64,000 bases of DNA from Candidatus Altimarinota bacterium. Lineage in GTDB: Bacteria > Patescibacteriota > Gracilibacteria > CAIRYL01 > GCA-016699755. A program made the position numbers and the translations under genes. The DNA is taken from contig OY760935.1 of assembly GCA_963664295.1 (NCBI GenBank), positions 992,001 to 1,056,000 on the forward strand, written 5' to 3'. Of this stretch, positions 1 through 64,000 are shown in pieces; within the stretch, counting starts at the first letter, position 1; every line of letters starts with the position of its first letter. The notes under the pieces were generated by a model, which did no database searches, had not been told where the DNA came from, and saw nothing but the letters and a program-made list of their open reading frames with translations.

Positions 1-1
1 A

Positions 2-343
2 AATGATAATAAAAAGTTTTTTTCAGTAGAAAATATCGCCTTAATTCAGCGCTCTGTAATTTTATCAAGCTGTGAATTAGGCACTTCTGAGGGTAAAAAT
101 TGGCTAGGATTAAAAGTGGAAACAAGAAGTGGCAAAAGAAAAGGTAAAGTTAGTAATGTTTTTTTTGATGAAAATCTTACCCAAGTAAAAAAAATAGAAG
201 TAAAGAAAAAAATTTTAGGATTTTTTAATAAAAAAATTATTCTACCCAGCAATTTAATATTTGAAGTACAAAAAAACAAAATAATTATTATTGATGATAC
301 ACAAAAAGCAGTAGAAATAAAATTAGCCCCTAGCGGTGCTTAG
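2..343 (+). CDS. PRC-barrel domain protein, 5'-truncated by window edge
   Basis: Frame is open from position 2 to TAG at 343; 'LGLKVETRSGKRKGKVSNVFFD...IEV' resembles a PRC-barrel. Confidence 0.65.
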   Translation, partial: NDNKKFFSVENIALIQRSVILSSCELGTSEGKNWLGLKVETRSGKRKGKVSNVFFDENLTQVKKIEVKKKILGFFNKKIILPSNLIFEVQKNKIIIIDDTQKAVEIKLAPSGA

Positions 344-352
344 TTATATACT

Positions 353-387
353 AAAAACAACCCTATAGTTAATAGGGCTGTTTTTTT
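353..387. terminator. Probable bidirectional intrinsic terminator
   Basis: A-rich tract, CCCTAT/ATAGGG stem, T-tract, between convergent genes. Confidence 0.6.
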
Positions 388-403
388 AAAGTCTTTTTAT
401 TGA

Positions 404-793
404 TTAAGTAGTTGTGCCGTCGCCTACAGCGATAATCCATCTTACTATAGAGTAGGACAAGAGGATTATAACAATACCAATTGCGGCCCAGGTAATAATT
501 TTTTTACCTTTGTTAACTTGTTCTTCTTCACCCTGAGCTGTAACCATAAGCACACCAGCGTAAATAATGAAACCAACTGCAATAATTCCTAGAAACAATA
601 GGAAGTAGTTAATAAACATACGCACAGCATCTTGTAAGCCAGTGTTTACAGCAGCGTCTGGGCGATCTTCAGTTCTGATTAAATTTTCAGAAGCTGCCAA
701 AGAGCCGTCAACACCAAGAAAGGCCACAAGCCCGGCCACTGTTGCAAAAGCTAAAGTAGCTGGTGAAAGAAGGATTTTTTTTAGTTTTTTCAT
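404..793 (-). CDS. VirB2/TrbC-like pilin (CPR-type)
   Basis: Signal-like N-terminus; two hydrophobic helices around 'IIYAGVLMVTAQGEEEQVNKGKKIITWAAIG'. Confidence 0.8.
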   Translation of the reverse strand: MKKLKKILLSPATLAFATVAGLVAFLGVDGSLAASENLIRTEDRPDAAVNTGLQDAVRMFINYFLLFLGIIAVGFIIYAGVLMVTAQGEEEQVNKGKKIITWAAIGIVIILLSYSIVRWIIAVGDGTTT

Positions 794-929
794 TTTAAAT
801 TTGAAAAGTTTTTAGTTAAAAATTTTATTTTTCATATTATTCTAACAGAAAAACATTAAGTTTTCAAGTAAATTGTCTACTTTACGGTAAAAAAAATCAA
901 GTTTTTTATAAAATATACTTAATAAAATA

Positions 930-958
930 TTGACAAAGGCGCTAAAAAAAGTGAAAAT
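930..958 (+). promoter_or_regulatory. Putative sigma70-type promoter for tRNA-Glu
   Basis: TTGACA(930-935)-17 bp-GAAAAT(953-958). Confidence 0.5.
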
Positions 959-1016
959 GAGGCTCGCTGTAATAAGCAACATTTAGCTAATTAGCAACAA
1001 AAAGCACAATTAACTA

Positions 1017-1091
1017 GGCCCGTTCGTCTAGTGGTTAGGACGCCAGGTTTTCATCCTGGTAACAGGGGTTCGATTCCCCTACGGGCTACCA
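1017..1091 (+). tRNA. tRNA-Glu(TTC)
   Basis: Cloverleaf GGCCCGT...ACGGGCT-A-CCA; anticodon arm CCAGG-TTTTCAT-CCTGG; GGTTCGATT T-loop. Confidence 0.97.
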
Positions 1092-1144
1092 AGTGCTTTT
1101 TTTTGTTGTTTTTATTTTTAAGATTACTAATTTATAATATAACC

Positions 1145-1423
1145 ATGGATAATGACTTTGAATATACACCGCCGAGCAATATTGTTTCGCCTGACGAGCC
1201 AGTTAGCAATATTCTAATCAACATTGCTGATTATTTACTTTTAACTATTGGCTCAGTTGCTGTTGTTTTGTTTGTTTTTGGTGCTTTTGTGTGGATTTTT
1301 GCAAAAGGAGATGAAGAACAAATTAACAAGGCAAAAAAATTATTTTTTTATGCCATTTTTGGTGCGCTTTTTGCGCTTTTGAGCTATGTTATTGTTGAAT
1401 ATGTAATAGACATATTTATTTGA
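1145..1423 (+). CDS. VirB2/TrbC-like pilin (92 aa)
   Basis: Start reassigned to ATG 1145 because the longer ORF overlaps the tRNA; motif 'VFGAFVWIFAKGDEEQINKAKKLFFYAIFG' is paralogous to 404-793. Confidence 0.75.
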   Translation: MDNDFEYTPPSNIVSPDEPVSNILINIADYLLLTIGSVAVVLFVFGAFVWIFAKGDEEQINKAKKLFFYAIFGALFALLSYVIVEYVIDIFI

Positions 1424-1474
1424 AATAAGACAAAAAATGTGTTAAAATAATAAGAAGGCAAAAAATAAACAAAA

Positions 1475-2209
1475 ATGAAAAATAATAAAAAAATACAAAG
1501 AAGCTTAAGACTTCAAAGCCTAGACAGTAGGGTTAGTGCTGGAGTTTTTGACGAAGAACAAAGAGATAAGTTAATTAAAAAACTAGAAAATTTAATTAGT
1601 GGAGCACTTTTTTTGGCTAATGACAAAAAAAGAAGAGAAAACTGGATTAACACCTTGCCCAGTTTGGACATTGATGACCTACTTGAGCTGGAGGGCGCTA
1701 TTATGCGGGAAAATTTACGCTATAAAAAGGGAGCTAGAAAAATTACTTTTGAAAAAACAGGAAAAAATATTGATATAGCAAATTGTTTTTATAAAAAAAC
1801 TGATGACCTTAGGCTTGATTTAACTAAAAACCCTGAGGAAAGACAAAACTCAGAGGCTCTTGACAACATGGCGTTGCTTTTAGTGATGGCGATTTTTGAT
1901 ATTTTTGAGCAAGAAGGAGCGCGGGATTTTAAACAAACACAGTTAAAACTAAAAATTACCCCAGATAGTTTTAAGCTCGAACAAAAAAGGCAAAAAGCAT
2001 TGGAGCAAATCGCAACAGGACTTCAGGAATGGAAAGGTGAATTTAAAAAAGACTGGGAAAGGTTCGTTGATGCTGTGAGCAGGTCTTTTTTGTTAGCAAA
2101 ACAAACAGAGTGTGAAATAGAAGATAAAGAAAATGATTTTCCCGAGATTGAAGCCGATGAGCAAGATTTAGACAGTTTTTTAGACTTATATCAAGCTTCA
2201 AATGAGTAA
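1475..2209 (+). CDS. Hypothetical helical protein
   Basis: 244-aa ORF; TTGAAA-17-TAAAAT upstream (1420-1448); overlaps next gene by 8 bp. Confidence 0.7.
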   Translation: MKNNKKIQRSLRLQSLDSRVSAGVFDEEQRDKLIKKLENLISGALFLANDKKRRENWINTLPSLDIDDLLELEGAIMRENLRYKKGARKITFEKTGKNIDIANCFYKKTDDLRLDLTKNPEERQNSEALDNMALLLVMAIFDIFEQEGARDFKQTQLKLKITPDSFKLEQKRQKALEQIATGLQEWKGEFKKDWERFVDAVSRSFLLAKQTECEIEDKENDFPEIEADEQDLDSFLDLYQASNE

Positions 2210-5200
2210 GATATTTGACACAGCAGTAGAAATGTTGGCAGGCAAAGAGCAATCTCCAGAAGAAAAAGACCAGTCTATTTTGCAATCTTTTGATCTCAAG
2301 GCTCAGACCGAAAGCGCAAAAGGAGTTTTGGGTAGTGTTTGGGAAGTGACCAAAGAAACAACCAATGACGCTTTTGAATGGCTAAAGAAAAACAAAAAAG
2401 ATGTAATTAAGGTGGGGATAGGAGTTGTTGGTATTAGTTTAGCCTATAAATTTATTCGCGGATTATTTGGCGACAAAGAAGGCGGTTCTGGCAATAAAGA
2501 GGGAGGAGGCCTTTTTGGCTGGCTTAAAGAGGCAGTTGGAATAAAAAAAATTGCGGGAATAGCTGGGGTAGGCTCCGCCCTATGGCTTACACAAAAAATA
2601 CTCAAAGGTGATCTTGTTCCAGTTATTAAATGGTTTGAAAAAAAGGCAGGCATTTTGGGAGATGAAAAAGCAAAAGAACACCTAACTGAACTTGTTGGTG
2701 AAAAAAATGCAAACAGAGTTATTGAGGCGACTAGTGCTGTTTTACATCCAGTTGAAACCTTAAGTGATACTGTCGATAAGGCCAAAGCATGGTGTGCTGA
2801 GCACGGTGTTTCTGCTGACTGGTTGCCTGATCCAAAAAAACTTTATACTGATTACATACAAAAATATCCAACAATGGCAACCGCCGCAGTTGCCGGAAGC
2901 ACTATTTTGGCTTGGTGGTTTACTAAAGACATTTTAAAGTTTTTAATAAAAAGTGTTTTTAGTCCAAAAAAACTTTTAGCACTTACTGCAATCACTGGAC
3001 TTTCAATGATATTGTTTGGTAAGACAGATTTTATTGCTAAAAAACTGCAAGAAATTGGAATTAATATCAATGATTATAATAAAGATGGAAAGATTAATTT
3101 TTCAGACATTGCTATTGAAATTGCCAAAAAAGGAATTGAAGCAATAAAGTGGCTAAGAGGGCAAATTGGTTTATTTTTAGACAAGCTTGGTTTTAATAAC
3201 AATGCCCAGTTTGTTGTTATGGGTGCAGGTGCATTTACAATTTGGAAAACAAGAAGATTTTTGTTAGGAGCCAGTAAGTTTGCTGTATCAGCAGCTCCTT
3301 TTTTAGCTATAACCACTGCTTTGTTGTGTTTGTTGCAAGACGATGCTGTAGCCGACGAAAAATTAGAGACAGAAGAAGACAAAAGAAAGTTTCTGGATAA
3401 ATATTTAGAAAAAATACTACAAGAAACAACAGACCCGGAAATAAAAGAAATACTTAAAAATAATAAAAATGAAGTAGTGAACTTTTTTATGAACCCTAAA
3501 GATTTTAGCTATGAGCACCAGGGTGGTACTTTTGACACAATTGTTTCTTGTACAAATTTTGTTGGTGATTTTTGTGCTGCTATGGGCGAAAGTGCAGGCA
3601 GTTTACTTGATGCATTAGCAGAAAATGGTGATGCCAATAAACATACAATTGAATTTATTAAAGAAAAAAACGAAACGGGCTTTAGTTTATTTGATATAGT
3701 TGGTTTTTTTCGGGCAATGTACAGAGATGGAACGGAGATTTTAATAGCAGACGGAATGGTTTCTTGTGCAATGAAAGGGGCAAGGGGGGTTGTGTGGACT
3801 GTGATGACAAGTGTGGATGTCACAGTAGATGCAATTAAAGATGCAATATTAGAAAATCCATTTGAAGGTGTAAAAACTTATGTAAAAGGGTCAGCATTTT
3901 TTATTGGCATAGGAACCACAGTGGGTGGTGTTTTCGGAGGAGTGCCAGGTGCGCTTAAGGGCTTTAAGCAGGGTGCTTTGTTGCCAGGTAAGATTACTAT
4001 TGGCGCAGGTGTTAAGCTGGCAAAGACGCCAAAGCAAATTCAGCGTGTTATTGAAGAAGCCCCTGAGTGGAAGGCGCTTAAAGCAACAAATGTGAAAAAT
4101 AAATTTAAAGGCATTCGGTTTGCTAGTTTTTTGAAAAATCACCAAGAAGAAGCATATTTTAAGTTTTTACAAAAAACATACAAAGATGCTTATAGAAATT
4201 ATGCTTTTTATTCAGGCCTCAACCCTTGGACAGATGAAATAGGAGATGAATGGTCATTTAAAAAATCAGCAAATAAATGGAAAGCAAAAATGGCGGATCT
4301 TACAAAAAAAATTGAAACACATAAGTATTATGTACCTAGTAAACATGATGGTTTAGTTAAAGAACTTGGACAAGAAGTTTTAAACGATCCTGAGCTGAAA
4401 AATATTTACAGACAAAGGGCAACTAGACTAAAGAACATAAAAATAGGTGCAGAATTTACACAAGGCAAAAAAATATATCAAGTTGCACAATATATTCCAG
4501 AAAAAGACGAGGTGGTTTTGTATGAGCTTGGAAAAAATAAAATAAAAAGAATGCCAGCAAAACATTTACCAAAAGAAGCATTTAAGAATGGTAAAATAAG
4601 AGCTGTTGGTAAGGTGACTGGGCGCATGGTGGAGGCCGGAAGAAAAGGAGCAGGAAAAGCAACAGCAACAGCTAAAGCTGGTGTTGCAAATGTGGGTAAC
4701 GCAGGAAAAGAAGCATTAGAGGCTGTAGCTGACACAAAAATAGGCAGAATTGCTCAAAAAACAGGTAAAGTATTGGGCTCAGGTGTAGACACTGTTGCAG
4801 AGCGCACAGGGGCTAAGGCAGTGGCAAGGTTCATGGAAAAAACAAAAATAGTCAAAGTTGCTGGAAAATTAGCTGGCCCAGTAGCAATTGGCTACGAACT
4901 TTATACAGCAATAAAAGAAGAAACCACTGCAGAGAAAGAAAAAAATGAAGCAATAAGAGATCTAAAGAAAGGTAAGGCAAAAATGCACGCAGGACTTGCT
5001 GTTGCCAATGGCATATTATTAGCAACAAGTTCTACTGTAGATGCTACTGCATTAGCTGCGGGGTCTGCTACGGCTGCCTCTATTGGACTAGCTGGCGCAG
5101 GTGCAGTGGCCATAGAAAGCTGGCGTTATGTTTATGATGGAGCAATGGACTCAGCAGAAGAAAACCTTAAACAAGCTTCGGATTGGGTGACAGAACATGA

Positions 5201-6128
5201 TCGCTTAGGGCTTTTTCATGCACTATTAAGTACAGCAACAGATTTGACCACTGGTGATAAATATAGAGCAACTTTTAGTACTGCTACAGGAGAAAGTATT
5301 TTAGAAGAAAAAATAGACACTCGTAGAAAAATTTGGGAAGCAATTTTGATGCAAGAGGAGGTGTTTGCTCCCCCAAAAGATCCTTCATTAAGTTCAAAAT
5401 ATTTATTTTATCGCATGCTTTTTATAAAAAATAGCACAGTTGATTTTATAGGCACAGATTTTGACCAAATTCGTAACACATTAAAGCTTTCTTCTAATTT
5501 TGCCACAGCTATGGTTTATAGAGAAAAATTAATACAAAAAGGTGTGACAAGTTCTGTTTTTGAGATCGGAGGTGGTACTTTTGATTTAATTAAAGACTTT
5601 AAAGTATCAGATCCAAATATTGTATTAAAGATTGCTTTTTGGATGAAAAATGAAACAGAAACATATAAAGAGACTGAAGGCATAATTGAAAAACAAACAG
5701 AACCAAGGCTTGCCAAGAATCCTTTAGTTTATGCTCTTTATGAGGCTGGCACATACCTTGGCTATGTGGGTGATGGCTCTTTAGAGAGCTTACAAGAGTT
5801 TTTTAATGAAGAACGTAAAAGCGAAAGAGGTGTTTATTGGAATGTTGACAAAGGGGCATGGTATGTTAATGAGGCAGGCTTGGAGTTTGACAATAAAGTA
5901 GGTGTTGGTGGGTATAGAACAGCAATAAACACTATTAAAACTTTGGAAAGCGAAAGTGATGATGTACTTGAGCATAGAGCCCAAAAAGTGGCAGATGCTT
6001 TTGCGGGTAGTGGCTATACAGATGTTTTAAAAAATCAAACCTTAATTATTATAGAAAAAATGAAAGAAGGCCTAAAGAAGTGGCAGGCTCAGGTTAGAGC
6101 AGAACGAAAGGCAAGAAAAAGGCAATAA
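2202..6128 (+). CDS. Large hypothetical membrane protein with multiple Gly/Ala-rich hydrophobic segments
   Basis: 1308-aa ORF; several hydrophobic stretches; EF-hand-like 'DYNKDGKINFSD'. Confidence 0.8.
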   Translation: MSKIFDTAVEMLAGKEQSPEEKDQSILQSFDLKAQTESAKGVLGSVWEVTKETTNDAFEWLKKNKKDVIKVGIGVVGISLAYKFIRGLFGDKEGGSGNKEGGGLFGWLKEAVGIKKIAGIAGVGSALWLTQKILKGDLVPVIKWFEKKAGILGDEKAKEHLTELVGEKNANRVIEATSAVLHPVETLSDTVDKAKAWCAEHGVSADWLPDPKKLYTDYIQKYPTMATAAVAGSTILAWWFTKDILKFLIKSVFSPKKLLALTAITGLSMILFGKTDFIAKKLQEIGININDYNKDGKINFSDIAIEIAKKGIEAIKWLRGQIGLFLDKLGFNNNAQFVVMGAGAFTIWKTRRFLLGASKFAVSAAPFLAITTALLCLLQDDAVADEKLETEEDKRKFLDKYLEKILQETTDPEIKEILKNNKNEVVNFFMNPKDFSYEHQGGTFDTIVSCTNFVGDFCAAMGESAGSLLDALAENGDANKHTIEFIKEKNETGFSLFDIVGFFRAMYRDGTEILIADGMVSCAMKGARGVVWTVMTSVDVTVDAIKDAILENPFEGVKTYVKGSAFFIGIGTTVGGVFGGVPGALKGFKQGALLPGKITIGAGVKLAKTPKQIQRVIEEAPEWKALKATNVKNKFKGIRFASFLKNHQEEAYFKFLQKTYKDAYRNYAFYSGLNPWTDEIGDEWSFKKSANKWKAKMADLTKKIETHKYYVPSKHDGLVKELGQEVLNDPELKNIYRQRATRLKNIKIGAEFTQGKKIYQVAQYIPEKDEVVLYELGKNKIKRMPAKHLPKEAFKNGKIRAVGKVTGRMVEAGRKGAGKATATAKAGVANVGNAGKEALEAVADTKIGRIAQKTGKVLGSGVDTVAERTGAKAVARFMEKTKIVKVAGKLAGPVAIGYELYTAIKEETTAEKEKNEAIRDLKKGKAKMHAGLAVANGILLATSSTVDATALAAGSATAASIGLAGAGAVAIESWRYVYDGAMDSAEENLKQASDWVTEHDRLGLFHALLSTATDLTTGDKYRATFSTATGESILEEKIDTRRKIWEAILMQEEVFAPPKDPSLSSKYLFYRMLFIKNSTVDFIGTDFDQIRNTLKLSSNFATAMVYREKLIQKGVTSSVFEIGGGTFDLIKDFKVSDPNIVLKIAFWMKNETETYKETEGIIEKQTEPRLAKNPLVYALYEAGTYLGYVGDGSLESLQEFFNEERKSERGVYWNVDKGAWYVNEAGLEFDNKVGVGGYRTAINTIKTLESESDDVLEHRAQKVADAFAGSGYTDVLKNQTLIIIEKMKEGLKKWQAQVRAERKARKRQ

Positions 6129-6129
6129 A

Positions 6130-8688
6130 TTAAGTCTTAAGTTTTTGAATTTTTTCTTTTAATTCTTCTGCCAATTGACGAGTTTCTTTTACTAGGTGGG
6201 CAGGTGCTTTTTCTGTGTAGCCTTTGTTATTTAATTTTGCTTCAAGTCCTTTTAGTTGCTCCTCTGCTTCTTTCAGCTCTTTTTTCTTACGAGCCTGCTC
6301 TTTGGCTTCATCAACTAAGCCTTTGAGTGGTAAAGCAATGTCTATGCCAGCTATAAAGTCTTGTACTGCCTTGTCTGCATATTTTTCGTATTTTACCTCC
6401 TCAATACGGGCTAGTGATTTAATGATGGCTTCATTTTTTTTGATTGCATCGAGATTTTTGCCTGTGAAATGAGCAGTAATTTTTTTTACAGGTTCTACTT
6501 TGTGCTCTGCGCGCACAGAACGAATAAAAGAAATAACTTCTTTAACTTTTTCAAATTCTAAATCATTCAAAGCATCATTTTTAGCTTGTGGCCAAGGTGA
6601 AATTATTAGCATTTCTTTTTCACCAATTTCTGACCAGATTTTTTCTGTGACGAATGGCAAAATTGGGTGCCAAAGTTTTAATAAAATTTTTAATGTATCA
6701 AATAATAATGCGTTTGTGTCTGGCCTATTTTCTGCCTTGGATGCTTCAATTGCCCAATCTGCAAATAAGTCCCAGGTAAACTCCCATAATTCTTCAGCAA
6801 CTGCGCCAAGATTATATTTTTGATAATTTTTAGTGGTGTTTTTAATTAAATTAGCTCTTAAGGTCAATATCCATTGTTGTAAGTCTGTTTGTGGCTTTGT
6901 TGGTGCTTCTGTTTTTTCTTGTGAGTTTATGAAACGAGCCATGTTCCAGAGTTTATTGCAAAAATTTCGACAACCTGCGATTTTTTCTTCACCCAAATTT
7001 ACTTGATTTCCTGGACTTGTGCCAATTATGAGTGAAAGACGGACTGCATCAGCACCAAACTTTTTAATCATATCAATTGGGTCTATACCATTTCCTTTGG
7101 ATTTGCTCATTTTTTTGCCATGAGCATCACAAACAAGACCATGTAAATACACTGTTTCATATGGATATTTTCCAGTTGCATAACGACCAAACATGATCAT
7201 GCGGGCAACCCAAAAAAATAAAATATCATGCCCAGTTTCTAATACATTTGTTGGGTAAAATTTTTGATAATCAGGATGGTTTTCGTCTGGCCAACCAAGA
7301 GTAGAAAATGGCCAAAGCGCAGAGGAAAACCAAGTGTCCAAAGTATCTTCGTCTTGACGAAGATTTGAGCTACCACAAGGACATTTTTCAGGTGTTTTTG
7401 TGTCTACAATTTCTTTGCCACAATCATCACAATACCAAACAGGAATGCGATGACCCCACCAAATTTGACGAGAAATACACCAGTCCCGCAGATTTTCTAT
7501 CCAATTAAAATAAATTTTTCCAAATCTTTTAGGGATAATCTCTACATCACCATTTTTTACTGCATCAATTGTTAATTTTTTAATTGTGGTTTTTTTGCCG
7601 GTATGTCGATCTATAAATTCTTTTTCTACTGACACAAACCACTGCGGAGAAATCATTGGCTCAACAACAGTGTGTGAACGATAGCAATAAGCTACTCTGT
7701 TTACATAATTTTCATCAATTTTTTCAATTAAGCCCTTTTTTTTCATTTCTTCGACCACTGCCTTTCTGGCCTCAAACCTATCCATGCCTGCAAATTTACC
7801 AGCATGTTCATTCATTTTTCCGTTAAAATCAATAACTTGTTTGATTTCTAAATTATGTCTTTTTCCTACCTCAAAATCATTTGGATCATGAGCTGGTGTG
7901 ATTTTTACTACACCTGTTCCAAATTTAGGATCCACATATTCATCAGCAATTACCTTTAGTCTTGCTGAGCCAAGCACTGTTTCAATATCTACCTCCTTAC
8001 CAATCCATTTTTGATAGCGCTTGTCGTCTGGATGAACCGCTATGGCAGTATCACCAAACTTTGTTTCCGGGCGCACAGTTGCCAAAGTAAAAGGCCCATA
8101 TTTTATGTAATAAAGAGGATTGTTTTCTTCTTGCCACTCAAGTTCGTCATCAGCAAGTACGCTTTGAGCACCAACAGACCAGTTTATCATGCGTTCACCA
8201 CGCACAATTAAATCATCTTCATAAAGCATTTTAAAAATAGTGTTAACTGCATGATTACGCTCTTCATCAAAAGTGTATGCTTCACGACTCCAATCACAAC
8301 TTGAGCCCATGCGTTTTATTTGATTGCTTATTGTTGCGTGAGATTTTGCAGCAAATTTTTTGCAGTGCTCCAAAAACTCTTCACGACCATATTCCTCTCG
8401 GCTTTTTGCGCCAAGCTCTCTAAGCACCACGTTTTCTGTAGCGATGGCAGCGTGATCTGTGCCAGGAACCCATAAGGTAGATTCGCCAAGCATACGGTGA
8501 TAGCGAATAAAAGCATCTTCAATGGCAAGCATAATCGCATGACCAAGATGTAAAGTTCCTGTCACATTTGGTGGAGGAATTGGTATTGTAAAAGTTTTAT
8601 CAGCATTGTTGGGCTGAAAATAACCTTTTTCTTCCCAGGTTTTATAAAGTTCTTGTTCGCTTTTGTGCGGGTCATATGCTTTTTCCAT
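6130..8688 (-). CDS. valS: Valine--tRNA ligase
   Basis: PPPNVTGTLHLGH, DWCISRQIWWGH, KMSKS, C-terminal coiled coil. Confidence 0.98.
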   Translation of the reverse strand: MEKAYDPHKSEQELYKTWEEKGYFQPNNADKTFTIPIPPPNVTGTLHLGHAIMLAIEDAFIRYHRMLGESTLWVPGTDHAAIATENVVLRELGAKSREEYGREEFLEHCKKFAAKSHATISNQIKRMGSSCDWSREAYTFDEERNHAVNTIFKMLYEDDLIVRGERMINWSVGAQSVLADDELEWQEENNPLYYIKYGPFTLATVRPETKFGDTAIAVHPDDKRYQKWIGKEVDIETVLGSARLKVIADEYVDPKFGTGVVKITPAHDPNDFEVGKRHNLEIKQVIDFNGKMNEHAGKFAGMDRFEARKAVVEEMKKKGLIEKIDENYVNRVAYCYRSHTVVEPMISPQWFVSVEKEFIDRHTGKKTTIKKLTIDAVKNGDVEIIPKRFGKIYFNWIENLRDWCISRQIWWGHRIPVWYCDDCGKEIVDTKTPEKCPCGSSNLRQDEDTLDTWFSSALWPFSTLGWPDENHPDYQKFYPTNVLETGHDILFFWVARMIMFGRYATGKYPYETVYLHGLVCDAHGKKMSKSKGNGIDPIDMIKKFGADAVRLSLIIGTSPGNQVNLGEEKIAGCRNFCNKLWNMARFINSQEKTEAPTKPQTDLQQWILTLRANLIKNTTKNYQKYNLGAVAEELWEFTWDLFADWAIEASKAENRPDTNALLFDTLKILLKLWHPILPFVTEKIWSEIGEKEMLIISPWPQAKNDALNDLEFEKVKEVISFIRSVRAEHKVEPVKKITAHFTGKNLDAIKKNEAIIKSLARIEEVKYEKYADKAVQDFIAGIDIALPLKGLVDEAKEQARKKKELKEAEEQLKGLEAKLNNKGYTEKAPAHLVKETRQLAEELKEKIQKLKT

Positions 8689-8727
8689 TGTTTAATCAAA
8701 ATCAAGGGAAATACTAGCAAAGACCTT

Positions 8728-8775
8728 GCTTATTAGCAATTTTAATTCCAAGCTTATTAGCAATTTTAATTCCAA
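8728..8775. repeat. Perfect 24-bp tandem duplication
   Basis: GCTTATTAGCAATTTTAATTCCAA x2 (8728-8751, 8752-8775), overlapping the stop of the upstream SLH gene. Confidence 0.9.
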
Positions 8776-11700
8776 ATTAAGCCATAAATTATTTTTGTAG
8801 CTTGTGCGCGAGTAAGATTATCATTTGGTTTAAACTCTGTGTCTGAAAAACCTTTTACAATACCCAATTCTTTTGCTTTTTCTACCCACGTGATCTGCCA
8901 TGAATCCAAATCTTTAAAGTCTGATTTCTTTTTTGAGCCTTTTAGTCCCTTGATGGTTAGCAGGATTTTTAAAGCTTCAGCGCGGGTAATGTTGTTTTCT
9001 GGTCTTAATGTGCCATCATTATAACCCTTAATGGCATTTTTATTTTTTGCAAATTGTGCATAAGGCGCTAGTTCGTGGTTTGTGGGAATATCTATAAATG
9101 GATTTTGACTTACTGTTGGCAAGGCTTCTTCTCTTAGTGCATCCACGGCCATTTGCAGAAAATCACCACGAGTTATGGCTTTATTAGGATAAAACTTTTT
9201 ATTATCCTTAATAACACCAAATAATTTTAATTTTATTATATATTCTGTTGCCCACTCAGCATCTTTTAGGTCTGAAAATATTTGACTCGTTCCTCTTTTA
9301 ATTGGTGAACTGCCATTTTTTATTTCTTCATTGTCATCATGGCCATCGTTATCAGAGTCTATATTTTCTTCATCTGTACCTAAAAAGTGCTCTTCAATAT
9401 TGCTTAATCCGTCACCATCTAGGTCGTCTTCGCTTGTTGTATAGCCTTCTTCTGCGTTGTTTTCTTCGTTTTGATTATCATTACTGTTATCATTTTCGTT
9501 TTCACTGTTTCCCCCGGTTTTTTGGAGCAAGTCTTCATCAATAGAAACATCCCCAAGCTGATTTACAACAATGCTTTTGCAATAGTCCACCCCATTTTCC
9601 CCATCTTCGCCTTGACCGTTGATACAAAAAATAGTTGGATTTCTTATTTCTACTGTTTCGGAATTAATTTTTGATTTATTTTTAATGATTACGCCGTTGT
9701 TGTTGCCAAAATCAAGAGCCCTTACAGCAAATTGATTATTGTTTTTTGGATCAAAAGACAAAGATATTTTTGAATTATCAGTTAAAAATGGCAACAAATT
9801 GCCCTCTATTTTATATTCATCACCCTCTTCGTCTTCTGTTAATGGCATTTCAAATGGCGGAAAAGATAGATAAACAATGTTTTTTGTTGTTCTTATAAAA
9901 GCAGGTCCAGCAACTTCTTTGCTACCTTTTTTGAGATATATTTCGCTAAATGGTGCTATTTTTAATTTATCTATTGCAAACTCACTTTCAGGATCTCCTT
10001 CTTCAAAATTTAACTCAAGCTCCATTTGCTGTATTGCCAGATTAGAAACAAAGTTTTTAATATTTAAATTAGCAAGCACAAGCTCTTCTTGCTTTTCTTC
10101 TATAATTGCTGTTTTTTCCTCTGTTTCAAGTTTCTGAAAACTAAATTCAAGATATGCACTATCAGAAGGGGCTATTTCAAGGTCAAATCCTTCACTAATT
10201 TTTTCTTCTGGATAAGTTGCCTTAACTCGCAAAGACCCACTTTTTGCGTCTTCTGGAAGAATAGCAGTAATTTTTTTGCCACGACTATCAACATCAGTGA
10301 CTGTTAGCTCGGACTTATTTAGTGTGACAACATTGTGTTTAATATTTGTTGGAAAGTTATAGCCATAAATTTCAACTTTTTTGCCACGCACTTTGCCTTC
10401 TGGGAATAAAACTTTTTTAATCATTGGCGCAGCATAAACCGCGGTAGGATGGTCAGATCCAAAGGGCACCTCTAAAACATTGCTTTTATTTTTACCTCTT
10501 TGGACATAAATTTTAACAACTTTACTTGGTTCTTCGCTAAGCTCTACATCGGTGGAATCTTCTGGTAATAAAAATCCAGCCTCAATTTTTCCACCTGATA
10601 ATTTTACCCCGTCCAAGCCAATATTTTTGTCCAATTTAGCTCCGGAAACACTTAATTTAATGTCGCTAGTGTCGTTGCCAAAACCTGAACCGTATATTGT
10701 AAAAGGTGTGCCTTCATGGAAGCCATATTTGTCTTCTATTTTATAAATTCTTGGCTCCAAATTTTCTTCCAAATCATATTCAAATGGATTGGATTGATAT
10801 TTTTCGTAGGCTGTTATTAAAATTTCACCTTTTGTTTTAATGTCATTTTCAGTGTTAATGCGAATTTTGTTATATACTGTGCTAAATTCGTCTTGGCCAA
10901 TTTTTTTGCCACCTATTTTAATTTCAATATCGTCTTCATTTGTTGGTAAGTTGTTAGCAAAAATATCTAAGATTTTTTCCTGTCTTTTATCGCTTATATA
11001 TTCAATATTTGTTATTTCTACTGGATCTGATTTTTCGTAAACCAAAATATTGCTTTCTGTTTTATCAACCACAACTTTTATTAAAGAAAGTGGAGGTAAG
11101 GGCTTTGGTGCCTCTGCTTCTATGATAATTTTGCCATAATGGTTTTCGTAAATTTGTTCTGGTGTGACAGATTTATTATTAAATTTAACTTTTACTTTTT
11201 TTGTGTCATTAGGAATATTTTCAGCTACAATCTTAAAAAGATCCTTATTATCATCACTCACACCTTTTTCCACAGAAATATTTTGTATTATTGGAGGGAA
11301 AATTTTGGACATTTTTAATTCATTACTTTTTAAGCCATCACGAATAATTTCTATATCTTTTTGGTATTTTAAGCGCGGTAGTTTAAAACTAATTAAATTA
11401 TCAGTTATTTTATAGTTTTTAAGTCCGCTCAGGCTTATTTCGGTGTCAACAAATAGTCCGGAGAAATTTTTGCCATGGATTTCAACCTCCTTACCAGGCA
11501 AAATTCCGTCTTTTCCGTAAACAAAATAAATTTCTGGTGCTGGCACATCAACATAAAAAGGATCACTTTCCACTATTTCTTTTTTGTATTTTATTTCTAC
11601 TCTTATATTGCCGGACTTTGTGTCTTCATCAAGACGCACAGCCATATGATCAAATACAACATATTCAATGTCACTACTAACATTCAGCTCTTTGTTGTCA

Positions 11701-11933
11701 GGACCTGTGACATATACCTTAACTGTTGAGTCGTTGGCAAATTGTTCAAAATTTCTTCCTGTAATAACCATTAAAAAATTTTTTGCCTTTTTGTTTTCTT
11801 GAAAGGTGACATTGTAAATTTCCGGCTTACTTAATAACCCTTCTTCACCGTCTTCCTCTGCTTTTACATAACAGCAGGAAAAAACAAGAACAAAGCTTGT
11901 TAGTAAGGCAATAATTCTTTTTGTGTTAAACAT
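8766..11933 (-). CDS. Surface protein: IPT/TIG-like repeats, Ca-binding DxDxDG repeats, C-terminal SLH domains
   Basis: Signal peptide; repeated 'I.G.NF'/'IYGSGF' IPT motifs; 'DDLDGDGLSNIEE...DSDNDGHDD'; SLH motifs 'GYNDGTLRPENNITRAE', 'FKPNDNLTRAQ'; start 11933 or 11951. Confidence 0.85.
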   Translation of the reverse strand: MFNTKRIIALLTSFVLVFSCCYVKAEEDGEEGLLSKPEIYNVTFQENKKAKNFLMVITGRNFEQFANDSTVKVYVTGPDNKELNVSSDIEYVVFDHMAVRLDEDTKSGNIRVEIKYKKEIVESDPFYVDVPAPEIYFVYGKDGILPGKEVEIHGKNFSGLFVDTEISLSGLKNYKITDNLISFKLPRLKYQKDIEIIRDGLKSNELKMSKIFPPIIQNISVEKGVSDDNKDLFKIVAENIPNDTKKVKVKFNNKSVTPEQIYENHYGKIIIEAEAPKPLPPLSLIKVVVDKTESNILVYEKSDPVEITNIEYISDKRQEKILDIFANNLPTNEDDIEIKIGGKKIGQDEFSTVYNKIRINTENDIKTKGEILITAYEKYQSNPFEYDLEENLEPRIYKIEDKYGFHEGTPFTIYGSGFGNDTSDIKLSVSGAKLDKNIGLDGVKLSGGKIEAGFLLPEDSTDVELSEEPSKVVKIYVQRGKNKSNVLEVPFGSDHPTAVYAAPMIKKVLFPEGKVRGKKVEIYGYNFPTNIKHNVVTLNKSELTVTDVDSRGKKITAILPEDAKSGSLRVKATYPEEKISEGFDLEIAPSDSAYLEFSFQKLETEEKTAIIEEKQEELVLANLNIKNFVSNLAIQQMELELNFEEGDPESEFAIDKLKIAPFSEIYLKKGSKEVAGPAFIRTTKNIVYLSFPPFEMPLTEDEEGDEYKIEGNLLPFLTDNSKISLSFDPKNNNQFAVRALDFGNNNGVIIKNKSKINSETVEIRNPTIFCINGQGEDGENGVDYCKSIVVNQLGDVSIDEDLLQKTGGNSENENDNSNDNQNEENNAEEGYTTSEDDLDGDGLSNIEEHFLGTDEENIDSDNDGHDDNEEIKNGSSPIKRGTSQIFSDLKDAEWATEYIIKLKLFGVIKDNKKFYPNKAITRGDFLQMAVDALREEALPTVSQNPFIDIPTNHELAPYAQFAKNKNAIKGYNDGTLRPENNITRAEALKILLTIKGLKGSKKKSDFKDLDSWQITWVEKAKELGIVKGFSDTEFKPNDNLTRAQATKIIYGLIWN

Positions 11934-12007
11934 ATTTTTTAAATATATCAAGATGTTTATAACAAATTATTGTCTATTTTGCACGAAAAATAAACCTTTA
12001 ATGGAAA

Positions 12008-12505
12008 CTAGGCTTGATAATTTTTTTGTCTATTCCAAATAAAATCAAACTCTTTTTTTGTTGGGGCGTTTTTTCTGTCTTTTATTCTTTGATACGCTTT
12101 TTGTTTTGAACACTTTGCTGTAATTATTGTTTCGCAAAAACTAGGAAAATCAAACTTTTCCCACAAAGCACCCACAATAAACAAACTCTTTTTTTCTTTT
12201 TTTGCTTTATCTATGTGGTTTTTCATTTCTATTTTCATGTCTGGGTGAACTATTTTTTCTAGCTCATCAAGGCTTTTTTTTGAAGAAAAAACTATTTTTT
12301 TTAAGAGGCTCCTGTTGATTTCACTATTTTTGTTTAAAATTTGTTCCCCAAATTTTTTTATAAGTTGTGATTTAATTTTTTGTTTTTTTAATATACTGTG
12401 TCCAACTTCGTCCATTTCTAAAATAATGCCACCTTTTTTAAGGGCTAATTTTTTGGCAAGCGTGCTTTTGCCAGTTCCTATTTTACCAGTTATGCCAATT
12501 ATCAT
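12008..12505 (-). CDS. coaE: Dephospho-CoA kinase
   Basis: IGITGKIGTGKST P-loop; 'INRSLLKKIVF...LEKIVHP'. Confidence 0.88.
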   Translation of the reverse strand: MIIGITGKIGTGKSTLAKKLALKKGGIILEMDEVGHSILKKQKIKSQLIKKFGEQILNKNSEINRSLLKKIVFSSKKSLDELEKIVHPDMKIEMKNHIDKAKKEKKSLFIVGALWEKFDFPSFCETIITAKCSKQKAYQRIKDRKNAPTKKEFDFIWNRQKNYQA

Positions 12506-13119
12506 TTTTTTGGAGGAACACCTTTTTCTGCTATGTGTTTATGGACTATGTCCACTAATAATTCTTGTAGCGCATCAGCATTTTGCATTTTTTGTCCATT
12601 TATATATTCTTCTCTAATTTTGAGCACATATAGTTCTATGTTTTTTGGATTATTAGCGTTTTTTAGGACAACATGGTCCCCTGAAGTAAGGCCAGCATAA
12701 ATATCGCCATAGTTTAATACTGTGCCCAAAAAACCTTTTTTTTCGTAGGCAATCTCTTTGATGTCATTAAAGTCAACTCTTGATGATAGTCTGTGAAAAA
12801 GACTTTTCCACTCAACATCCAACATAGACATATTGGTCACTAGCCAGGCATCAAAATACCAGTCCATTAAGGCAGATAGGTATATCAAAGATGCAAAAAT
12901 AGTCCACAAAACAGAAAGCCAAAACATAGGCGGAAAAAGCATCCAAAGAACCCAAGGCATTGCCCAGCCAAGAAAAAATATCTTTGTAGACATTTTAAAG
13001 ATTTCAATCCAATGCTTATGTCCAACAAAAAGGATTTTTTCTCCTTCTGCCAAGTGGGACCGAAAAATTATTTTTTGAAGTATCACAGATACAGTTTGAC
13101 AAAAAATTTGCTTTTGCAA
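12502..13119 (-). CDS. Membrane protein with bacterial PH (bPH_2-like) domain
   Basis: Two TM helices followed by 'WLVTN...KGFLGTVLNYGDI'; start uncertain (GTG at 13086 plausible). Confidence 0.7.
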   Translation of the reverse strand: MQKQIFCQTVSVILQKIIFRSHLAEGEKILFVGHKHWIEIFKMSTKIFFLGWAMPWVLWMLFPPMFWLSVLWTIFASLIYLSALMDWYFDAWLVTNMSMLDVEWKSLFHRLSSRVDFNDIKEIAYEKKGFLGTVLNYGDIYAGLTSGDHVVLKNANNPKNIELYVLKIREEYINGQKMQNADALQELLVDIVHKHIAEKGVPPKK

Positions 13120-13166
13120 AAGTAAGATTTTTGTGTGAAAATTTTTTTTGTAATAATATTAGGGGT

Positions 13167-14285
13167 ATGGAAGAAAACAATAACAATCAATTTGCGGGAA
13201 ATAATGAGGAAAATTTAAGCGAGAAAAGCCTAGATGATATTCGCAAAGAGCAAGTTGATAATGAAAAAATTGAGGAAAAAACTTCGGAAATCAAGAATAC
13301 AGAAGAAAAACCACATTTAAAGCTAAGTGTAGACCTTGGCTCTGCTATGCAACCGTCTCAACATGCACAAGAAGAAAAACCCAAGCCAGAAGAAAAAGAA
13401 AAAACCCAAGAACAAGTGCAAGAAGAAAGTGACAAACAAAAAGAACAAGAAGAAAAACCTAAGCCAGAAGAAAAAGTAGGCTTAAAACTGGAAGGTGTTT
13501 ATCAGCCAAAAGGAAAAATGTGGGGCAAGGTTGTTAAAAAAGAAGGAGAAAGCGAATTGCGTTTTCAGATGCGAAAAATTTTAATGTTTTTAGCAGATTT
13601 ATTTTTGGATATTGTTATTATTTTAATAATAGTTGTGTTTATTAGAGTTTTTCTCATGTCGCCTTTTCAGGTAAAAGGCAGATCCATGTATGATACTTTT
13701 GAAAATGGTGATTTTATCATTGTTGACGAAATAAGTTATCGCTTTGGTGACCCCCAGAGAGGAGATATTATTGTTTTTAAGCCTCCTACAAAAGATAGTG
13801 TTTCTGAGCAAACTGGTTTAGCTTGTTTTTTTAGAAAAACTTATGCACGCATAACAGGAGAAAATACAGAAACAGCCTGTATTGTTTCGGATTATTTTGT
13901 AAAAAGAATTATTGGCACACCTGGAGACACTGTTAAGATTAAAGATGGCAAAGTCTATGTAAAACCACGCAATTCAGACAATGAATTTAAGTTAGTGGAA
14001 GCTTATCTTATGCCAGAAAATCAAAATCACACTTGCTTAACCCAGTCTAACTCTTGCGCTACTACTCTTGACATGGATGGTAAAACTTTTGAAGTTCCAG
14101 AGGATTTTTATTTCGTTTTAGGCGACAACAGAAATGGAAGCAATGACTCAAGACATTGGCAAGAAAACGGTCAGCCGTCTTCATATGTTCCTTTTGATAA
14201 TATTCGTGGTAAGGTGCGCGTTGTTATTTGGCCATTGAATGATATTCAGTGGGTTGGTAAAGAAAATTATGAAAGCGAACAATAA
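13167..14285 (+). CDS. lepB: Signal peptidase I with long charged N-terminal extension
   Basis: 'VKGRSMYDTF', 'RGDIIVF', 'FVKRIIGTPGD', 'GDNRNGSNDSR'. Confidence 0.93.
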   Translation: MEENNNNQFAGNNEENLSEKSLDDIRKEQVDNEKIEEKTSEIKNTEEKPHLKLSVDLGSAMQPSQHAQEEKPKPEEKEKTQEQVQEESDKQKEQEEKPKPEEKVGLKLEGVYQPKGKMWGKVVKKEGESELRFQMRKILMFLADLFLDIVIILIIVVFIRVFLMSPFQVKGRSMYDTFENGDFIIVDEISYRFGDPQRGDIIVFKPPTKDSVSEQTGLACFFRKTYARITGENTETACIVSDYFVKRIIGTPGDTVKIKDGKVYVKPRNSDNEFKLVEAYLMPENQNHTCLTQSNSCATTLDMDGKTFEVPEDFYFVLGDNRNGSNDSRHWQENGQPSSYVPFDNIRGKVRVVIWPLNDIQWVGKENYESEQ

Positions 14286-14286
14286 A

Positions 14287-15708
14287 CTAGCTTAATAGTT
14301 TTTTTAGGATTTCATTTACTGCTTTTGGGTTTGCTTGACCCTTGCTTTTTTGCATAACTTTGCCGACTAAGGCTCCCAAAGCTCGATCTTTACCGCCTTT
14401 ATAGTCTTCTGCTATTTGAGCATTTTCACTGATGACTTCTTGGCAGAATTTTTCAATTTCTCCTTGATCAGAGATTTGTACTAAGCCTTTTTCTTCAATG
14501 TATTTTTCAGGATCTAAATTATCACCAGCAATTGTTGGAAAAATTTCCTTAGCAATTTTATTTGATATTTCTCCAGCTTCTACTAAAGCAATAAGTTTAC
14601 CTAAATTTTCCGCAGAAAGTTGGCAATTTGGATTTTCTTTTAATAAAGCCAGATAGTCGCCAATAATCCAGTTTGCTGTTTTTTGTGGGCTTTTTGTAAT
14701 TTTTACAGTTTCTTCAAAAAAATCAGCTAATTGTTTTTCGCTGGTTAAAACCACTGCTTGAGCAAACGGCAAAGCGTGTTCTTCTATAAAACGCAGAGTT
14801 TTTGTTGCTGGTAATTCTGGTAATTCTTTTTTTATTGTTTCCACTTCTTGGTCTGTGGTTTCGATTGGCGGTAGGTCTGGCTCAGGAAAGTAACGATAAT
14901 CTGCGCTTTCTTCTTTTGTTCTTTGGCTTATGCTTTTTTCTTTGTCTGCATCCCAGCCTCTTGTTTCTTGAATTATTTTTTCACCATTTTCTAGTGCCTT
15001 TTTTTGTCTTTTTATTTCATATTCCATTGCTTTTTTTACATTGGCAAAAGAATTCATGTTTTTTATTTCCACCTTTGTGCCAAACTCTTTTGCACCTTTT
15101 TTACGAATTGAAATATTAGCATCACATCTCATCATTCCTTTTTCCATGTCTGCATCAGAAGTGCCTAAATAACGCATTATTTTTTGTAGTTCTTTTAAAA
15201 ACTCAAAAACTTCATCTGGTGAACGAAAATCAGGCTCAGTCACTATTTCCAAAAGAGGAGAGCCGGCTCTATTAAGATCAACAAGTGAAGAATGAGCGCC
15301 TTCATGCATCAATTTGCCAGCGTCATTTTCCAGATGAGCCCTGTTGATACGAAAAGTTTTTTTCTTTTTTTCAATAAGCACATCAACTTCACCTTTTTCT
15401 GCTACAGGTTCGTCAAATTGAGAAATTTGAAAGCCGGAAGGCAAGTCTGGATAAAAATAACTTTTGCGATCAAATTTTGAATATGGAAGAAGTTTACATT
15501 TTAAAGCTAATGCGGTTTTTTGTGCCATTTTTAATGCACTTTGGTTTAATACTGGCAGTGTGCCAGGAAAACCGCTACAAACCGGGCATATTAAAGTGTT
15601 TGCCTCTTTGTTAAAAGTATCATTTGAGCAATTACAAAAAAGCTTGGTTTTGCTTTTTAGTCTAACGTGGATTTCTAGTCCTCCTACCATTTCGTAAGTA
15701 TTTTCCAT
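14287..15708 (-). CDS. gatB: Asp-tRNA(Asn)/Glu-tRNA(Gln) amidotransferase subunit B
   Basis: GLEIH, YFYPDLP, DLNRAGSPLLEIVTEPD, DYRYFPEPDLPP. Confidence 0.98.
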   Translation of the reverse strand: MENTYEMVGGLEIHVRLKSKTKLFCNCSNDTFNKEANTLICPVCSGFPGTLPVLNQSALKMAQKTALALKCKLLPYSKFDRKSYFYPDLPSGFQISQFDEPVAEKGEVDVLIEKKKKTFRINRAHLENDAGKLMHEGAHSSLVDLNRAGSPLLEIVTEPDFRSPDEVFEFLKELQKIMRYLGTSDADMEKGMMRCDANISIRKKGAKEFGTKVEIKNMNSFANVKKAMEYEIKRQKKALENGEKIIQETRGWDADKEKSISQRTKEESADYRYFPEPDLPPIETTDQEVETIKKELPELPATKTLRFIEEHALPFAQAVVLTSEKQLADFFEETVKITKSPQKTANWIIGDYLALLKENPNCQLSAENLGKLIALVEAGEISNKIAKEIFPTIAGDNLDPEKYIEEKGLVQISDQGEIEKFCQEVISENAQIAEDYKGGKDRALGALVGKVMQKSKGQANPKAVNEILKKLLS

Positions 15709-15770
15709 AAAAATAATCCTAAAAAATAACGATACAATTTTTGCACAAAACTATTTTTGTAGCAAAATCT

Positions 15771-16880
15771 TTATTGTTCCATAAGACTTTTTATTTCTGC
15801 GGTAATTGCTTTTTTGAAATTTTCTTCTGAAAATTGTTCAGCATGGGCACTTATTTTTTTGTAATCAAAGTTTTTTTCAATTTCAAAAAAATAAGTCATG
15901 GCATTTAATAGCGAGTCTTCGTTTTGTTCATCAAAAAATACACCTGTTTTTTCAGGAACTACAGACTCTTGCAACCCTGCAGAATTAAAAGCAATAACTG
16001 GCTTTCCGGACGCCATTGCTTCAACAGGAGTAATGCCAAAATCTTCTATCCCCGGAAAAATAAAACCACGACAATTTTGTATGTATTCGGTGACAACAGA
16101 GTCACTTTTTCTTCCTAAAAATTCAATATTTTTTCCAGCAATGTCTTTTAGATAATCTAAGTCATCGCCTGCTCCAATAATAATTAGTTTGTGCTTAGGA
16201 ATTCTATTAAAAGCTTTTATGGCAATGTCTATTTTTTTGTATGGTTGGAGAGCAGAAACTATTAAAAAATAGCCTTCATTTGTTTTTGTGGGTGTAAATC
16301 TTTTTGTGTTTACAGGAGGAAAAATTACATTAGCATCTTTGCGCCAAAATTTATCTATCCTTCTTTGTACTGTTTTTGAGTTAGCGATAATTTTTTCTGC
16401 CCTTGCTGATGCGACAAAATCCCACATTCTTAATTTATGAGCATAATTATAAATCATTGCTTTTTTTAGCCTACCAAATATGCTTTTTTTTGCTTGTTGA
16501 TCTGCTACTTGATGATAATAGTCCCAAACATAACGCATGGGAGAGTGGCAATAACAAAGGTGTTTTGTGTCTGTGTTGGTTAAAATTCCATGCGCAAAAG
16601 CACTAGACGAAGAAATTACTAAGTCGTAATCATTAAAATTAAAACTCTCTATTGCTTTTGGCATTTTTGTGCGCAAAAAAGAGAGAGGAACACCAAACTT
16701 ATAGCTTTCATTTATTTTGGCTGTTTTAACTTTTTCTTTTGGAAAATCCTGTCCGCACTTTTTTTCATCATAAAGCAGAGTGTATATTGGGGCTTTTGGG
16801 AACATTTCACTAAAAATTTTGGCCACTCTTTCAGCGCCACCTAGTTTAATCAAAAGCTCATGTACAATTGCTATTTTCAT
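15771..16880 (-). CDS. Glycosyltransferase family 4 (GT-B)
   Basis: GGAER, YCHSPMRY, EDFGITPVEAMASGKPVIA. Confidence 0.93.
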   Translation of the reverse strand: MKIAIVHELLIKLGGAERVAKIFSEMFPKAPIYTLLYDEKKCGQDFPKEKVKTAKINESYKFGVPLSFLRTKMPKAIESFNFNDYDLVISSSSAFAHGILTNTDTKHLCYCHSPMRYVWDYYHQVADQQAKKSIFGRLKKAMIYNYAHKLRMWDFVASARAEKIIANSKTVQRRIDKFWRKDANVIFPPVNTKRFTPTKTNEGYFLIVSALQPYKKIDIAIKAFNRIPKHKLIIIGAGDDLDYLKDIAGKNIEFLGRKSDSVVTEYIQNCRGFIFPGIEDFGITPVEAMASGKPVIAFNSAGLQESVVPEKTGVFFDEQNEDSLLNAMTYFFEIEKNFDYKKISAHAEQFSEENFKKAITAEIKSLMEQ

Positions 16881-16993
16881 GGACAGTTATAGGTCTTTAA
16901 ATTGTGTCATAAAAACAAAAAAACCAAAAGAATAAAATTTACTTGACAAATATAAAAAAAAAGTAAAAAATAACAATCCTTTAGTATAAGGAC

Positions 16994-19900
16994 ATGAAAA
17001 ATACAGCTAATAAACGACCTGTTGATAGTTGGGAATCAGCTGGTACCCAAAAAAAACAGGAAAATTTGCGCTCTATTGAGGGTGGTATTAGTTCAGAAAT
17101 GGCAACTGCTGAAATAACCGTTGAAAGAGAAAGAGCAAAAACATCATTAGGTGTTGAAAGACAGCTTGCTGTTTTGCCTAGTCTTGTTGAGGATAAGACG
17201 GCGTCATTAACTGATCAGCAAAAAAAATTGGCTCAAAGATATTGTTTTGTGAGTAATAAGGCTCAAGAAAGTGATGAAAAATTAGAACAAGCAGAGGCTC
17301 GACTTTTAGAAGCAGAGCAAAAATTAACAAACAATAGTTTGCCTGCGAAATATCAAAAACAGGTAAAAGCTGAATTAGAAAACGCACAAAGAGCTTATGA
17401 AAAAGCAAAAAAAGCACAAGAAAAAGATAGCGAGAGATTACAAAAATTATTAAACCAAAATGGTTTTACAACATTAGTAAGTGATCTTGATTTAGATAAC
17501 CCAAAAAATAAGCAAGCAATTGCAGGAGAAGTTAATAGGAGTAATGTTCATAAAATTAAAGCAAAAGAGGGCGTATTGTCTGTTGCAATGGGTAAATTAA
17601 GCTTAGCAACATTAACACCGCTTAATGCAGGTGAGATAGCACACGCTATTCGTTATTGCGTACCAAGAGACAAAAGGTCTCGTATGTTAAATAATGTTTA
17701 TTTATATAACTCAAGAGCACTTGCTGTTTGTGAGCTACATGAAGAAATACATGAACTTGATAAAACAATAATTCCTCTTCAAAAAGCAATGGAAGAAGTT
17801 GGGGTTAATGACCCAAAATATGCTGAATATGAAGATCGTTTGGTAAAAGCAAATAAAAAATCAGAAGTGCTCAATGAAAGGCTTCTTAAGTTATTAAAAA
17901 AAGGCGATCGTTTGCACGGTGCTATTTTTTCTGCACTTAAAAAAGTAGGCGTAGAAATTGAGCAAAAAGAAGAAAGCGAGGCTAGCATCAAAGCTAGCCA
18001 ACAAGGAATATTGAATTCATTTAAAGGCCTAGAAACAAAATTGAAAGCAGGAAATGTTTCTGCAAAAAAAATGGAAGCAGACTTGCAACCTATAATGACT
18101 CATTTGTTGTTGTTGCGCGGTGTTACACAAAACGCGAAAGACGGCAAGTTGAACCTAAAAGCAAAAGAACAAAAAGCTTTTGAAATACTTGGTGATAAGT
18201 TGCCTATAATTGAAGATGCGCTTAATAGCATTCTTGATACACTTGAAGAATCGGAACAAGCGCAAAAAACAAAAAAAGGATTTCTTTCGAAAGTTAAAGG
18301 TTTTTTGCGTAAACCTAAAGCAAAAAAAGTGGCAAAAGTGGCAATGTTAACTATGGCTACTCTTTCTGTTAATAGTGGCATCATCACTGATGCGGTATCT
18401 GATTTTTTTAGTGAATTAAACGACTTGGACTTAGGCGATAGTGATTTTGCAAAAGCTTTGCAAAATGCTTTTGCAGGTTTGGCAGATGGTTTAGACAATA
18501 TTGGCGACTCCGCACTTGCTTCAGAAAGTACTACCTTGAGTAGTGGCGTAAAAGCTGAACAAATTAAAGAAGGTGATACGCTGGGGCAAATTGCTGACAA
18601 AATGAGTGTAGATAATTGGCAGAATTTGCAAGTTAGTGAGGACGGAGGTCAAACATGGACTAGTGCTGAAAAAATAAATGAATATGCTATTCAGCCAGGT
18701 TGGTTAGTGGCTACTGATGGCGCTCAGCAAAGTGCGCCAATAATAAGTAATGATTACCAGACCGAAACTGTTAAAAAAGGTGATTACCTTTTTAAGATGT
18801 TAGATAGAATGCCAGGGGCTAATTCTTTAGATGACTTAGAAATTAGCATGAATGGCGGGGTTAGCTGGACAAGATATGGTGATTTTAATAATCCTAATTA
18901 CTTAGAACCAGGCTGGCAAGTAAGGACAGCAACGCAAAACATTTCAACTCAAACAGCTAGCTTTACAGAGACGCACATTGATCCTCCTCAAAACACAGAA
19001 CAAATAGAGGTAGTTGAAAATAGTGGTGAAATTAAATTAAGAGCATCAGCGTCAGTAAAAGAAGCAAACTTGCCACAAGCAAGACCTCAAGCAAAAGAAA
19101 TTATTAGAGCAGATATTGGCACAGCAACAAAAGTAGATTCTGCAACAATTATTGTACCAGGCGAAAATGACGATATACCAGGTCAAATGGAAAGAAGATT
19201 GGATCCTGTAAACATGCCACAAACAGAAAGAACATTTTTTAATGGTAATGTTTTAGTTGGCGGTGGGGTTAGTTATTTTAATGGACAAGTAGGCTCTCAT
19301 GGCGAGGCCTATGCCGGCGGTGATCATTTTGCTATTGGCGCTGAAGCAGGTTATGCAAGTGATAATGCCTATGCAAGCCCTAGCGCTGGTTATTTTTCAG
19401 ATAATTTTGATTTAGCAGTAAAAGCCATGTTTGCTAAAGGCAAATTAAAATCAGCTTTAAGTTTGCCAAATGGTGATCATGTATTTGAAACTGAACACAC
19501 AAAAACAGGTGTTGGGTCTCATTTAGGAGTAAACCTTGGTTCAGGACCAGTTAAGAGAGCAGAAGTTACGCTTGGTTATGAAAAAACATCAAGTGAAGAT
19601 GCTGGAAGTGCATCTTTTAGGGCTGATAATGGAGATTTGTTTAAATATGATGTAAAAGCAGAAGGTGCAACTGAAAAGTTTGGCAAAGTTAATCTTATTA
19701 GCAACCCCTTTCAGCTTGGCGGAGGTTGGACAGCAAATTCTAATGTTGGAGTTTTGCATGAAAGCTTAAACTTTGATGAGCCTACAGGATATAAATTAAC
19801 AGATAATGGTGAAGATTTTACAACTCCTGTTGTAGGAGCTTCTGTTGAAAGTAGTGGAAAAACCCAGTGGAAGTTTGCAGGAGAAATGGGTGCCAATTAT

Positions 19901-21097
19901 TATGAATTATCAGCCGGAGTGCGAGCTAAAGGTTGGCAAGCAGGTGTACAGACCAGACACACAGATATTCAAGACAGCATTAAGGCTAACTTGGGGATTA
20001 ATCTTACTGAAAAAGCTCAACTTAATATTGAAGGTGGAGCAACAAATATAACAGACGATATGGTTATGGAGCCTGATAATTATTATGGTCAAATTGGCGT
20101 AAGCATTCCTTTGGGTGGCTCTAAAGAAAAGTCAGTAAAACCAGTTGTAGCCTCAGCGATAGACAGCTTAAGACAAACAGTTTTTACTCACTTAGGACAT
20201 ATTGATCCAAAGCCAAAAGCGACTATGGCTATTAAAAAAACAGAAAAAGCAAATGAGGGTCCAGGGGTAATGATTATTGGTGCAAACAGAACGGTTCCAG
20301 GAAAAGCAGAAGAGTACATTGCTTCAGCATATGATTATGAGGGAGACAAGATTGTAAGTTATGATTTTAAAATTGTTAGCTCTACAGGTTTTGATGGTGG
20401 CAATATCGCTTATTGGCAACATTTTGTAGGTGAGCCACACAAAGTGAGTCTTAAATTCTCAACTCCTGACTCAGGAAATGGTAGTGCTACATTGCAATGT
20501 GTTGTCACTGATGAATATGGTAATTCAACAACAGAAACACTTTTAATTACAATTTCAGAAGGACAAAATCCAAGAAATCCTAGTAGCAACCCAAATGTTA
20601 ATCCTAAAGACGACACAGACCCAGGAAACCCTGGTAGTGACCCAAATGTTACTCCAAATGATCCAAGCAACACAGGTGATCCTAGTATTCCACCAGTAAC
20701 TCCTGGAGATGGACAAGACACAGAAAATCCTAGCACTCCACCAGTAACTCCTGGAGATGGACAAGACACAGAAAATCCTAGCACTCCACCAGTAGGCCCT
20801 GGAGATGGACAAGACACAGAAAATCCTAGCACTCCACCAGTAGGCCCTGGAGATGGACAAGACACAGAAAATCCTAGCACTCCACCAGTAACTCCTGGAG
20901 ATGGACAAGACACAGAAAATCCTAGCACTCCACCAGTAACTCCTGGAGATGGACAAGATTCAGGTGATCCTAGCACTCCACCAGTAACTCCTGGAGATGG
21001 ACAAGACACAGAAAATCCTAGCACTCCACCAGTAGGCCCTGGAGATCCAAACGATCCAAATCAACCAACTACACCACCATTTACACCTTTTGAATAA
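16994..21097 (+). CDS. Large surface protein: coiled coil, TM, two LysM-like domains, beta-strand-rich barrel-like region, Ig/PKD-like domain, Pro-rich repeats
   Basis: 1367 aa; LysM-like 'IKEGDTLGQIA...IQPGW' and 'VKKGDYLFKM...LEPGW'; amphipathic beta strands ending 'YYGQIGVSIPLG'; 'LQCVVTDEYGNST'. Confidence 0.75.
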   Translation: MKNTANKRPVDSWESAGTQKKQENLRSIEGGISSEMATAEITVERERAKTSLGVERQLAVLPSLVEDKTASLTDQQKKLAQRYCFVSNKAQESDEKLEQAEARLLEAEQKLTNNSLPAKYQKQVKAELENAQRAYEKAKKAQEKDSERLQKLLNQNGFTTLVSDLDLDNPKNKQAIAGEVNRSNVHKIKAKEGVLSVAMGKLSLATLTPLNAGEIAHAIRYCVPRDKRSRMLNNVYLYNSRALAVCELHEEIHELDKTIIPLQKAMEEVGVNDPKYAEYEDRLVKANKKSEVLNERLLKLLKKGDRLHGAIFSALKKVGVEIEQKEESEASIKASQQGILNSFKGLETKLKAGNVSAKKMEADLQPIMTHLLLLRGVTQNAKDGKLNLKAKEQKAFEILGDKLPIIEDALNSILDTLEESEQAQKTKKGFLSKVKGFLRKPKAKKVAKVAMLTMATLSVNSGIITDAVSDFFSELNDLDLGDSDFAKALQNAFAGLADGLDNIGDSALASESTTLSSGVKAEQIKEGDTLGQIADKMSVDNWQNLQVSEDGGQTWTSAEKINEYAIQPGWLVATDGAQQSAPIISNDYQTETVKKGDYLFKMLDRMPGANSLDDLEISMNGGVSWTRYGDFNNPNYLEPGWQVRTATQNISTQTASFTETHIDPPQNTEQIEVVENSGEIKLRASASVKEANLPQARPQAKEIIRADIGTATKVDSATIIVPGENDDIPGQMERRLDPVNMPQTERTFFNGNVLVGGGVSYFNGQVGSHGEAYAGGDHFAIGAEAGYASDNAYASPSAGYFSDNFDLAVKAMFAKGKLKSALSLPNGDHVFETEHTKTGVGSHLGVNLGSGPVKRAEVTLGYEKTSSEDAGSASFRADNGDLFKYDVKAEGATEKFGKVNLISNPFQLGGGWTANSNVGVLHESLNFDEPTGYKLTDNGEDFTTPVVGASVESSGKTQWKFAGEMGANYYELSAGVRAKGWQAGVQTRHTDIQDSIKANLGINLTEKAQLNIEGGATNITDDMVMEPDNYYGQIGVSIPLGGSKEKSVKPVVASAIDSLRQTVFTHLGHIDPKPKATMAIKKTEKANEGPGVMIIGANRTVPGKAEEYIASAYDYEGDKIVSYDFKIVSSTGFDGGNIAYWQHFVGEPHKVSLKFSTPDSGNGSATLQCVVTDEYGNSTTETLLITISEGQNPRNPSSNPNVNPKDDTDPGNPGSDPNVTPNDPSNTGDPSIPPVTPGDGQDTENPSTPPVTPGDGQDTENPSTPPVGPGDGQDTENPSTPPVGPGDGQDTENPSTPPVTPGDGQDTENPSTPPVTPGDGQDSGDPSTPPVTPGDGQDTENPSTPPVGPGDPNDPNQPTTPPFTPFE
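20681..21046 (+). repeat. Coding 48-bp tandem repeat (~7.6 copies; PSTPPV[T/G]PGDGQDTEN)
   Basis: Units start at 20681, 20729, 20777, 20825, 20873, 20921, 20969, 21017. Confidence 0.95.
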
Positions 21098-21114
21098 AGA
21101 AAATAATTTTTTTC

Positions 21115-21143
21115 TTGACAATAACTGAAAAATTACAGAAAAT
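21115..21143 (+). promoter_or_regulatory. Putative promoter
   Basis: TTGACA-17 bp-GAAAAT upstream of the 21200 gene. Confidence 0.5.
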
Positions 21144-21199
21144 TAAAACCTTTTCCCAATATTTTCTAAAAAACAATCTTTTAATTTTAATAAGTCACC

Positions 21200-23917
21200 A
21201 TGAAAACAAGCAAATTTTTAGTTAAATTTATAAGCACAGTTAGTGCATTCGCCCTTTTTGCAAGTGTTGCGGTAGCAGATTTTTATCCGCAAACCTCAGG
21301 AACTGTGCATGGAGACGGCATTACTGCTGTTTCTCATCCTTTTGGATTAACCTATCCCTCTTTTAATAATTATACGGATATTAGTACAACTGGTTTTCAG
21401 GACTCTCGCAGGTTTTTATTAGTTGCCAAGGATACCTATGATCTTGATGCATACTCTGATTCAGTTAATGTTGATGTTGGTGATACTCTTTATTTTAAAA
21501 ATTTTCTCCACAACAATGGTGATCCAGATGAAAACAACACTACTGCAAATGATGTAAAAATTAAAGCTCTAGATTTTTATGAAAATGAAGTGGGTCAATT
21601 TGTGACTGAACCTTTTAACACAATGGATGTGACAAGTGAAATTAGTGCTTCAAATACAGTCCCACTTACTATTGGTGATACTGCAACAGTTAATTCTAAT
21701 TCAGGTCCTGTTCGTTTAAGATATTTAGGGCCAATTGTTGCAGGTTGGAATACTTGGGATAGCTTTACTGATGCCAGCTCTCTTTTTGGTAATGGGCTTG
21801 CCTTTGGTGATAGAGATCAAATTGACACTGGCACATTTCGAGGAGGTGCTACAAAGGCAATTATAGTTTATTATTTTGCAAAAGTTGAAAGAGCAGAAGC
21901 TGACTTAAGTATTACTCGTTCGGCTAGCACAAATCGTGCTGCATTAGGCACTACTATAACTTATACATTGGATTATTATAATGATGGTCCTATTGAAGCA
22001 AAAGACACAGTTATTATTGATGATTACGATCAAAGTTTAGTTAGTGTTGACTCTTTGCCAGCTGGCTGTTTAGATGATGGTGATAAAGTCACTTGTCAAA
22101 TTACAGAAGCAGCAAAGAATCAAGCAGGCTCTGTTGAATATACTGTTATTGCTGATGTGGTTGGCACAGCTGATGCAAGTGCAGAAATTAGCTCTAGCAT
22201 TGCGGATCCCGATACCAGTAATAACACTAATAATAGTGGTAGTGTGGAAATTGTAGAGGGAGTAGCAGTTGGCAGTGTGGTTTTTAACGAGATTATGTGG
22301 ATGGGTTCTTCTGTGAACGATAATGACGAATGGATTGAGCTTCGTAATACTACTGATCAAGCAATAGATCTTTCAGGTTTTCAAATTACCAGATATTCAA
22401 GTGGAAATGAAATTGTAATGGTTAACATACCTAATGGAAAAACAATTCCTGCGCATGGTTATTTTTTAGTTGCTAATTACAGCAAAACATCTTCTAATTC
22501 AGCATTAAACGTCACGCCAGACATGGAAGCCCCAGAGGTTTTGCTCGCAAATTCTGACTTACAATTAAAATTGTATGACACATCAAGCAATACACTTGTT
22601 GATATTGCAGATGACGCAAGTGGTACTCCTTTTGCTGGCAATGCAGTTGCAAATGCTTCTATGCATAGAAAATGGAACCCTGGAGACGGATCTGATCCTG
22701 ATAATTGGTTTACATCACAGTTAAGTTATGGTTTGGACAACGGAATTGCTGACCTTGCCACCCCTGGCAATACCTCCTCATCATCTGATTATGCTTTTCC
22801 TGAAACTGTTTATTCAAATGGTAGCACTAATTCTGATTGGATTATTTATGACAATAATCCAGCAGGTGCTACTGCTATTTCTGTTGATGGCGTTATCAAT
22901 TTCACAGGCAACATTATGTATAACGGCACAAGATTGTTGCAGGACTTAGATTCGTGGGAGAATGATGGACAAGAGGTGCTTCAGTTTGATATGAAAACTA
23001 CTCATGGTTATTACATTATCGTAAAAACAGATACCAATCAGGGCGAAAAAACCATTGTTTATGGTCATCAAAATTATGATCGTTTAGACACATTCCCTGA
23101 ACCAAATTATGGACACATTGGTCTTGGATATTTTACAGCTGATGGCAATTGGAGAACTATTGTTAGGGACTTAGAAGAAGATTTAAAATATATTTATGGT
23201 GATAGCATTGAGTTGCGCGAAGTTATTTATTTTTCTGCACGCTCTGAAGATATTTATATTGATAATGTAAAACTTCTTAGAGAATTGCCAGAGTTTGTTT
23301 ATGAGGACGGCTCTGCGGATGCTGTAAATCGTTGGCAGACAAGCAGTGAACCTTCAGTAAATGGAGTAGTGACTGCTGTGACGGTAGATAATATCTCAGA
23401 TGGAGATGGTGACTATGTTCGCCTTGAGGGTAATTATGATCCTAACGATGGCTCACCAGATCGCAACCCTTCTGCTTTGGCAGTATTTAAATTGTTTGCT
23501 AATGACGGCAATGATCCTTGGTACAAAAATCCATATAATAAAATTTTGAGTTGGAAATGGAGATGGAGAGGAGATCCAACTGATTTACCACATAATGATT
23601 TCCGTTTCAGTGCTCTTATTAGGGTAAATAAAGGTGGTGCGCAAACATATAGATATATTGTTTATATGCCACGTAGCACAAGCAATGCTAGTTATATTCA
23701 AAAAGATAAATATTGCTATATTAACATTGGTGCCCGCGAAACAGCTTGGAGTTTAACTGATTTTGATACTATTACTCGCAACTTAGAAGATGACCTTGAA
23801 ACATGTGCAGGCCTTGGCAATGTTAACTTTGGCGCAACAGGCGACATTGATTATCTTGAGTTAATTCGTTTTCAAGTGAACGGAGTTGGTGACATCGATG
23901 ATGTAGTTTTGCAATAA
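21200..23917 (+). CDS. Secreted multidomain protein (DUF11-like Ig domain, lamin-tail domain, beta-sandwich C-terminus)
   Basis: Signal peptide; 'ADLSITRSAS...ITYTLDYYNDGP...DPDTSNN' (DUF11-like); 'VVFNEIMW...DEWIELRN...ATPG' (LTD). Confidence 0.8.
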   Translation: MKTSKFLVKFISTVSAFALFASVAVADFYPQTSGTVHGDGITAVSHPFGLTYPSFNNYTDISTTGFQDSRRFLLVAKDTYDLDAYSDSVNVDVGDTLYFKNFLHNNGDPDENNTTANDVKIKALDFYENEVGQFVTEPFNTMDVTSEISASNTVPLTIGDTATVNSNSGPVRLRYLGPIVAGWNTWDSFTDASSLFGNGLAFGDRDQIDTGTFRGGATKAIIVYYFAKVERAEADLSITRSASTNRAALGTTITYTLDYYNDGPIEAKDTVIIDDYDQSLVSVDSLPAGCLDDGDKVTCQITEAAKNQAGSVEYTVIADVVGTADASAEISSSIADPDTSNNTNNSGSVEIVEGVAVGSVVFNEIMWMGSSVNDNDEWIELRNTTDQAIDLSGFQITRYSSGNEIVMVNIPNGKTIPAHGYFLVANYSKTSSNSALNVTPDMEAPEVLLANSDLQLKLYDTSSNTLVDIADDASGTPFAGNAVANASMHRKWNPGDGSDPDNWFTSQLSYGLDNGIADLATPGNTSSSSDYAFPETVYSNGSTNSDWIIYDNNPAGATAISVDGVINFTGNIMYNGTRLLQDLDSWENDGQEVLQFDMKTTHGYYIIVKTDTNQGEKTIVYGHQNYDRLDTFPEPNYGHIGLGYFTADGNWRTIVRDLEEDLKYIYGDSIELREVIYFSARSEDIYIDNVKLLRELPEFVYEDGSADAVNRWQTSSEPSVNGVVTAVTVDNISDGDGDYVRLEGNYDPNDGSPDRNPSALAVFKLFANDGNDPWYKNPYNKILSWKWRWRGDPTDLPHNDFRFSALIRVNKGGAQTYRYIVYMPRSTSNASYIQKDKYCYINIGARETAWSLTDFDTITRNLEDDLETCAGLGNVNFGATGDIDYLELIRFQVNGVGDIDDVVLQ

Positions 23918-23938
23918 TTAATTATTAAATTGTAATTT

Positions 23939-23968
23939 AAAAACCCGCTATAAATTTAGCGGGTTTTT
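23939..23968 (+). terminator. Intrinsic terminator
   Basis: AAAAACCCGCTA-loop-TAGCGGGTTTTT. Confidence 0.8.
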
Positions 23969-24011
23969 GTTGCTCTGGCTTTAGCACTAAATTCGTGAGA
24001 AAATTTTTTGC

Positions 24012-25562
24012 GTGAAAATAATAAAAAGATTATTTAAACCAATGGGAGCTGGTGGAGGCGCTTTTGTTATTGCCCTAGCAAGTGTGCTAAGCTATTTATT
24101 TGGCTTTGTACGCAATTTAATGCTTTTTCATTATTTTGGCGCTAGCCTAAATACAGATAGTTATTATACAGCTTTTTTAATTCCTGATTTTATTTTGAAT
24201 TTATTCATTGCTGGTGCTGTGAGTGGTGTTTTGATGCCTGTTTTTGTAGATACTACAAAAAAATCCAAAGAAGATAGTGAAAAACTAATGAATGCTTTTA
24301 TTAGCATAATGAACACAATTGTAATTGCTGTGGCCATTATTGCTTTTTTTCTCGCTCCTTTTTTAATTAAGTCAATTTTTGTTCAACTTGAGCCAGCACA
24401 ACAAGAATTAACAATAAAACTAATGCGCATATTGCTTTTATCTCCTGTTTTATTTGGAGTTTCTAATAGCCTTGGCTCGATTTTGATTGCTAAGAAAAAG
24501 TTTTTGTCTTTTGCTCTCTCGCCAATTTTATATAACACAGGAATTTTGTTGGGAATTTATTTTTTAGCAGAAAAATATGGAATTTTTGCCCTAGCGTGGG
24601 GAGCTGTATTTGGTGCCTTTTTGCACATGAGCCTGAGAGTTGTTGATTTTTTCACAACCAATCTTTCCTTGCGTCCTTCTTTTGATTTTAATGCGCCGAA
24701 TTTTAAAAAAGTAATTATTTTAGCTATCCCAAAAACTATAGGATTACTTGCTTTTCAGGGTATGTTGTGGAGTGTGAATTGGTTGGGAGGGCTTATGGAA
24801 GCGGGCTCTATTGCTGCATTCAACCTTGCTCGTGATTTGCAAAGCTTTGCAGTTTCTATTTTTGGAATTGCACTTGCTACAGGTGTTTTTCCGTTTTTAG
24901 CCGAGTTTGCGGCTGAAAAAAATGATGAAAAATTTATAAACAGAACAGAAAAAAGCGCCAGACAAATTCTTTTTCTTGCTATGCCTTCTGCCTTCGGTCT
25001 TTTTGTTCTTTCTAAAGAATTAATTGAGCTATTTTTTGTTCACGGTGAATTTGACCAACACGACGCTTTTTTGGCTAATTCTGTTTTATTGCTTATGGCG
25101 CTTGCTATTCCTCTGGAAAGTTTAAATCATTTATTTGCTCGTGCTTTTTTGGCGCGCAAAAACACACTTTTTCCAATGTTTGGTCAAATAATATTTTTTC
25201 TTTCTTTTTCAGTAGGATCATTTTTGTTTTATCAAGAATTAGGTGTTGCCACCTTTGGAATAATGTTTTTGGGTGCGATATTTTTACAACTTTTCTTCTT
25301 AATAACCAGCTTAAGTTTGCACGAAATTAAGTTCCCGTTTTTAAGGTTTATGCGAAAAGTTTTACCGATTTTGTGTTTAAGTTTTTTAATGATGATTTGT
25401 GTTTATTTTATTAAAAATATTTCTTATTTCTCGTCAGAAATTAACTTTGTCTTATCCGTTGCAGGCGGAGTTTTTGTTTATTTTTTTGGCGCTTTTTTGC
25501 TCAAATTACCAGAGTTGGACAGGGTTTTTATTTATTTAGAAAATAAATTTAAGAAAAAATAA
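24012..25562 (+). CDS. murJ: Lipid II flippase MurJ (MviN)
   Basis: Polytopic membrane protein; 'GFVR...FGA...DSYYTAFLIPD', 'ELFFVHGEF'. Confidence 0.9.
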   Translation: MKIIKRLFKPMGAGGGAFVIALASVLSYLFGFVRNLMLFHYFGASLNTDSYYTAFLIPDFILNLFIAGAVSGVLMPVFVDTTKKSKEDSEKLMNAFISIMNTIVIAVAIIAFFLAPFLIKSIFVQLEPAQQELTIKLMRILLLSPVLFGVSNSLGSILIAKKKFLSFALSPILYNTGILLGIYFLAEKYGIFALAWGAVFGAFLHMSLRVVDFFTTNLSLRPSFDFNAPNFKKVIILAIPKTIGLLAFQGMLWSVNWLGGLMEAGSIAAFNLARDLQSFAVSIFGIALATGVFPFLAEFAAEKNDEKFINRTEKSARQILFLAMPSAFGLFVLSKELIELFFVHGEFDQHDAFLANSVLLLMALAIPLESLNHLFARAFLARKNTLFPMFGQIIFFLSFSVGSFLFYQELGVATFGIMFLGAIFLQLFFLITSLSLHEIKFPFLRFMRKVLPILCLSFLMMICVYFIKNISYFSSEINFVLSVAGGVFVYFFGAFLLKLPELDRVFIYLENKFKKK

Positions 25563-26356
25563 TGAAAAAATTTATTATTTTATTTTTATTAGGAGCTATT
25601 TTTGGATCTTTATTTGTTTATAAAGACAAAATTAGTTTATTTTATGCAAAAAAAGAAATTGAACAAATAAATTCAGAAGAATTTACAGAAATTGAAATAG
25701 AAAAATATAACGAGTTGCAAGAGAAAGAACTCAGCCCAAAAGAGCAGTTGTTGCAATCTTTGCCAGACAATGTTTCAGAAGAAAAATTACTCAAAGTGCC
25801 TTTTGTTTGTCAAAATCCTTTTCAAGATGAAGAGCACTGGAAATACCATGATAATAGTTGTGAAGAGGCAGCAGTTTTGCAGGCAGTTTTATACTTTGAC
25901 AACAAAATAATTGAGCCAAAAGTTGCCCATGAACAACTTTTAGACATGATTAAATGGCAAGAAAAAAACTTTGGCACCCATAAAGATATAAAAAAAGAAG
26001 ACTTACGAATTTTTGCTAGAGATTATTTTGGGTTTAATGATGAGCAAGTAGTTTTTTTTGAGAATTCAGACAAAGATTTAATAAAAAAAATAATCACCAT
26101 GGGCATACCTATAATTATGCCCACTACTGCAAAGGACTTGCATAATCCTTATTATCAACATCCGGGTTATCACATGCTAACTGTTATTGGTTACACAAAA
26201 AATCAGGCAATTACCAATGATGTTGGTACAAAAAGAGGAGAAAAATTTCCTTATTCTTGGGAGGTTTTATTGGAAGCAAATGAAACTGCGGGCGGTGGTT
26301 TTTTGATTATTATTCCTAACAATTCTTTTAAAGAATTTTCTTCTGAATTAAATTGA
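25562..26356 (+). CDS. C39-like cysteine peptidase family protein, membrane anchored
   Basis: 'VPFVCQ...SCEEAA', 'YHMLTVIGY', 'ITNDVG' give a Cys/His/Asp pattern. Confidence 0.75.
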   Translation: MKKFIILFLLGAIFGSLFVYKDKISLFYAKKEIEQINSEEFTEIEIEKYNELQEKELSPKEQLLQSLPDNVSEEKLLKVPFVCQNPFQDEEHWKYHDNSCEEAAVLQAVLYFDNKIIEPKVAHEQLLDMIKWQEKNFGTHKDIKKEDLRIFARDYFGFNDEQVVFFENSDKDLIKKIITMGIPIIMPTTAKDLHNPYYQHPGYHMLTVIGYTKNQAITNDVGTKRGEKFPYSWEVLLEANETAGGGFLIIIPNNSFKEFSSELN

Positions 26357-27089
26357 TATAAACACCAAGCATAATAAAACCAACAAAAGATTCAATATTG
26401 GTTAATATTTTGGCAATCACACTTAGTGGTGCTATGTCGCCAAAACCAAGCGTTGTAAAAGTTGTAATTGAAAAATAAAAATAATCATACCAATGGCTGG
26501 TTTCTATGGCTGGTGAAACAAAATTGTCAAAAAATGCGTAAAGTCCTGAAAAAATTAGCACAAAAATAACACTAATTTGTCCCCAGCGCCTAAAGTCTGT
26601 TCCATAACCTGAGGCAATGGCTAGAAATTTATATCCTAAATATTTTCCATATTGTTTACGAAAAAGATGCATTCTTTTGCGGTAATCCATTTTTTCTGAG
26701 TATGACCTTTGTTTTCCTTCTGGAAAATTTTTTTTCGCATAAATTATTTCTAATGACGAAAAATACCTCTCCATCATTTGATAAAAAACATCTAATTGCA
26801 TTTTTACTACTTCGGTTTTTTCAGAATTTTTTAAGTTTTCTTTGTATTTTTCTTCTTGTTTTTTGAAGTTTTCAGACATTTTGCGATAATAGTATTTTGC
26901 TATGTCTTTTTCAAAAAGCATATGCCCTCTAAGCATTATTCTTAGTAAATAATAAAAATGTACACCTAATTCTTCGTAATTATTTTTATCAATACTTGTT
27001 AAGCTTTCTTTTATGGAGCGCGAAGCTTTTTCAAGGTCTTCAGAGACCTCAAATTTTTCAATGTAGTCAATTGCTTCCTGTATTTTCAT
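26328..27089 (-). CDS. Potassium channel family protein (2TM pore domain) with soluble N-terminal region
   Basis: 'YFSITTFTTLGFGDIAP' selectivity-filter motif. Confidence 0.85.
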   Translation of the reverse strand: MKIQEAIDYIEKFEVSEDLEKASRSIKESLTSIDKNNYEELGVHFYYLLRIMLRGHMLFEKDIAKYYYRKMSENFKKQEEKYKENLKNSEKTEVVKMQLDVFYQMMERYFSSLEIIYAKKNFPEGKQRSYSEKMDYRKRMHLFRKQYGKYLGYKFLAIASGYGTDFRRWGQISVIFVLIFSGLYAFFDNFVSPAIETSHWYDYFYFSITTFTTLGFGDIAPLSVIAKILTNIESFVGFIMLGVYINLIQKKIL

Positions 27090-27150
27090 TTTTTTATTTT
27101 TGTTTCTTTATATTATGCCTTAAAAAAGCCAAAATATCAAGAAAATAAAC

Positions 27151-29829
27151 TTATTCACTAACAATAATAGTGACAGAAATTTGACCAACTTCATTGCCAT
27201 AAATACCAACACCAAGATTTTGCCAATTTTCTTCTAGTAAAATATTATCACTTTCTTGGTTATTAAGATTAATTTTTATTTCAGAAAAAGAGCTTATTAA
27301 AGAGCTAAATTGTTCAACTTTAAAAATTAAGGCACTGGATTTTGTTTGTATGCCAGCATTTTCCAGCAAGCTCTGTAAAGAGTCACCATCTGATGAGCTA
27401 AAATCAAAAAAATCAGAGTCGCTCATTTTTTTTGACCAACTTTGAGCAATGCTCTGCAGGCTTACATTAGGTATTAAGGGGTTATTGCGAATATCATTTA
27501 CAGTTTTTAAAATTTGATCTCTATAAGAAGCCAAATTGTTGTTATCAAACGGTTCTTCGGAAAAAAGTTCAACAACAATAATTTCCCCGCTTTCTCTTTT
27601 TGCTAAGCCAATGCCAACTTCTTGCCAGTTTTCATTAAGAATGTTGCGTCTGTGAATAGGACTACGCATTAAGCCATTATGAGCAAGGCTAAGGTTTATG
27701 TCCATGGCAATATTTTCAAAAACACCGGTTTTTACTGCATGTTCAACACGATAATCATTTGCGTCTTTGCCATCAGGGTCTGTATGGGCAAAATAATTTC
27801 TTTCTTGCATGTCACTTGCTCTGAATTGAGCTAAGGCATTTAAATTATCATTAAGCTCAACTTTGGTCAGGCCAGCCTTTGCTCGGGAAGAGTTAACCAT
27901 AGATAATAATATTCTTCGATCTGCGCTAAGATTTATGTTTTCAAGAGGATCTTGTGGTTCAGACACACGATAATCTGGTAATAGTGGCACAAATCCTTTT
28001 TGTACAACAGGTGCGTTAATAATTGCAAATCCACCAGTGTCATTGATTTCAATAATATAAGTTCCTACTTCTGTTGGTGCGTAATTAAAAACAAAATCAT
28101 TACCATCAATACTCAGGGGTACGTCAATAATTTTTTCACTAGGCGTTATAATTGTTGCATTTTCTTTGAGGTTTACAGGGCTTGTTCCAGATATTTTTAA
28201 GTTTTGATTTTGAACATAATAAGGAGGCAGGTTGAGGTTGTTTATTTGTTCTTCAACTATTCTTTCATGCTCAATTACAGCATAAAAATCAACACTTACT
28301 GCATCAGAAAATGTTTTATTTTGGCTATTAGAAAGGCTGTTTTCAAGGGGTGCGCCAGCAATTTCTACTGTCATAAAGCCTTCCTGAAAATTCTCAAAAA
28401 TTTCAGTTGGTGTTTGAAATGAGTTTTGATTATTAACAAAAATCTCTATTGTTTCATTTTCTTGTGTAAATCTGAGCCTAAAGAGCTGGTTCCAATCATC
28501 TTCCCAAGAAAAAATTGCTTTGCCATTAATATTTTTAATAACAAAATTAGCAGGTTTACTTTGTGATTGTTCCTCAAAGTTTGGTTCACAAATAGGATCA
28601 TAAACAGTGATAGAGCCTATTTTGCTTTGACCGCTTGTGCCAGGGATCATTGCAATTTCGTGTTCACCAGCTTCATCACTAAAAGTAATTTGCACTTCAA
28701 AACTATTGTTATACACAAGGCCTGAATATGTTTTTTTATCAATAAAAACCGTCACTTCATCAGCTACAACACCCGACCCTAGTTCACCTTTTATGGTATA
28801 AATTTCATTTTTTCTAAATATTTTTGGAATATCATTATCCAAAATTAAGTTATTAAAAAAATCTTTTTCCAATAAATCATTTTCTGTATTTATTTGGCAA
28901 ATTTCTTTGGTTGGTATGCCTGCTGGTGTATCTTCGGGCAATTCTTTGAGTCGCACATTAGCAAGACCACGAGAAAGAGGATAAATTGCCTCAAAAGCTA
29001 TTTCTGAGAGATCAATAATTCTTCCTTCTGCATAGGGCCCTCTATCATTTATTTTAACTATAACAGACTTATTATTGTCTTGATTTGTGACGAGTATTTT
29101 TGTGCCAAAAGGAAAGGTTTGATGAGCAGCGGTATATTTATCTTGATCAAAAACTTCTCCATTGGCTGTATTACGACCTTCGAAAAAATCGGCTAAATAA
29201 CTGGCGCCACCTTCGTCCGGATGATCATTTTCTTTCCATTTTTCTAGCCTATAAAATATTTCCGCAAGCTCTCCTCTGGTCATATCCTTTGCAGGTTGGG
29301 CGTAGTTTGGGTTGTCAAAAAAATTATTATTTTTTGCAAAAGCAAAATAAGACGCAAACCATTCATCAGCACCAATATCTAAATAAGGACTTTTTTCCGG
29401 TTGTTCAAGCTGAATTCCGTTTACAAGAATTAGCATTTTTAATGCTTCAGCACGATTTACTGTGCGGGTTGGCTCAAAATATCCCTCAGCAGTTCCCTTG
29501 ATAACGCCAAGGTTTTTAGCCTTAAAAACATAAGGGCTAAACCACTCATCCCTTGGTACATCTGGAAAAGGTTTGTCCGCAGGAATTCCTTCTGCTTCAA
29601 GTCCAGAGCCAAGAATTAAAATTTTTAATGCCTCAGCACGATTTACTTTTTGATCTGGCTTAAAACTGCCATCAGAAAAGCCGTTCAGCACTCCTTGATC
29701 ACTTAAATAAGTAATTGCAGTAAAGTTTGTGTGCTCTGGGCTAACATCGGTAAAAAATTTAGCACTAACTTGAGCAGGCAAAGTTAGTGAAAATATTATT
29801 CCAAAAATAATTATAATTTTTTTCTTCAT
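27151..29829 (-). CDS. SLH + RlpA-like lytic transglycosylase (DPBB) + CAP domain protein
   Basis: SLH 'GFSDGSFKPDQKVNRAE'; RlpA 'TANGE...TAAH...PFGT...INDRGP...IIDLS'; CAP 'YFAH...ENIA...SPIHRRNIL...VGIG' plus a second degenerate CAP. Confidence 0.88.
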   Translation of the reverse strand: MKKKIIIIFGIIFSLTLPAQVSAKFFTDVSPEHTNFTAITYLSDQGVLNGFSDGSFKPDQKVNRAEALKILILGSGLEAEGIPADKPFPDVPRDEWFSPYVFKAKNLGVIKGTAEGYFEPTRTVNRAEALKMLILVNGIQLEQPEKSPYLDIGADEWFASYFAFAKNNNFFDNPNYAQPAKDMTRGELAEIFYRLEKWKENDHPDEGGASYLADFFEGRNTANGEVFDQDKYTAAHQTFPFGTKILVTNQDNNKSVIVKINDRGPYAEGRIIDLSEIAFEAIYPLSRGLANVRLKELPEDTPAGIPTKEICQINTENDLLEKDFFNNLILDNDIPKIFRKNEIYTIKGELGSGVVADEVTVFIDKKTYSGLVYNNSFEVQITFSDEAGEHEIAMIPGTSGQSKIGSITVYDPICEPNFEEQSQSKPANFVIKNINGKAIFSWEDDWNQLFRLRFTQENETIEIFVNNQNSFQTPTEIFENFQEGFMTVEIAGAPLENSLSNSQNKTFSDAVSVDFYAVIEHERIVEEQINNLNLPPYYVQNQNLKISGTSPVNLKENATIITPSEKIIDVPLSIDGNDFVFNYAPTEVGTYIIEINDTGGFAIINAPVVQKGFVPLLPDYRVSEPQDPLENINLSADRRILLSMVNSSRAKAGLTKVELNDNLNALAQFRASDMQERNYFAHTDPDGKDANDYRVEHAVKTGVFENIAMDINLSLAHNGLMRSPIHRRNILNENWQEVGIGLAKRESGEIIVVELFSEEPFDNNNLASYRDQILKTVNDIRNNPLIPNVSLQSIAQSWSKKMSDSDFFDFSSSDGDSLQSLLENAGIQTKSSALIFKVEQFSSLISSFSEIKINLNNQESDNILLEENWQNLGVGIYGNEVGQISVTIIVSE

Positions 29830-29926
29830 TTTTTAGGTGTTTTTACTTCTTTGGTATTGTTTCATAAATACTTTATTCTTGCAATAAAAGCTGTTTTTCG
29901 GTATTATTATCTAATACAAAAACAAA

Positions 29927-30988
29927 ATGAACTTAGATATTTTTGAGATATTAAATAAGGCATATGAGTTAGGTGCTTCTGATATTCACATTAGCACCAA
30001 AGAAAAGCCAATTTTTCGTTTGCATGGCACAACAGAGGCGCAAGATGATTTGCCAATTTTGAGCCTTGAAGACAGCAAAAGACTGATTGAACAAACAATG
30101 AACGAAGAGCAAAAAAATATTTTTGCAGAAGAAAAAGATTTAGATTATGCAATTGAAATACCCGGAGTTGCCCGTTTTCGTGTTAATGCTTTTTTGACAA
30201 CAAAAGGAGTTAATGCAGTTTTTAGAATTATTCCGTCCAAAATTATTACTTTTGACGAACTCAGATTGCCAGAAGTCTTAAGAAAAATTGTTGATTTACA
30301 AAAAGGCTTAGTTGTTGTGACAGGACCAACAGGAAGTGGTAAGTCAACAACACTGGCTGCTATAATTGATCTTATTAACAAAAAAAGAAAAGCACATATT
30401 GTGACAATCGAAGATCCAATTGAGTTTGTTCATAAGCCACAAGAGTCAATTATTACTCACAGAGAAGTTGGTAAGCACACTAAATCTTTTGCTTCTGCCT
30501 TGAGGGTGGTGACAAGGCAGGACCCTGATGTGGTTTTGGTAGGAGAAATGAGAGACTTGGAAACTATTTCCTTGGCGCTTACCGCTGCGGAATCAGGTGC
30601 TTTGGTTTTTGGCACTTTACATACTGCCAGTGCAGCAAAAACAATTAACAGAATTGTTGATGTTTTTTCTGCTGAAGAACAAGATCAAATTCGCTCTATG
30701 TTAGCAGACTCAATGAAATTTATAGTTGCACAAGCATTATTAAAAAAAGTAGACGGCGGTAGAACAGGTGCATTTGAAATATTAATTGGTACGGACGCAG
30801 TGCGAAACCAAATTAGAAAGAATGAGGTTCATCAAATACCTCTTTCCATACAAAGTGGGCATGACGTAGGCATGCAATCAATAGACCAAAATTTATTTGA
30901 ATTATTAAGCAACAAGGAGGTCTCATATGAAGAAGCAATTGTCCATGCTGTTAATAAACCAAGCTTTGAACAGTTTAAGTCCTTATGA
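29927..30988 (+). CDS. pilT: Type IV pilus retraction ATPase PilT family
   Basis: ASDIH, GPTGSGKSTT, TIEDPIE, DPDVVLVGEMRD, GTLHT. Confidence 0.92.
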   Translation: MNLDIFEILNKAYELGASDIHISTKEKPIFRLHGTTEAQDDLPILSLEDSKRLIEQTMNEEQKNIFAEEKDLDYAIEIPGVARFRVNAFLTTKGVNAVFRIIPSKIITFDELRLPEVLRKIVDLQKGLVVVTGPTGSGKSTTLAAIIDLINKKRKAHIVTIEDPIEFVHKPQESIITHREVGKHTKSFASALRVVTRQDPDVVLVGEMRDLETISLALTAAESGALVFGTLHTASAAKTINRIVDVFSAEEQDQIRSMLADSMKFIVAQALLKKVDGGRTGAFEILIGTDAVRNQIRKNEVHQIPLSIQSGHDVGMQSIDQNLFELLSNKEVSYEEAIVHAVNKPSFEQFKSL

Positions 30989-32169
30989 TTAACCAAGAAA
31001 ATAATGCAGGCGGAATTCACTTTAATACACCAGCCGAAGAAATGGGTGCTGGCGGAATTGTTTTCAATGAACCAGAACAAGCAGTGATAGATGGTGATCA
31101 TTTGCCAACAGGCACAGGAGAAGTTTCCACAAAAGCACTTTTTGAATATGTACGCGCAAACCATGGCTCTGATTTACATATTGCTCCCAATAGTCCTCCT
31201 AAAATACGACTATATGGTGAAATATTTTTAATTCCTGGTTATGAAAATTTAACAGAAGAAAATGTTTTTTCTTTGATTTATGAAACAATGGACGAAGAAA
31301 CAAAAAAAGAATTTACAGCAGAAAATGACATTGATTATAGCTATGTTGATCCCGAAAAGAAGCGATATCGCTGTAATGCCATGATGAGCTTGGCTGGTCC
31401 TGCGGGTGTTTTTCGTTTAATTACTGATAATATTAAAAGTTTTGAAGAATTAGGTTTACCAGAAAGCGCAAAAAGAATAAAGGCTTTACGAAAAGGGCTT
31501 GTTTTAGTGACAGGACCTGCTGGTTGTGGAAAATCAACCACGCTAGCAACCTTAGTTGACATGATTAATACAGAGCATGATGGACACATTTTAACAATTG
31601 AAGACCCAGTAGAGGTTTTACACAAATCAAAAAAAGCATTAGTAAATCACAGAGAAGTTGGCAGACACACTAATTCGTTTTATCGAGCTCTAAAATCTGC
31701 ACTCAGAGAAGACCCCGATGTAATTATGATTGGTGAAATGAGAGACCTGGAAACTATTTCTTTGGCACTCACCGCCGCGGAAACAGGACATTTAGTCTTT
31801 GGCACTTTGCATACTTCAAGTGCACATAAAACAATTACCAGAATTATTGATGTTTTTCCAACAGGCAAAAAACAACAAATCATCACTATGCTTTCTGAGT
31901 CTGTTCAGTGTGTAATTTCGCAAGTTTTATGTAAAAAGAAAAATGAGCCAGGACAAGTTCCTGCTTTTGAAATAATGTTTGGCACACCAGCTATTCGTAA
32001 TTTAATTCGTACTAATAAAATTTTTCAAATTCCCTCAGCAGTTTCAGTTGGCATGCGAGAAGGCATGCACACGCTTGATCAGGCCTTGGAAAAATTAGTA
32101 AAAGAAGGAAAAATTAGTGCCGAAGAGGCAAAAAAACATGCTCACAATCCGCGAGATTTAAATATATAA
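30985..32169 (+). CDS. pilT: Second PilT/PilU-family ATPase
   Basis: GPAGCGKSTT, LREDPDVIMIGEMRD, AETGHLVFGTLHT, AIRNLIR. Confidence 0.9.
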   Translation: MINQENNAGGIHFNTPAEEMGAGGIVFNEPEQAVIDGDHLPTGTGEVSTKALFEYVRANHGSDLHIAPNSPPKIRLYGEIFLIPGYENLTEENVFSLIYETMDEETKKEFTAENDIDYSYVDPEKKRYRCNAMMSLAGPAGVFRLITDNIKSFEELGLPESAKRIKALRKGLVLVTGPAGCGKSTTLATLVDMINTEHDGHILTIEDPVEVLHKSKKALVNHREVGRHTNSFYRALKSALREDPDVIMIGEMRDLETISLALTAAETGHLVFGTLHTSSAHKTITRIIDVFPTGKKQQIITMLSESVQCVISQVLCKKKNEPGQVPAFEIMFGTPAIRNLIRTNKIFQIPSAVSVGMREGMHTLDQALEKLVKEGKISAEEAKKHAHNPRDLNI

Positions 32170-32229
32170 TCTAACGCCTTGCACTTTTTATTTTTGCGTG
32201 GCAAGATTTTCGAGACTCTTTGAAAAACT

Positions 32230-33432
32230 GTGAAAGAAAAATTTGCTTCCATAGAAGAAGCTTTAGCAGAGGTGAAGGCAGGAAAGCCAATTATAATTGT
32301 TGATGATGAGGATCGTGAAAACGAAGGAGATTTAATGGTGGCTGGTGAAAAAATTACACCAGAAATAATCAATTTTTTTGCAAAACACGCTAGGGGGCTT
32401 GTTTGCACTCCTGTTGAGAAACCTATTTCTGACAGGCTAGACTTTCATCCAATGACAGAAAAGGCTGATGAAGATACTTGTAATTTTGCTATTTCTGTTG
32501 ATGCAAGGAAGGGTGTTGATACTGGTATTTCTGCTGGTGACCGTGCTTACACAATTCAAAAAATTGTTGACGAAAGTTCTGTGGCAAAGGATTTTGTTCG
32601 TCCAGGACACGTTTTTCCTTTGAATGCAAAAGAAGGTGGAGTTTTAGTGCGTTGTGGTCATACCGAAGCTTCAATTGATCTTTGTAAATTGGCTGGATTT
32701 AAAGGCGTGGCAGTAATTTGTGAAATCATGAATGATGATGGCACGATGGCAAGAGTGCCAGATATTTTTCAGTTTGCTGAAAAACACGATGTAAAAGTGA
32801 TGACAATTTCCGACTTAGTGGCTTATAGAAGGCAAAAAGAAAAATTGGTTAAAAAAATATCTGAAGCAAGTTTGCCCACTGCCTTTGGCTATTTTCGTAT
32901 TCATGTTTTTGAGGAGCAAATCACAGGAAAAAACCATGTTGCTTTAACAATGGGCGATCTTGCGAACGCAGAAAATCCTTTAGTGCGTGTTCATTCTGAG
33001 TGTTTGACCGGTGATGTTTTTTATTCTTTGCGTTGTGATTGCGGTATTCAGCTTAAGCAAGCAATGCAAAAAATTGCAGAAGAAAAAACTGGAGTTTTAT
33101 TATATATGAGCCAAGAGGGGCGCGGTGTGGGCTTGAGCAACAAAATATCGGCCTATCACTTGCAGGATCAGGGATTAGATACAGTTGAAGCCAATGAAGA
33201 ATTAGGTTTTAAAAGTGACCTTCGTGATTATGGGATTGGTGCCCAGATATTAAAGGATTTTGGTTTGCAAAAAATTCGTCTTTTAACGAATAATCCACAA
33301 AAAATAGTTGGACTTAAAGGGCATGGACTTGAAATAACAGAAAGAATTTCCATACAAGCCCCAATAACAAAAGAGAATGAGAATTATTTAAAAACTAAAA
33401 AAGATAAAATGGGTCATCTTTTAGATGATTGA
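32230..33432 (+). CDS. ribBA: Bifunctional DHBP synthase / GTP cyclohydrolase II
   Basis: DDEDRENEGD, RPGHVFPL, GHTEA, RVHSECLTGD...RCDC, QEGRG, LLTNNP. Confidence 0.97.
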   Translation: MKEKFASIEEALAEVKAGKPIIIVDDEDRENEGDLMVAGEKITPEIINFFAKHARGLVCTPVEKPISDRLDFHPMTEKADEDTCNFAISVDARKGVDTGISAGDRAYTIQKIVDESSVAKDFVRPGHVFPLNAKEGGVLVRCGHTEASIDLCKLAGFKGVAVICEIMNDDGTMARVPDIFQFAEKHDVKVMTISDLVAYRRQKEKLVKKISEASLPTAFGYFRIHVFEEQITGKNHVALTMGDLANAENPLVRVHSECLTGDVFYSLRCDCGIQLKQAMQKIAEEKTGVLLYMSQEGRGVGLSNKISAYHLQDQGLDTVEANEELGFKSDLRDYGIGAQILKDFGLQKIRLLTNNPQKIVGLKGHGLEITERISIQAPITKENENYLKTKKDKMGHLLDD

Positions 33433-33487
33433 TTTGTTTTTTTGTAAAAAATCTTTAGAATAATAAAAGCCTTTTTAAATACACCTT

Positions 33488-33574
33488 ATGAAAATTAATT
33501 TCGACGGTGGTTGCGGTGGAGGTTGCTGTGACTATCAAGGTGGTGGCTGTGGAGGTGGTTGTTGCGGTGAGTAA
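33488..33574 (+). CDS. 28-aa Gly/Cys-rich peptide MKINFDGGCGGGCCDYQGGGCGGGCCGE (below ORF-track cutoff)
   Basis: ATG...TAA TAA; duplicated GGCGGGCC encoded with 6 of 8 synonymous codon differences; promoter-like sequence upstream and terminator downstream. Confidence 0.75.
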   Translation: MKINFDGGCGGGCCDYQGGGCGGGCCGE

Positions 33575-33601
33575 TAACCCTTTCTTATGAGTTGCCCACA
33601 A

Positions 33602-33628
33602 AAAAAATCCGCCTAAGGCGGATTTTTT
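33602..33628. terminator. Bidirectional intrinsic terminator
   Basis: AAAAAATCCGCC-TAA-GGCGGATTTTTT. Confidence 0.85.
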
Positions 33629-33653
33629 AATACAAATTTATTTATTTATGTTT

Positions 33654-34253
33654 TTATGAAGCAAATCTTTCCAAAAAATAACTAACAATACTTGGTGCAG
33701 AAAAGCCAATTATTCCACCAATAATTGCGCCAATAATTGCCTTTTTAGCCTTTGACATTTTTTCTTCATTGCCAGCTGCGGTAGCAAACATAATTCCGCC
33801 CCATGTCACAATAAGCACACAAATAGGACCCAAGATATAATAACCAAGTACATTAGTTGCATTTTGAATTATTTCACTTAAGTCTTTTGAATTTCCTCCA
33901 ATTGAAATATTACCATCTTTGCCATCACAATTTTCATCAATTCCATTGTCCATTTTTTCAATAGCACCAGGGTTTATATCTGCACCTTTTACAGTACCAC
34001 CAGTGATATCAGGGTTATAAACCTTGTTAGCATCAACCTGCGCAGGATCATCAGCATCAATAATAGGAAAATCGCAACGATATTCCTCAATTCCTTTTGA
34101 GCCAATAGCAGGCAAATCTTCGTTTGTACAACCTGTGCCATCATCGGCATAATAGCGATCTTTGTCTTGATCAACACATTCAGCTAAAGCCAAAGGAGCA
34201 ACAAGCATAAAAGCTAGACAAGAAAAAGATAATAAAGAAATAATTTTTTTCAT
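33654..34253 (-). CDS. VirB2/TrbC-like pilin with N-terminal MopE-related Cys/Asp metal-binding motif
   Basis: Signal peptide; 'CVDQDKDRY...INPGAIE...NGIDENCDGKD'; C-terminal 'GGIMFATAAGNEEKMSKAKKAIIGAIIG'. Confidence 0.75.
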   Translation of the reverse strand: MKKIISLLSFSCLAFMLVAPLALAECVDQDKDRYYADDGTGCTNEDLPAIGSKGIEEYRCDFPIIDADDPAQVDANKVYNPDITGGTVKGADINPGAIEKMDNGIDENCDGKDGNISIGGNSKDLSEIIQNATNVLGYYILGPICVLIVTWGGIMFATAAGNEEKMSKAKKAIIGAIIGGIIGFSAPSIVSYFLERFAS

Positions 34254-34293
34254 ATTTTTTAATTAAACTAAAAATATTTTGAAGTTAAAGGGC

Positions 34294-35259
34294 TTAAATT
34301 GCAAGCCCAACTCTTTTTTTAATTAAATTCAGTTTTTCAGAAGCTATTTTTTGAGCTTTTTGAGCTCCATTTTGTAGTAATATTTTTACTTGTTCAGGAT
34401 TTTTTGCTAATTCTTCTCTTTTTTCTCGATAAGGTTTTAGATAATCAAGCACTTTGTCAGCCAATTCTTTTTTCATGTCGCCATAACCTGTGCCACCTTT
34501 AAGAAATTTTTCTCTAAACAAGGACAATTCTTCGGAGTTCATAAATAATTTTGCAATGGCATAAATTATGTTTTCGTCAGGATTTTTTGGCTCATCTACT
34601 CCTTTTGAGTCGGTTTTAATTGACATTATTTTTTTGCGTAAATCTTTTTCAGGTGCAAATATTTCCAAAGTGTTTCCATAGCTTTTACTCATTTTTTGTC
34701 CATCTATACCAGGAATTATGCCAGTTTCTTCTGATATTTTTACATCAGGTATTTTAAAAGTATCTCCATAGTTATTATTAAACTTTTGCCCAAGATCACG
34801 AGTCACTTCTACATGTTGTTTTTGGTCTTTGCCAACAGGCACAATATCTGCATCGTAAAGCAAAATATCTGATGCCATTAAAACAGGATAATAAAAAAGA
34901 CCAACATTAGCCTCCATTCCTTTGGCTATTTTGTCTTTATAACTATGACAACGCTCTAGTAAGCCCATTGGCGCAAGACAGCCAAGCGACCAGGCAAGCT
35001 CAGTGTGTCCCGTAATATCACTTTGTCGATAAAAAACAGCTTTTTCCGGATTAAGGCCTAAAGCAAGATAGTCTATTGCTACATTTAGAACATTTTTACT
35101 TAATTCTTCGGCTCTATGAACAGTGGTCATAGCATGTAGGTCAGCAATAAAAATAAAAGCCTCATGTTCTTTTGATAGATTGATTACTGGCAACATGGCA
35201 CCAAATAAATTTCCTATATGTGGCGTACCACTTGGTTGAATTCCTGTTAAAACTCTCAT
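34294..35259 (-). CDS. trpS: Tryptophan--tRNA ligase
   Basis: TGIQPSGTPHIGN, YPVLMASDIL, VPVGKDQKQH, KMSKS. Confidence 0.98.
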   Translation of the reverse strand: MRVLTGIQPSGTPHIGNLFGAMLPVINLSKEHEAFIFIADLHAMTTVHRAEELSKNVLNVAIDYLALGLNPEKAVFYRQSDITGHTELAWSLGCLAPMGLLERCHSYKDKIAKGMEANVGLFYYPVLMASDILLYDADIVPVGKDQKQHVEVTRDLGQKFNNNYGDTFKIPDVKISEETGIIPGIDGQKMSKSYGNTLEIFAPEKDLRKKIMSIKTDSKGVDEPKNPDENIIYAIAKLFMNSEELSLFREKFLKGGTGYGDMKKELADKVLDYLKPYREKREELAKNPEQVKILLQNGAQKAQKIASEKLNLIKKRVGLAI

Positions 35260-35338
35260 TTCAAAAAATAAAATACTTTAATAATTTTACTTACTATCTT
35301 CATAATAGGCAAAAAATTATTAAATTTAAGAAAAAAAT

Positions 35339-35367
35339 TTGACTAAACCGAATTTTTAAGTGAAAAT
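35339..35367 (+). promoter_or_regulatory. Putative promoter for guaB operon
   Basis: TTGACT-17 bp-GAAAAT. Confidence 0.5.
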
Positions 35368-35390
35368 ATTAGAAATTATTTTTTGAAATT

Positions 35391-36848
35391 ATGAGTGAAA
35401 TGTCCCTAAAATTGACGTTTGATGATGTGCTTTTAGTCCCTCAGTATTCTGAGATATTGCCTCGTGACGTTGATACAAGTAGTTATTTTTCTAAGAATAT
35501 TAAAATTAAAACTCCACTTGTTTCTGCGGCTATGGACACTGTCACAGAGAGTTTAATGGCTATTGAAATGGCTTTAGCTGGTGGCATTGGCGTAATTCAC
35601 AAAAACTTAACCCCAGAAGAGCAAGCAAAAGAGGTGGCAACAGTAAAGCGTTTTGAAAATGGTTTTATTCGCAATCCAGAAGTATTACCACCTGATGCAA
35701 AAATAGAAAAAGCTTTTGAGATAAGAAAAAAGCTTGGCTTTAAGGCAATTCCAATCACAAAAGATGGTAAACCAAACGGAAAAGTGGTTGGACTAATAAC
35801 AGCCAATGATTTTTTTATTGATCGTCATCGTGATGTGAAAGTAAAAGAACGCATGACGCCAAGAAAAAATCTTTTTACAGCACAAGAAGGAATATCCCTA
35901 GAGGAAGCCAGAGAATTATTAGAAGAATCAAAACATTCCAAGTTAATTATTTTAGACAAAAATGACAGACTATTTGCCATGGTCACTCGTCGTGATATTG
36001 AAAAAAACCGAAATTTCCCAAATTCAACTTTGGATAAAGAAAATAGGTTGGCAGTTTCTGCAGCAGTTGGTCCTTCTGACATTAAAGAAAGGGCAAAACT
36101 TCTTGCAAAAGCAGGTGTAGATGCCTTTGTTGTCGACACTGCACATGGTCATTCTAAAGGCGTGATTGATACGGTCAAATACCTAAAAAAGAATTACAAA
36201 AAAATTGATGTAATTGCTGGCAATGTTGCCACCAAAGAAGGAGTAAAGAAGTTAATAGAAGCTGGTGTAGATGGGGTAAAAATTGGTATTGGCCCTGGCT
36301 CAATTTGTACTACTCGTATTATTTCTGGGGTTGGTGTTCCGCAATTATCTGCAATTATTGAGTGTGGACAAGAGGCACAAAAACACAAAATTCCTCTTAT
36401 TGCCGATGGTGGAATTAGGTATTCTGGTGATGCCGCAAAGGCTTTGGCTGCTGGTGCAAGTTCTGTTATGCTCGGCTCTCTTTTGGCTGGCACAAAAGAA
36501 GCGCCCGGTGAATTGATTTTTTCAGAAGGTAAAACTTTTAAAGTTTATCGTGGTATGGGTTCATTATCTGCTATGAAAAAAGGTAGCGCAGAAAGGTATG
36601 GTCAAGATGTTGCAGAAAAATTAGTGCCAGAAGGTATTGAAGGAAAAACAGTTTATAAAGGTAGCGTGAGGGGAGAGGTTTTTCAAATAGTTGGTGGAAT
36701 ACGCTCTTCTATGGGCTATCAAGGTGCTAAAAAAATTAGCGATCTTCACAAAAAGGCAAAATTTGTACGAATTTCTGCCTCAGCAATGAAAGAAAGCCAT
36801 CCTCACAGCATTTTTATTTCCAAAGAAGCGCCAAATTATCGTAAATAA
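35391..36848 (+). CDS. guaB: IMP dehydrogenase
   Basis: LTFDDVLLVP, CBS pair, GIGPGSICTTR, YRGMGS. Confidence 0.98.
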   Translation: MSEMSLKLTFDDVLLVPQYSEILPRDVDTSSYFSKNIKIKTPLVSAAMDTVTESLMAIEMALAGGIGVIHKNLTPEEQAKEVATVKRFENGFIRNPEVLPPDAKIEKAFEIRKKLGFKAIPITKDGKPNGKVVGLITANDFFIDRHRDVKVKERMTPRKNLFTAQEGISLEEARELLEESKHSKLIILDKNDRLFAMVTRRDIEKNRNFPNSTLDKENRLAVSAAVGPSDIKERAKLLAKAGVDAFVVDTAHGHSKGVIDTVKYLKKNYKKIDVIAGNVATKEGVKKLIEAGVDGVKIGIGPGSICTTRIISGVGVPQLSAIIECGQEAQKHKIPLIADGGIRYSGDAAKALAAGASSVMLGSLLAGTKEAPGELIFSEGKTFKVYRGMGSLSAMKKGSAERYGQDVAEKLVPEGIEGKTVYKGSVRGEVFQIVGGIRSSMGYQGAKKISDLHKKAKFVRISASAMKESHPHSIFISKEAPNYRK

Positions 36849-36863
36849 ATTTTTATTTTAATT

Positions 36864-37292
36864 ATGAAAAAAGTTTACATAGCCTCCGACCATGGTGGAT
36901 ATGCACTAAAAAAAGACATTATTGAAATGTTTAATAGTGATTATGAATTTATTGATTTAGGTTGTAATTCTGAAGCTAGTGTGGATTATCCCCAATATGG
37001 AAGAATGGCATCAGAAAAAGCAGTTGAGGACAATACTTTGGCCATTGTAATTTGTGGTACGGGTTTAGGTATTTCTATTGCAGCAAATAAGGTTAAGGGG
37101 GCTCGTTGTGCATTATGTATTAATTCAACCATGGCTTATTTAGCAAAAGAACACAATAATGCTAATGTGCTTGCTTTGGGTGGTAGAATTATTGGTAAAG
37201 AATTGGCTCGTGATATTGTAGATACTTTCTTAAAAACACCCTTTTCTGAAAGCGAGCGTCATACTCGTCGAATTTCTGAGATTGAGCTATGA
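36864..37292 (+). CDS. rpiB: Ribose-5-phosphate isomerase B
   Basis: SDHGG, DYP, CGTGLG...ANK, HNNANVL, RH. Confidence 0.95.
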   Translation: MKKVYIASDHGGYALKKDIIEMFNSDYEFIDLGCNSEASVDYPQYGRMASEKAVEDNTLAIVICGTGLGISIAANKVKGARCALCINSTMAYLAKEHNNANVLALGGRIIGKELARDIVDTFLKTPFSESERHTRRISEIEL

Positions 37293-37540
37293 AAAAAGCG
37301 AATTTAATTTCATTATCAAGCTGGCTTGGTGCATGCTTATTCGTACTTGCTTATGTATTGCTTTCTTTTGATGTTTTATCTAGTCATAGTGTGGTTTATC
37401 ATAGCATTAATTTAATTGGTGCTTTTTTTTATATTCCTGATATTTTTATCAAAAAAGCATTTTCTGCTGTTTTTATAGAAATTATTTGGGGCAGTGTTGC
37501 AACAATTTCTATTATTAGAATTATATATTATGCAAATTAA
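37289..37540 (+). CDS. Small 3-TM membrane protein (CBU_0592-like)
   Basis: 'WLGA...LAY.L...YHSINLIGA...EIIW'; overlaps both neighbours. Confidence 0.7.
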   Translation: MKKANLISLSSWLGACLFVLAYVLLSFDVLSSHSVVYHSINLIGAFFYIPDIFIKKAFSAVFIEIIWGSVATISIIRIIYYAN

Positions 37541-38156
37541 ATTTTTCCCTTCACTTTTATCTGCAGATTTTGGTGCTTTGCAAGCGGAAATAAATTCTGT
37601 AGAAGATTTTGTAGATGGTTTCCATTTTGATGTAATGGATGGTCATTTTGTGCCCAATCTCACAGTTGGTGCGCCAGTTTTGAAGTGTTTAAAAACCAAT
37701 AAAATTTTTGATGCACACTTAATGATTGCAAATCCGGAAAAATATATTGAGGATTTTGTAAAAGCAGGTGCACATTGGATATCTATTCATGCAGAAACCG
37801 TAAAAAATCCAACAGAAATTTTAAAAAAAATAAAATTACTAGGAGCAAAAGCAGGCTTAGTGCTTAATCCAGAGACAAGTCTAGATGATTATTTAGAAGA
37901 TTTTAAAGAGGCAAACTTTGCTTTAATTATGAGCGTAAATCCTGGTTTTGGCGGACAAGGTTTCATGCCTGAAGTTTTAGAAAAAGTTCGTATTTTACGC
38001 AAAAGTTTTCCAGAAATGGATATTCAAATAGACGGTGGCATTAATGATAAAACAGTAAAACAAGCCATTGAGGCAGGTTGTAATGTTGTTGTTTCAGGTT
38101 CTTATTTTTGGGGAAGTGATGATCGCGAAGAAACAGCAAATTTATTGCGCACTTGA
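37530..38156 (+). CDS. rpe: Ribulose-phosphate 3-epimerase
   Basis: PSLLSADF, HFDVMDGHFVPN, MSVNPGFGGQ, IDGG; start at ATG 37530. Confidence 0.97.
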   Translation: MQIKFFPSLLSADFGALQAEINSVEDFVDGFHFDVMDGHFVPNLTVGAPVLKCLKTNKIFDAHLMIANPEKYIEDFVKAGAHWISIHAETVKNPTEILKKIKLLGAKAGLVLNPETSLDDYLEDFKEANFALIMSVNPGFGGQGFMPEVLEKVRILRKSFPEMDIQIDGGINDKTVKQAIEAGCNVVVSGSYFWGSDDREETANLLRT

Positions 38157-38201
38157 CAAAAAATTGGATTTTTTTAAAATCAAAGTAAATTTAGCCTTAC
38201 A

Positions 38202-38519
38202 ATGCACACATTTCGTAAAGTTTTTGAAAAATTTCCCCATAAAATTACAGATCCGGAAGTTTTAGCGCTAATGAAACAAACTGGTGTTGAGCAGTTTGGT
38301 GTTTGTAAAAAAGTAAAAGCAATAGGAGCAAAAACTAGAGAGGGGGTAATGTGTTGTGTGCGAAAAGTCGGAGGGACATGTGCTGATTTTTGGGACGAAG
38401 CAGGCAAAAATTGCCCATTTTCACAAGTAGTTAGAGATCCCTACAAAATTGATCATGACAATAACAAGCCATTGGCAACCTTATTGCACAGAGTTGATAC
38501 TGACAGAGAAATAGTTTAA
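38202..38519 (+). CDS. Hypothetical Cys-containing protein
   Basis: 105-aa ORF filling the gap; TTGACA-16-TAAAAT upstream (38153-38180). Confidence 0.5.
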   Translation: MHTFRKVFEKFPHKITDPEVLALMKQTGVEQFGVCKKVKAIGAKTREGVMCCVRKVGGTCADFWDEAGKNCPFSQVVRDPYKIDHDNNKPLATLLHRVDTDREIV

Positions 38520-38578
38520 TAATTCCCTGTAAATTTTCTTCAAAATATGCGAAAATTTGAGCATATTTTTTTGCTGAA

Positions 38579-40075
38579 ATGATTAAAAAAATAAACAGAG
38601 CGCTTGTTTCTGCTTTTAATAAAGAAGGCATTGTTGATTTTGTAAAATTTTTAGCCGATCAAGGCACAGAAATAGTCTCTACTGGAGGCACAGCAAAATT
38701 ACTTCGAGAAAATAATATTGAAGTAAAAGATATTTCTGACTTAACAGGTTTTCCAGAGATGCTTGATGGCAGGGTGAAAACTCTTCATCCACGTGTTCAT
38801 GGGGGCTTGCTTTATGTGCGCGGTAATCAAGAACACGAAAATACTATTAAAGAACATGACATTAAACCAATTGATTTAGTTTTAATTGATTTATATCCTT
38901 TTGACAAAGTTGCGGAAGAGGAAAAAATAGAAATGATTGATATTGGCGGACCCTCCATGCTTCGCAGTTCAGCAAAAAACTTTGATAGCGTCACCGTAAT
39001 AGCAAATAAAAATTATATGCAGGAAGTGCAGGCGGAAATTGAAAAAGAAGGAGGAACAACACTAGAAACACGAAAAAAATTAGCAGGAATTGCTTTTAAA
39101 ACAACATCGCAATATGATTCAAAAATTGCTGAATATTTTGATCCAAATTTCAAAGGAATATTTAATGAAAAAATTCAAGAACTTAGATACGGAGAAAACC
39201 CTCATCAAACAGCAGGTTTTTACAAAAACCTAGGAGTTAATGTTAGCCCATCTATTGTTAATGCTAGGCAATTGCACGGAAAAGAGCTTTCTTTTAATAA
39301 TATTTTAGACGGCAATGCGGCATTGGAATTGGCTACTGAGTTTTCCGACCCCTTTTGTGCAGTCATAAAACATACTAATCCTTGTGGAGCTGCGGAAGCT
39401 GACACAATAGAAGAGGCTTTTGAAAAAGCTCACGCTGGCGATCCTTTGTCTGCTTTTGGTGGCATTATTGCAATCAATCGACCTTGCTCAAAAGAATTAG
39501 CAGAAAAAATATCCCAAGCAGGATTTTTTGAAATTATTATTGCTCCAAGTTTTGCCAGTGAAGCCTTGGAAATATTACAAAAAAAGAAAAATGTACGCCT
39601 CTTAGAGGTTGGTGAAATAAAACCAGTGCAAGACCAAAAAGACATCAGAAGTGTTTTGGGTGGATTTTTAATTCAAGATCGTGATGAAAAAATGTTAATA
39701 GAAAAAGATTTACAAGGAGCAGAAGTAGAAGATGTAAAAGATTTATTATTTAGCTGGAAAATTGTTAAATATGTAAAATCAAATGCAATTGCTGTGACAA
39801 AAAATAGAGCGATTTTAGGCATTGGTGCAGGTCAAATGTCTAGAGTAAAGTCAATGGATATAGCCCTTGAAAAAGCAGGAGAAAAAGCAAAAGGAGCAAT
39901 TTGTTCTTCTGATGCGTTTTTTCCATTTGCAGATTCTGTAGAATTAGCCTCAAAACACGGAATAAAAACAATAGTACAACCAGGAGGCAGTGTTCGTGAT
40001 CCAGAAGTGCTAGAAAGTGCCAAAAAACTAAACATTAAAATGGTGCTAACTGGCACAAGGGCATTTAAGCATTGA
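38579..40075 (+). CDS. purH: Bifunctional AICAR transformylase / IMP cyclohydrolase
   Basis: STGGT, GRVKTLHP, IDIGGPSM, LRYGENPHQ, KHTNPCG, SDAFFPF, QPGGS. Confidence 0.98.
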   Translation: MIKKINRALVSAFNKEGIVDFVKFLADQGTEIVSTGGTAKLLRENNIEVKDISDLTGFPEMLDGRVKTLHPRVHGGLLYVRGNQEHENTIKEHDIKPIDLVLIDLYPFDKVAEEEKIEMIDIGGPSMLRSSAKNFDSVTVIANKNYMQEVQAEIEKEGGTTLETRKKLAGIAFKTTSQYDSKIAEYFDPNFKGIFNEKIQELRYGENPHQTAGFYKNLGVNVSPSIVNARQLHGKELSFNNILDGNAALELATEFSDPFCAVIKHTNPCGAAEADTIEEAFEKAHAGDPLSAFGGIIAINRPCSKELAEKISQAGFFEIIIAPSFASEALEILQKKKNVRLLEVGEIKPVQDQKDIRSVLGGFLIQDRDEKMLIEKDLQGAEVEDVKDLLFSWKIVKYVKSNAIAVTKNRAILGIGAGQMSRVKSMDIALEKAGEKAKGAICSSDAFFPFADSVELASKHGIKTIVQPGGSVRDPEVLESAKKLNIKMVLTGTRAFKH

Positions 40076-40260
40076 TAAAAAAATGGCTTAAAAAAACCAT
40101 TTTATATTCCCATATTGTTTGTAGTTGTTTTACTAAAACAACAATTTGACAAAATGTCAATAATAAATCCTTGCAAATATTAGACATTGTGTTTAATAAT
40201 GGTAAACTCTTTTTCTAATACTTATAAAACTTGTAGATTTACTCTTTAATTAAATAACAA

Positions 40261-41343
40261 ATGAAAACATTTTTTTGCAAAATAGCCCTGTCAATTTCCA
40301 TTTTTGTTTTGTGTTTTAGTTTTGTCACTAATGCAGAAGCCTATGGTAGTAGTAACAACAGAGGTGGCACAGGTAGTGCTGATATTGGTGTTTGTGGTGG
40401 TGCAAATACACCATCTTTTTCTGACATTGAACCTATTAAAAACGCAAATTTAAACAGCTTAAACGAAGTAAGTTTTATTGTCACAGGTAATGATATCAAT
40501 AAAGAAAGCATTAGTATTTCTGTTGAAGGCGAAGCATTGCAATTAAACATTAGAGAGTTATCAGATAGTACATTTTTGGTAGAAGGTGATACAAGTGGTT
40601 TAAACCTTGAAGATGGCCTAGTTTATATTTCATTATCAGCCACAGGAGGAAGGGAGTGCTTAAAAACAAGTTCTTATTTTGTAGAGTTAGATAAAAAAGG
40701 AGAATTACCAAAAGACCCAGATGACACAGATGATGATGACGATGGAGACACAGGTGATGATGGTGATACAGGTAGTGACGACGACGATGATGATGAATTT
40801 AGCGCAAAAGACAAAGGCCATTGGGCATTTACTTATGCAAAAAAATTAGTTAATAGAGGTGTTTTAACAGGTGATGGAGAAACTGGAGAGCTAAGACTTG
40901 ATGACCCAATTCAACGCATAGAGTTGTTAGTAGCTGTTATGAGAGCTTTCCGAGTTTCAGTGCCAAGTTTCCTTGAGGAAAAGCCGTTTAATGATGTGCC
41001 AGCTGACGAATGGTTTGCGCCTTATGTTGCAAAAGCAAAAGCATTAGGCTGGGTAGATGGTTATGAAAATGGAAAATTATTTAAGCCAGGAGCTGGGATA
41101 ACCAGAGCAGAAGCATTAAAAATAATTTTTATGGTTGCAGGAATAGATGCAGAATATACCAACACACCTTTTATTGATGTCGACGAAAATGATTGGTTTG
41201 CACCTTATGTTGCCTGGGCTTTTGATAGACAACTAGTAGAAGGCTATGGAAATAATAAAAATCTTTTTAGGCCAGACAGAGAAATTACAAGAGGAGAAAT
41301 ATCAAAAATATTGGTTAAACTTCTAGAGTACCTTAACCTTTAA
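40261..41343 (+). CDS. S-layer homology domain protein with Asp-rich linker
   Basis: Signal peptide, poly-Asp linker, three SLH repeats ('FKPGAGITRAE', 'FRPDREITRGE'). Confidence 0.88.
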   Translation: MKTFFCKIALSISIFVLCFSFVTNAEAYGSSNNRGGTGSADIGVCGGANTPSFSDIEPIKNANLNSLNEVSFIVTGNDINKESISISVEGEALQLNIRELSDSTFLVEGDTSGLNLEDGLVYISLSATGGRECLKTSSYFVELDKKGELPKDPDDTDDDDDGDTGDDGDTGSDDDDDDEFSAKDKGHWAFTYAKKLVNRGVLTGDGETGELRLDDPIQRIELLVAVMRAFRVSVPSFLEEKPFNDVPADEWFAPYVAKAKALGWVDGYENGKLFKPGAGITRAEALKIIFMVAGIDAEYTNTPFIDVDENDWFAPYVAWAFDRQLVEGYGNNKNLFRPDREITRGEISKILVKLLEYLNL

Positions 41344-41372
41344 AATAGTTCGGATTAAATTTTAAAAGCTTT

Positions 41373-41401
41373 AAAATCATCTATATAAAATAGATGATTT
41401 T
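41373..41401. terminator. Bidirectional terminator-like hairpin
   Basis: AAAATCATCTA / TAGATGATTTT inverted repeat between convergent genes. Confidence 0.6.
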
Positions 41402-42694
41402 TTAGTTCACAATTGCTTCAAGGGGGCTAATTTTTGCTGATTTACGAGCAGGAAAAAGCGTAGCAACAAAAGAGGCCAAAATCACTACTGCAAAAATCCA
41501 CAAAAATATATTAAGTGATAATGGAAAAAATGTTTCAGGCTTAATAGAAATATCAGGAATTTTACTTAAAATAAAATTATCCAAGACTATACTAAAAAAA
41601 GTACCAATAAATAAACCTAAAAAAGCACCAATAGCACCCAAAATAACACCCTGGGTAATAAAAATAGCAAAAATAGTCCCTTTTGGCGCGCCAATAGAGT
41701 TTAAAATGCCAATAGTCTGCTTTTGTTCAATTACAGAAACAGAAATTAAAGAAAACATAGACAAAAGAGAAACAAAAATAATCAGAGTAGCGGTTAAAAG
41801 CAAAGTCACGCGTAAAGATAAAATTAATGTCAAAATTTCTTCTCCAACTTCACCAAAAGTTTTTGCTTTTAATCCCATAGTAGTAATTTTTTCTTGAAGA
41901 CTTTTAACCTCATCAACATTATTTGCTTCTATATAAGCCTGAGAAAAAGAAGGATTTTCGTTTATTTTTCTTCCTAGTTTTTCAGAAACATCAAAAGCAG
42001 TTTCTATAGGAATAGAAACACCTAAAGGAGGAGCGCGTGGCGAAATAACCTTAATTTGTGCACTTCTGTAAATAGGCTCAGTATCACCGAGAGTAAAAAC
42101 AGTAGATTTACCAAAGATTAATTGAAATCTTTTGTCTTGTAAATTTTCTGCTTTGAGATGTGGTATTTCCTTAACAGTTTCTGCCAAAGAACTATTAAAA
42201 ACATCAATGATGTAGGGAGAAACAGCAATGGGAACCATAATTTCATCTTCACCTCTAATAAATTCTTTAAATTCATCAGGTTGATCAAGTCCAAAAATTT
42301 CTTTATCCACAGCATAAACAGGAGTATCGGTCTCAAAAGTAAAGCCAAACATCCAAACTTTGAGCGAAGATGGATAATCAAGTGTCAAAACACGAGCAAC
42401 ATTTTTAACTTCAGGGAAAGTTTTGATTTCATCAATCGCCTCTTGGTCAAGAGTTTTGCCCTGGTTGATGTCTAAAAAACCCAAAGAAAAATAATCATTA
42501 CTTACGATTAAAGTTTCTGGACTGGTTGTTTCGCGGATTGGTCTTAAAAGAAAATCCTGTATTCCTTCAGAAAAAACAAAAAACAAAAAAAGCACCATTG
42601 TGCCAATTAAAACACTAAAAGAAACCAAAAAATTACGCGTTTTTTTGGCAGAAATTAGCCTTAGTGAAAAATTTAATATATTTAAAAAACTCAT
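41402..42694 (-). CDS. ABC transporter permease, FtsX/MacB/LolE family
   Basis: N-terminal TM, large extracytoplasmic loop, 'EQKQTIGILNSIGA', 'PARKSAKISPLEAI'; start at ATG 42694. Confidence 0.88.
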   Translation of the reverse strand: MSFLNILNFSLRLISAKKTRNFLVSFSVLIGTMVLFLFFVFSEGIQDFLLRPIRETTSPETLIVSNDYFSLGFLDINQGKTLDQEAIDEIKTFPEVKNVARVLTLDYPSSLKVWMFGFTFETDTPVYAVDKEIFGLDQPDEFKEFIRGEDEIMVPIAVSPYIIDVFNSSLAETVKEIPHLKAENLQDKRFQLIFGKSTVFTLGDTEPIYRSAQIKVISPRAPPLGVSIPIETAFDVSEKLGRKINENPSFSQAYIEANNVDEVKSLQEKITTMGLKAKTFGEVGEEILTLILSLRVTLLLTATLIIFVSLLSMFSLISVSVIEQKQTIGILNSIGAPKGTIFAIFITQGVILGAIGAFLGLFIGTFFSIVLDNFILSKIPDISIKPETFFPLSLNIFLWIFAVVILASFVATLFPARKSAKISPLEAIVN

Positions 42695-42802
42695 CTTAGT
42701 TTGTATTTTCTCATTCAAAGCATGCTTTATCAAGAAGAGAACAAAAACTCTTTTCAAATTGGTCAAAAAATGGCAAACTGCCTTAGCAACAAATTATTTT
42801 GT

Positions 42803-42880
42803 GGCGACTGTAGCTCAGTTGGTTAGAGCGCCGGATTGTGGCTCCGGAGGTCGTGGGTTCGAACCCCATCAGTCGCCCCA
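42803..42880 (+). tRNA. tRNA-His(GTG) with G-1 and encoded CCA
   Basis: G-GCGACTG...CAGTCGC-C-CCA; anticodon arm CCGGA-TTGTGGC-TCCGG; GGTTCGAA. Confidence 0.97.
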
Positions 42881-43273
42881 TGAATATCTTTAAACATGTG
42901 CCACAATCAAGATTGCGTCTTCGCGGAGCTAGTGGTTATCTACCCCCATCAGTCGCCCCATGAATATCTTTAAACATGTGCCACAATCAAGATTGCGTCT
43001 TCGCGGAGCTAGTGGTTATCTACCCCCATCAGTCGCCCCATGAATATCTTTAAACATGTGCCACAATCAAGATTGCGTCTTCGCGGAGCTAGTGGTTATC
43101 TACCCCCATCAGTCGCCCCATGAATATCTTTAAACATGTGCCACAATCAAGATTGCGTCTTCGCGGAGCTAGTGGTTATCTACCCCCATCAGTCGCCCCA
43201 TGAATATCTTTAAACATGTGCCACAATCAAGATTGCGTCTTCGCGGAGCTAGTGGTTATCTACCCCCATCAGT
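42864..43273 (+). repeat. Five identical 80-bp tandem repeats plus a 10-bp partial, each beginning with the last 17 nt of tRNA-His
   Basis: Units at 42864, 42944, 43024, 43104, 43184, partial at 43264; unit = CCCCATCAGTCGCCCCATGAATATCTTTAAACATGTGCCACAATCAAGATTGCGTCTTCGCGGAGCTAGTGGTTATCTAC. Confidence 0.97.
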
Positions 43274-43342
43274 TTTTTGGCTTGCACAGCTGATTAACAG
43301 CCATTAAACTAAAATGCGTTATATTGTTTTTTAAAAACAAAA

Positions 43343-43741
43343 ATGAACAGCAAATCCCCTAACTTAAGAGTGTTATTAGTTTGCAAACAAGAAGAAGAGG
43401 ATTGCTTAAAAACAGAACAAAAAGAACAAGAAACAATAAACCCAATTGAAAAAATAATTGAACAAACACAAGAAATAATGCGAAGTAATACAAAAAGTTT
43501 TCCGCTTGAAATTGGACTTCATTTACACAAAGCAGGGAATGGTTGTTCTGCACAAGATGAACAAAAAATGTTGGAAGAAATTGTCAAATCTCCAGAAAAT
43601 TTAATTTTAATGACAAGAGCAGTAAAATTATCAGAACCTTGGAAAAGTTTGATGAAAAAAAATGTTTTTATGCTTGATGAACTAAGCCCAGTTCATATTA
43701 TGATTATGATTAAGGGCTATCTTGCCTCCATAAGACTTTAA
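43343..43741 (+). CDS. Hypothetical protein
   Basis: 132-aa ORF between two tRNA genes; TTGCAC-17-TAAACT upstream. Confidence 0.6.
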   Translation: MNSKSPNLRVLLVCKQEEEDCLKTEQKEQETINPIEKIIEQTQEIMRSNTKSFPLEIGLHLHKAGNGCSAQDEQKMLEEIVKSPENLILMTRAVKLSEPWKSLMKKNVFMLDELSPVHIMIMIKGYLASIRL

Positions 43742-43798
43742 TTATTATAAAAAACCTTGCTTTTTTTAATAAAAATAATAAAATAATCAAGCTTGTTT

Positions 43799-43875
43799 GG
43801 TCGTATAGCTCAGCTGGTTAGAGCGCTACACTGATAATGTAGAGGTCCCTGGTTCAAGTCCAGGTACGACCACCA
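43799..43875 (+). tRNA. tRNA-Ile(GAT)
   Basis: GGTCGTA...TACGACC-A-CCA; anticodon arm CTACA-CTGATAA-TGTAG. Confidence 0.97.
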
Positions 43876-43899
43876 GAGATTTTTTGATTTGTTTTTACT

Positions 43900-44006
43900 T
43901 GTCATTCTGAACTTGATTCAGAATCTTTTGGTGACATTATTGTCAGCAATTTATTTTATAGCTTAAATAATGTCCAAGGAGATTGCGGGTCAAGCCCGCA
44001 ATGACA
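43900..44006. repeat. REP/REPIN-like palindromic element
   Basis: TGTCATTCTGAACTTGATTCAGAATCT ... AGATTGCGGGTCAAGCCCGCAATGACA: two hairpins in inverted orientation with TGTCATT/AATGACA ends. Confidence 0.7.
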
Positions 44007-44070
44007 TTTAAATATTATTGTGATTTTATTTTTGGTTTGATATATATAAATTGATTTTTAAAATAAACAT

Positions 44071-44367
44071 ATGGTAAAGATTAAGAATTTAAACAAATTA
44101 GACATGCTGGCTTGTTTTTTAGTTGGACAAAAAAATAGCATAAATGATGCCCCTGAGGAAAAATTTTTAGTTTTAACATATTGGACATCGTGCGCAAATG
44201 TTTCTGTTATTTTTGCAACTATTTTTTCAAGTATGTCTATTGTTTTGTTTATAGAAATAGAAACTAATCTAGTTGTAATTCCTTTTTTTATAGCCTTTAT
44301 ATGGTTTTCTTTGAGGGCTTGGGCATTTGGTAGATGTGCTAAGATTGCATGTAAAATTTGGCTTTAA
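44071..44367 (+). CDS. Hypothetical small membrane protein
   Basis: 98-aa ORF with two hydrophobic segments. Confidence 0.5.
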   Translation: MVKIKNLNKLDMLACFLVGQKNSINDAPEEKFLVLTYWTSCANVSVIFATIFSSMSIVLFIEIETNLVVIPFFIAFIWFSLRAWAFGRCAKIACKIWL

Positions 44368-44383
44368 AAAGCCTCCTAATTTC

Positions 44384-45088
44384 CTACAGCCTACTCTTCA
44401 GCTCCCCTCCCTCAATAGCCTTCCATTTTCCACAACTCATATCACCTTCCCAACAGATTTTTTCAGTTTCACAACTAGGTCCAGCATGAGAAAAAATCTC
44501 AGGACAAGTAGGCTTAACAGCCTCAAGCATTTTTCGTGCAAGCATTTGAATCTCCCATTGCGCACGCACACAAAGCCTTTTTTCAAAAAAGTGCAACAGC
44601 TCACGCGCATTCATAGTGACAACAATGTTTGTTTTTGTGCCCTGTGGGGTCAAAAAACGCGCATCCTCGCTTTTAATTCCTAATTCCTTTAATTCATCCA
44701 CAGTCTCCTGCAAAGAGCTCTTAAATTTATCCACCAGCGCCATTGCTTGTGGGTTATTTTTAATCGAAGGCGGTATGACAAAATTTGTATGAGTTTTGTT
44801 ATAGCGACCTGATTTTATTGAATAGCTTGCCAGCCTGTGGCGCACAAGTTGAGTTTCGGTCACACGAGAAACTCCAGAAATAGAAAAAGTAAAAGTAGCG
44901 TGTTCTATGGTTGATAAATGACCAGAAGAAAGCACAATATTAAGTAATCTTTTTGCTTTATCCTCAGGAATGCTTTCTTGCAATTCTTTTCCGGTTTTTG
45001 GCGAATAACATTGATTAATAGCCGCAGCAATTGTTTGCAAAGGCTTAGAAGTGTGGTCAATTAAATAAACTTCAATTTCTGAGCTCAT
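44384..45088 (-). CDS. thyX: FAD-dependent thymidylate synthase
   Basis: GHLSTIEH, QLVRHRLASYSIKSGRY, EDAR, NARELLHF, RAQWEI. Confidence 0.95.
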   Translation of the reverse strand: MSSEIEVYLIDHTSKPLQTIAAAINQCYSPKTGKELQESIPEDKAKRLLNIVLSSGHLSTIEHATFTFSISGVSRVTETQLVRHRLASYSIKSGRYNKTHTNFVIPPSIKNNPQAMALVDKFKSSLQETVDELKELGIKSEDARFLTPQGTKTNIVVTMNARELLHFFEKRLCVRAQWEIQMLARKMLEAVKPTCPEIFSHAGPSCETEKICWEGDMSCGKWKAIEGGELKSRL

Positions 45089-45095
45089 ATTTTAT

Positions 45096-45461
45096 TTAAA
45101 CATCAAGGGAATCAATTGCTTCTTGAATTGTTGGGTGATATTCGACCAAATTTAAAAAACCAACAACCTCAAGAATATCTAAAATCGTATCATTACTTTC
45201 AGCTAAAACCATTTTTTTACCATCTTGATTTAGAGTGGAAAAAACCTCAGCCAAAAAACCAACAACCATTGAGTTGATAAACTCCAAATCACGCAAAAAG
45301 AAAATAAAAGTTTTTACATCTTTTGTTTGCAAGTATCTATTTATTTCTTTTTTAAACTCATTGATTGATGACTCATCGACTTCTCCTGCAATATGAATAA
45401 TGCGAACGCCTTCCTTTTCGTTCACTGGTATCATTCTGGATTTAAAATTCACTACAGACAT
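45096..45461 (-). CDS. STAS-domain anti-sigma factor antagonist
   Basis: 'GEVDESS', 'LEFINSMVVGFL', 'ILEVVGF'. Confidence 0.8.
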   Translation of the reverse strand: MSVVNFKSRMIPVNEKEGVRIIHIAGEVDESSINEFKKEINRYLQTKDVKTFIFFLRDLEFINSMVVGFLAEVFSTLNQDGKKMVLAESNDTILDILEVVGFLNLVEYHPTIQEAIDSLDV

Positions 45462-45467
45462 TGTTTT

Positions 45468-47300
45468 TTATTTAAAAAATGCTTCAAATTCTTTTTGATC
45501 AAGAGTTTCTTTTTTGAGTAAGGTTTGTGCAATTTTTTCTAGTATTTTTTTATTATCTTTTAATAACTTATCTGCTCTTTTGAGTTGTTCAGAAATTATT
45601 TTATTTATTTCTTTGTCAATTGTTTCGGAATATTTTTCAGAAATTTGTCTTTGGCGTGTGATATCAATACCCAAAAAGCTACCTCCGTCGTCATCATCAA
45701 AAACAATAGGCCCAAGTTCACTCATGCCAAAACGAGTGACCATTCCTCGAGCAATATCAGTTGCTCTTTTAAGGTCATTAGAAACACCTGTACCAGTTTC
45801 GGAAAGCATTAGCTTTTCAGCAGAAAAACCTCCCAATAAAGTGCAAACCTCATCAAGAAATTTTGATTTTGAATAACCAAATTGATCCTCGTCTGGCAAA
45901 CTCCAAGTTGAGCCTAGTGACATACCCCTAGGGATAATTGTCACCTTATGAATTGGGTCAGCATTAGGTAATAAATGACCAATAATTGCATGACCAGCTT
46001 CATGGTAAGCTGTTTTTAATTTTCTATCTTTGCTAATTATTTGTGATTTTCTTTCTGGTCCAATAATTACTTTTTCAGTAGCAAATTCAAGATCTTTTTG
46101 ACCAATAGTTTTTTTATTGTTTTTTGCGGCTTGAATAGCAGCCTCATTTAGAATGTTTGCAAGATCAGCACCAGCAAAGCCAGAGGTCATGCGGGCAATT
46201 TTATCAAAATCAATTTTTGGAGACATTTTTTTGCCCTTGGTATGAACTTTTAAAATTGCTGTGCGGTCTTTTATATCTGGCATGTCGATAACCACCCTTC
46301 TGTCAAAACGACCAGGTCGAAGAAGTGCTTTATCAAGTACATCAGGCCTATTTGTAGCCGCAACTACAATCACATTTGTATTATCTTCAAATCCGTCCAT
46401 TTCAGACAGTATTTGGTTTAGAGTTTGCTCTCTTTCATCATGACCACCAGAATAGCCAGAACCACCTCTTTGGCGACCAACAGCATCAATTTCATCAATA
46501 AAGATAATAGCAGGTGCATTTTTTTTGGCTTTTTCAAATAAATCCCTAACCCTGCTAGCGCCAACGCCAACAAACATTTCTACAAACTCAGAACCGGAAA
46601 TTGAGAAAAAAGGCACTCTGGCTTCACCGGCAACTGCACGAGCCAAGAGAGTTTTTCCTGTTCCTGGGCGACCAATAAGCATAACGCCTCTTGGTATTCT
46701 TGCTCCTATTGTTAGGAATTTTTTAGGATTTTTTAAGAATTCAACAATTTCTTCCAACTCATTTTTTGCTTCTTCTGCTCCCGCAACATCCTTGAAAGTT
46801 GTTTTTTTACCTTTATTCGAAAAAAGCCTGGCTTTTGATTTACCAAAACTAAAAGCATTACCAGCATTTTTTTGCACTTGCCTCATCATAAAAATAATAA
46901 TCACCAGTACAATTGCAAATGGGATAATGTCTCTTAAAAGTGCAAAAATAAAATCACCAGCAGAGGTGTCTAAGATTTCAACAGGAGTTTTTATTTCTGG
47001 ATTTAAAAGCTCAAGATCAGAAGCAGTTTCCAAAGGCTCTTTAAAAGCTATTTTTTGAACATTTTCATCTTTTAAAGTAGCAGTGAGCTGATCACCTTTT
47101 ATTTCAATTTTTTCAAGCTTATTTTCATTATAAAGTTCGGTTATTTCAGAAATAGGAACTTTTTCTGTCTTAATAGCCTCACCAAGAAATTGGTCAGGAT
47201 CCATTGCAACCCACAAAGCAGTTAATACAAAAATTACTGCAATAAAGGTTAACCAAGGGCTTTTGCCAGTGTTTTTCTTTTTATTAGGCTCTTTCATCAT
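45468..47300 (-). CDS. ftsH: ATP-dependent zinc metalloprotease FtsH
   Basis: Two TMs, [30 protein letters not shown]. Confidence 0.98.
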
Positions 47301-47341
47301 GAAGATTTTCCCAAATAATTATCAGCTTTGCAAGAGAGCTT

Positions 47342-49540
47342 TTAATTATTTGTAGGTTTTTCCCAGCTAGAGTAATCACAATCCGGATAACGCTCACAAC
47401 CCCAAAAAATACGATTTCTTTTTGTTCTTTTTTCAACTACATCGCCTTTTCCGCATTGAGGACACTTAACGCCAATGGTTTTTAAAATTGGTTTTGTATT
47501 TTTACATTTTGGATAAGCAGAACAGGCTAAGAAATTACCAAATCTGCCTTTTTTAACCACCATTTTAGCTCCACATTTTTCACATTTTTCATTAGCAAAT
47601 TCTTTTTCTAGCGCCTCTGTTTCAGCCTTTTCTTCAGGGTCTTCATGAAGAGGTTTTGCGTTTTTACACTCAGGAAAGCCAGTACAAGAAAGAAATTTTC
47701 CATAACGAGAAAGCTTTACCTCCATTGGTTTACCACATTTTTCACATATTTCATCAGTTTTTTCTTTTACAACATCACTTTTTTTAATTTCTTTATCTTT
47801 TTTCTCTATTCTTTCGTGAAAAGGCCAATAAAAATCATTCAAAAATTTTAAATAATCTTTTTTGCCGTGTGCAATTTGGTCTAAATCCTCCTCCATTTTA
47901 GCAGTAAAGTGTAAATCAACTATTTGGTCAAAATGATCCGCAAGTAAGTCAGTGACAACAAAAGCAGTATCTGTTGGAGCTAGGGCTCTGCCGTCTTTTT
48001 GTACATAGCCCCTGCTTTGCACAGTAGAAATTGTTGGAGCATATGTTGATGGTCTACCAATGCCCTCTTCTTCCATTTTTTTAACCAAAGAAGCCTCAGT
48101 ATAACGAGCAGGTGGTTTAGTAAAATGTTGTTTTTTTTCTAATTTTTTAGCCTTTAGTTTTTCATCTTGTTCAAGTTCTGGTAAAAGTTTTTCAAAATCA
48201 CCAGCGGAAACATTTTCCGCTTCTTCGTGATGATCTTCGCCTTCAATATAAAGAGTAAGAAAACCAGGAAAAACAACTCTTTGGCCTGTTGCACGGAACA
48301 TATATGTCTTTTTTTCTCTTACTTCTAGGTCAACACTAGTATTTTTTAATTTTGCTTCTGCCATTTGGCTTGCCACTGTTCTTTTCCAGATTAATTCGTA
48401 TAGCCTAAATTCATCATTTGAAAGCAATTTTTTAATTTTATCTGGAATGGCAGAAATATTTACAGGCCTAATTGCTTCATGAGCTTCTTGAGCACCTTTT
48501 TGTTTTTTTGTATATCTGCGTGTTTTTGAATAGTCAGCACCAAATTGTTTTTTAATTACCTCTTCTGCCTCTTTTAAAGCTCTTTCTGCTAAATTTACAG
48601 AATCAGTTCTCATATAAGTAATCAAACCAGAGTCTTGACCTGCTCCTTCATATAATTTTTGAGCAATTTGCATAGTCTTTTTAACAGAAAAGCCAAGTTT
48701 TCTTGATGCTTCCTGTTGTAGAGTAGATGTTGTAAATGGAGGTGCAGGATTTCTTTTGGTATCTTTTTCTTTAATATTTGCAACAGTAAATTCTTTGCCT
48801 TTTACTGCTTGATAAAGGGCTTCAGCCTCTTCTTTTGAGCTAGGAACAAATTTTTTACCATCTAATTTTTGAAAATTAGCCTGAAATTTGATTTTATTTT
48901 TTTCAAAATCGGCAATCAAAGACCAATATTCTTCTGGCGTAAAAGCTTGAATTTCTCGCTCGCGATCAACAATAAGCTTAACAGCCACACTTTGAACACG
49001 TCCGGCAGAAAGTCCAAAACGGATTTTTTTCCATAAAAGAGGAGAAAGCTCATAACCAACAAGTCTGTCTAATATTCTACGAGCCTGTTGAGATTCAATA
49101 AGGCTTTCGTCAATTTCACGCGGTTCTTTAATTGCTTTTAAAATAGCCTCTTTAGTGATTTCGTGAAACACAATTCTGCGTACAGGATTTGTTTTTTTAG
49201 GTTTTAAAACCTGCAAAAGATGCCACCCAATCGCCTCTCCTTCGCGGTCCTCATCAGTTGCCAACCATAAAGCAGTATCTTTATCAAAATCTTTTTTAAT
49301 TTCTGCTACATGTTTTTTTTGTTTTGGTAAGACTATGTATAGAGGGTCAAAATTGTTTTCTACATCAATGGCCATTGAAGCATAAGGAAGCTTTCTTTTT
49401 GTTGGCGGTAAATCTGCTTTTTTTGTAGGCAGATCGCGCACATGACCATAAGAACTTTTAACTATATAATCTTTTCCTAAAAACTTTTTAAGAATTTTTG
49501 CTTTTGTCGGAGACTCAACGATTACTAAATTTTTTGCCAT
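47342..49540 (-). CDS. topA: DNA topoisomerase I
   Basis: IVESPTK, ATDEDREGE, SAGRVQS, ITYMRTD, three C-terminal Zn ribbons. Confidence 0.98.
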   Translation of the reverse strand: MAKNLVIVESPTKAKILKKFLGKDYIVKSSYGHVRDLPTKKADLPPTKRKLPYASMAIDVENNFDPLYIVLPKQKKHVAEIKKDFDKDTALWLATDEDREGEAIGWHLLQVLKPKKTNPVRRIVFHEITKEAILKAIKEPREIDESLIESQQARRILDRLVGYELSPLLWKKIRFGLSAGRVQSVAVKLIVDREREIQAFTPEEYWSLIADFEKNKIKFQANFQKLDGKKFVPSSKEEAEALYQAVKGKEFTVANIKEKDTKRNPAPPFTTSTLQQEASRKLGFSVKKTMQIAQKLYEGAGQDSGLITYMRTDSVNLAERALKEAEEVIKKQFGADYSKTRRYTKKQKGAQEAHEAIRPVNISAIPDKIKKLLSNDEFRLYELIWKRTVASQMAEAKLKNTSVDLEVREKKTYMFRATGQRVVFPGFLTLYIEGEDHHEEAENVSAGDFEKLLPELEQDEKLKAKKLEKKQHFTKPPARYTEASLVKKMEEEGIGRPSTYAPTISTVQSRGYVQKDGRALAPTDTAFVVTDLLADHFDQIVDLHFTAKMEEDLDQIAHGKKDYLKFLNDFYWPFHERIEKKDKEIKKSDVVKEKTDEICEKCGKPMEVKLSRYGKFLSCTGFPECKNAKPLHEDPEEKAETEALEKEFANEKCEKCGAKMVVKKGRFGNFLACSAYPKCKNTKPILKTIGVKCPQCGKGDVVEKRTKRNRIFWGCERYPDCDYSSWEKPTNN

Positions 49541-49830
49541 TCTGAGTAATTTTTAAATTAAAATACTATAAGAGCTTGCAAGAAGTTTTTATATTTTGCA
49601 AATAAAATTTTTTCTGACAAGTGTAAATTTTTATTATTTTGGCTCAAGATAAAGCAAAAATAAGATGCCAAAGATGAAAAAATTTGTCAAAATCATATTA
49701 AAAATAAGAAAATAAGGCTTGTTTTAGCCAGTTTTTAAGCGGTTTTAACGAAGATAAGCCAAAAAACTTGACTTTAATAGTGAAAAACCCCTAACATACT
49801 AACGATTTTTTAATTTTTCCTTCAAAAACT

Positions 49831-50106
49831 ATGACAAAAGGAGATCTTGTTAACGCAATTGCCGCTGGCGCTGGTGTTACAAAAAAAGCTGCTGGAGATG
49901 CTCTTCAGGCTATGATTGACTCTGTAACAAAAGAGCTAAAAAAAGGTGATAGTGTTACAATTACTGGTTTTGGAACTTTTCGTGTTTCAAAACGTGCTGC
50001 TCGCACTGGTGTTAACCCAAGAAACCCAAGCGAAAAAATTAAGATCCCAGCAATGAAACTTCCAACTTTCAAAGCTGGTAAAGCTCTTAAAAACGCTGTT
50101 CGCTAA
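49831..50106 (+). CDS. hup: DNA-binding protein HU
   Basis: MTKGDLVNAIA, GFGTF...RAARTGVNP...FKAGKALK. Confidence 0.97.
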   Translation: MTKGDLVNAIAAGAGVTKKAAGDALQAMIDSVTKELKKGDSVTITGFGTFRVSKRAARTGVNPRNPSEKIKIPAMKLPTFKAGKALKNAVR

Positions 50107-50151
50107 ACAGTGTTTTTAAAAAGTGTTTAATTTTTTAATAAAGCACTATGT

Positions 50152-50179
50152 GCCCCCCTGTTAAAAGGGGGGCTTTTTT
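50152..50179 (+). terminator. Intrinsic terminator after hup
   Basis: GCCCCCC-loop-GGGGGGC-TTTTTT. Confidence 0.85.
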
Positions 50180-50234
50180 GTTGCAATTTTTTATAAAAAA
50201 ACTATAATCCTATACTTTTTGTTGTTGGTCCCCC

Positions 50235-51131
50235 ATGCAATACAATAAATTTTCTCAACATAAATTTGAGAGTCAGCAGGGAACATTGATTCCTCCTAAT
50301 TTATTAAAAAACTTTGCCTATGTTTCTAATGACCTTAGAGTGTTGGACAGCAAGCGAGCAGTTGCGCTGAGTCAAGAGCTTTTAATGACCAAAAGCCAAG
50401 AAAGAAAAGAAGAAATAAAAACAACAATCTTAAAAGAAATGTTTTTATATATCTATTTTGTTGCCAAAGAGGCATCTGATGAATTGCAGGAGATGGGGTC
50501 ACATATTAACACAGAAGAATTAGTAGAAATTGGTATAGAAGCAGTGCTTATGAGGCTACATGATGTAGAAAGTGGTAGCCCCCTCCTTAATGTTTTTGGA
50601 CTTACTCACATAGTATGGAGAAAAATAAGAAAAGCAGTTTTTAGCAAATCTTTAGTTTTAAAAATTTTTTATTACAAAAGAGCGGTAAATTATTTATTAA
50701 GCAAAACGGGCGAAATGCCTTCCGATGAACAAGTTTGTGATTTTTTAGAAAACACAACAGCCTCTATAGAACCAGAAGAGATCGCAATAGTAAAACACAT
50801 ATTAGAAAATAATCTTATTGATTTATATCAAGGCAAAAGTTTTGAGCGCCTAAAAAACACAGAAGAGGCCGAAGAAAACTTAACTACTGATGAGCAAGCA
50901 ATTGCAAATGATGTTTTTAATAAGGTGTTTAATTTATTAGGTGCTCACCAAGAAGGAAGAAGATATAAAATAACATCTAAATTATTTTTAGATTGGCTTG
51001 TTCATCAAAATTATCAAATTATTGCTGACGAGCTAGGATGTTCTAGGGAAACAGTAAGAACAAGTTTTGATGCTTTTTTTATGCACGCCAAAAAACAAAT
51101 TGAAAACGCAAAATATTTATGTCGTGCTTAG
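50235..51131 (+). CDS. Divergent sigma70-family-like protein
   Basis: Region 2-like 'EELVEIGIEAVL', region 3-like 'TGEMPSDEQV', region 4 HTH 'YQIIADELGCSRETVR'. Confidence 0.6.
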   Translation: MQYNKFSQHKFESQQGTLIPPNLLKNFAYVSNDLRVLDSKRAVALSQELLMTKSQERKEEIKTTILKEMFLYIYFVAKEASDELQEMGSHINTEELVEIGIEAVLMRLHDVESGSPLLNVFGLTHIVWRKIRKAVFSKSLVLKIFYYKRAVNYLLSKTGEMPSDEQVCDFLENTTASIEPEEIAIVKHILENNLIDLYQGKSFERLKNTEEAEENLTTDEQAIANDVFNKVFNLLGAHQEGRRYKITSKLFLDWLVHQNYQIIADELGCSRETVRTSFDAFFMHAKKQIENAKYLCRA

Positions 51132-51191
51132 TAAAGACCTTGCCACAAAAAGCCAAATCTGGCACAATAAGCCCGTTTTTTGGAAGTAAAA

Positions 51192-53567
51192 ATGAAGATT
51201 TCTTTAGAGTGGTTGACTGATTTTCTTGATTTTAAAGAAAAAAATCCCTTAAAAATTGCCGATAAATTAACAGAAAGCTCAGCAGAGATTGATGGTGTTA
51301 TTGATACAGCGGAAAATTTTAAAAATATTGTAATTGGTGAAATTTTAGAAATAAAACCTCATCCAGATGCAGATAAATTGCAAATTACAATTACAAAAGC
51401 AGACAAAGAGCGCAGTATTATCTGTGGTGCAAAGAACATAAAACCAGGACAAAAAATACCTGTTGCTCTTCCTGGTGCAAAAATTGGTGACTTTACAATT
51501 GAAAAAAGAAAAATGAGAGGCGTGATGAGCGAAGGCATGCTTTGCTCTGAAAGAGAGCTGGGCATTTCTGACGAACACGAAGGTATTATGATTTTATCTG
51601 AAGATGCTGAAATAAATCAGGATTTTGCTGAACACTTAGGATTAAAAGACTATGTATTAGATGTTGATAACACAGCTATTACCAATAGGGCTGATCTTTT
51701 TGCTCACTATGGTTTTGCGCGTGAATTGGTTGCAAATGGTCTTGCTAGTTGGAAAAAAGGAATGGAAAATCACATGCAAGACTTAGAAAGTGAAACAAAA
51801 AATACGCCAAAAAAAGACCTTTCTTTTGATATTAACATTGTTAATGGCGAACTCTGTCCTCGTTGGTGTGGCATTGAAGTTGAAAATGTAAATATTGCTC
51901 CATCGCCAGACTGGATGCAAAAAAGACTAAATGCCTGTGGAATTCGTCCTATTAACAATATTGTTGATGCAACAAACTATGTCATGCTTGCCTTAGGTAT
52001 GCCAATGCATGCCTTTGATCGCGACAAAATAAATGGCAAAAAGCTTGTTATGAGAGAGGCAAAAAAAGGCGAAAAAATGGCAACATTAGACGGAAAAATG
52101 CACGAAATGCCCGAAGGAGCAATTGTATTTGAAGATGAAAAAGAACTTTTTGATCTTTGTGGTTTGATGGGTGGAAAAAGCTCAGAAGTAAGTGATGACA
52201 CAAAAAATTTGCTTGTTCATGCGCCTGTTTATGACCCTGTTAAAATCAGAAGAACAGCATTAAAGCTAGATCATCGCACTGATGCAGCTATTATTTATGA
52301 AAAAGGTGTGCCAGTTTCTTCGGCAATGGCTGGCTTAATGCGTACAGTTGAGCTTATTTTAAGAATGTGTCCAGAGGCAAAGATCGCCTCTTCTGCAAAA
52401 GATATAAAAAATTATTCCAAAGAAAGTCGAAAAATTAAGCTTAAAAAAAGCTTAATTGAGAGAATGCTGGGAGTAAAAGTTGAAGACAAAGAAATTGAAA
52501 ATATTTTAAGCTCATTAGGTTTTATTGCTCACAAGGAAGCTGATAGCTGGGAGGTCGAAGTGCCAAGATTTAGGTTTTCTGATGTCAAAATCCCAGAAGA
52601 TTTAGCAGAAGAAGTTGTGCGTATTTATGGGCTTAATCGAGTTGAAGCAGTTCCGCCATTGGCAACTATGCAAAAAACAGAAAGAAACAGCAAAAAACTT
52701 ATATCAGATAAAATTGCTGATGTATTAGTTGATCATAATTTTTATGAAATTTTAAATTTTTCTTTCTTAGGATCTGAGTTGTTAAAAAGGTGCGGATTAA
52801 GTCAAAATGATCAAACAATTGAAATAAAAAACCCACTTTCTGCTGATCAAAGTTTAATGCGTCAGAGCTTGTTTCCAAGAATTCTAGAAAATGCTGAAAA
52901 AAACAGTCGTTATCAGGATAGTTTTAGGATTTTTGAATGCGCAAAAACATTCACTCTAGAAGGAAAAGATAAAAAAGAATATATGCACTTATGCGGACTT
53001 ATGCTTGATGAAGATTTTTATTCTGCAAAAGGGATTGCAGAGGTTGTTTTAAGGTCTTTAAACCACAAAGCTCAATTTAAAGAAGCAAAAGTAGTAAAGC
53101 CATTTTTAAATAAATCAAAAACAGCTGACTTAATTGTTCAAGGTAAAAGAATTGGCTTTGTTTCTGAATTAAGTCCAAAAATTGCCAAAGAATTTTCACT
53201 AAAAGATCCAGTAGCAATTTTGAAATTTGATATAGATATCTTGAGTGAACTAAAAGTGGTTAATAAAACTTATAAAAAACTCCCTCGTTATCCAGGTATT
53301 TTCTATGATATTTCTGTTTTAGCTTCCTCAAAAACACAATCAGCAGAAGTTTTAAGTAAGGTTAAAAACTTGGATAATTTAATAAAATCAGCTGAGATTA
53401 TAGAAATTTTTGAAGGAAAAGGAGTGCCAGAGGGCAAAAAAAGCGTCACAATTTCTTTTGAATTTCGTTCTGATGAGCGCACTTTAGAGGAAAAAGAAGT
53501 AAAAGTAGTAGAAGATAAAATAATATCTGCACTGCAAAAAGCAGGTATTGAAAAAAGATTTGCTTAA
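51192..53567 (+). CDS. pheT: Phenylalanine--tRNA ligase beta subunit
   Basis: MKISLEWL, HPDADKL, SEGMLCS, RPINNIVDATNY, C-terminal FDX-ACB 'SDERTL'. Confidence 0.97.
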   Translation: MKISLEWLTDFLDFKEKNPLKIADKLTESSAEIDGVIDTAENFKNIVIGEILEIKPHPDADKLQITITKADKERSIICGAKNIKPGQKIPVALPGAKIGDFTIEKRKMRGVMSEGMLCSERELGISDEHEGIMILSEDAEINQDFAEHLGLKDYVLDVDNTAITNRADLFAHYGFARELVANGLASWKKGMENHMQDLESETKNTPKKDLSFDINIVNGELCPRWCGIEVENVNIAPSPDWMQKRLNACGIRPINNIVDATNYVMLALGMPMHAFDRDKINGKKLVMREAKKGEKMATLDGKMHEMPEGAIVFEDEKELFDLCGLMGGKSSEVSDDTKNLLVHAPVYDPVKIRRTALKLDHRTDAAIIYEKGVPVSSAMAGLMRTVELILRMCPEAKIASSAKDIKNYSKESRKIKLKKSLIERMLGVKVEDKEIENILSSLGFIAHKEADSWEVEVPRFRFSDVKIPEDLAEEVVRIYGLNRVEAVPPLATMQKTERNSKKLISDKIADVLVDHNFYEILNFSFLGSELLKRCGLSQNDQTIEIKNPLSADQSLMRQSLFPRILENAEKNSRYQDSFRIFECAKTFTLEGKDKKEYMHLCGLMLDEDFYSAKGIAEVVLRSLNHKAQFKEAKVVKPFLNKSKTADLIVQGKRIGFVSELSPKIAKEFSLKDPVAILKFDIDILSELKVVNKTYKKLPRYPGIFYDISVLASSKTQSAEVLSKVKNLDNLIKSAEIIEIFEGKGVPEGKKSVTISFEFRSDERTLEEKEVKVVEDKIISALQKAGIEKRFA

Positions 53568-53653
53568 AAAATCATAAAAAAGAGGTTTGACTTTTTTTGT
53601 TTATAGTAGAAAAATATCTAACAAAATAATAAAAACCTCTTTTTTAAAGGTAT

Positions 53654-55018
53654 ATGATAGTAATGAAGTTTGGTGGCACCTCAATGGGCTCTGCTCAGCG
53701 CATAAGCGAGGTTGCCCAGATTGTTTGTGCTGAAAAGAAAAAACCAATTGTTGTTGTTTCTGCAATGACTGGCGTGACCAACATGCTTTTAGAGGCCGCC
53801 GATGTGGCAATTTCTAAGAAAAATCTTAAAAGACTCAAGAAAATTATTAAAGATTTATTAAAAAAACACTACGAAACCGCAGAAAAATTAATTTCTAATA
53901 AAAAAAGACTAAAAGAAACCAAAGAATATGTTTGGAAAGAACTACATGATTTAGAGCATTTTTTAGAAGCACTTGCTTATATTAACGAACTTAGTGCTCG
54001 CTCATATGACCGTATTGTCGCCATTGGTGAAAAATTATCTGCTCATTTGTTATCTGCCCATATGAACGACATTGGCAGAAAAACTTGTTATGTAAATTTA
54101 GAAAAAATTCTCAAAAAAGAACACAAAAAAATAAATAATGCATTTTTTAGCTCATTAGAAAGAAAAATGTATTCACATATTACACCATTGATTATTGATG
54201 AGGGCTGTGTGCCTGTATGTACTGGTTTTTTTGGTCAAATACCTGGAGGCATAATAGAAGCAGTTGGTAGAGGTTATTCTGATTTTTGTGCTGCTATACT
54301 TGGTTCTGCATTTAAGGTAAAAGAAATTCAAGTCTGGACTGATGTTGATGGTATTATGTCAGCTGATCCACGCTTGGTTAAAAAAGCTTTTGTTTTACCA
54401 GAGGTTTCTTTTAATGAAGCAGCAGAAATGTCGAGTTTTGGCGCAAAAATATTACATCCACAAACTATTTGGCCTGCTGTGCGACGCAATATCCCTGTGC
54501 GCATTAAAAACACAATGAACCCAAAATTTGCTGGCACTTTAATTACCCAAGAAGGCAAATTATCTGATAAAATTTGTAAATCAATTACAGCCAAAAAAGG
54601 AGTAAATCTTGTTTGTCTTTTGGCTTCTGATATGCCTGTTAAATATGGCTTTTTAGCAAAAGTGTTTGATATTTTTGCTCGTCATGAAGTTTCAATCGAT
54701 ATAGTGACAACCTCAGAAATTTCAATTTCTTTTAATATTGATAAGCCATTAAGTAAAATTAAACCTGCATTACAGGAATTAAGAAAGCTTGGACGAGTTC
54801 ATACAGAAAGCAACAAAGCAATTGTTGCCGCGATCGGTAGCGAAATGAGTGTTAAAATAGGAAGTGGTTCAAAGATATTAGCTTCTATAGCCTCTTGTGG
54901 AACCAATGCCGTTATGATTTCTCGCAGTAGTTTAAAAATAAATATTTCTTGTATTGTGGAGGAAAGCAAAGCAGATGAGCTTGTAAAAACTCTTCATAAA
55001 GATATTTTAGAATTTTAA
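53654..55018 (+). CDS. lysC: Aspartate kinase (with ACT domains)
   Basis: MKFGGTS, VVSAM, GRGYSD, WTDVDG...ADPR, GAKILHP. Confidence 0.95.
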   Translation: MIVMKFGGTSMGSAQRISEVAQIVCAEKKKPIVVVSAMTGVTNMLLEAADVAISKKNLKRLKKIIKDLLKKHYETAEKLISNKKRLKETKEYVWKELHDLEHFLEALAYINELSARSYDRIVAIGEKLSAHLLSAHMNDIGRKTCYVNLEKILKKEHKKINNAFFSSLERKMYSHITPLIIDEGCVPVCTGFFGQIPGGIIEAVGRGYSDFCAAILGSAFKVKEIQVWTDVDGIMSADPRLVKKAFVLPEVSFNEAAEMSSFGAKILHPQTIWPAVRRNIPVRIKNTMNPKFAGTLITQEGKLSDKICKSITAKKGVNLVCLLASDMPVKYGFLAKVFDIFARHEVSIDIVTTSEISISFNIDKPLSKIKPALQELRKLGRVHTESNKAIVAAIGSEMSVKIGSGSKILASIASCGTNAVMISRSSLKINISCIVEESKADELVKTLHKDILEF

Positions 55019-55031
55019 TTTTTCATTTAAC

Positions 55032-56030
55032 ATGTCTTACAAAATTGGAATTATTGGTGCCACAGGCGCAGTTGGCAAAGAAATGATCGAATGTTTACAT
55101 GATCGCAATTTTCCTCTTGCCGAACTTCATCTTTTTGCCTCCGAAAGGAGTGCAGGCAAAAAAGTGCAAACCCCTTTTGGCGAAAAAGAAATCGAGCTTT
55201 TTGAAGTAGAAAAGGCCAAAGAAATGGATTTTGTTCTCATGGCTGTTTCTGGTGATTTTTCAAAAAGATACGCGCCAGAAATTGCAAAAGGAAAAGCAGT
55301 TGTTATAGATAATTCTTCTGCTTGGAGAATGGAAGAAAGTATTCCTTTGATTGTGCCAGAGGTAAATGCAGAAGTAGCAAAAGGGGCAAAATTAATTGCC
55401 AATCCAAATTGCACTACTGCAATTTTGGCTGTTGCTCTTTATCCTTTATATAAAGAATTTGGTCTTAAAAAAACAATAGTTTCAACCTATCAAGCAACAA
55501 GTGGTGCAGGTCAGGAAGCAATGGACGAATTAGCAGAAGAAACAAAAAATTACCTTGAAAATAAAGAAGTTGGAGCAAATAAATTTGCAAAACCAATTCC
55601 TTTTAATCTTATTCCTCGCATTGATGTAATGACTGAAAATGATTATTCAAAAGAGGAGATGAAAGTGACAAAAGAAACAAAGAAAATTTTTGGAGATAAT
55701 AGCTTGTTAATTTCTTGTACTGCTGTGCGCATTCCAACTTTCCGAGCGCATGCCGAGGCAATAACAATTGAAACAGAAAAGCCAGTATCGCCAGAAAAAG
55801 CTAGAGAAATTCTCTCTCAATCCTCAGGTGTAGAAATAAAAGATGATCCAGAGAATTTTGACTTGCCAATGCCATTAACAGCAACAAAAAAATATAATGT
55901 AGAAGCTGGTAGAATTAGGCAAAACATTGTATTTGGCGAAAATGGTTTAGACTTTTTTGTTTGCGGTGATCAATTGTTAAAAGGCGCCGCCTTAAATGCT
56001 GTTCAAATTGCCGAAAGTTTAATTTCTTGA
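55032..56030 (+). CDS. asd: Aspartate-semialdehyde dehydrogenase
   Basis: GATGAVG, DNSSAWR, NPNCTT, STYQATSGAG, KGAALNAVQIAE. Confidence 0.97.
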   Translation: MSYKIGIIGATGAVGKEMIECLHDRNFPLAELHLFASERSAGKKVQTPFGEKEIELFEVEKAKEMDFVLMAVSGDFSKRYAPEIAKGKAVVIDNSSAWRMEESIPLIVPEVNAEVAKGAKLIANPNCTTAILAVALYPLYKEFGLKKTIVSTYQATSGAGQEAMDELAEETKNYLENKEVGANKFAKPIPFNLIPRIDVMTENDYSKEEMKVTKETKKIFGDNSLLISCTAVRIPTFRAHAEAITIETEKPVSPEKAREILSQSSGVEIKDDPENFDLPMPLTATKKYNVEAGRIRQNIVFGENGLDFFVCGDQLLKGAALNAVQIAESLIS

Positions 56031-56061
56031 TTTTTAATTTCAATAAATTAAGATTTTAATT

Positions 56062-56292
56062 ATGAAAAAAGTTTTAATTTTTACTTCATTGGTTTTTTTG
56101 AGCGCTTGTACGCCCAGTGAAAATCCAGATCAAGAATTTGATCAATTTTATCAAGGATCTCCGCAAGATTTTTCCGTTGAAAATCAAGAAAAACAAGCAG
56201 AATTACAAGAAAAAACAACAAATAGTGATAGTTTTACAATAAAAGGAGAGTCAGACGAGTATGTTTGTGAGACAATTTGCACAAAAAAATAA
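56062..56292 (+). CDS. Small putative lipoprotein
   Basis: MKK-hydrophobic-LSAC lipobox. Confidence 0.6.
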   Translation: MKKVLIFTSLVFLSACTPSENPDQEFDQFYQGSPQDFSVENQEKQAELQEKTTNSDSFTIKGESDEYVCETICTKK

Positions 56293-56307
56293 TTTTATTT
56301 TTAAAAT

Positions 56308-56952
56308 ATGACTAAACAAGAAATAAAAATTCTTATTATCGGTGTTGTTTTTGCTATTTTGGCAGGAGTTTTTACATTCTATTTACAAATGGAACCAAAA
56401 GAAGACAAAAAAAATACCGAAAAAGCACCAAATTTATCTGAAATTACTATGCAAACTGCAAAACCAAGAAAAAAAGACCTAGTTGCTGAAATGGAAACAA
56501 CAGAAGGAATAATTAAATTTAAATTATTTCCTGAGCAAGCTCCAAAGGCTGTTGAAAATATGCAACTTTTAGCTGAAAAAAATTACTATGATGGAATTAT
56601 TTTTCATCGTGTAATGGAAGATTTTATGATACAAACAGGAGACCCAACAGGCACAGGCCGAGGCGGAAAAAGTGCTTGGGGCGAGGCCTTTGAGGATGAA
56701 TTTTCTTCTGATTTAAAAAATATTCGCGGAGCAGTTTCTATGGCAAATAGCGGTCCTAATACAAATAATTCACAATTTTTTATTGTACAAACAAAAGAAA
56801 CTCCTTGGCTTGATGGTGTGCATACTGTTTTTGGACAAGTTTATGAAGGCATGGATGTTGTTGATAAAATTGCAACCACAAAAACAGATAGTGGCGATAA
56901 ACCATTAAGTGAAATCTCTATAAAATCATTAAAAGTTTACACTTTAGATTAA
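56308..56952 (+). CDS. Cyclophilin-type peptidyl-prolyl isomerase, N-terminally anchored
   Basis: [41 protein letters not shown]. Confidence 0.95.
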
Positions 56953-56956
56953 TTTT

Positions 56957-57499
56957 ATGAATTTTATAGACCTTGCAAAAAAAAGACGTAGCGTGCGCTC
57001 TTATCTTTCCGAGCAAGTAAAAAAAGAAGATATAGAAAAAATTATTCAAGCAGGAACCTGGGCGCCCTCTGCTTTTAATCAACAAGTATTAAAATATTTT
57101 ATTTTACAAGATAAAGAAAAAATAAAATTAGCTTCTGAGGCGATAATGGAAGAAAAATTAAAAAATAAAAATATAAAAAGCAAAATTCGTCCAGTTAATG
57201 ATCCAGTTTATTATGAAGCACCAACAGTAATTTTTGTTTGTACAGAAAAACCACTCAAAGATTATGCAGAAATTGATACTTTTTTCTTTGCTCAAAATTG
57301 TTTTTTACAAGCAGAGGAATTGGGATTAGGAACTTGTGCAATTGGCGCAACAAAATTATTGGAAAACAATTCAATAATAAAAAAACAACTAGGCATGTCA
57401 GAAGATTGGCAAATTCTTTTTAGTTTTTGCCTTGGTTATCCAGCTCAAAAACCACCAGCACCAGAAAGAAAAGAGCCAGAAATAATTTATGAAGATTGA
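56957..57499 (+). CDS. Nitroreductase family protein
   Basis: RRSVRSY, WAPSAFNQQ, LGLGTC, LGYP. Confidence 0.92.
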   Translation: MNFIDLAKKRRSVRSYLSEQVKKEDIEKIIQAGTWAPSAFNQQVLKYFILQDKEKIKLASEAIMEEKLKNKNIKSKIRPVNDPVYYEAPTVIFVCTEKPLKDYAEIDTFFFAQNCFLQAEELGLGTCAIGATKLLENNSIIKKQLGMSEDWQILFSFCLGYPAQKPPAPERKEPEIIYED

Positions 57500-58644
57500 T
57501 TATGTAGTTTTTTAATTGCCTGATTTTTTTCTTTTGCATTAAGCCTGCTTTTAAGTACTGCTTTTTTAAGTATGTCTATTGTTTTGTCGTAGGTTTTTGT
57601 GTCCACAGGATAGGGAATATGGTCTTTGCCACCATGTGCAAAAGAATAACGCGCTGGATCTTCATAAGATGGTTTTGCGCCATAAATAACCTCCGAAACC
57701 AGACTAAGTGCCCTGATTGTTTTTGGTCCTACCCCCTTTTGAGCTATTAGATTTTCATAGTTTTTTGGCTTATGGTCACAAAGTTTGTATAAAATTCTGT
57801 CCAAATATTTACTTTTGGAAAAATTTTCATTCACAACAGGGTGAGCATAAAAATCTTCGTCACTAAGATTTAAAAGAGTTAGCTGATCAGGTCCAACTTT
57901 AGCAGAAACTGCTTTACTTAAGCTTGAAGAATGTTTTCTAAGTAACTGAATATCTTTCATTAAAGCAAAATAGTTTCCGCCAACAAGCTCCGTGCTAAGC
58001 CCTCTGTTTTTATCGCTATTTTTTGAAGTGAGATCGAGAATGTTTTTTGTAGTTAATTGCGAACTTATTCCTGAATGGGGTTCGCGCACAAGGTCTTTTG
58101 CGTTTTCTGAGTGCCAATGATATCTGCGAGCAGTAGATTTTTTTGTATTCATTCCTTGTTGTACTACTGTCCAAGCGCCATTTCTAGAAAAGAAAAAACT
58201 ATGATGATATAGAGTGTAATAATCTTGAACTAAAGAGCTATCCACCTTTGCGCTCATGCGTGAATTATAAATTAAATTATCCACTTTTTGATCTTCCAGG
58301 CTTAGTCTGCTACCCCAGTTTTTAATTTGGTCAGGAGTTTTTAATGAAGTTTTTCCTTTGCCTCCACAAATAAAAACACCTAAATTTTTTTCCTGACCCC
58401 TTATTGCCTCTTTAAGGGCTGCTGTGAGAATTGTAGTGAGTCCAGATGCATTCCAGTCAAAAGCAAGCACAGTGCCCAAGGATTGAAACCAGACAGGATC
58501 ACCAATTCTTTTAATAAACTCATCAGGTCCAAATTCAGCAATAAGGATTTCTGTCATCTCTCTGCCAAGTTTAACCATACGCCTAAAAAGCCAAGCAGGA
58601 CAAGTTCCAGAATCGAGTGTGAATGTGGCTATTCCTTTGTGCAT
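57487..58644 (-). CDS. DUF763 family protein
   Basis: DPVWFQSLG...DWNASGLTT, AKVD...QD, VVQQGMN, RRYHW, GVGPKTIRAL, YSFAHGGKD. Confidence 0.85.
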   Translation of the reverse strand: MHKGIATFTLDSGTCPAWLFRRMVKLGREMTEILIAEFGPDEFIKRIGDPVWFQSLGTVLAFDWNASGLTTILTAALKEAIRGQEKNLGVFICGGKGKTSLKTPDQIKNWGSRLSLEDQKVDNLIYNSRMSAKVDSSLVQDYYTLYHHSFFFSRNGAWTVVQQGMNTKKSTARRYHWHSENAKDLVREPHSGISSQLTTKNILDLTSKNSDKNRGLSTELVGGNYFALMKDIQLLRKHSSSLSKAVSAKVGPDQLTLLNLSDEDFYAHPVVNENFSKSKYLDRILYKLCDHKPKNYENLIAQKGVGPKTIRALSLVSEVIYGAKPSYEDPARYSFAHGGKDHIPYPVDTKTYDKTIDILKKAVLKSRLNAKEKNQAIKKLHNQSS

Positions 58645-58663
58645 TTACATTATTTAGAGCAAA

Positions 58664-60196
58664 CTACATTGTACCTTCAATTTGTTCAAAAATATAGCTT
58701 TTCATTTCATCTGTACTAGGGCGTATCCCAGTTTTTTTTGCTTTTTTATTTCCTTGCTTAAGCATATTAAGCCATTTTGTGCTTCTTGGTGTGCCTTTTT
58801 TTTCTTTAATCATTTGGTTTATTTTTTTAATGCCCTCAAGTTCCCATTCACCTGGTTTTTTGCTTGGCGTTTTAACGCCTAAAGCAGTGGAAATTGTTTG
58901 CACAAACTTACCCCAGTGTGCGGTTTCGCAAAAAGCCATTGGCACTCCTTTTTCTTTTTTTTGTTCAGCAATCACCTGTGCAACTGCAGTGTGTGGATCC
59001 AATATTCTTTTGTGGTTTTTCCAAGTTTTTTTAATTTGTGCCAAGGTTTCTGTTTCACTTACTGTGCCAGAGTCAAAATATTTTCTAAATTCTGTAAAAG
59101 TTTTTTTATCAAGCTTGAATTTTCCTTTATTTTTTAAGTCATTCATCCATTTATTAACTTTTTTATGATCATTTCCACTTAAATAAAATAAAACTCTTTC
59201 AATGTTGCTAGAAATTGCAATATCCATTGAAGGAGAGTAGGTTGTTTGGAATTTTTTTGGATTATATTCACCAGTTTGGCAAAATCTATGCAAAACATCG
59301 TTAATATTTGTGGCAATAATTAATTTTCTAATTGGCACACCCATTTTTTTTGCAAAAAAGGCTGATAAAATATGCCCAAAGTTTCCAGTTGGTACGCAAA
59401 CATCAAATTTTTTATTGATTTTTCGATAAAGCTGAAAAAAAGAAATAATTTGCGGAGCAATTCTGCCAATATTTATTGAATTTAACGAAGAAAGTGTAAT
59501 TGAATATTTTTTTAGTAATTTATTTCTAAAGTTTTTATCATCAAGTAATGGTTTAGCAATTTTTGTTTGGCAAAAATCAAAATTATCTAAAATAGAATAA
59601 GCAGATATACGCCCTTCATCAGTTTGAAAATTATTCATTTGCTCTTTTTGCACATAAGTGACCTTGCCTTTTTCTGGATATAGAATAGAAACATAAGCAT
59701 TTTTTATATCCTGAAAACCTGCCTGTCCCGCACTACCTGTGTCTCCTGAGGTTGCCCCCAACATGAGAATTTTTTTATTTTTTTCTGTTTTTTTATTTTC
59801 AATTTTTAAAGCTTTTTCAATAAAAAAAGGCAAAATAGAAAGAGCAATGTCTTTAAACGCTGCTGTTTTTCCATGCCACTGTTCTATTGAAAAAATTTCA
59901 TTTTTATAATCATAAATAGGTAAAATTTTTTCCTGATTGTCAAAATTATGTTTTGAATAAGCTTTTTTTGCATAAATTGCAATTTCTTTTTTGGGAATAT
60001 CAGAAAAAAACCTACTCAATACTTCTGTTGCTAAATCAGCAAAATTTAATTTTTGTAATTTTTTAAATTCTTCTTTGGTAAGTGGTTTTATTTTTTCAAT
60101 TGGTGTTATTAAGCCATCTTTAATTTTGCCTGACAAAATAGCGCCATAGGAATTAATAGATAAGATTTTTCCATTGCGCGTGTCAACATACTTCAT
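58664..60196 (-). CDS. thrC: Threonine synthase
   Basis: HGKTAAFKD (PLP Lys), ATSGDTG, NSINIGR, VPTGNFG, SPSMDIAISSNIER, DPHTA, ETAHWGKF. Confidence 0.92.
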   Translation of the reverse strand: MKYVDTRNGKILSINSYGAILSGKIKDGLITPIEKIKPLTKEEFKKLQKLNFADLATEVLSRFFSDIPKKEIAIYAKKAYSKHNFDNQEKILPIYDYKNEIFSIEQWHGKTAAFKDIALSILPFFIEKALKIENKKTEKNKKILMLGATSGDTGSAGQAGFQDIKNAYVSILYPEKGKVTYVQKEQMNNFQTDEGRISAYSILDNFDFCQTKIAKPLLDDKNFRNKLLKKYSITLSSLNSINIGRIAPQIISFFQLYRKINKKFDVCVPTGNFGHILSAFFAKKMGVPIRKLIIATNINDVLHRFCQTGEYNPKKFQTTYSPSMDIAISSNIERVLFYLSGNDHKKVNKWMNDLKNKGKFKLDKKTFTEFRKYFDSGTVSETETLAQIKKTWKNHKRILDPHTAVAQVIAEQKKEKGVPMAFCETAHWGKFVQTISTALGVKTPSKKPGEWELEGIKKINQMIKEKKGTPRSTKWLNMLKQGNKKAKKTGIRPSTDEMKSYIFEQIEGTM

Positions 60197-60701
60197 TTTC
60201 TTTCAAAAATTGTACTAGTTGTTCAGTGGTTTTTTCAGCTGGTAATTCTTCTGTAATTGTAAAATATAAATCATGATTTTCTTTATATTTTTGCAATCTC
60301 CAAGTACGAATTTCGTTTAAGCTCATAGTCTGAGCGCCTACAATTCTACTAGTACCGTCTGAGCGAAATTTAACTCTGTGTTCAATGATTTCCATTGGTA
60401 TATCCATCCAAACAATAACAGAATTTTTGCGCAAATGTTCCATACCTTTTTTGCGCAAAGGAACTGAGCCAGAGCTGGCAATAATTGCATTTTTTATGTC
60501 AATGGTTTGTACAATGTCAGCTTCAAAATCTAAAAAACCATCATCGCCAAGCTCCATTAAGTGTTCGGATGCGTCTCGCCCTGTTTGTTCGATTATTAGT
60601 TGATCAACATCAACAAAATTCATACTTAATTTTTTAGCAAGCATTTTGCCAATCTTTGTTTTACCTGAGCCAGGCATACCAATGAGAACGATATTTTTCA
60701 T
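60183..60701 (-). CDS. Shikimate-kinase-fold kinase, probable homoserine kinase
   Basis: GMPGSGKT, DVD; 'SSGS' instead of the AroK 'xGGG'; overlaps the thrC start. Confidence 0.75.
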   Translation of the reverse strand: MKNIVLIGMPGSGKTKIGKMLAKKLSMNFVDVDQLIIEQTGRDASEHLMELGDDGFLDFEADIVQTIDIKNAIIASSGSVPLRKKGMEHLRKNSVIVWMDIPMEIIEHRVKFRSDGTSRIVGAQTMSLNEIRTWRLQKYKENHDLYFTITEELPAEKTTEQLVQFLKENEVC

Positions 60702-60785
60702 AGTCTAGTAGCTATGTTGTGATTGCATTTTGCCTTTTTAAATTTTAAAAATCAAACTAGAATTAACAAAGATTTAATTTATTTC

Positions 60786-62072
60786 ATGAGCTTTATTGCA
60801 GATTTACATATTCACTCAAAATATTCTCGTGCTACTTCAAAAGAAATGAATGTGGTTAGTTTGACAAAATGGGGACAAATAAAAGGAATTAATTTAATTG
60901 GCACTGGTGATTTTACTCATCCGCGCTGGTTTGAAGAAATGGAAGAAAAACTAGAGCCGGCAGAGCCAGGATTGTTTAAATTAAAAGATAAATATGAAAA
61001 GGAGATACAAAAAGAAGTTCCTTCTTCTTGTGTTTCGCCTATGCGTTTTATTTTAAGCTCAGAAATTAGCTCAATTTATAAAAAAAACGACAAGGTGCGT
61101 AAAATACATAATTTAATTTACGCACCAAGTTTTAAAGAAGCAGGAAAATTAAACGCAGAGCTGGGGAAAATAGGCAACATTGTTTCTGATGGTCGTCCAA
61201 TTCTTGGCTTAGATGCAAAAAAATTATTAGAAATAATGCTAAGTATTTCCGAAGAAATGATGTTTATTCCTGCTCATGCCTGGACTCCGCATTTTTCTGT
61301 TTTTGGCTCCAAGTCCGGTTTTGATACTCTTGAAGAAGCATTTGAAGAATTAACTCCATATATTTATGCGCTTGAAACAGGTCTTTCTTCTGACCCACTC
61401 ATGAACTGGCGCTTGTCACAAATTGAAAATTTAACCTTTATTTCTAATTCGGACGCACATTCACCAAGGAAATTAGGTAGAGAAGCAAATATTTTTGACA
61501 CAGAGTTAAGTTATTTTGCAATTATGGATGCAATTAAGAAAAATGATTTAGAAAAATTTCCAGCTACAATTGAATTTTTTCCAGAAGAAGGAAAATATCA
61601 TTTAGATGGGCATAGAAATTGTAATGTTTGTATGACCCCAGCAGAAACTAAAAAAAATAATTATTTATGTCCAAAGTGTGGCAAGCCGTTAACGGTTGGC
61701 GTGCTTCATCGCGTTGATGATCTTGCAGATCATCCAGAGGGCTATAAACCAAAAAAAGCCAGACCTTTTCATAGTATTGTACCTTTGGTGGACATAATTT
61801 CTGAGCTTGAGAAAGTTGGACCGCAAAGTAAAAAAGTAGAAAAAATTTATTTTGATTTAATAAATAATTTAGGAAATGAATTCAAAATTCTTCTTGATGT
61901 ACCAATTCAAGAAATACAAAAATATTCTTCGCCAATAATGGCGGAGGCAATTCAAAGAATGCGCGATGGTCATATTGTTTTACATGGAGGCTATGATGGT
62001 GAATTTGGTGTGGTGAAAATTTTTAGTGATGATGAGAAGCTTAAAATTACAGGACAGCAGAAACTTTGTTAA
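60786..62072 (+). CDS. Endonuclease Q family PHP-domain protein
   Basis: DLHIHSKYSRATS, GTGDFTHP, PAHAWTP, SNSDAHS, GKYH, CxxC...CxxC, GGYDGEFG; start at ATG 60786. Confidence 0.88.
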   Translation: MSFIADLHIHSKYSRATSKEMNVVSLTKWGQIKGINLIGTGDFTHPRWFEEMEEKLEPAEPGLFKLKDKYEKEIQKEVPSSCVSPMRFILSSEISSIYKKNDKVRKIHNLIYAPSFKEAGKLNAELGKIGNIVSDGRPILGLDAKKLLEIMLSISEEMMFIPAHAWTPHFSVFGSKSGFDTLEEAFEELTPYIYALETGLSSDPLMNWRLSQIENLTFISNSDAHSPRKLGREANIFDTELSYFAIMDAIKKNDLEKFPATIEFFPEEGKYHLDGHRNCNVCMTPAETKKNNYLCPKCGKPLTVGVLHRVDDLADHPEGYKPKKARPFHSIVPLVDIISELEKVGPQSKKVEKIYFDLINNLGNEFKILLDVPIQEIQKYSSPIMAEAIQRMRDGHIVLHGGYDGEFGVVKIFSDDEKLKITGQQKLC

Positions 62073-62125
62073 TCTTGATAAATAGCCTTAATTAGGGCAG
62101 GATTTTAAAGAATTTTTAATTTAAA

Positions 62126-63550
62126 ATGAAAAAATTTTTAATATTGATCATAATTATTTTATTGTTTGGACTTGGAATTTGGATTTTTTATCCAAATGTT
62201 TTTGATTTTTTAAAAATTAACGAACCAGAAACTGGGAGGTCAGTACCTGTTCAGCAAGAGCCAGAAAACACAGAATCAGAACCAGAGCTAATAGTAGAAG
62301 AAAATTTAACACTAGAAGAGTATATGACAGCGGGTCAAAGATATTTTGCGCAAGGTTATTTAACATTGGCTTCAAATAATTTTTCACAAGCCGTAAACAC
62401 AGATAGTTCCCACAAAGAAGCACACTTACAGCTAATAAAAACTTTTATTGCGCTTAGAGATTTTGACTCAGCAGAAGCATCTTGCGTGCAGGCTTTAGAG
62501 GTTTTTCAAAAAGATCAGGACTTAACTCTGTTATTAGGTGAGGTTTATATTCAACAAAGTAGATTTGAAGATGCCAAAACAACTTTTAATTCTTTAGCAG
62601 ATACTGTTGCAGAAAAAAAATATTATTTAGGTGCTCTATTTGCTTTTGAGGGTAATCACGAAGAAGCAAAAGTTTTATTAAAAGAAGCTCAGTCATCAAA
62701 AATGCAACTTCAAGCCGATGTTTTACTTGGTGCTTATAGTGAATTTGATTTATTTCCTGATGGTAGCCAACTTCATCTAAAATTATTAATTGCCAAAGCT
62801 TTTGACCAACTTGGTCTTTACGAAATGGCAGTAAAAAACACCAAAGAAATATTAAAAGAAAAAGCTAATTATCGTGATGCCTGGTTGTTATTAGGTCACT
62901 CTTACTTAGCCTTAGAAAAATACGACTTTGCAAAAAGTGCTTTTTTGCAAGGGCTTGAGCTTGATCCAACTAAGCCAGAGACTGCTTATTTTTTGGCACT
63001 CACAGAAGCAGAATTAAAAAATAATTCTTCAGCACTTGAATATATGAATAAGGCATTATTAAATGGTTATGAACCAAAAAAAGATGTCCTCGTTAAACTT
63101 GGTGAATATAATCTTAATGATCAGAAATATTCTGATGCAGTTAAATATTACGAAGAAGCATTAGGTGAAAATCCACAAAGCGTAAATGATTTTATAAGAC
63201 CTATTTGGATATCTATTGATTATTTAAATGACCCTGATGAGGCTTTGCGCTTGGCTGATATGGCTCTTGAAAAATATTCAGAATTAGCGATGGCACATAA
63301 TCTTCAAGGTTGGGCATATCTTGCTGGTGATGATTTTGATAATGCTGAAATTGCTCTAAATAAAGCTTTGGAAATAGATAAAAAAATGGCGGGCGCTTAT
63401 CTTAATCTTGGTAAACTTTATGAAAAAAAAGGCGAAAAAAGTGAAGCTCTTAAAAACTATAAAATCGCCTATGAAATTGATCCAAGTTCTTCTATAGGCG
63501 AAACTGCTGTCTTTTTGTATAATGATTTAGTTGCTAGGGAGCTTAATTGA
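62126..63550 (+). CDS. Membrane-anchored TPR protein
   Basis: N-terminal TM; many TPR-like helix pairs ('AWLLLGHSY...ELDP', 'AYLNLGKLYE...EIDP'). Confidence 0.88.
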   Translation: MKKFLILIIIILLFGLGIWIFYPNVFDFLKINEPETGRSVPVQQEPENTESEPELIVEENLTLEEYMTAGQRYFAQGYLTLASNNFSQAVNTDSSHKEAHLQLIKTFIALRDFDSAEASCVQALEVFQKDQDLTLLLGEVYIQQSRFEDAKTTFNSLADTVAEKKYYLGALFAFEGNHEEAKVLLKEAQSSKMQLQADVLLGAYSEFDLFPDGSQLHLKLLIAKAFDQLGLYEMAVKNTKEILKEKANYRDAWLLLGHSYLALEKYDFAKSAFLQGLELDPTKPETAYFLALTEAELKNNSSALEYMNKALLNGYEPKKDVLVKLGEYNLNDQKYSDAVKYYEEALGENPQSVNDFIRPIWISIDYLNDPDEALRLADMALEKYSELAMAHNLQGWAYLAGDDFDNAEIALNKALEIDKKMAGAYLNLGKLYEKKGEKSEALKNYKIAYEIDPSSSIGETAVFLYNDLVARELN

Positions 63551-63998
63551 TTTTTGATTCAAAAAGTAAATCTTCTGATAAATTAAACAAAGGAGGTGTG
63601 TTGTTTTTAATTTTTTCGTCGTAAGTAATTACTACTGAAGTGAACTTAAATTTATCTTCTATATCCAAAGCTCTATCTGCATCATTGCCACTAAATTTTC
63701 TTAGATTGATTAAGTCAAACCTTGTTGCGGTTTTTGTTTTTTCTTCAAGAGAACAGATGTCTTGTGCAAATTCTGCATAAGTACATTCACTTGGCATCCA
63801 TAAGAATTCATAATTTGGGATTTTTGGATCATCTTCATCTGCAACATTTGTATTTTCTGATCCACCAATAGTATTTCTACTCATAACAGTTCCTTTAATA
63901 AATAATTGCTTATTAAGTTTTGTGTCGAGATCATTTCTAAATTCATCGAATGGGGCATTGTCAAATGACATAATTGAACCCTCTGCTATTATTGAAGC
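63543..63998 (-). CDS. C-terminal part of a gene running off the window (CPR PilX-like/beta-helix C-terminus)
   Basis: Frame stays open beyond 63971 to the window end; 'QLFIKGTVMSRNTIGG...VITYDEKI...PPLF'. Confidence 0.55.
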   Translation of the reverse strand, partial: ASIIAEGSIMSFDNAPFDEFRNDLDTKLNKQLFIKGTVMSRNTIGGSENTNVADEDDPKIPNYEFLWMPSECTYAEFAQDICSLEEKTKTATRFDLINLRKFSGNDADRALDIEDKFKFTSVVITYDEKIKNNTPPLFNLSEDLLFESKIN

Positions 63999-64000
63999 TT

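Follow-up and report, generated by a model that had tools for sequence, protein, structure and literature searches.

CPR bacteria are generally taken to be one-membraned and to obtain their lipids and nutrients from a host by unexplained means, and a long open reading frame in the window analysed here (the whole stretch of DNA, 64,000 nucleotides) raises the question of what a predicted transmembrane barrel would do in such a cell. The window belongs to a complete 1.2-Mb chromosome of the class Gracilibacteria (CPR; 100% complete), and the source bacterium is tiny and presumably host-dependent. The first-pass annotation had described the frame as a succession of coiled coil, basic-then-hydrophobic segment, LysM repeats, beta region, Ig-like domain and proline-rich repeats, and both the 1367-aa frame, which is intact, and this order of parts were borne out (Table 1). 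Over 15500-20718 the DNA shows 0 differences from short-read contigs, and therefore the frame is no assembly artefact up to the repeats. A search of Rfam returned tRNAs as sole matches.

Table 1. Features of the open reading frame; positions are those of the window.
Feature	Residues (aa)	Positions	Strand	Basis
Whole open reading frame, P0001, code 11	1367 aa	16994-21097	+	ORF list; short-read contigs; homologue P0003
Helical N-terminal domain, partly coiled coil, presumably cytoplasmic	1-425	16994-18268	+	Composition; heptad scan
Basic stretch (aa 426-445, 18269-18328), then weakly hydrophobic segment (aa 446-464, 18329-18385)	426-464	18269-18385	+	KD scan
LysM-like repeat 1 with Asp-box-like insert	520-576	18551-18721	+	PF01476 E 1.9e-5, BNR E 0.0028 (isolated region)
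LysM-like repeat 2	589-647	18758-18934	+	Similarity to repeat 1
Polar, Pro-containing linker, about 100 aa	648-747	18935-19234	+	Composition
Predicted transmembrane-type beta-barrel, about 16 strands (hand count)	748-1042	19235-20119	+	Sequence pattern; homologue; Atlas neighbours
Short helix and conserved extended linker	1043-1088	20120-20257	+	Conservation in P0003; helix in both low-confidence models
Ig-like beta-sandwich	1089-1190	20258-20563	+	Big_9 E 0.057, Big_13 E 0.14 (weak)
Pro/Gly/Asp/Thr-rich tail with 16-aa repeats	1191-1367	20564-21094	+	48-bp unit

By composition the N-terminal 425 residues are helical; patches rich in heptads lie around aa 61-150 and 241-270, and Pfam gives a weak coiled-coil match at aa 68-155 (E 0.0015). 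Of the coiled coil of about 440 residues proposed earlier, a helical domain that is partly coiled coil stands, and a continuous coiled coil is not supported. An Atlas search with this domain gave no usable match. In P0003, a full-length homologue with 28% identity, 88 of its 359 aligned residues are identical. The basic-then-hydrophobic segment was found as described, and its hydrophobic part, though weak (KD 1.45 vs the applied cut-off of 1.6), exceeds every other 19-mer of the protein in hydrophobicity; the counterpart in P0003 reaches a KD19 of 1.79, and the arrangement is alike in an open reading frame of G015, a genome of the same order. An N-terminal signal peptide is absent, the strongest hydrophobic segment lying at aa 446-464 (aa 401-419 in P0003), and aa 426-464 likely act as an internal signal-anchor in N-in/C-out orientation. 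The weak hydrophobicity of aa 446-464 counts against this anchor. Both LysM-like repeats noticed before were recovered and share 33% identity (pairwise E 9e-11), with PF01476 at 24.9 bits for the isolated region (cut-off 20.9) and E 0.022 in the whole-protein scan. In P0003, 26 of 56 residues of repeat 1 are identical, repeat 2 is missing and the following linker is of another length.

The roughly 300 residues of Gly/aromatic alternating strands were confirmed at aa 748-1042, which contain 14.7% Gly and 10% aromatic residues and end in YYGQIGVSIPLGG; their alternation attains z 5.9, with none of 500 shuffles as high, and an Ig passenger window of E. coli attains 3.7. By hand assignment, outward positions are charged in 0 of 81 cases (mean KD +1.92) and inward positions in 14 of 64 (KD -1.49), the terminus-side links are 2-7 aa long in 7/7, all links of at least 13 aa (4/4) lie on the opposite side, and two aromatic belts are formed, aromatics starting five of the eight odd strands and ending four of eight (six with His). 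Together with the scores, this assignment gives the general features of transmembrane barrels, i.e., an even strand number, an uncharged lipid face, short terminus-side turns and aromatic belts. A pattern-only barrel HMM ranked the region 1 of 604 genome proteins, or 6 of 604 under a general background, and a second barrel score placed it above all 13 E. coli barrels, 12-18 strands scoring alike and the turn side not being fixed by the score. Barrels and sandwiches are separated imperfectly by these scores, the Ig-rich proteins of the genome reaching 10-11 bits, which equals the 10.7 bits of the P0003 region in the pattern-only HMM. A first Viterbi barrel model showed no separation (positives 8.9-14.5, negatives up to 12.8, query region 9.3) and was dropped. 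Pfam, NCBIfam and PDB gave no barrel match for the region.

The outward and inward faces had been fixed on P0001 before P0003 was known, and P0003 keeps both faces as well as the domain architecture: of its outward positions 3 of 78 are charged, of its inward ones 12 of 62 (p 2e-6 for non-identical positions alone), and 75 of 285 barrel residues are identical. Moreover, a pN/pS of 0.23 in the barrel region indicates purifying selection, and the changes at outward positions remain uncharged (6/6). The P0003 region has its best Atlas match in a porin cluster (0.93), where 22% of the members carry Porin_4, barrel clusters of inverse autotransporters (PF11924) make up 19 of the region's 30 matches (score 0.92), and the ten best named matches all fall in one family or clan, the outer-membrane barrel group, where Atlas matches share 138-166 features, fewer than the 170 typical of same-family matches, and shuffled proteins reach a score of at least 0.9 in 4-10%. 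Judged by pattern, conservation in the homologue and language-model neighbours, aa 748-1042 likely form a transmembrane-type barrel, which may be closed and of about 16 strands; the lipid-facing barrel of the first-pass annotation is supported to this extent, and single-sequence AlphaFold2 of aa 730-1194 and 746-1077 returned models of low confidence (pLDDT 33.8 and 31.0).

Beyond the last barrel strand 325 residues follow, compared to about 150 in P0003. The helix-linker (17/46 identical in P0003, above the barrel) is a candidate pore plug or through-pore linker. What had been read as an Ig/PKD-like domain is retained as an Ig-like domain with a weak Big_9 match, 29 of its 90 residues being identical in P0003. 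The Pro-rich repeats were verified as 7.7 copies of the 48-bp unit (20679-21046); the tail varies in length, a contig of a related strain having 32 bases instead of 368, and is missing from P0003.

The CPR identity and the lack of outer-membrane markers that had been presumed for this cell held up: the 100% complete genome gave no match to BamA/Omp85 (PF01103), TamB (PF04357), LpxC, secretin, TolC/OEP, autotransporter or OMP_b-brl, with positive controls for the BAM/TAM profiles PF01103 and PF04357. Among 301 class genomes a single one had Omp85, located on a 2.6-kb contig from a bin with 6% contamination. Fatty-acid synthase had no match over the cut-off in the genome, and therefore the cell is expected to depend on a host for lipids. 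A literature search met no description of a CPR transmembrane barrel in titles and abstract openings, subscription papers lying mostly outside its coverage. The barrel search of class genomes yielded 2/401, the own genome and one match with an internal stop (E 0.009), and the region was not found in the 400 other class genomes, including seven of the family. In the phylum search (5/401) four matches at E 0.034-0.044 accompanied the own genome and were set aside, as three loci encode unrelated proteins and the fourth has internal stops. An anchor-LysM profile matched 3 of 396, namely the own genome, G015 and a RelA-like frame, the last judged a chance match; G015 has the N-terminal part through LysM in common, and its gene ends at the contig end. 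Word-index protein searches (lengths 751-2393, 255-814 and 30-750) found no barrel relative, nor did the searches of metagenome and viral contigs, plasmids and phages, and the loci of 13 relatives, several ending at contig ends, have no conserved neighbourhood beside the adjoining glycosyltransferase. A gene this rare is more readily understood as one for host contact than as a core outer-membrane tether.

Our preferred reading, to which we assign a probability of roughly 0.36, is that this rare, likely anchored and wall-bound protein inserts its predicted barrel into a bilayer lying outside the wall, the host's outer membrane being the most likely one. The host membrane is preferred to the cell's own because no outer-membrane assembly match was found, the gene is patchy, its neighbourhood is not conserved and dependence on host lipid is expected. 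The internal signal-anchor would likely hold the protein in the cell's own membrane, N-in/C-out by the positive-inside rule, the LysM repeats would likely attach it to the own wall through presumed peptidoglycan binding, and the barrel, carried on its flexible linker, would, where the two cells touch, enter the outer membrane of the host or lipid derived from it, presumably without a BamA of the cell itself. The helix-linker may plug the pore or thread through it as in inverse autotransporters, and the 425-aa inner domain might couple attachment to the cytoplasm. Its likely role would be to fasten the parasite to the host like a rivet, perhaps with a solute pore opened as well. Insertion from outside would leave the barrel inverted relative to host porins, for which we know of little precedent. 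Against host insertion, the analysis points to no particular host or host membrane. Framed more broadly as a one-chain intercellular rivet, in which a BamA-less CPR parasite places a tethered 16-strand porin-like barrel in the host outer membrane, or in an outer lipid layer of its own that has so far gone unseen, for attachment and as a feeding channel that would correspond to no known secretion type, the proposal gains slightly in credibility and still falls short of even odds.

The barrel might instead lie in normal orientation in an outer layer of the cell that has so far escaped recognition, be it a lipid patch or a barrel-and-protein sheath outside the wall, on an OmpM-like tether and with the Ig domain and Pro-rich stalk displayed in the manner of inverse autotransporters. 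This arrangement needs no inversion and suits the LysM repeats, the short turns and the position of both barrel termini on one side; furthermore, the last strand fits polar-x-Gly-x-x-hydrophobic-x-hydrophobic, which we take to be the beta-signal consensus, that of P0003 terminates aromatic-x-aromatic, and the barrel resembles a cluster in the Atlas that comprises 56 hypothetical proteins, an Altimarinota record included. The toga of Thermotoga offers a parallel, being described as a sheath in which barrel trimers are accompanied by patches of lipid, but Thermotoga, unlike this genome, retains BamA (PMC10160955). Since the genome also lacks TamB, LPS, secretin and TolC matches, the gene is patchily distributed and published genomics and imaging favour a single CPR membrane (PMC6744442, PMC12102498, PMC11880426), we consider an own outer layer unlikely.

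Improbable to the same degree is an open or curved meander that enters no bilayer (a TamB/AsmA-type lipid groove, two soluble lipocalin-like barrels or an S-layer pore) on an ordinary wall-anchored surface protein. One-sided long loops, two aromatic belts, porin-type strand ends in P0003, Atlas neighbours drawn entirely from the outer-membrane barrel group and the lack of a TamB-family match in the genome argue against it, whereas it would dispense with an insertase and agrees with the region having no barrel family or structure match, with the alternation that sandwiches and grooves show too, with the Ala/Gly/Ser-rich outward faces of strands 1-4 and with 46 SLH matches in the genome (none within this frame), which point to a protein-rich surface layer.

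Far less likely still, the barrel could loop back from outside into the cell's own cytoplasmic membrane and serve as an uptake pore gated by the helix-linker plug: no other bilayer is known to be supported by this genome, the roughly 100-aa linker reaches far enough and conservation is higher in the helix-linker than in the barrel (17/46 vs 75/285), but a 16-strand pore would leak ions and the long loops would face the cytoplasm. Beta-barrels are normally excluded from energised membranes, and to our knowledge there is no insertase for inserting a barrel into the cytoplasmic membrane from outside. A non-functional relic or a recent import from a two-membraned bacterium, as the orphan-like distribution and the GC of 0.384 against a genome average of 0.335 might suggest, is largely refuted by a GC3 matching that of the genome (0.208 vs 0.221 ± 0.04), by the pN/pS value, by the N-terminal part shared with the same-order genome and by an entire architecture retained at 28% identity. 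An intact outer-membrane-type barrel under selection in a complete genome without BamA would mean that something is missing from the current envelope model, or else that a barrel can be delivered to the membrane of another cell; both questions can be put directly to the isolated barrel (aa 748-1088).

Among known systems, the TamB/AsmA beta-groove lipid bridges start from an inner-membrane anchor and continue as a long antiparallel meander that is hydrophobic on one face, and in this protein, too, a likely anchor precedes a meander with a single hydrophobic face; unlike them, it lacks a PF04357 match, and a barrel is favoured by its aromatic belts and by loops that lie on one side. General porins (OmpF/OmpC, Porin_4 PF13609) share the 16 strands of the hand count, one-sided short turns and aromatic belts, whereas here no HMM match was obtained, the barrel sits in a multidomain membrane-anchored chain and the organism lacks outer-membrane markers. 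OmpM1 of Veillonella parvula, from the diderm Terrabacteria, is described as a single chain made up of a wall-binding module, a stalk and a porin-like barrel of 16 strands (PMC10628300), and OmpM is reported lost in CPR (bioRxiv 10.1101/2021.05.31.446380). As in OmpM, a wall-binding module, a tether and a porin-like barrel occupy a single chain; unlike in OmpM/SlpA, the module is LysM without an SLH match in this frame and the barrel is not C-terminal, and unlike in OmpM, a polar linker replaces the coiled-coil stalk and a membrane anchor and inner domain are added. The type Ve inverse autotransporters (intimin, invasin, FdeC, YeeJ; PF11924) are described with the order LysM, barrel, helix/extended linker and Ig passenger (PMC4943183). 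The order of LysM, barrel, short helix/linker and Ig-like domain proposed in the first-pass annotation is indeed theirs, including a LysM that is optional before the barrel and a helix-linker whose length matches in alignment, the Ig match being weak. Membership in type Ve is not supported: comparison with the inverse-autotransporter beta domain gave an HHalign probability of 0.3%, Pfam revealed no PF11924 homology (0/401 class genomes), an unfiltered custom profile of 10 sequences had no match in the barrel region, and the best PF11924 domain of P0003 scored -0.4 bits. Moreover, the strands probably number more than the 12 of type Ve (about 16 by hand count, the automatic score being equal for 12-18), a 425-aa inner domain and internal anchor replace the N-terminal cleavable Sec signal peptide, the LysM-barrel linker has 100 aa, the Ig domain is single and the genome is without a BAM or TAM match. 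For this anchor-LysM-barrel-Ig chain with its cytoplasmic domain, the families searched gave no match.

The gene under study encodes a protein (P0001) predicted to carry a transmembrane-type barrel, to which we assign a probability of about 0.75 to 0.8 on all sequence evidence together; the observation in the first-pass annotation was confirmed and its interpretation partly supported. The basic-then-hydrophobic segment, the two LysM-like repeats following it and the Pro-rich end (16-aa units) that it described were all recovered (see table). Of its N-terminal coiled coil of about 440 aa, the helical character stood by composition, but one continuous coiled coil was not supported, heptads occurring in patches; an Ig-like match lies where the Ig/PKD-like domain was expected, after the helix-linker, but is weak. 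The hydrophobic segment is the strongest of the protein (KD 1.45; 1.79 for its equivalent in the homologue P0003), a hydrophobicity low for a membrane anchor, and this role is putative. Both LysM-like repeats contain an Asp-box-like insert, S-x-[DN]-G-G-x-[TS]-W (BNR E 0.0028), retained in P0003.

Coordinates of P0001 regions (aa) and of other loci
Feature	Position	Observation
Gene under study	window 16994-21097 (+)	1367 aa
Inner domain	aa 1-425	helical composition, heptad patches
Basic stretch	aa 426-445	directly before hydrophobic segment
Hydrophobic segment	aa 446-464	putative anchor
LysM-like repeats	window 18551-18934	two
Polar linker		100 aa, between LysM-like repeats and beta region
Beta region	aa 748-1042	predicted barrel
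Helix and extended linker	aa 1043-1088	
Downstream gene	window 21200-23917	905 aa, co-directional
SLH matches	window 8766-11951, 27151-29829	included in the genome's matches
Exported proteins	G000 (source genome):C1 478332-479357, 743893-746853, 919327-921219, 1102695-1104578	terminus Y-T-A-[LV]-P-[ST]-F
Anchor-LysM relative in G015 (same order)	L002:175-3018	interrupted by contig end
Omp85 match L122 (class genome)	G118:C69:749-1684	2.6-kb contig, internal stop

Sixteen strands were assigned to the beta region by hand, a fit that is partly circular, with no charge at outward positions (0/81; KD +1.92) and 14/64 charged inward ones (KD -1.49), links of 2-7 residues on the termini side (7/7), all four long links (13-34) on the opposite side, and aromatic residues first in 5/8 odd strands and last in 4/8. 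Two scripts served as tests. For the first, a pattern-only HMM, 13 barrels of E. coli K-12 with what we take to be their domain bounds served as the training set; it scored the region at 15.5 bits, first of 604 proteins of the source genome (mean -5.8, sd 5.6; z 5.9 vs 500 shuffles); left-out E. coli barrels scored -2.4 to 14.4 bits, Ig-rich proteins of the genome reached 10-11 bits, and the region fell to rank 6/604 once a general background was used. A hand-weighted score, which cannot settle strand number or turn side, gave 5.67 per strand vs 4.63-5.39 for 13 controls (rank 2/578); its 11 companions in the top 12 were all helical membrane proteins of the polytopic type.

Among 1.84 billion representatives, a full HMMER scan detected a single relative, P0003 (E 2e-7, 1116 aa), a singleton on a 5.1-kb contig aligning over the entire length at 28% identity (identical residues: inner domain 88/359, LysM 26/56, barrel 75/285, helix-linker 17/46, Ig domain 29/90); it retains the anchor and one LysM, and has no Pro-rich tail. 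At faces fixed before its discovery, P0003 has 3/78 charged residues outward and 12/62 inward, and the hydrophobicity difference holds at non-identical positions alone (p 2e-6); strands 7, 12 and 13 show register slips. An aromatic-x-aromatic end of the final strand is typical of outer-membrane proteins; that of P0003 terminates G-F-T-Y-A-F. In the Atlas, which compares protein clusters by language-model features, its beta region lies nearest a porin cluster (0.93), with inverse-autotransporter beta-domains (0.92; 19/30 matches) and further barrel clusters also found and the best ten named matches all in one family or clan; scores of such height are also reached by 4-10% of shuffled proteins, and the 138-166 features shared with these matches point to a distant likeness. 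The second-ranked cluster (0.92; 56 members, 360-aa hypothetical proteins, one recorded as Candidatus Altimarinota) may constitute a family of stand-alone barrels in the class. That the beta region is instead a non-membrane meander is rather unlikely; two AlphaFold2 runs without alignment yielded no usable model.

The source genome is a single contig of 1,215,430 bases (100% complete, 0.12% contaminated; code 11), of which the window spans positions 992001-1056000, and the best relatives of the GatB adjoining the gene carry the labels Gracilibacteria, Peregrinibacteria, Peribacteria, Altimarinota or Patescibacteria, which therefore identifies a Gracilibacteria-class CPR bacterium. Family searches, each with positive controls, gave no match to Omp85/BamA, autotransporter, LpxC, OMP_b-brl, secretin, TamB or OEP/TolC in this genome and nothing above cut-off for ketoacyl synthase, while Mur-ligase (4), Lgt (2) and SLH (46) were matched; this supports the presumed CPR cell without outer-membrane markers. 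This inventory agrees with the absence of a CPR outer membrane described in passages of PMC6744442, PMC12102498 and PMC13278184; for a different CPR class, a section of PMC11880426 describes a cytoplasmic membrane and diffuse outer wall. In contrast to the 46 SLH matches, part of bioRxiv 10.1101/2021.05.31.446380 has SLH domains generally lost in the Chloroflexi-CPR clade. Omp85 was matched in one of 301 class genomes (bin 6% contaminated), probably of foreign origin. A near-identical C-terminal domain is common to at least four exported proteins of this genome; it may be a module for surface anchoring or a pilin-like one of the donor-strand type, a conjecture suggested by passages of PMC13278184.

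We propose that Sec would recognise the basic-hydrophobic segment within the chain, so that the inner domain would remain cytoplasmic, that the LysM repeats would anchor the chain to peptidoglycan and the polar linker extend past the wall, and that the barrel would insert into a bilayer outside it, plugged or threaded by the conserved helix-linker. Our tentative preference is a role in host contact, in which the barrel would sit in the outer membrane of the host or in lipid of host origin, because no insertase, LPS, secretin or efflux duct is recognisable and the gene is rare and fast-changing. The barrel gave nothing beyond chance-level matches in 400 other class and 400 phylum genomes, nor any in protein word-index searches, metagenome/viral contigs, plasmids or phages, and no conserved neighbourhood appeared among the relatives' loci compared. 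The anchor-LysM part has one relative within the order, in G015; that protein has a long helical N-terminus, a basic-hydrophobic segment followed immediately by a possible signal-peptidase site, and at least three LysM-like repeats. A cryptic outer layer of the bacterium itself would fit the topology better than a host membrane but is at odds with the gene inventory, and we consider it doubtful. Far less probable is that the barrel sits in the bacterium's own cytoplasmic membrane.

Short-read contigs showed zero differences over window 15500-20718, which, as they possibly derive from the source sample itself, rules out assembly error only; GC3 is 0.208 (0.221 +/- 0.04 for 711 genes). One seawater sample contains a related strain, about 95% identical, in which portions of every region occur and the Pro-rich tail is shorter. 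The 33 differences listed for the beta region (18 synonymous, 15 non-synonymous; seawater contigs at depth 2-5, single sample) give a pN/pS of 0.23 (p 4e-5), so the region is likely functional; that the gene is a relic is most improbable. The downstream product has DUF11, lamin-tail and epimerase-type beta-sandwich matches and an N-terminus resembling a signal peptide, and its gene is also found in the seawater strain.

Published work on CPR transmembrane barrels was not found in the literature searched. The type Ve likeness proposed by the first-pass annotation holds for domain order, as inverse autotransporters are described in part of PMC4943183, but not for membership: homology to PF11924, an N-terminal signal peptide and any BAM/TAM match in the genome are all missing. 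OmpM, according to a portion of PMC10628300, joins a module that binds the wall to a barrel of 16 strands, an arrangement predicted also for P0001, whose strands were counted by hand; membership is rejected here too, P0001 having no SLH and a barrel that is not C-terminal. Taken together, P0001 would have a predicted barrel of outer-membrane type in an unexpected cell, differing from the known families compared.

Follow-up and report, generated by a model that had tools for sequence, protein, structure and literature searches.

A gene-free tandem repeat behind tRNA-His in a Gracilibacteria genome, possibly seeded by a small GIY-YIG nuclease encoded elsewhere

The tRNA-His gene of the Candidatus Altimarinota bacterium described here is directly followed by a tandem array of 80-bp units, the spacers of which derive from that same tRNA. 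We favor, at about even confidence, the reading that the array is a gene-free tRNA-linked repeat, likely seeded in trans by a nuclease and likely amplified by recombination or slippage between the repeated tRNA tails. The array lies in the window, i.e., the whole 64,000-nucleotide stretch of DNA that was analyzed (contig OY760935.1, positions 992,001 to 1,056,000), and positions below refer to this window unless they are given as genome positions. The genome is a single contig of 1,215,430 bases (33.5% GC; 100% complete), and genomes of the host's phylum measure 0.4 to 2.1 Mb.

The tRNA-His(GUG) gene, which encodes its CCA, occupies 42803..42880 on the plus strand (ARAGORN, 42804-42880, with G-1 at 42803), the strand on which all parts of the array are described. 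Its last 17 nucleotides (42864..42880), comprising the last T-loop base, the 3' strand of the T-stem, the acceptor strand, and CCA, form the repeated tail. Counted from this tail, five 80-bp units that are 100% identical extend from 42864 to 43263; both these units and their 17-nt overlap with the 3' end of tRNA-His had been called in the original prediction, and the sequence bears them out, with short-read depth being consistent with the copy number. Counted from CCA to CCA, the array consists of four complete units, each with a 63-nt spacer and an exact 17-nt tail identical to the end of the upstream gene (unit 1, 42881..42960; units 2 to 4, identical to it, 42961..43040, 43041..43120, and 43121..43200), and of a distal unit (43201..43273) with the same spacer, in which the identity to the gene is limited to 10 bp and the CCA is missing. 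Since the first tail belongs to the tRNA itself and the distal tail lacks CCA, only four CCA ends are regenerated, instead of the five originally announced. As to the end of the array, the 10-nt partial copy up to 43273 and the T run behind it are present as described; the trailer (43274..43310), which combines this T run with a weak inverted repeat, is not terminator-like, however, and no terminator-like site was found on the plus strand between 42500 and 44100, either after the tRNA or after the array.

The 63 nucleotides of each spacer, first listed simply as other sequence, turned out to be tRNA derived. In unit 1, an AT-rich leader of 19 nt (42881..42899) is followed by a 9-nt stretch, GCCACAATC (42900..42908), that repeats the region of the anticodon loop (positions 31 to 39 of the tRNA, i.e., 42834-42842) in antisense, by two A residues, and by a 33-nt mutated sense copy of tRNA positions 31 to 60 (42911..42943), in which the anticodon and the T-loop are altered and which contains the 15-nt motif TCGCGRAGCTAGYRG. 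The sense copy matches the tRNA in 23 of 33 columns, a score reached by 21 of 5,000 dinucleotide shuffles, and the antisense match was likewise reached by 21 of 5,000. When compared with all 37 tRNAs of the genome, the spacer was most similar to its own (score, 20; next best, 17). As in the tRNA-lodged GIY-YIG cassettes described below, the tRNA copy is incomplete and its loop is disrupted at the junction. The unit cannot form an acceptor stem; its predicted fold is not better than that of shuffled sequences, either as RNA (z, +1.4) or as DNA (z, +1.0). We also considered, and dropped, what looked like an antisense match in register with the D-stem. There is no open reading frame (ORF) inside the 80-bp unit, and an Rfam search over 42500-44200 returned only the two tRNAs above the cutoff, with no family match for the unit. 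A CRISPR array was rejected, as all spacers are identical and no Rfam CRISPR match was obtained.

Because all copies are identical and none of the listed short-read contigs spans the array, one might suspect that the assembler had expanded a single unit. We hold this to be extremely improbable. In each of three short-read runs from one sample, a 110-nt contig was found that matches the unit without any differing letter, and this length (80 plus 30) is exactly that of a single passage around an 80-bp cycle with 31-mers. Its depth was 104, 66.2, and 111.9 in the three runs, while the contig leaving the array had, as read from the difference of bins, a depth of 23.4 in run X1 and 14.6 in run X2, where the exit from the array into the T run is visible as a loose end. 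The resulting ratios of 4.4 (X1) and 4.5 (X2), compared with 4.75 expected for 5.1 units, come from independently assembled data, although the three runs may themselves be the source of the assembly and the comparison extended over tRNA-His plus about 1.4 units. With a single copy, a cycle contig at some 4.5 times the exit depth would not arise; the data contradict the collapse to one copy that had been envisaged and argue that the array is real; as far as testable, it is not an assembly artifact. In run X5, from another study, only tRNA-His was covered, and runs from other studies contributed small shares.

The same layout is seen in the second unit behind the initiator tRNA-Met gene (genome position 419,414, minus strand), where an AT-rich leader, a stretch antisense to the anticodon arm, AA, a mutated sense copy, and an exact 20-nt tail follow one another; among the 37 tRNAs, this spacer also matches its own best (score, 22; next best, 9). 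The motif TCGCGRAGCTAGYRG, which was defined from the His and fMet units themselves, is present in both units and absent from both tRNAs; it does not occur anywhere else in the genome, and 400 other genomes of the class gave 0 matches. Its variable letters follow each unit's own tRNA, and the two units differ from their tRNAs by the same changes. Since the similarity of the two spacers as a whole (31, reached by 15 of 5,000 shuffles) does not exceed that of the two tRNAs (32), it is on these shared changes that the argument for sister units rests. No unit of this layout was found elsewhere in the genomes of the class and phylum or in a metagenome scan, so that its origin has to be read from two examples. 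The antisense-plus-sense pattern of the fMet unit was encountered in 1 of 400 other phylum genomes, away from any tRNA, with one match in the control, and searching metagenomes for His tails duplicated at a distance of 50 to 80 nt yielded two matches, both to an unrelated 12-bp minisatellite.

At tRNA-His of relatives, no such tail repeat was seen in the genomes examined. In the syntenic relative G004, tRNA-His is present without an array, and the match between its trailer and the His spacer was not beyond chance (reached by 34 of 500 shuffles). At this site (L002:1226-1501), tRNA-His and tRNA-Ile are convergent, and the spacer that separates them is rich in hairpins but has no tail repeat.

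Within the genome, exact duplications of a tRNA end (at least 12 nt, within 600 nt) affect 20 of the 37 tRNAs, at the 3' end in 16 cases and at the 5' end in 8, compared with 1 of 1,322 mismatched tRNA-flank pairs that served as a control. Twelve of the 27 long tandem repeats (period of at least 50, 95% identity) overlap tRNA ends; because the other 15 lie away from tRNAs, amplification needs no tRNA-specific enzyme. The longer 3' units (154 to 189 bp) combine a hairpin with an antisense and a sense copy of the T-arm, the latter being interrupted in its T-loop by a cluster of hairpins, and these long, structured units may represent a separate family with another mobilizer. A small hairpin motif (GCT..AGC) was dropped from consideration, with 13 of its 134 matches being near tRNAs.

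Several individual loci deserve mention. Units of 173 to 189 bp are found at tRNA-Gln (genome positions 779867 and 1081350), tRNA-Ser (606549 and 1068128), tRNA-Arg (488826), and tRNA-Gly (32591), with a layout and some sequence like those of the Escherichia coli tyrT/tyrV repeats. Perfect 80- and 85-bp arrays with tails of 35 to 37 nt, in which a D-arm antisense stretch is found and the anticodon loop is altered, follow tRNA-Glu(CUC) and tRNA-Phe (genome positions 559202-559476 and 965447-965655), and a Phe unit of similar kind adjoins a GIY-YIG gene in a related locus (L039). Upstream tandem copies of tRNA 5' ends (15 to 27 nt, with a degenerate continuation) are present at Leu 97466, Ser 274706, fMet 419414, Tyr 591493, Ser 606549, Ser 1068128, and Gly 32591. 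Finally, a 154-bp tandem (2.8 copies; genome positions 360772-361200) seems to repeat the beginning of a protein gene, and end duplications may therefore not be confined to tRNAs.

One of the duplicated tRNA ends contains a gene. At tRNA-Pro, a predicted 82-amino-acid GIY-YIG nuclease, whose closest solved structures are UPF0213 proteins, is encoded in both copies of a 321-bp tandem (genome positions 482683-483373), the junction of which is the tRNA-Pro 5' end; the tandem opens with the 5'-terminal 29 nt of tRNA-Pro, together with a pseudo-tRNA in which a GC-rich hairpin has replaced the anticodon arm. An older, decayed copy is located upstream of this tandem, and the same arrangement of nuclease and tRNA-Pro recurs in two other genomes (G010 and G032). 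Among 104 related nuclease loci (29 from the class and 75 from many phyla), a tRNA was present at a distance of up to 400 bp in 88, and part of a tRNA was duplicated in 78. In two cases (L046 and L085), tail arrays that contain no gene have the same inserted hairpin as the nuclease cassette located at the same tRNA. In seven other genomes, chosen by assembly quality and nuclease hits before any tRNA flanks were counted, duplicated tRNAs numbered 0 of 37 and 0 of 36 with no nuclease hit, 1 of 41 and 5 of 37 with one hit, 5 of 40 with two, and 16 of 47 and 6 of 45 with four (Spearman coefficient, 0.81; P = 0.026; n = 7, the genomes being related), a correlation that could reflect a general load of mobile DNA. 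A CCGCC/GGCGG hairpin is found in 49 of the 104 nuclease loci, in 0 of 45 control loci, and at 2 of the 20 duplicated tRNAs of this genome. Among the literature matches listed, we found no published work on tRNA-lodged GIY-YIG cassettes in bacteria.

The course of events that we infer for tRNA-His has three steps. A single event would have placed the mutated partial tRNA copy behind the gene, probably during repair of a cut for which a small GIY-YIG nuclease of the tRNA-Pro type, acting in trans, was likely responsible. This first insertion, likely preserved as the distal unit, would have left a 10-bp repeat with the T-stem of the gene. A duplication between that repeat and the gene would then have copied the gene's intact tail, and recombination or slippage between tails of 10 to 17 bp would have brought the array to five copies; RecA is present in the genome, and a search for MutS found none. 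Duplication of the gene's own tail would explain why the units are identical, why four of them end in CCA, and why the distal end does not. The edits shared by the His and fMet units would fit the loss of a putative recognition site. The amplification of a minimal element, which the original prediction had offered as one possibility, holds. Against the nuclease as the trigger stands the fact that the His unit contains neither a nuclease ORF nor the CCGCC/GGCGG hairpin, the cassette copies of this genome being located at tRNA-Pro, and that the link to the nuclease is indirect. Since the array leaves the tRNA gene undamaged, it would be tolerated as passenger DNA, and taken alone it probably is just that.

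An accident without any enzyme might leave a similar structure: after a fold-back at the anticodon hairpin, a template switch would produce an antisense-plus-sense copy, which would decay and be amplified by slippage. The order of the pieces, antisense before sense, is the expected one and recurs at the Phe, Glu, Val, Ala, and Met units; in addition, no MutS domain was found in the complete genome, and perfect tandems also occur away from tRNAs. We nevertheless regard this scenario as rather unlikely, for it leaves unexplained both the identical changes in the His and fMet units and the complete lack of duplications at the 73 tRNAs of the two genomes without nuclease hits, and the antisense part is limited to 9 nt, with no continuous inverted copy.

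Integration offers another alternative. At sites of integration into tRNA genes, a tail like the present one of 17 nt, beginning at the T-loop, is typical, and in this duplicated 3' tail the array resembles tRNA-integrated genomic islands and tandem att scars. An integrase-borne element might thus have inserted at the T-loop, lost its cargo, and been amplified or serially reinserted, possibly by a Xer-like recombinase of the host, and one tyrosine recombinase does exist. That protein (306 amino acids, Xer-like), however, is the sole one of its kind in the genome, is encoded 123 kb from the array, and is not located beside a tRNA; large serine recombinases, Y1 transposases, and reverse transcriptases were not found in the complete genome. 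Unlike integrated islands, the array has identical units, no cargo between att sites, and no adjacent integrase gene, no island integrase having been found; moreover, duplications at other tRNAs involve the 5' end (8 cases), and a separate integrase would be needed for every one of the 20 different tRNAs affected. Neither did the spacer have a match of 14 nt elsewhere in the genome, nor the unit a BLAST match in phage or plasmid collections, and viral contigs yielded 0 matches for a unit motif and 0 for the tRNA-His tail. Serial integration, the other origin proposed at the outset, is therefore one that we doubt strongly. An integron-like model with a folded att site was dropped, there being no integron integrase and the His unit failing to fold.

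Equally doubtful, in our judgment, is a functional role as RNA, according to which the array would be cotranscribed with the tRNA and cut at each CCA, giving small RNAs antisense to the anticodon loop and the 5' acceptor strand of tRNA-His. Read-through from tRNA-His into the array is plausible from the sequence, as no terminator-like site follows the gene, and three rRNA-linked repeats of E. coli are described as processed to small RNAs (PMC8144298). In a predicted fold of the tRNA together with unit 1, the antisense piece pairs with the anticodon arm (-53.3 kcal/mol, versus -31.0 and -9.2 apart). On the other hand, the unit by itself folds worse than shuffled sequences and the distal unit has no CCA, which together argue against selection for a CCA-ended small RNA; furthermore, there is no conservation at tRNA-His of the relatives, and copies that are identical give no sign of selection.

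Among known systems, the tRNA-linked repeats (TLRs) of E. coli come closest. According to the published description, there are 22 such repeats at ten loci (among those named are tyrT-tyrV/RttR, units of the lys operon, and rrA/B/F), with one to five per locus and tails of 18 to 19 bp; those at tRNAs have no known function, and the three behind 5S rRNA are the processed ones (PMC8144298). The two systems have in common that their units are gene free and immediately follow a tRNA gene, that a locus has one to five of them, that many tRNAs are affected, and that a copy of the tRNA's own 3' end closes each unit; they differ in the tail, which is 17 nt (10 nt distally) in the His array and 18 to 19 in E. 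coli. Unlike the E. coli repeats, the His unit is short (80 bp) and unstructured and contains a stretch antisense to the anticodon loop, with neither a hairpin cluster nor an arm that pairs with the tail. Scored as DNA, the E. coli units fold well (z, -2.6 to -4.7, versus +1.0 for the His unit), and the tyrT, tyrV, and lysQ repeats share the layout of the longer 3' units of our genome, with the tyrT unit and the Gln(CUG) unit being similar at a z of 6.8 (reached by 0 of 200 shuffles). The RtT family (RF00391) had no match in the genome. The comparison with tyrT made in the original prediction was apt: the His array works like an E. coli TLR, stands outside the RtT sequence family, and is a short, unstructured variant found at two tRNAs. 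Published work on such repeats in Patescibacteria was not found among the matches listed.

Two nuclease systems offer further parallels. SegB is a GIY-YIG homing endonuclease of the tRNA cluster of phages T4 and T6 (PMC13096335; PMC2330249), and T6 SegB is reported to cause tandem amplification of the tRNA locus via microhomology and recombination, in cis and in trans (PMC13096335), which sets a precedent for such amplification at tRNA genes by a GIY-YIG enzyme. A GIY-YIG nuclease tied to tRNA genes is common to both cases; SegB acts in phages on whole tRNA genes under selection, whereas here the locus is chromosomal, the tRNA copies are partial, and the predicted nuclease has 82 amino acids. 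Ssn nucleases are small, single-domain GIY-YIG proteins paired with NTS/SRM hairpin repeats, and tRNA does not figure in the main text of the paper on them (PMC11893778). Searching this genome with the published SRM pattern gave 0 matches, and the His unit, unlike Ssn/SRM pairs, has no such hairpin. A 95-amino-acid GIY-YIG gene of Ssn-like appearance (genome positions 622555-622842) is flanked by GTCATT...AATGAC hairpins, which are abundant in the genome and also form a cluster behind tRNA-Ile (window positions 43899-44007).

To our knowledge, the TLRs of E. coli have been unexplained since 1978, and the array adds a data point to the old question of where tRNA-linked repeats come from. We tentatively suggest, while leaning toward doubt, that TLRs might be the gene-free progeny of widespread mini GIY-YIG elements that cut tRNA genes and retailor their copy to each tRNA. 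If this is true, the present genome would display the whole series, from the nuclease cassette at tRNA-Pro through the long, structured units to the minimal His and fMet units with the same edits, and E. coli YhbQ, which is 37% identical to the tRNA-Pro nuclease (22 of 60 amino acids; E value, 5e-12), would be a candidate for the protein that generated the tyrT repeats. The E. coli yhbQ locus (L322:2467-2769) is not located beside a tRNA gene. With 20 of 37 tRNAs affected, a nuclease cassette at hand, and a trend across genomes, one mechanism becomes directly testable. A word of caution also follows, since duplicated tRNA 3' ends, which are usually taken for integrase att scars, can also arise in another way.

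Two other observations concern the window. The tRNA-Ile gene is flanked by two plus-strand ORFs without a Pfam match (43343-43741, 132 amino acids, and 44071-44367, 98 amino acids), and a 48-bp tandem repeat with 7.7 copies at 93% identity, located at 20679-21046, is probably coding.

Follow-up and report, generated by a model that had tools for sequence, protein, structure and literature searches.

Each unit of the tandem array behind the tRNA-His(GUG) gene carries two copies of its own tRNA, one forward and damaged, the other short and in mirror orientation. Units of this kind come and go between relatives, and their antisense arm follows the neighbouring tRNA, not the unit's own sense arm. 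The reading we favour, to which we give about an even chance, is that the unit is a module without genes, derived from the tRNA it follows and probably a small mobile DNA element, with the mirror arm guiding it to the tRNA gene; it is preferred because the arm tracks the adjoining tRNA, rather than the anticodon or its own hairpin, and because units turn over between genomes. The complementary blocks, from which the original prediction of an "anti-tRNA" trailer was drawn, are real, but they are not a His-specific anti-anticodon device.

The tRNA-His locus and the anatomy of its units

The host genome is a complete single contig (1.215 Mb, 33.5% GC, 37 tRNAs, rated 100%-complete), and the stretch of it that was analysed, 64,000 nucleotides long, is referred to here as the window. 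The array consists of 5.1 copies of an 80-bp unit at 100% identity, directly 3' of tRNA-His, and its fifth unit breaks off 10 nt into the tRNA-end repeat (Table 1). Contig depth over the unit and its flank is 104 and 23.4 in run X1, possibly the source sample (a ratio of 4.4), and 13.1 and 2.8 in a seawater run of another study (4.7), with no differing letters listed within the unit in the read data of the two runs; the array is therefore real, common to both samples and not an assembly artefact. Contig depth in the same two runs shows no excess of the kind that free circular copies of the unit would give.

Table 1. Features of the tRNA-His locus, in window positions
Feature	Position	Strand	Basis
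tRNA-His(GUG), with encoded G-1 and CCA; sole tRNA-His of the genome	42803..42880	+	ARAGORN 42804-42880; Rfam RF00005 71.4 bits
TAGCTC, tRNA positions 8-13, complementary to GAGCTA of the unit	42811..42816	+	sequence comparison
tRNA positions 30-38, anticodon loop and two stem bases; target of the antisense arm	42834..42842	+	sequence comparison
Array of five 80-bp units, starting at 42881, 42961, 43041, 43121 and 43201	42881..43273	+	tandem-repeat call, read depth
Unit 1, AT-rich tail	42881..42899	+	sequence
Unit 1, antisense (mirror) arm GCCACAATC, exact complement of tRNA positions 30-38	42900..42908	+	sequence comparison
Unit 1, AA turn between antisense and sense arms; AA also in the tRNA-Met sibling	42909..42910	+	sequence
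Unit 1, degenerate sense copy of tRNA positions 30-59, T-loop rewritten; GAGCTA at 42926-42931	42911..42943	+	alignment
Unit 1, exact 17-bp copy of the tRNA 3' end (42864-42880), containing CAGTCGCC and CCA	42944..42960	+	alignment

Two blocks of the unit had been described as antisense to the tRNA, and the sequence confirms both as exact reverse complements, GCCACAATC of the anticodon loop region and GAGCTA of positions 8-13. Both pairs of blocks are indeed 17 nt apart with poor pairing between them, only 3 of 17 positions agreeing. The single antiparallel register that was read from this equal spacing has no structural meaning, since identity is 3/17 and this part of the RNA forms separate hairpins in the predicted fold; for the same 3/17 identity between the blocks, a decayed full inverted copy of the tRNA was rejected as their source. 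The sequence CAGTCGCC, said to be carried by each unit, occurs in units 1-4, where it belongs to the exact copy of the tRNA's own 3' end and is therefore bound to complement the 5' acceptor strand. The small internal hairpins are marginal, the isolated unit being predicted to fold weakly (-9.2 kcal/mol, z +1.4).

At all three sites where the sense arm of the unit departs from the tRNA, the antisense arm agrees with the tRNA. The swaps in the sense copy, CC to TCGC in the anticodon stem and GTC to CTA in the variable loop, recur in the tRNA-Met sibling, an 83-bp unit at genome position 419414 that is likewise built of an antisense arm over the anticodon arm, AA and a sense copy. Among 251 genomes the 15-nt motif TCGCGRAGCTAGTRG has an exact match only in the His and Met units, and in these two both of its R positions track the cognate tRNA. 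As the CTA swap is common to the Met unit, GAGCTA is made up of a tRNA-sense GAG and a scaffold CTA; at the corresponding site the Met unit reads AAGCTA, which has no match to positions 8-13 of that tRNA. TAGCTC is present at positions 8-13 in 20 of the 37 tRNAs of the genome, and the CTA swap may first have been selected to pair with the common U8-A9-G10.

Some further features of the window are recorded here. Each unit junction (42896-42973 and the later equivalents) is spanned by an ORF of 25 codons, three of them for His, of which one is the anti-anticodon block in frame; no ribosome-binding site is seen by eye, and the ORF may be due to chance. An ORF of unknown kind encoding 132 aa lies between the array and tRNA-Ile (43343-43741, + strand), and a 48-bp tandem repeat, probably coding, is found at 20679-21046 (7.7 copies, 93% match).

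Predicted pairing between the unit and tRNA-His

In dinucleotide shuffles of the 63-nt spacer, an antisense match of at least 9 nt arises in 100 of 20000 (p=0.005), and a 9-mer together with an in-register 6-mer in none of 20000. Among the 37 tRNAs of the genome the best antisense partner of the spacer is tRNA-His, with 9 nt vs at most 7 for any other. The fold predicted for the tRNA with one unit has an energy of -53.3 kcal/mol, compared with -40.6 when the cloverleaf is forced, and its pairing probabilities are about 1 between the arm and the anticodon and about 0.9 between GAGCTA and positions 8-13.

Refolding of pre-tRNA-His by the trailer, as originally proposed, is predicted beyond shuffles and beyond other tRNAs when the whole unit is considered. 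In secondary-structure predictions that ignore tertiary contacts and tRNA modifications, the gain is -13.1 kcal/mol in cis, against -5.3+-2.5 in shuffles (reached by 0 of 100), and -13.7 in trans, a value reached by 2 of 300 shuffles and by none of the 36 other tRNAs given the His spacer and their own end. Both blocks contribute to the gain in trans, of which -7.3 is left when the 9-mer is scrambled and -9.8 when the 6-mer is. The proposal fails for the 63-nt spacer alone, which binds tRNA-His no better than shuffles do (193 of 1000) and for which tRNA-His ranks 7 of 37 tRNAs.

These energies, together with the lack of any terminator-like site found between tRNA-His and the array, are what an action at the RNA level would draw on. 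The co-transcribed trailer, or 80-nt CCA-ended unit RNAs released from it by cleavage, would in that case pair with tRNA-His at three places (the 5' strand of the acceptor, positions 8-13 and the anticodon loop) and thereby control its maturation, availability or nuclease exposure; yet the tRNA is complete 20 nt before the arm is transcribed, and the folding model, besides being blind to tertiary structure and modifications, gives an incomplete cloverleaf even for tRNA-His alone. The accessible parts of PMC8144298 describe E. coli rRNA-linked members of the tRNA-linked repeats that become discrete RNAs, a precedent for this role, but the unit of the His array is missing from close relatives, and significant predicted refolding of the own tRNA is seen in only one of the nine short-unit rows of the genome, that of His. 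In the RNA runs screened, the share of sequence words present never exceeded 0.04. We regard an RNA-level role as unlikely, and retain it because the predicted refolding is real and specific. Should the refolding truly take place, the His unit would be an anti-tRNA acting in cis.

Other tRNA-His genes were surveyed by scanning metagenomes for those followed by a short 3' repeat, which gave 44 loci, 38 of them distinct and 37 with an intact loop. Their trailers are mostly broken sense copies, many with a swapped-in hairpin, and none of the 37 has at least 7 antisense nt over the anticodon (one has 6). The complementary block is therefore kept in 0/37 other His trailers, which are possibly not homologues of the unit, and this too counts against an RNA-level role.

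Units at other tRNA genes and in other genomes

End-repeat units stand at 20 of the 37 tRNAs of the genome (16 downstream, 8 upstream, 4 both). Downstream units end in the 3' end of their own tRNA and upstream units begin with its 5' end; in the upstream units the order of parts is mirrored, running from the exact end through sense copy and turn to the antisense arm. Of 31 unit segments, 18 find their best antisense partner in the cognate tRNA (4 of these as a tie), compared with 2 of 34 control flanks taken from unit-free tRNAs, a count for which the windows were chosen after the anatomy was known and in which the units are not independent. The longest arms measure 17 nt (Met), 16 (Val), 13 (Pro) and 12 (two Ser upstream units). 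Which region the arm covers, T-arm/variable loop, D-arm or anticodon, is set by where the sense copy begins or ends; the expectation that repeats behind other tRNAs covary with the cognate anticodon accordingly holds for the own tRNA and not for the anticodon specifically. An anticodon-specific role is not supported, given this range of arm positions and the eight other short-unit rows, in which no significant refolding is predicted.

Where sense arm and tRNA mismatch, the antisense arm follows the tRNA at 82 sites, its own sense arm at 30 and neither at 33 (20 rows). When six rows are dropped, namely Met-i 175, Lys-ttt, Glu, Phe (wrong hairpin seeded), one duplicate Met 5' row and the out-of-register Ala-ggc row of the related genome G004, the tally by hand sum is 73:17:27, with 3:0:0 for His. 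Six long units at Gly, Ser (three), Arg and Gln tRNAs have 64-69 of 70 scaffold bases in common, and the end repeats of the siblings are 17-22 bp and longer. In many long units terminator-like hairpins stand between the tRNA and the arms, which would fit a DNA-level role better than an RNA-level one. A TAAT(T/A)A-like turn is conserved in long units of two genera. The TATAAT-like turn was also considered as a promoter and set aside, as the -35 spacing varies among units (by eye) and promoter matches in the His region are at chance level.

In the source genome (G000), the array behind tRNA-Lys(CUU) is mixed: its four units (154, 276, 154 and 211 bp; G000:C1:135200-136264, L044) belong to three kinds, and one of them repeats 56 nt of the tRNA. 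A hairpin-rich trailer that has no tRNA-end repeat is common to tRNA-Leu(GAG) at 97554, tRNA-Met at 844360 and tRNA-Thr at 1133475, and a related trailer stands after the Lys, Gly, Phe and Ser arrays.

The distribution among relatives is patchy. A 3' repeat is absent from 28 of 29 related tRNA-His loci, the exception being a tRNA-His in G053 with a different 100-nt unit. G004, which belongs to the same family and another genus, has a syntenic tRNA-His that carries no unit; its 33 tRNAs have five downstream and one upstream end-repeat units and three more cognate antisense trailers, and some of its units sit at tRNAs that are empty in the source genome. In the complete genome G002, units were found at 0 of the 39 tRNAs examined. 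One unit of G004, behind tRNA-Ala(GGC) (C29:24400-25400, L301), has a 16-nt arm that fits the tRNA it sits behind, whereas its sense arm and end resemble tRNA-Ala(UGC); to judge by its sequence, this unit is possibly a snapshot of retargeting.

Searches for homologues of the His unit by class, phylum, virus and motif found none outside this species. The exact unit pattern occurs in 0 of 400 class genomes. With one mismatch allowed, the scaffold motif is found in 36 of 250 other genomes, which is below the reversed control, and a tRNA is present at 5 of the 29 non-self loci inspected, none with a unit. A T-loop-plus-scaffold pattern matches one of 400 phylum genomes, at a site that is not a tRNA end, and 55 viral loci at which the tRNA scan found no tRNA.

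Under the favoured reading of a small mobile DNA element, the tRNA gene would become single-stranded during replication or transcription, allowing the mirror arm to pair with the tRNA-sense strand and to hold the unit beside the matching point of the gene. A nick followed by strand transfer, or a copying step, carried out by some enzyme, would then add a unit; the exact end repeat would keep one tRNA intact upon insertion, and slippage or recombination on the 17-bp repeat would give rise to tandem copies. The predicted refolding of pre-tRNA-His would be a side effect of the same complementarity. This reading is supported by cognate-armed units at more than half of the tRNA genes (20/37), by mirror order on the two sides of the gene, by a scaffold common to different isotypes and by patchy presence; against it, a mobilising enzyme was not found in the genome, and contig depth gives no sign of surplus free circles. 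Homologous units do occur in another genus at the corresponding Met, Ala and Ser tRNA genes, so that vertical retention for a host function fits as well, and the scaffold identity among long units could have come from gene conversion among old units.

The missing enzyme would also be expected if the units were functionless debris, that is, if fold-back or template-switch had made an inverted and a direct copy that decayed and were amplified by slippage on the 17-bp repeat, and the perfect tandem copies, the last one incomplete, agree with such an origin. It is harder to reconcile with fixed swaps that the His and Met units share at matching tRNA positions, with the turn conserved across two genera, with antisense arms that are better preserved than the sense arms, and with the similarity of seven units to the E. 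coli tyrV repeat (z 3.2-7.9, in part via the common T-loop); we hold this origin to be rather improbable.

Profile searches of the genome gave no match to a Y1 transposase, IS110, a reverse transcriptase or a resolvase. PF01548 and PF01797 have no match in this 100%-complete genome, with 6 of 14 controls matched by each, and the PF04986 profile matched no control and is uninformative. The genome has one tyrosine recombinase, and the only PF00589 match, at genome position 1158017, is far from the array. This also bears on the proposal of a programmable guide, in which the arm and the sense end of a processed unit RNA would each pair with one strand of the tRNA gene, staggered, for a trans-acting RNA-guided recombinase or nickase. 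The units do combine a fixed scaffold with target-matched segments on both senses, and every unit ends in a tRNA-like processing end, but no IS110 or other partner gene was found, the unit RNA folds weakly, and the order of the arms in the IS110 bridge RNA is opposite to that in the units. We consider such a guide RNA very doubtful.

An 82-aa UPF0213-like GIY-YIG gene lies inside the upstream repeats of tRNA-Pro. Relatives of this gene are within 500 nt of a co-oriented tRNA in 62 of 74 cases, over 17 isotypes and several phyla, and have a CCGCC hairpin nearby in 41 of 74. A part for it as dedicated mobiliser of the arm-bearing units is not supported: 41 units of the GIY-YIG relatives are without antisense arms (longest at most 9 nt), and the gene does not track the units, G004 having units and no small GIY-YIG, and G002 a small GIY-YIG and no units.

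The tRNA-Pro locus (G000:C1:482718-483373, L047) has two 321-bp repeats, each with the tRNA 5' half and the GIY-YIG gene, the anticodon arm of the tRNA half being replaced by a TCCGCC hairpin. At another locus (L066), downstream of a GIY-YIG gene, a whole inverted pseudo-tRNA-Asn copy is accompanied by four upstream repeats, each of 108 bp, that derive from the 5' part of the tRNA. The source genome has a second small GIY-YIG gene (95 aa, G000:C1:622554-622841, L060). On either side of it are GTCATT...ATC palindromes, arranged in the manner of the NTS/SRM of Ssn nucleases; there are 85 such palindromes in the genome and 18 in a reversed control; two such motifs stand directly behind tRNA-Ile (window 43901-44005). 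NCBIfam has no family for either of the small GIY-YIG genes.

Taken together, this one 1.2-Mb genome is a natural series, with units at both ends of tRNA genes, common scaffolds and cognate arms, to which a relative with differing unit occupancy adds. The series allows a test of where the mirror arm acts, on the gene to target it or on the tRNA to regulate it. Should the arm prove to be a retargetable base-pairing guide, it would point to an unrecognised, integrase-free route of site-specific insertion at tRNA genes.

Comparison with known systems

Target choice by base pairing is known from the guide tetranucleotides of IS200/IS605, the folded attP of CTXphi and the bridge RNA of IS110. Such base-pair-guided mobile DNA, in which a fixed scaffold picks its target by pairing, serves as a working analogy; the His unit differs from IS110 and IS200/IS605 in that the genome has no matching enzyme and the target end is duplicated.

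For the cutting step, the small GIY-YIG (Ssn) nucleases, which according to the accessible parts of PMC11893778 cut ssDNA beside a hairpin repeat (NTS/SRM), are a precedent for hairpin-directed ssDNA cutting; the word tRNA has no occurrences in those parts. The likeness lies in a small GIY-YIG tied to repeated hairpin DNA, as in the tRNA-Pro upstream repeat of this genome. The His unit differs in having neither a small GIY-YIG gene nor the CCGCC/SRM hairpin of the GIY-YIG/pseudo-tRNA cassettes.

Integrative elements that target tRNA genes leave tDNA fragments at attL and attR (Islander; PMC4383910, in its accessible parts), and like them the locus has an intact tRNA, an end fragment displaced to the proper side, fragments of both the 3' and the 5' class, and a damaged terminal fragment. 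The His unit is distinguished by its 80 bp, compared with islands of 2 kb or more in the same parts of PMC4383910, by the lack of an integrase and by the extra antisense arm. An integrative element of this type was accordingly rejected, as there is no tyrosine integrase gene between the tRNA and the fragment and the unit is too short.

The closest likeness in layout is to the tRNA-linked repeats (TLRs) of E. coli, which the original prediction, in stating that no such system had been described, had overlooked. As far as the accessible parts of PMC8144298 go, TLRs have 18-19 bp of identity to the tRNA 3' end, 1-5 copies and no known function since 1978; the E. coli examples given there, citing Egan & Landy 1978 and Rudd 1999, are the tyrT/tyrV 178-bp repeats with rttR, lysQ, argV/Q/Z and rrA/B/F. 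The same parts make no mention of an antisense arm, and the mode of action of rttR is stated to be unknown in the portion of bioRxiv 2024.07.17.603846 consulted. In the E. coli genome sequence (NC_000913.3), the tyrV/tyrT and lysQ repeats carry a cognate antisense arm before a broken sense copy, a layout observed in these copies that the published TLR definition consulted does not include.

The His array shares with the E. coli TLRs 1-5 tandem non-coding units directly 3' of the tRNA (five in His), an exact copy of the tRNA 3' end that closes the unit, and the antisense arm before a broken sense copy. It differs in its shorter unit of 80 bp, which has no GC-rich hairpin insert, in the length of the end repeat, 17 bp rather than 18-19, and in an arm and sense copy that start at the anticodon arm rather than the T-arm; the mirror-ordered units upstream of tRNAs in this genome are a further difference. 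In sequence the His unit is unlike the three E. coli TLRs compared (z -0.7, 0.7 and -0.8), the seven long siblings being those that align to the tyrV unit. In Rfam searches of the locus and 20 sibling loci only tRNA passes, with no RtT; a weak Flavo-1 match in an Ala unit (29.9 bits, cut-off 42) was set aside. When the His stretch and a Gln unit were compared with E. coli genomes by blastn, tRNAs alone made up the best matches. A search of largely open-access literature found no report of units that enter at the anticodon, of mirror units upstream of tRNAs or of antisense arms matched to the cognate tRNA; prior mention is possible.

In its widest form, the idea would be that TLRs are a programmable gene-less mobile system, with a constant scaffold and an arm that is rewritten for each tRNA gene and guides insertion through base pairing from either gene end, and that the His guide also captures the anticodon and so doubles as a switch on the only tRNA-His; we think this unlikely. 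Judged from sequence and layout, the His array is best placed as a short, anticodon-entry variant of the tRNA-linked repeats, with which it shares the layout only.
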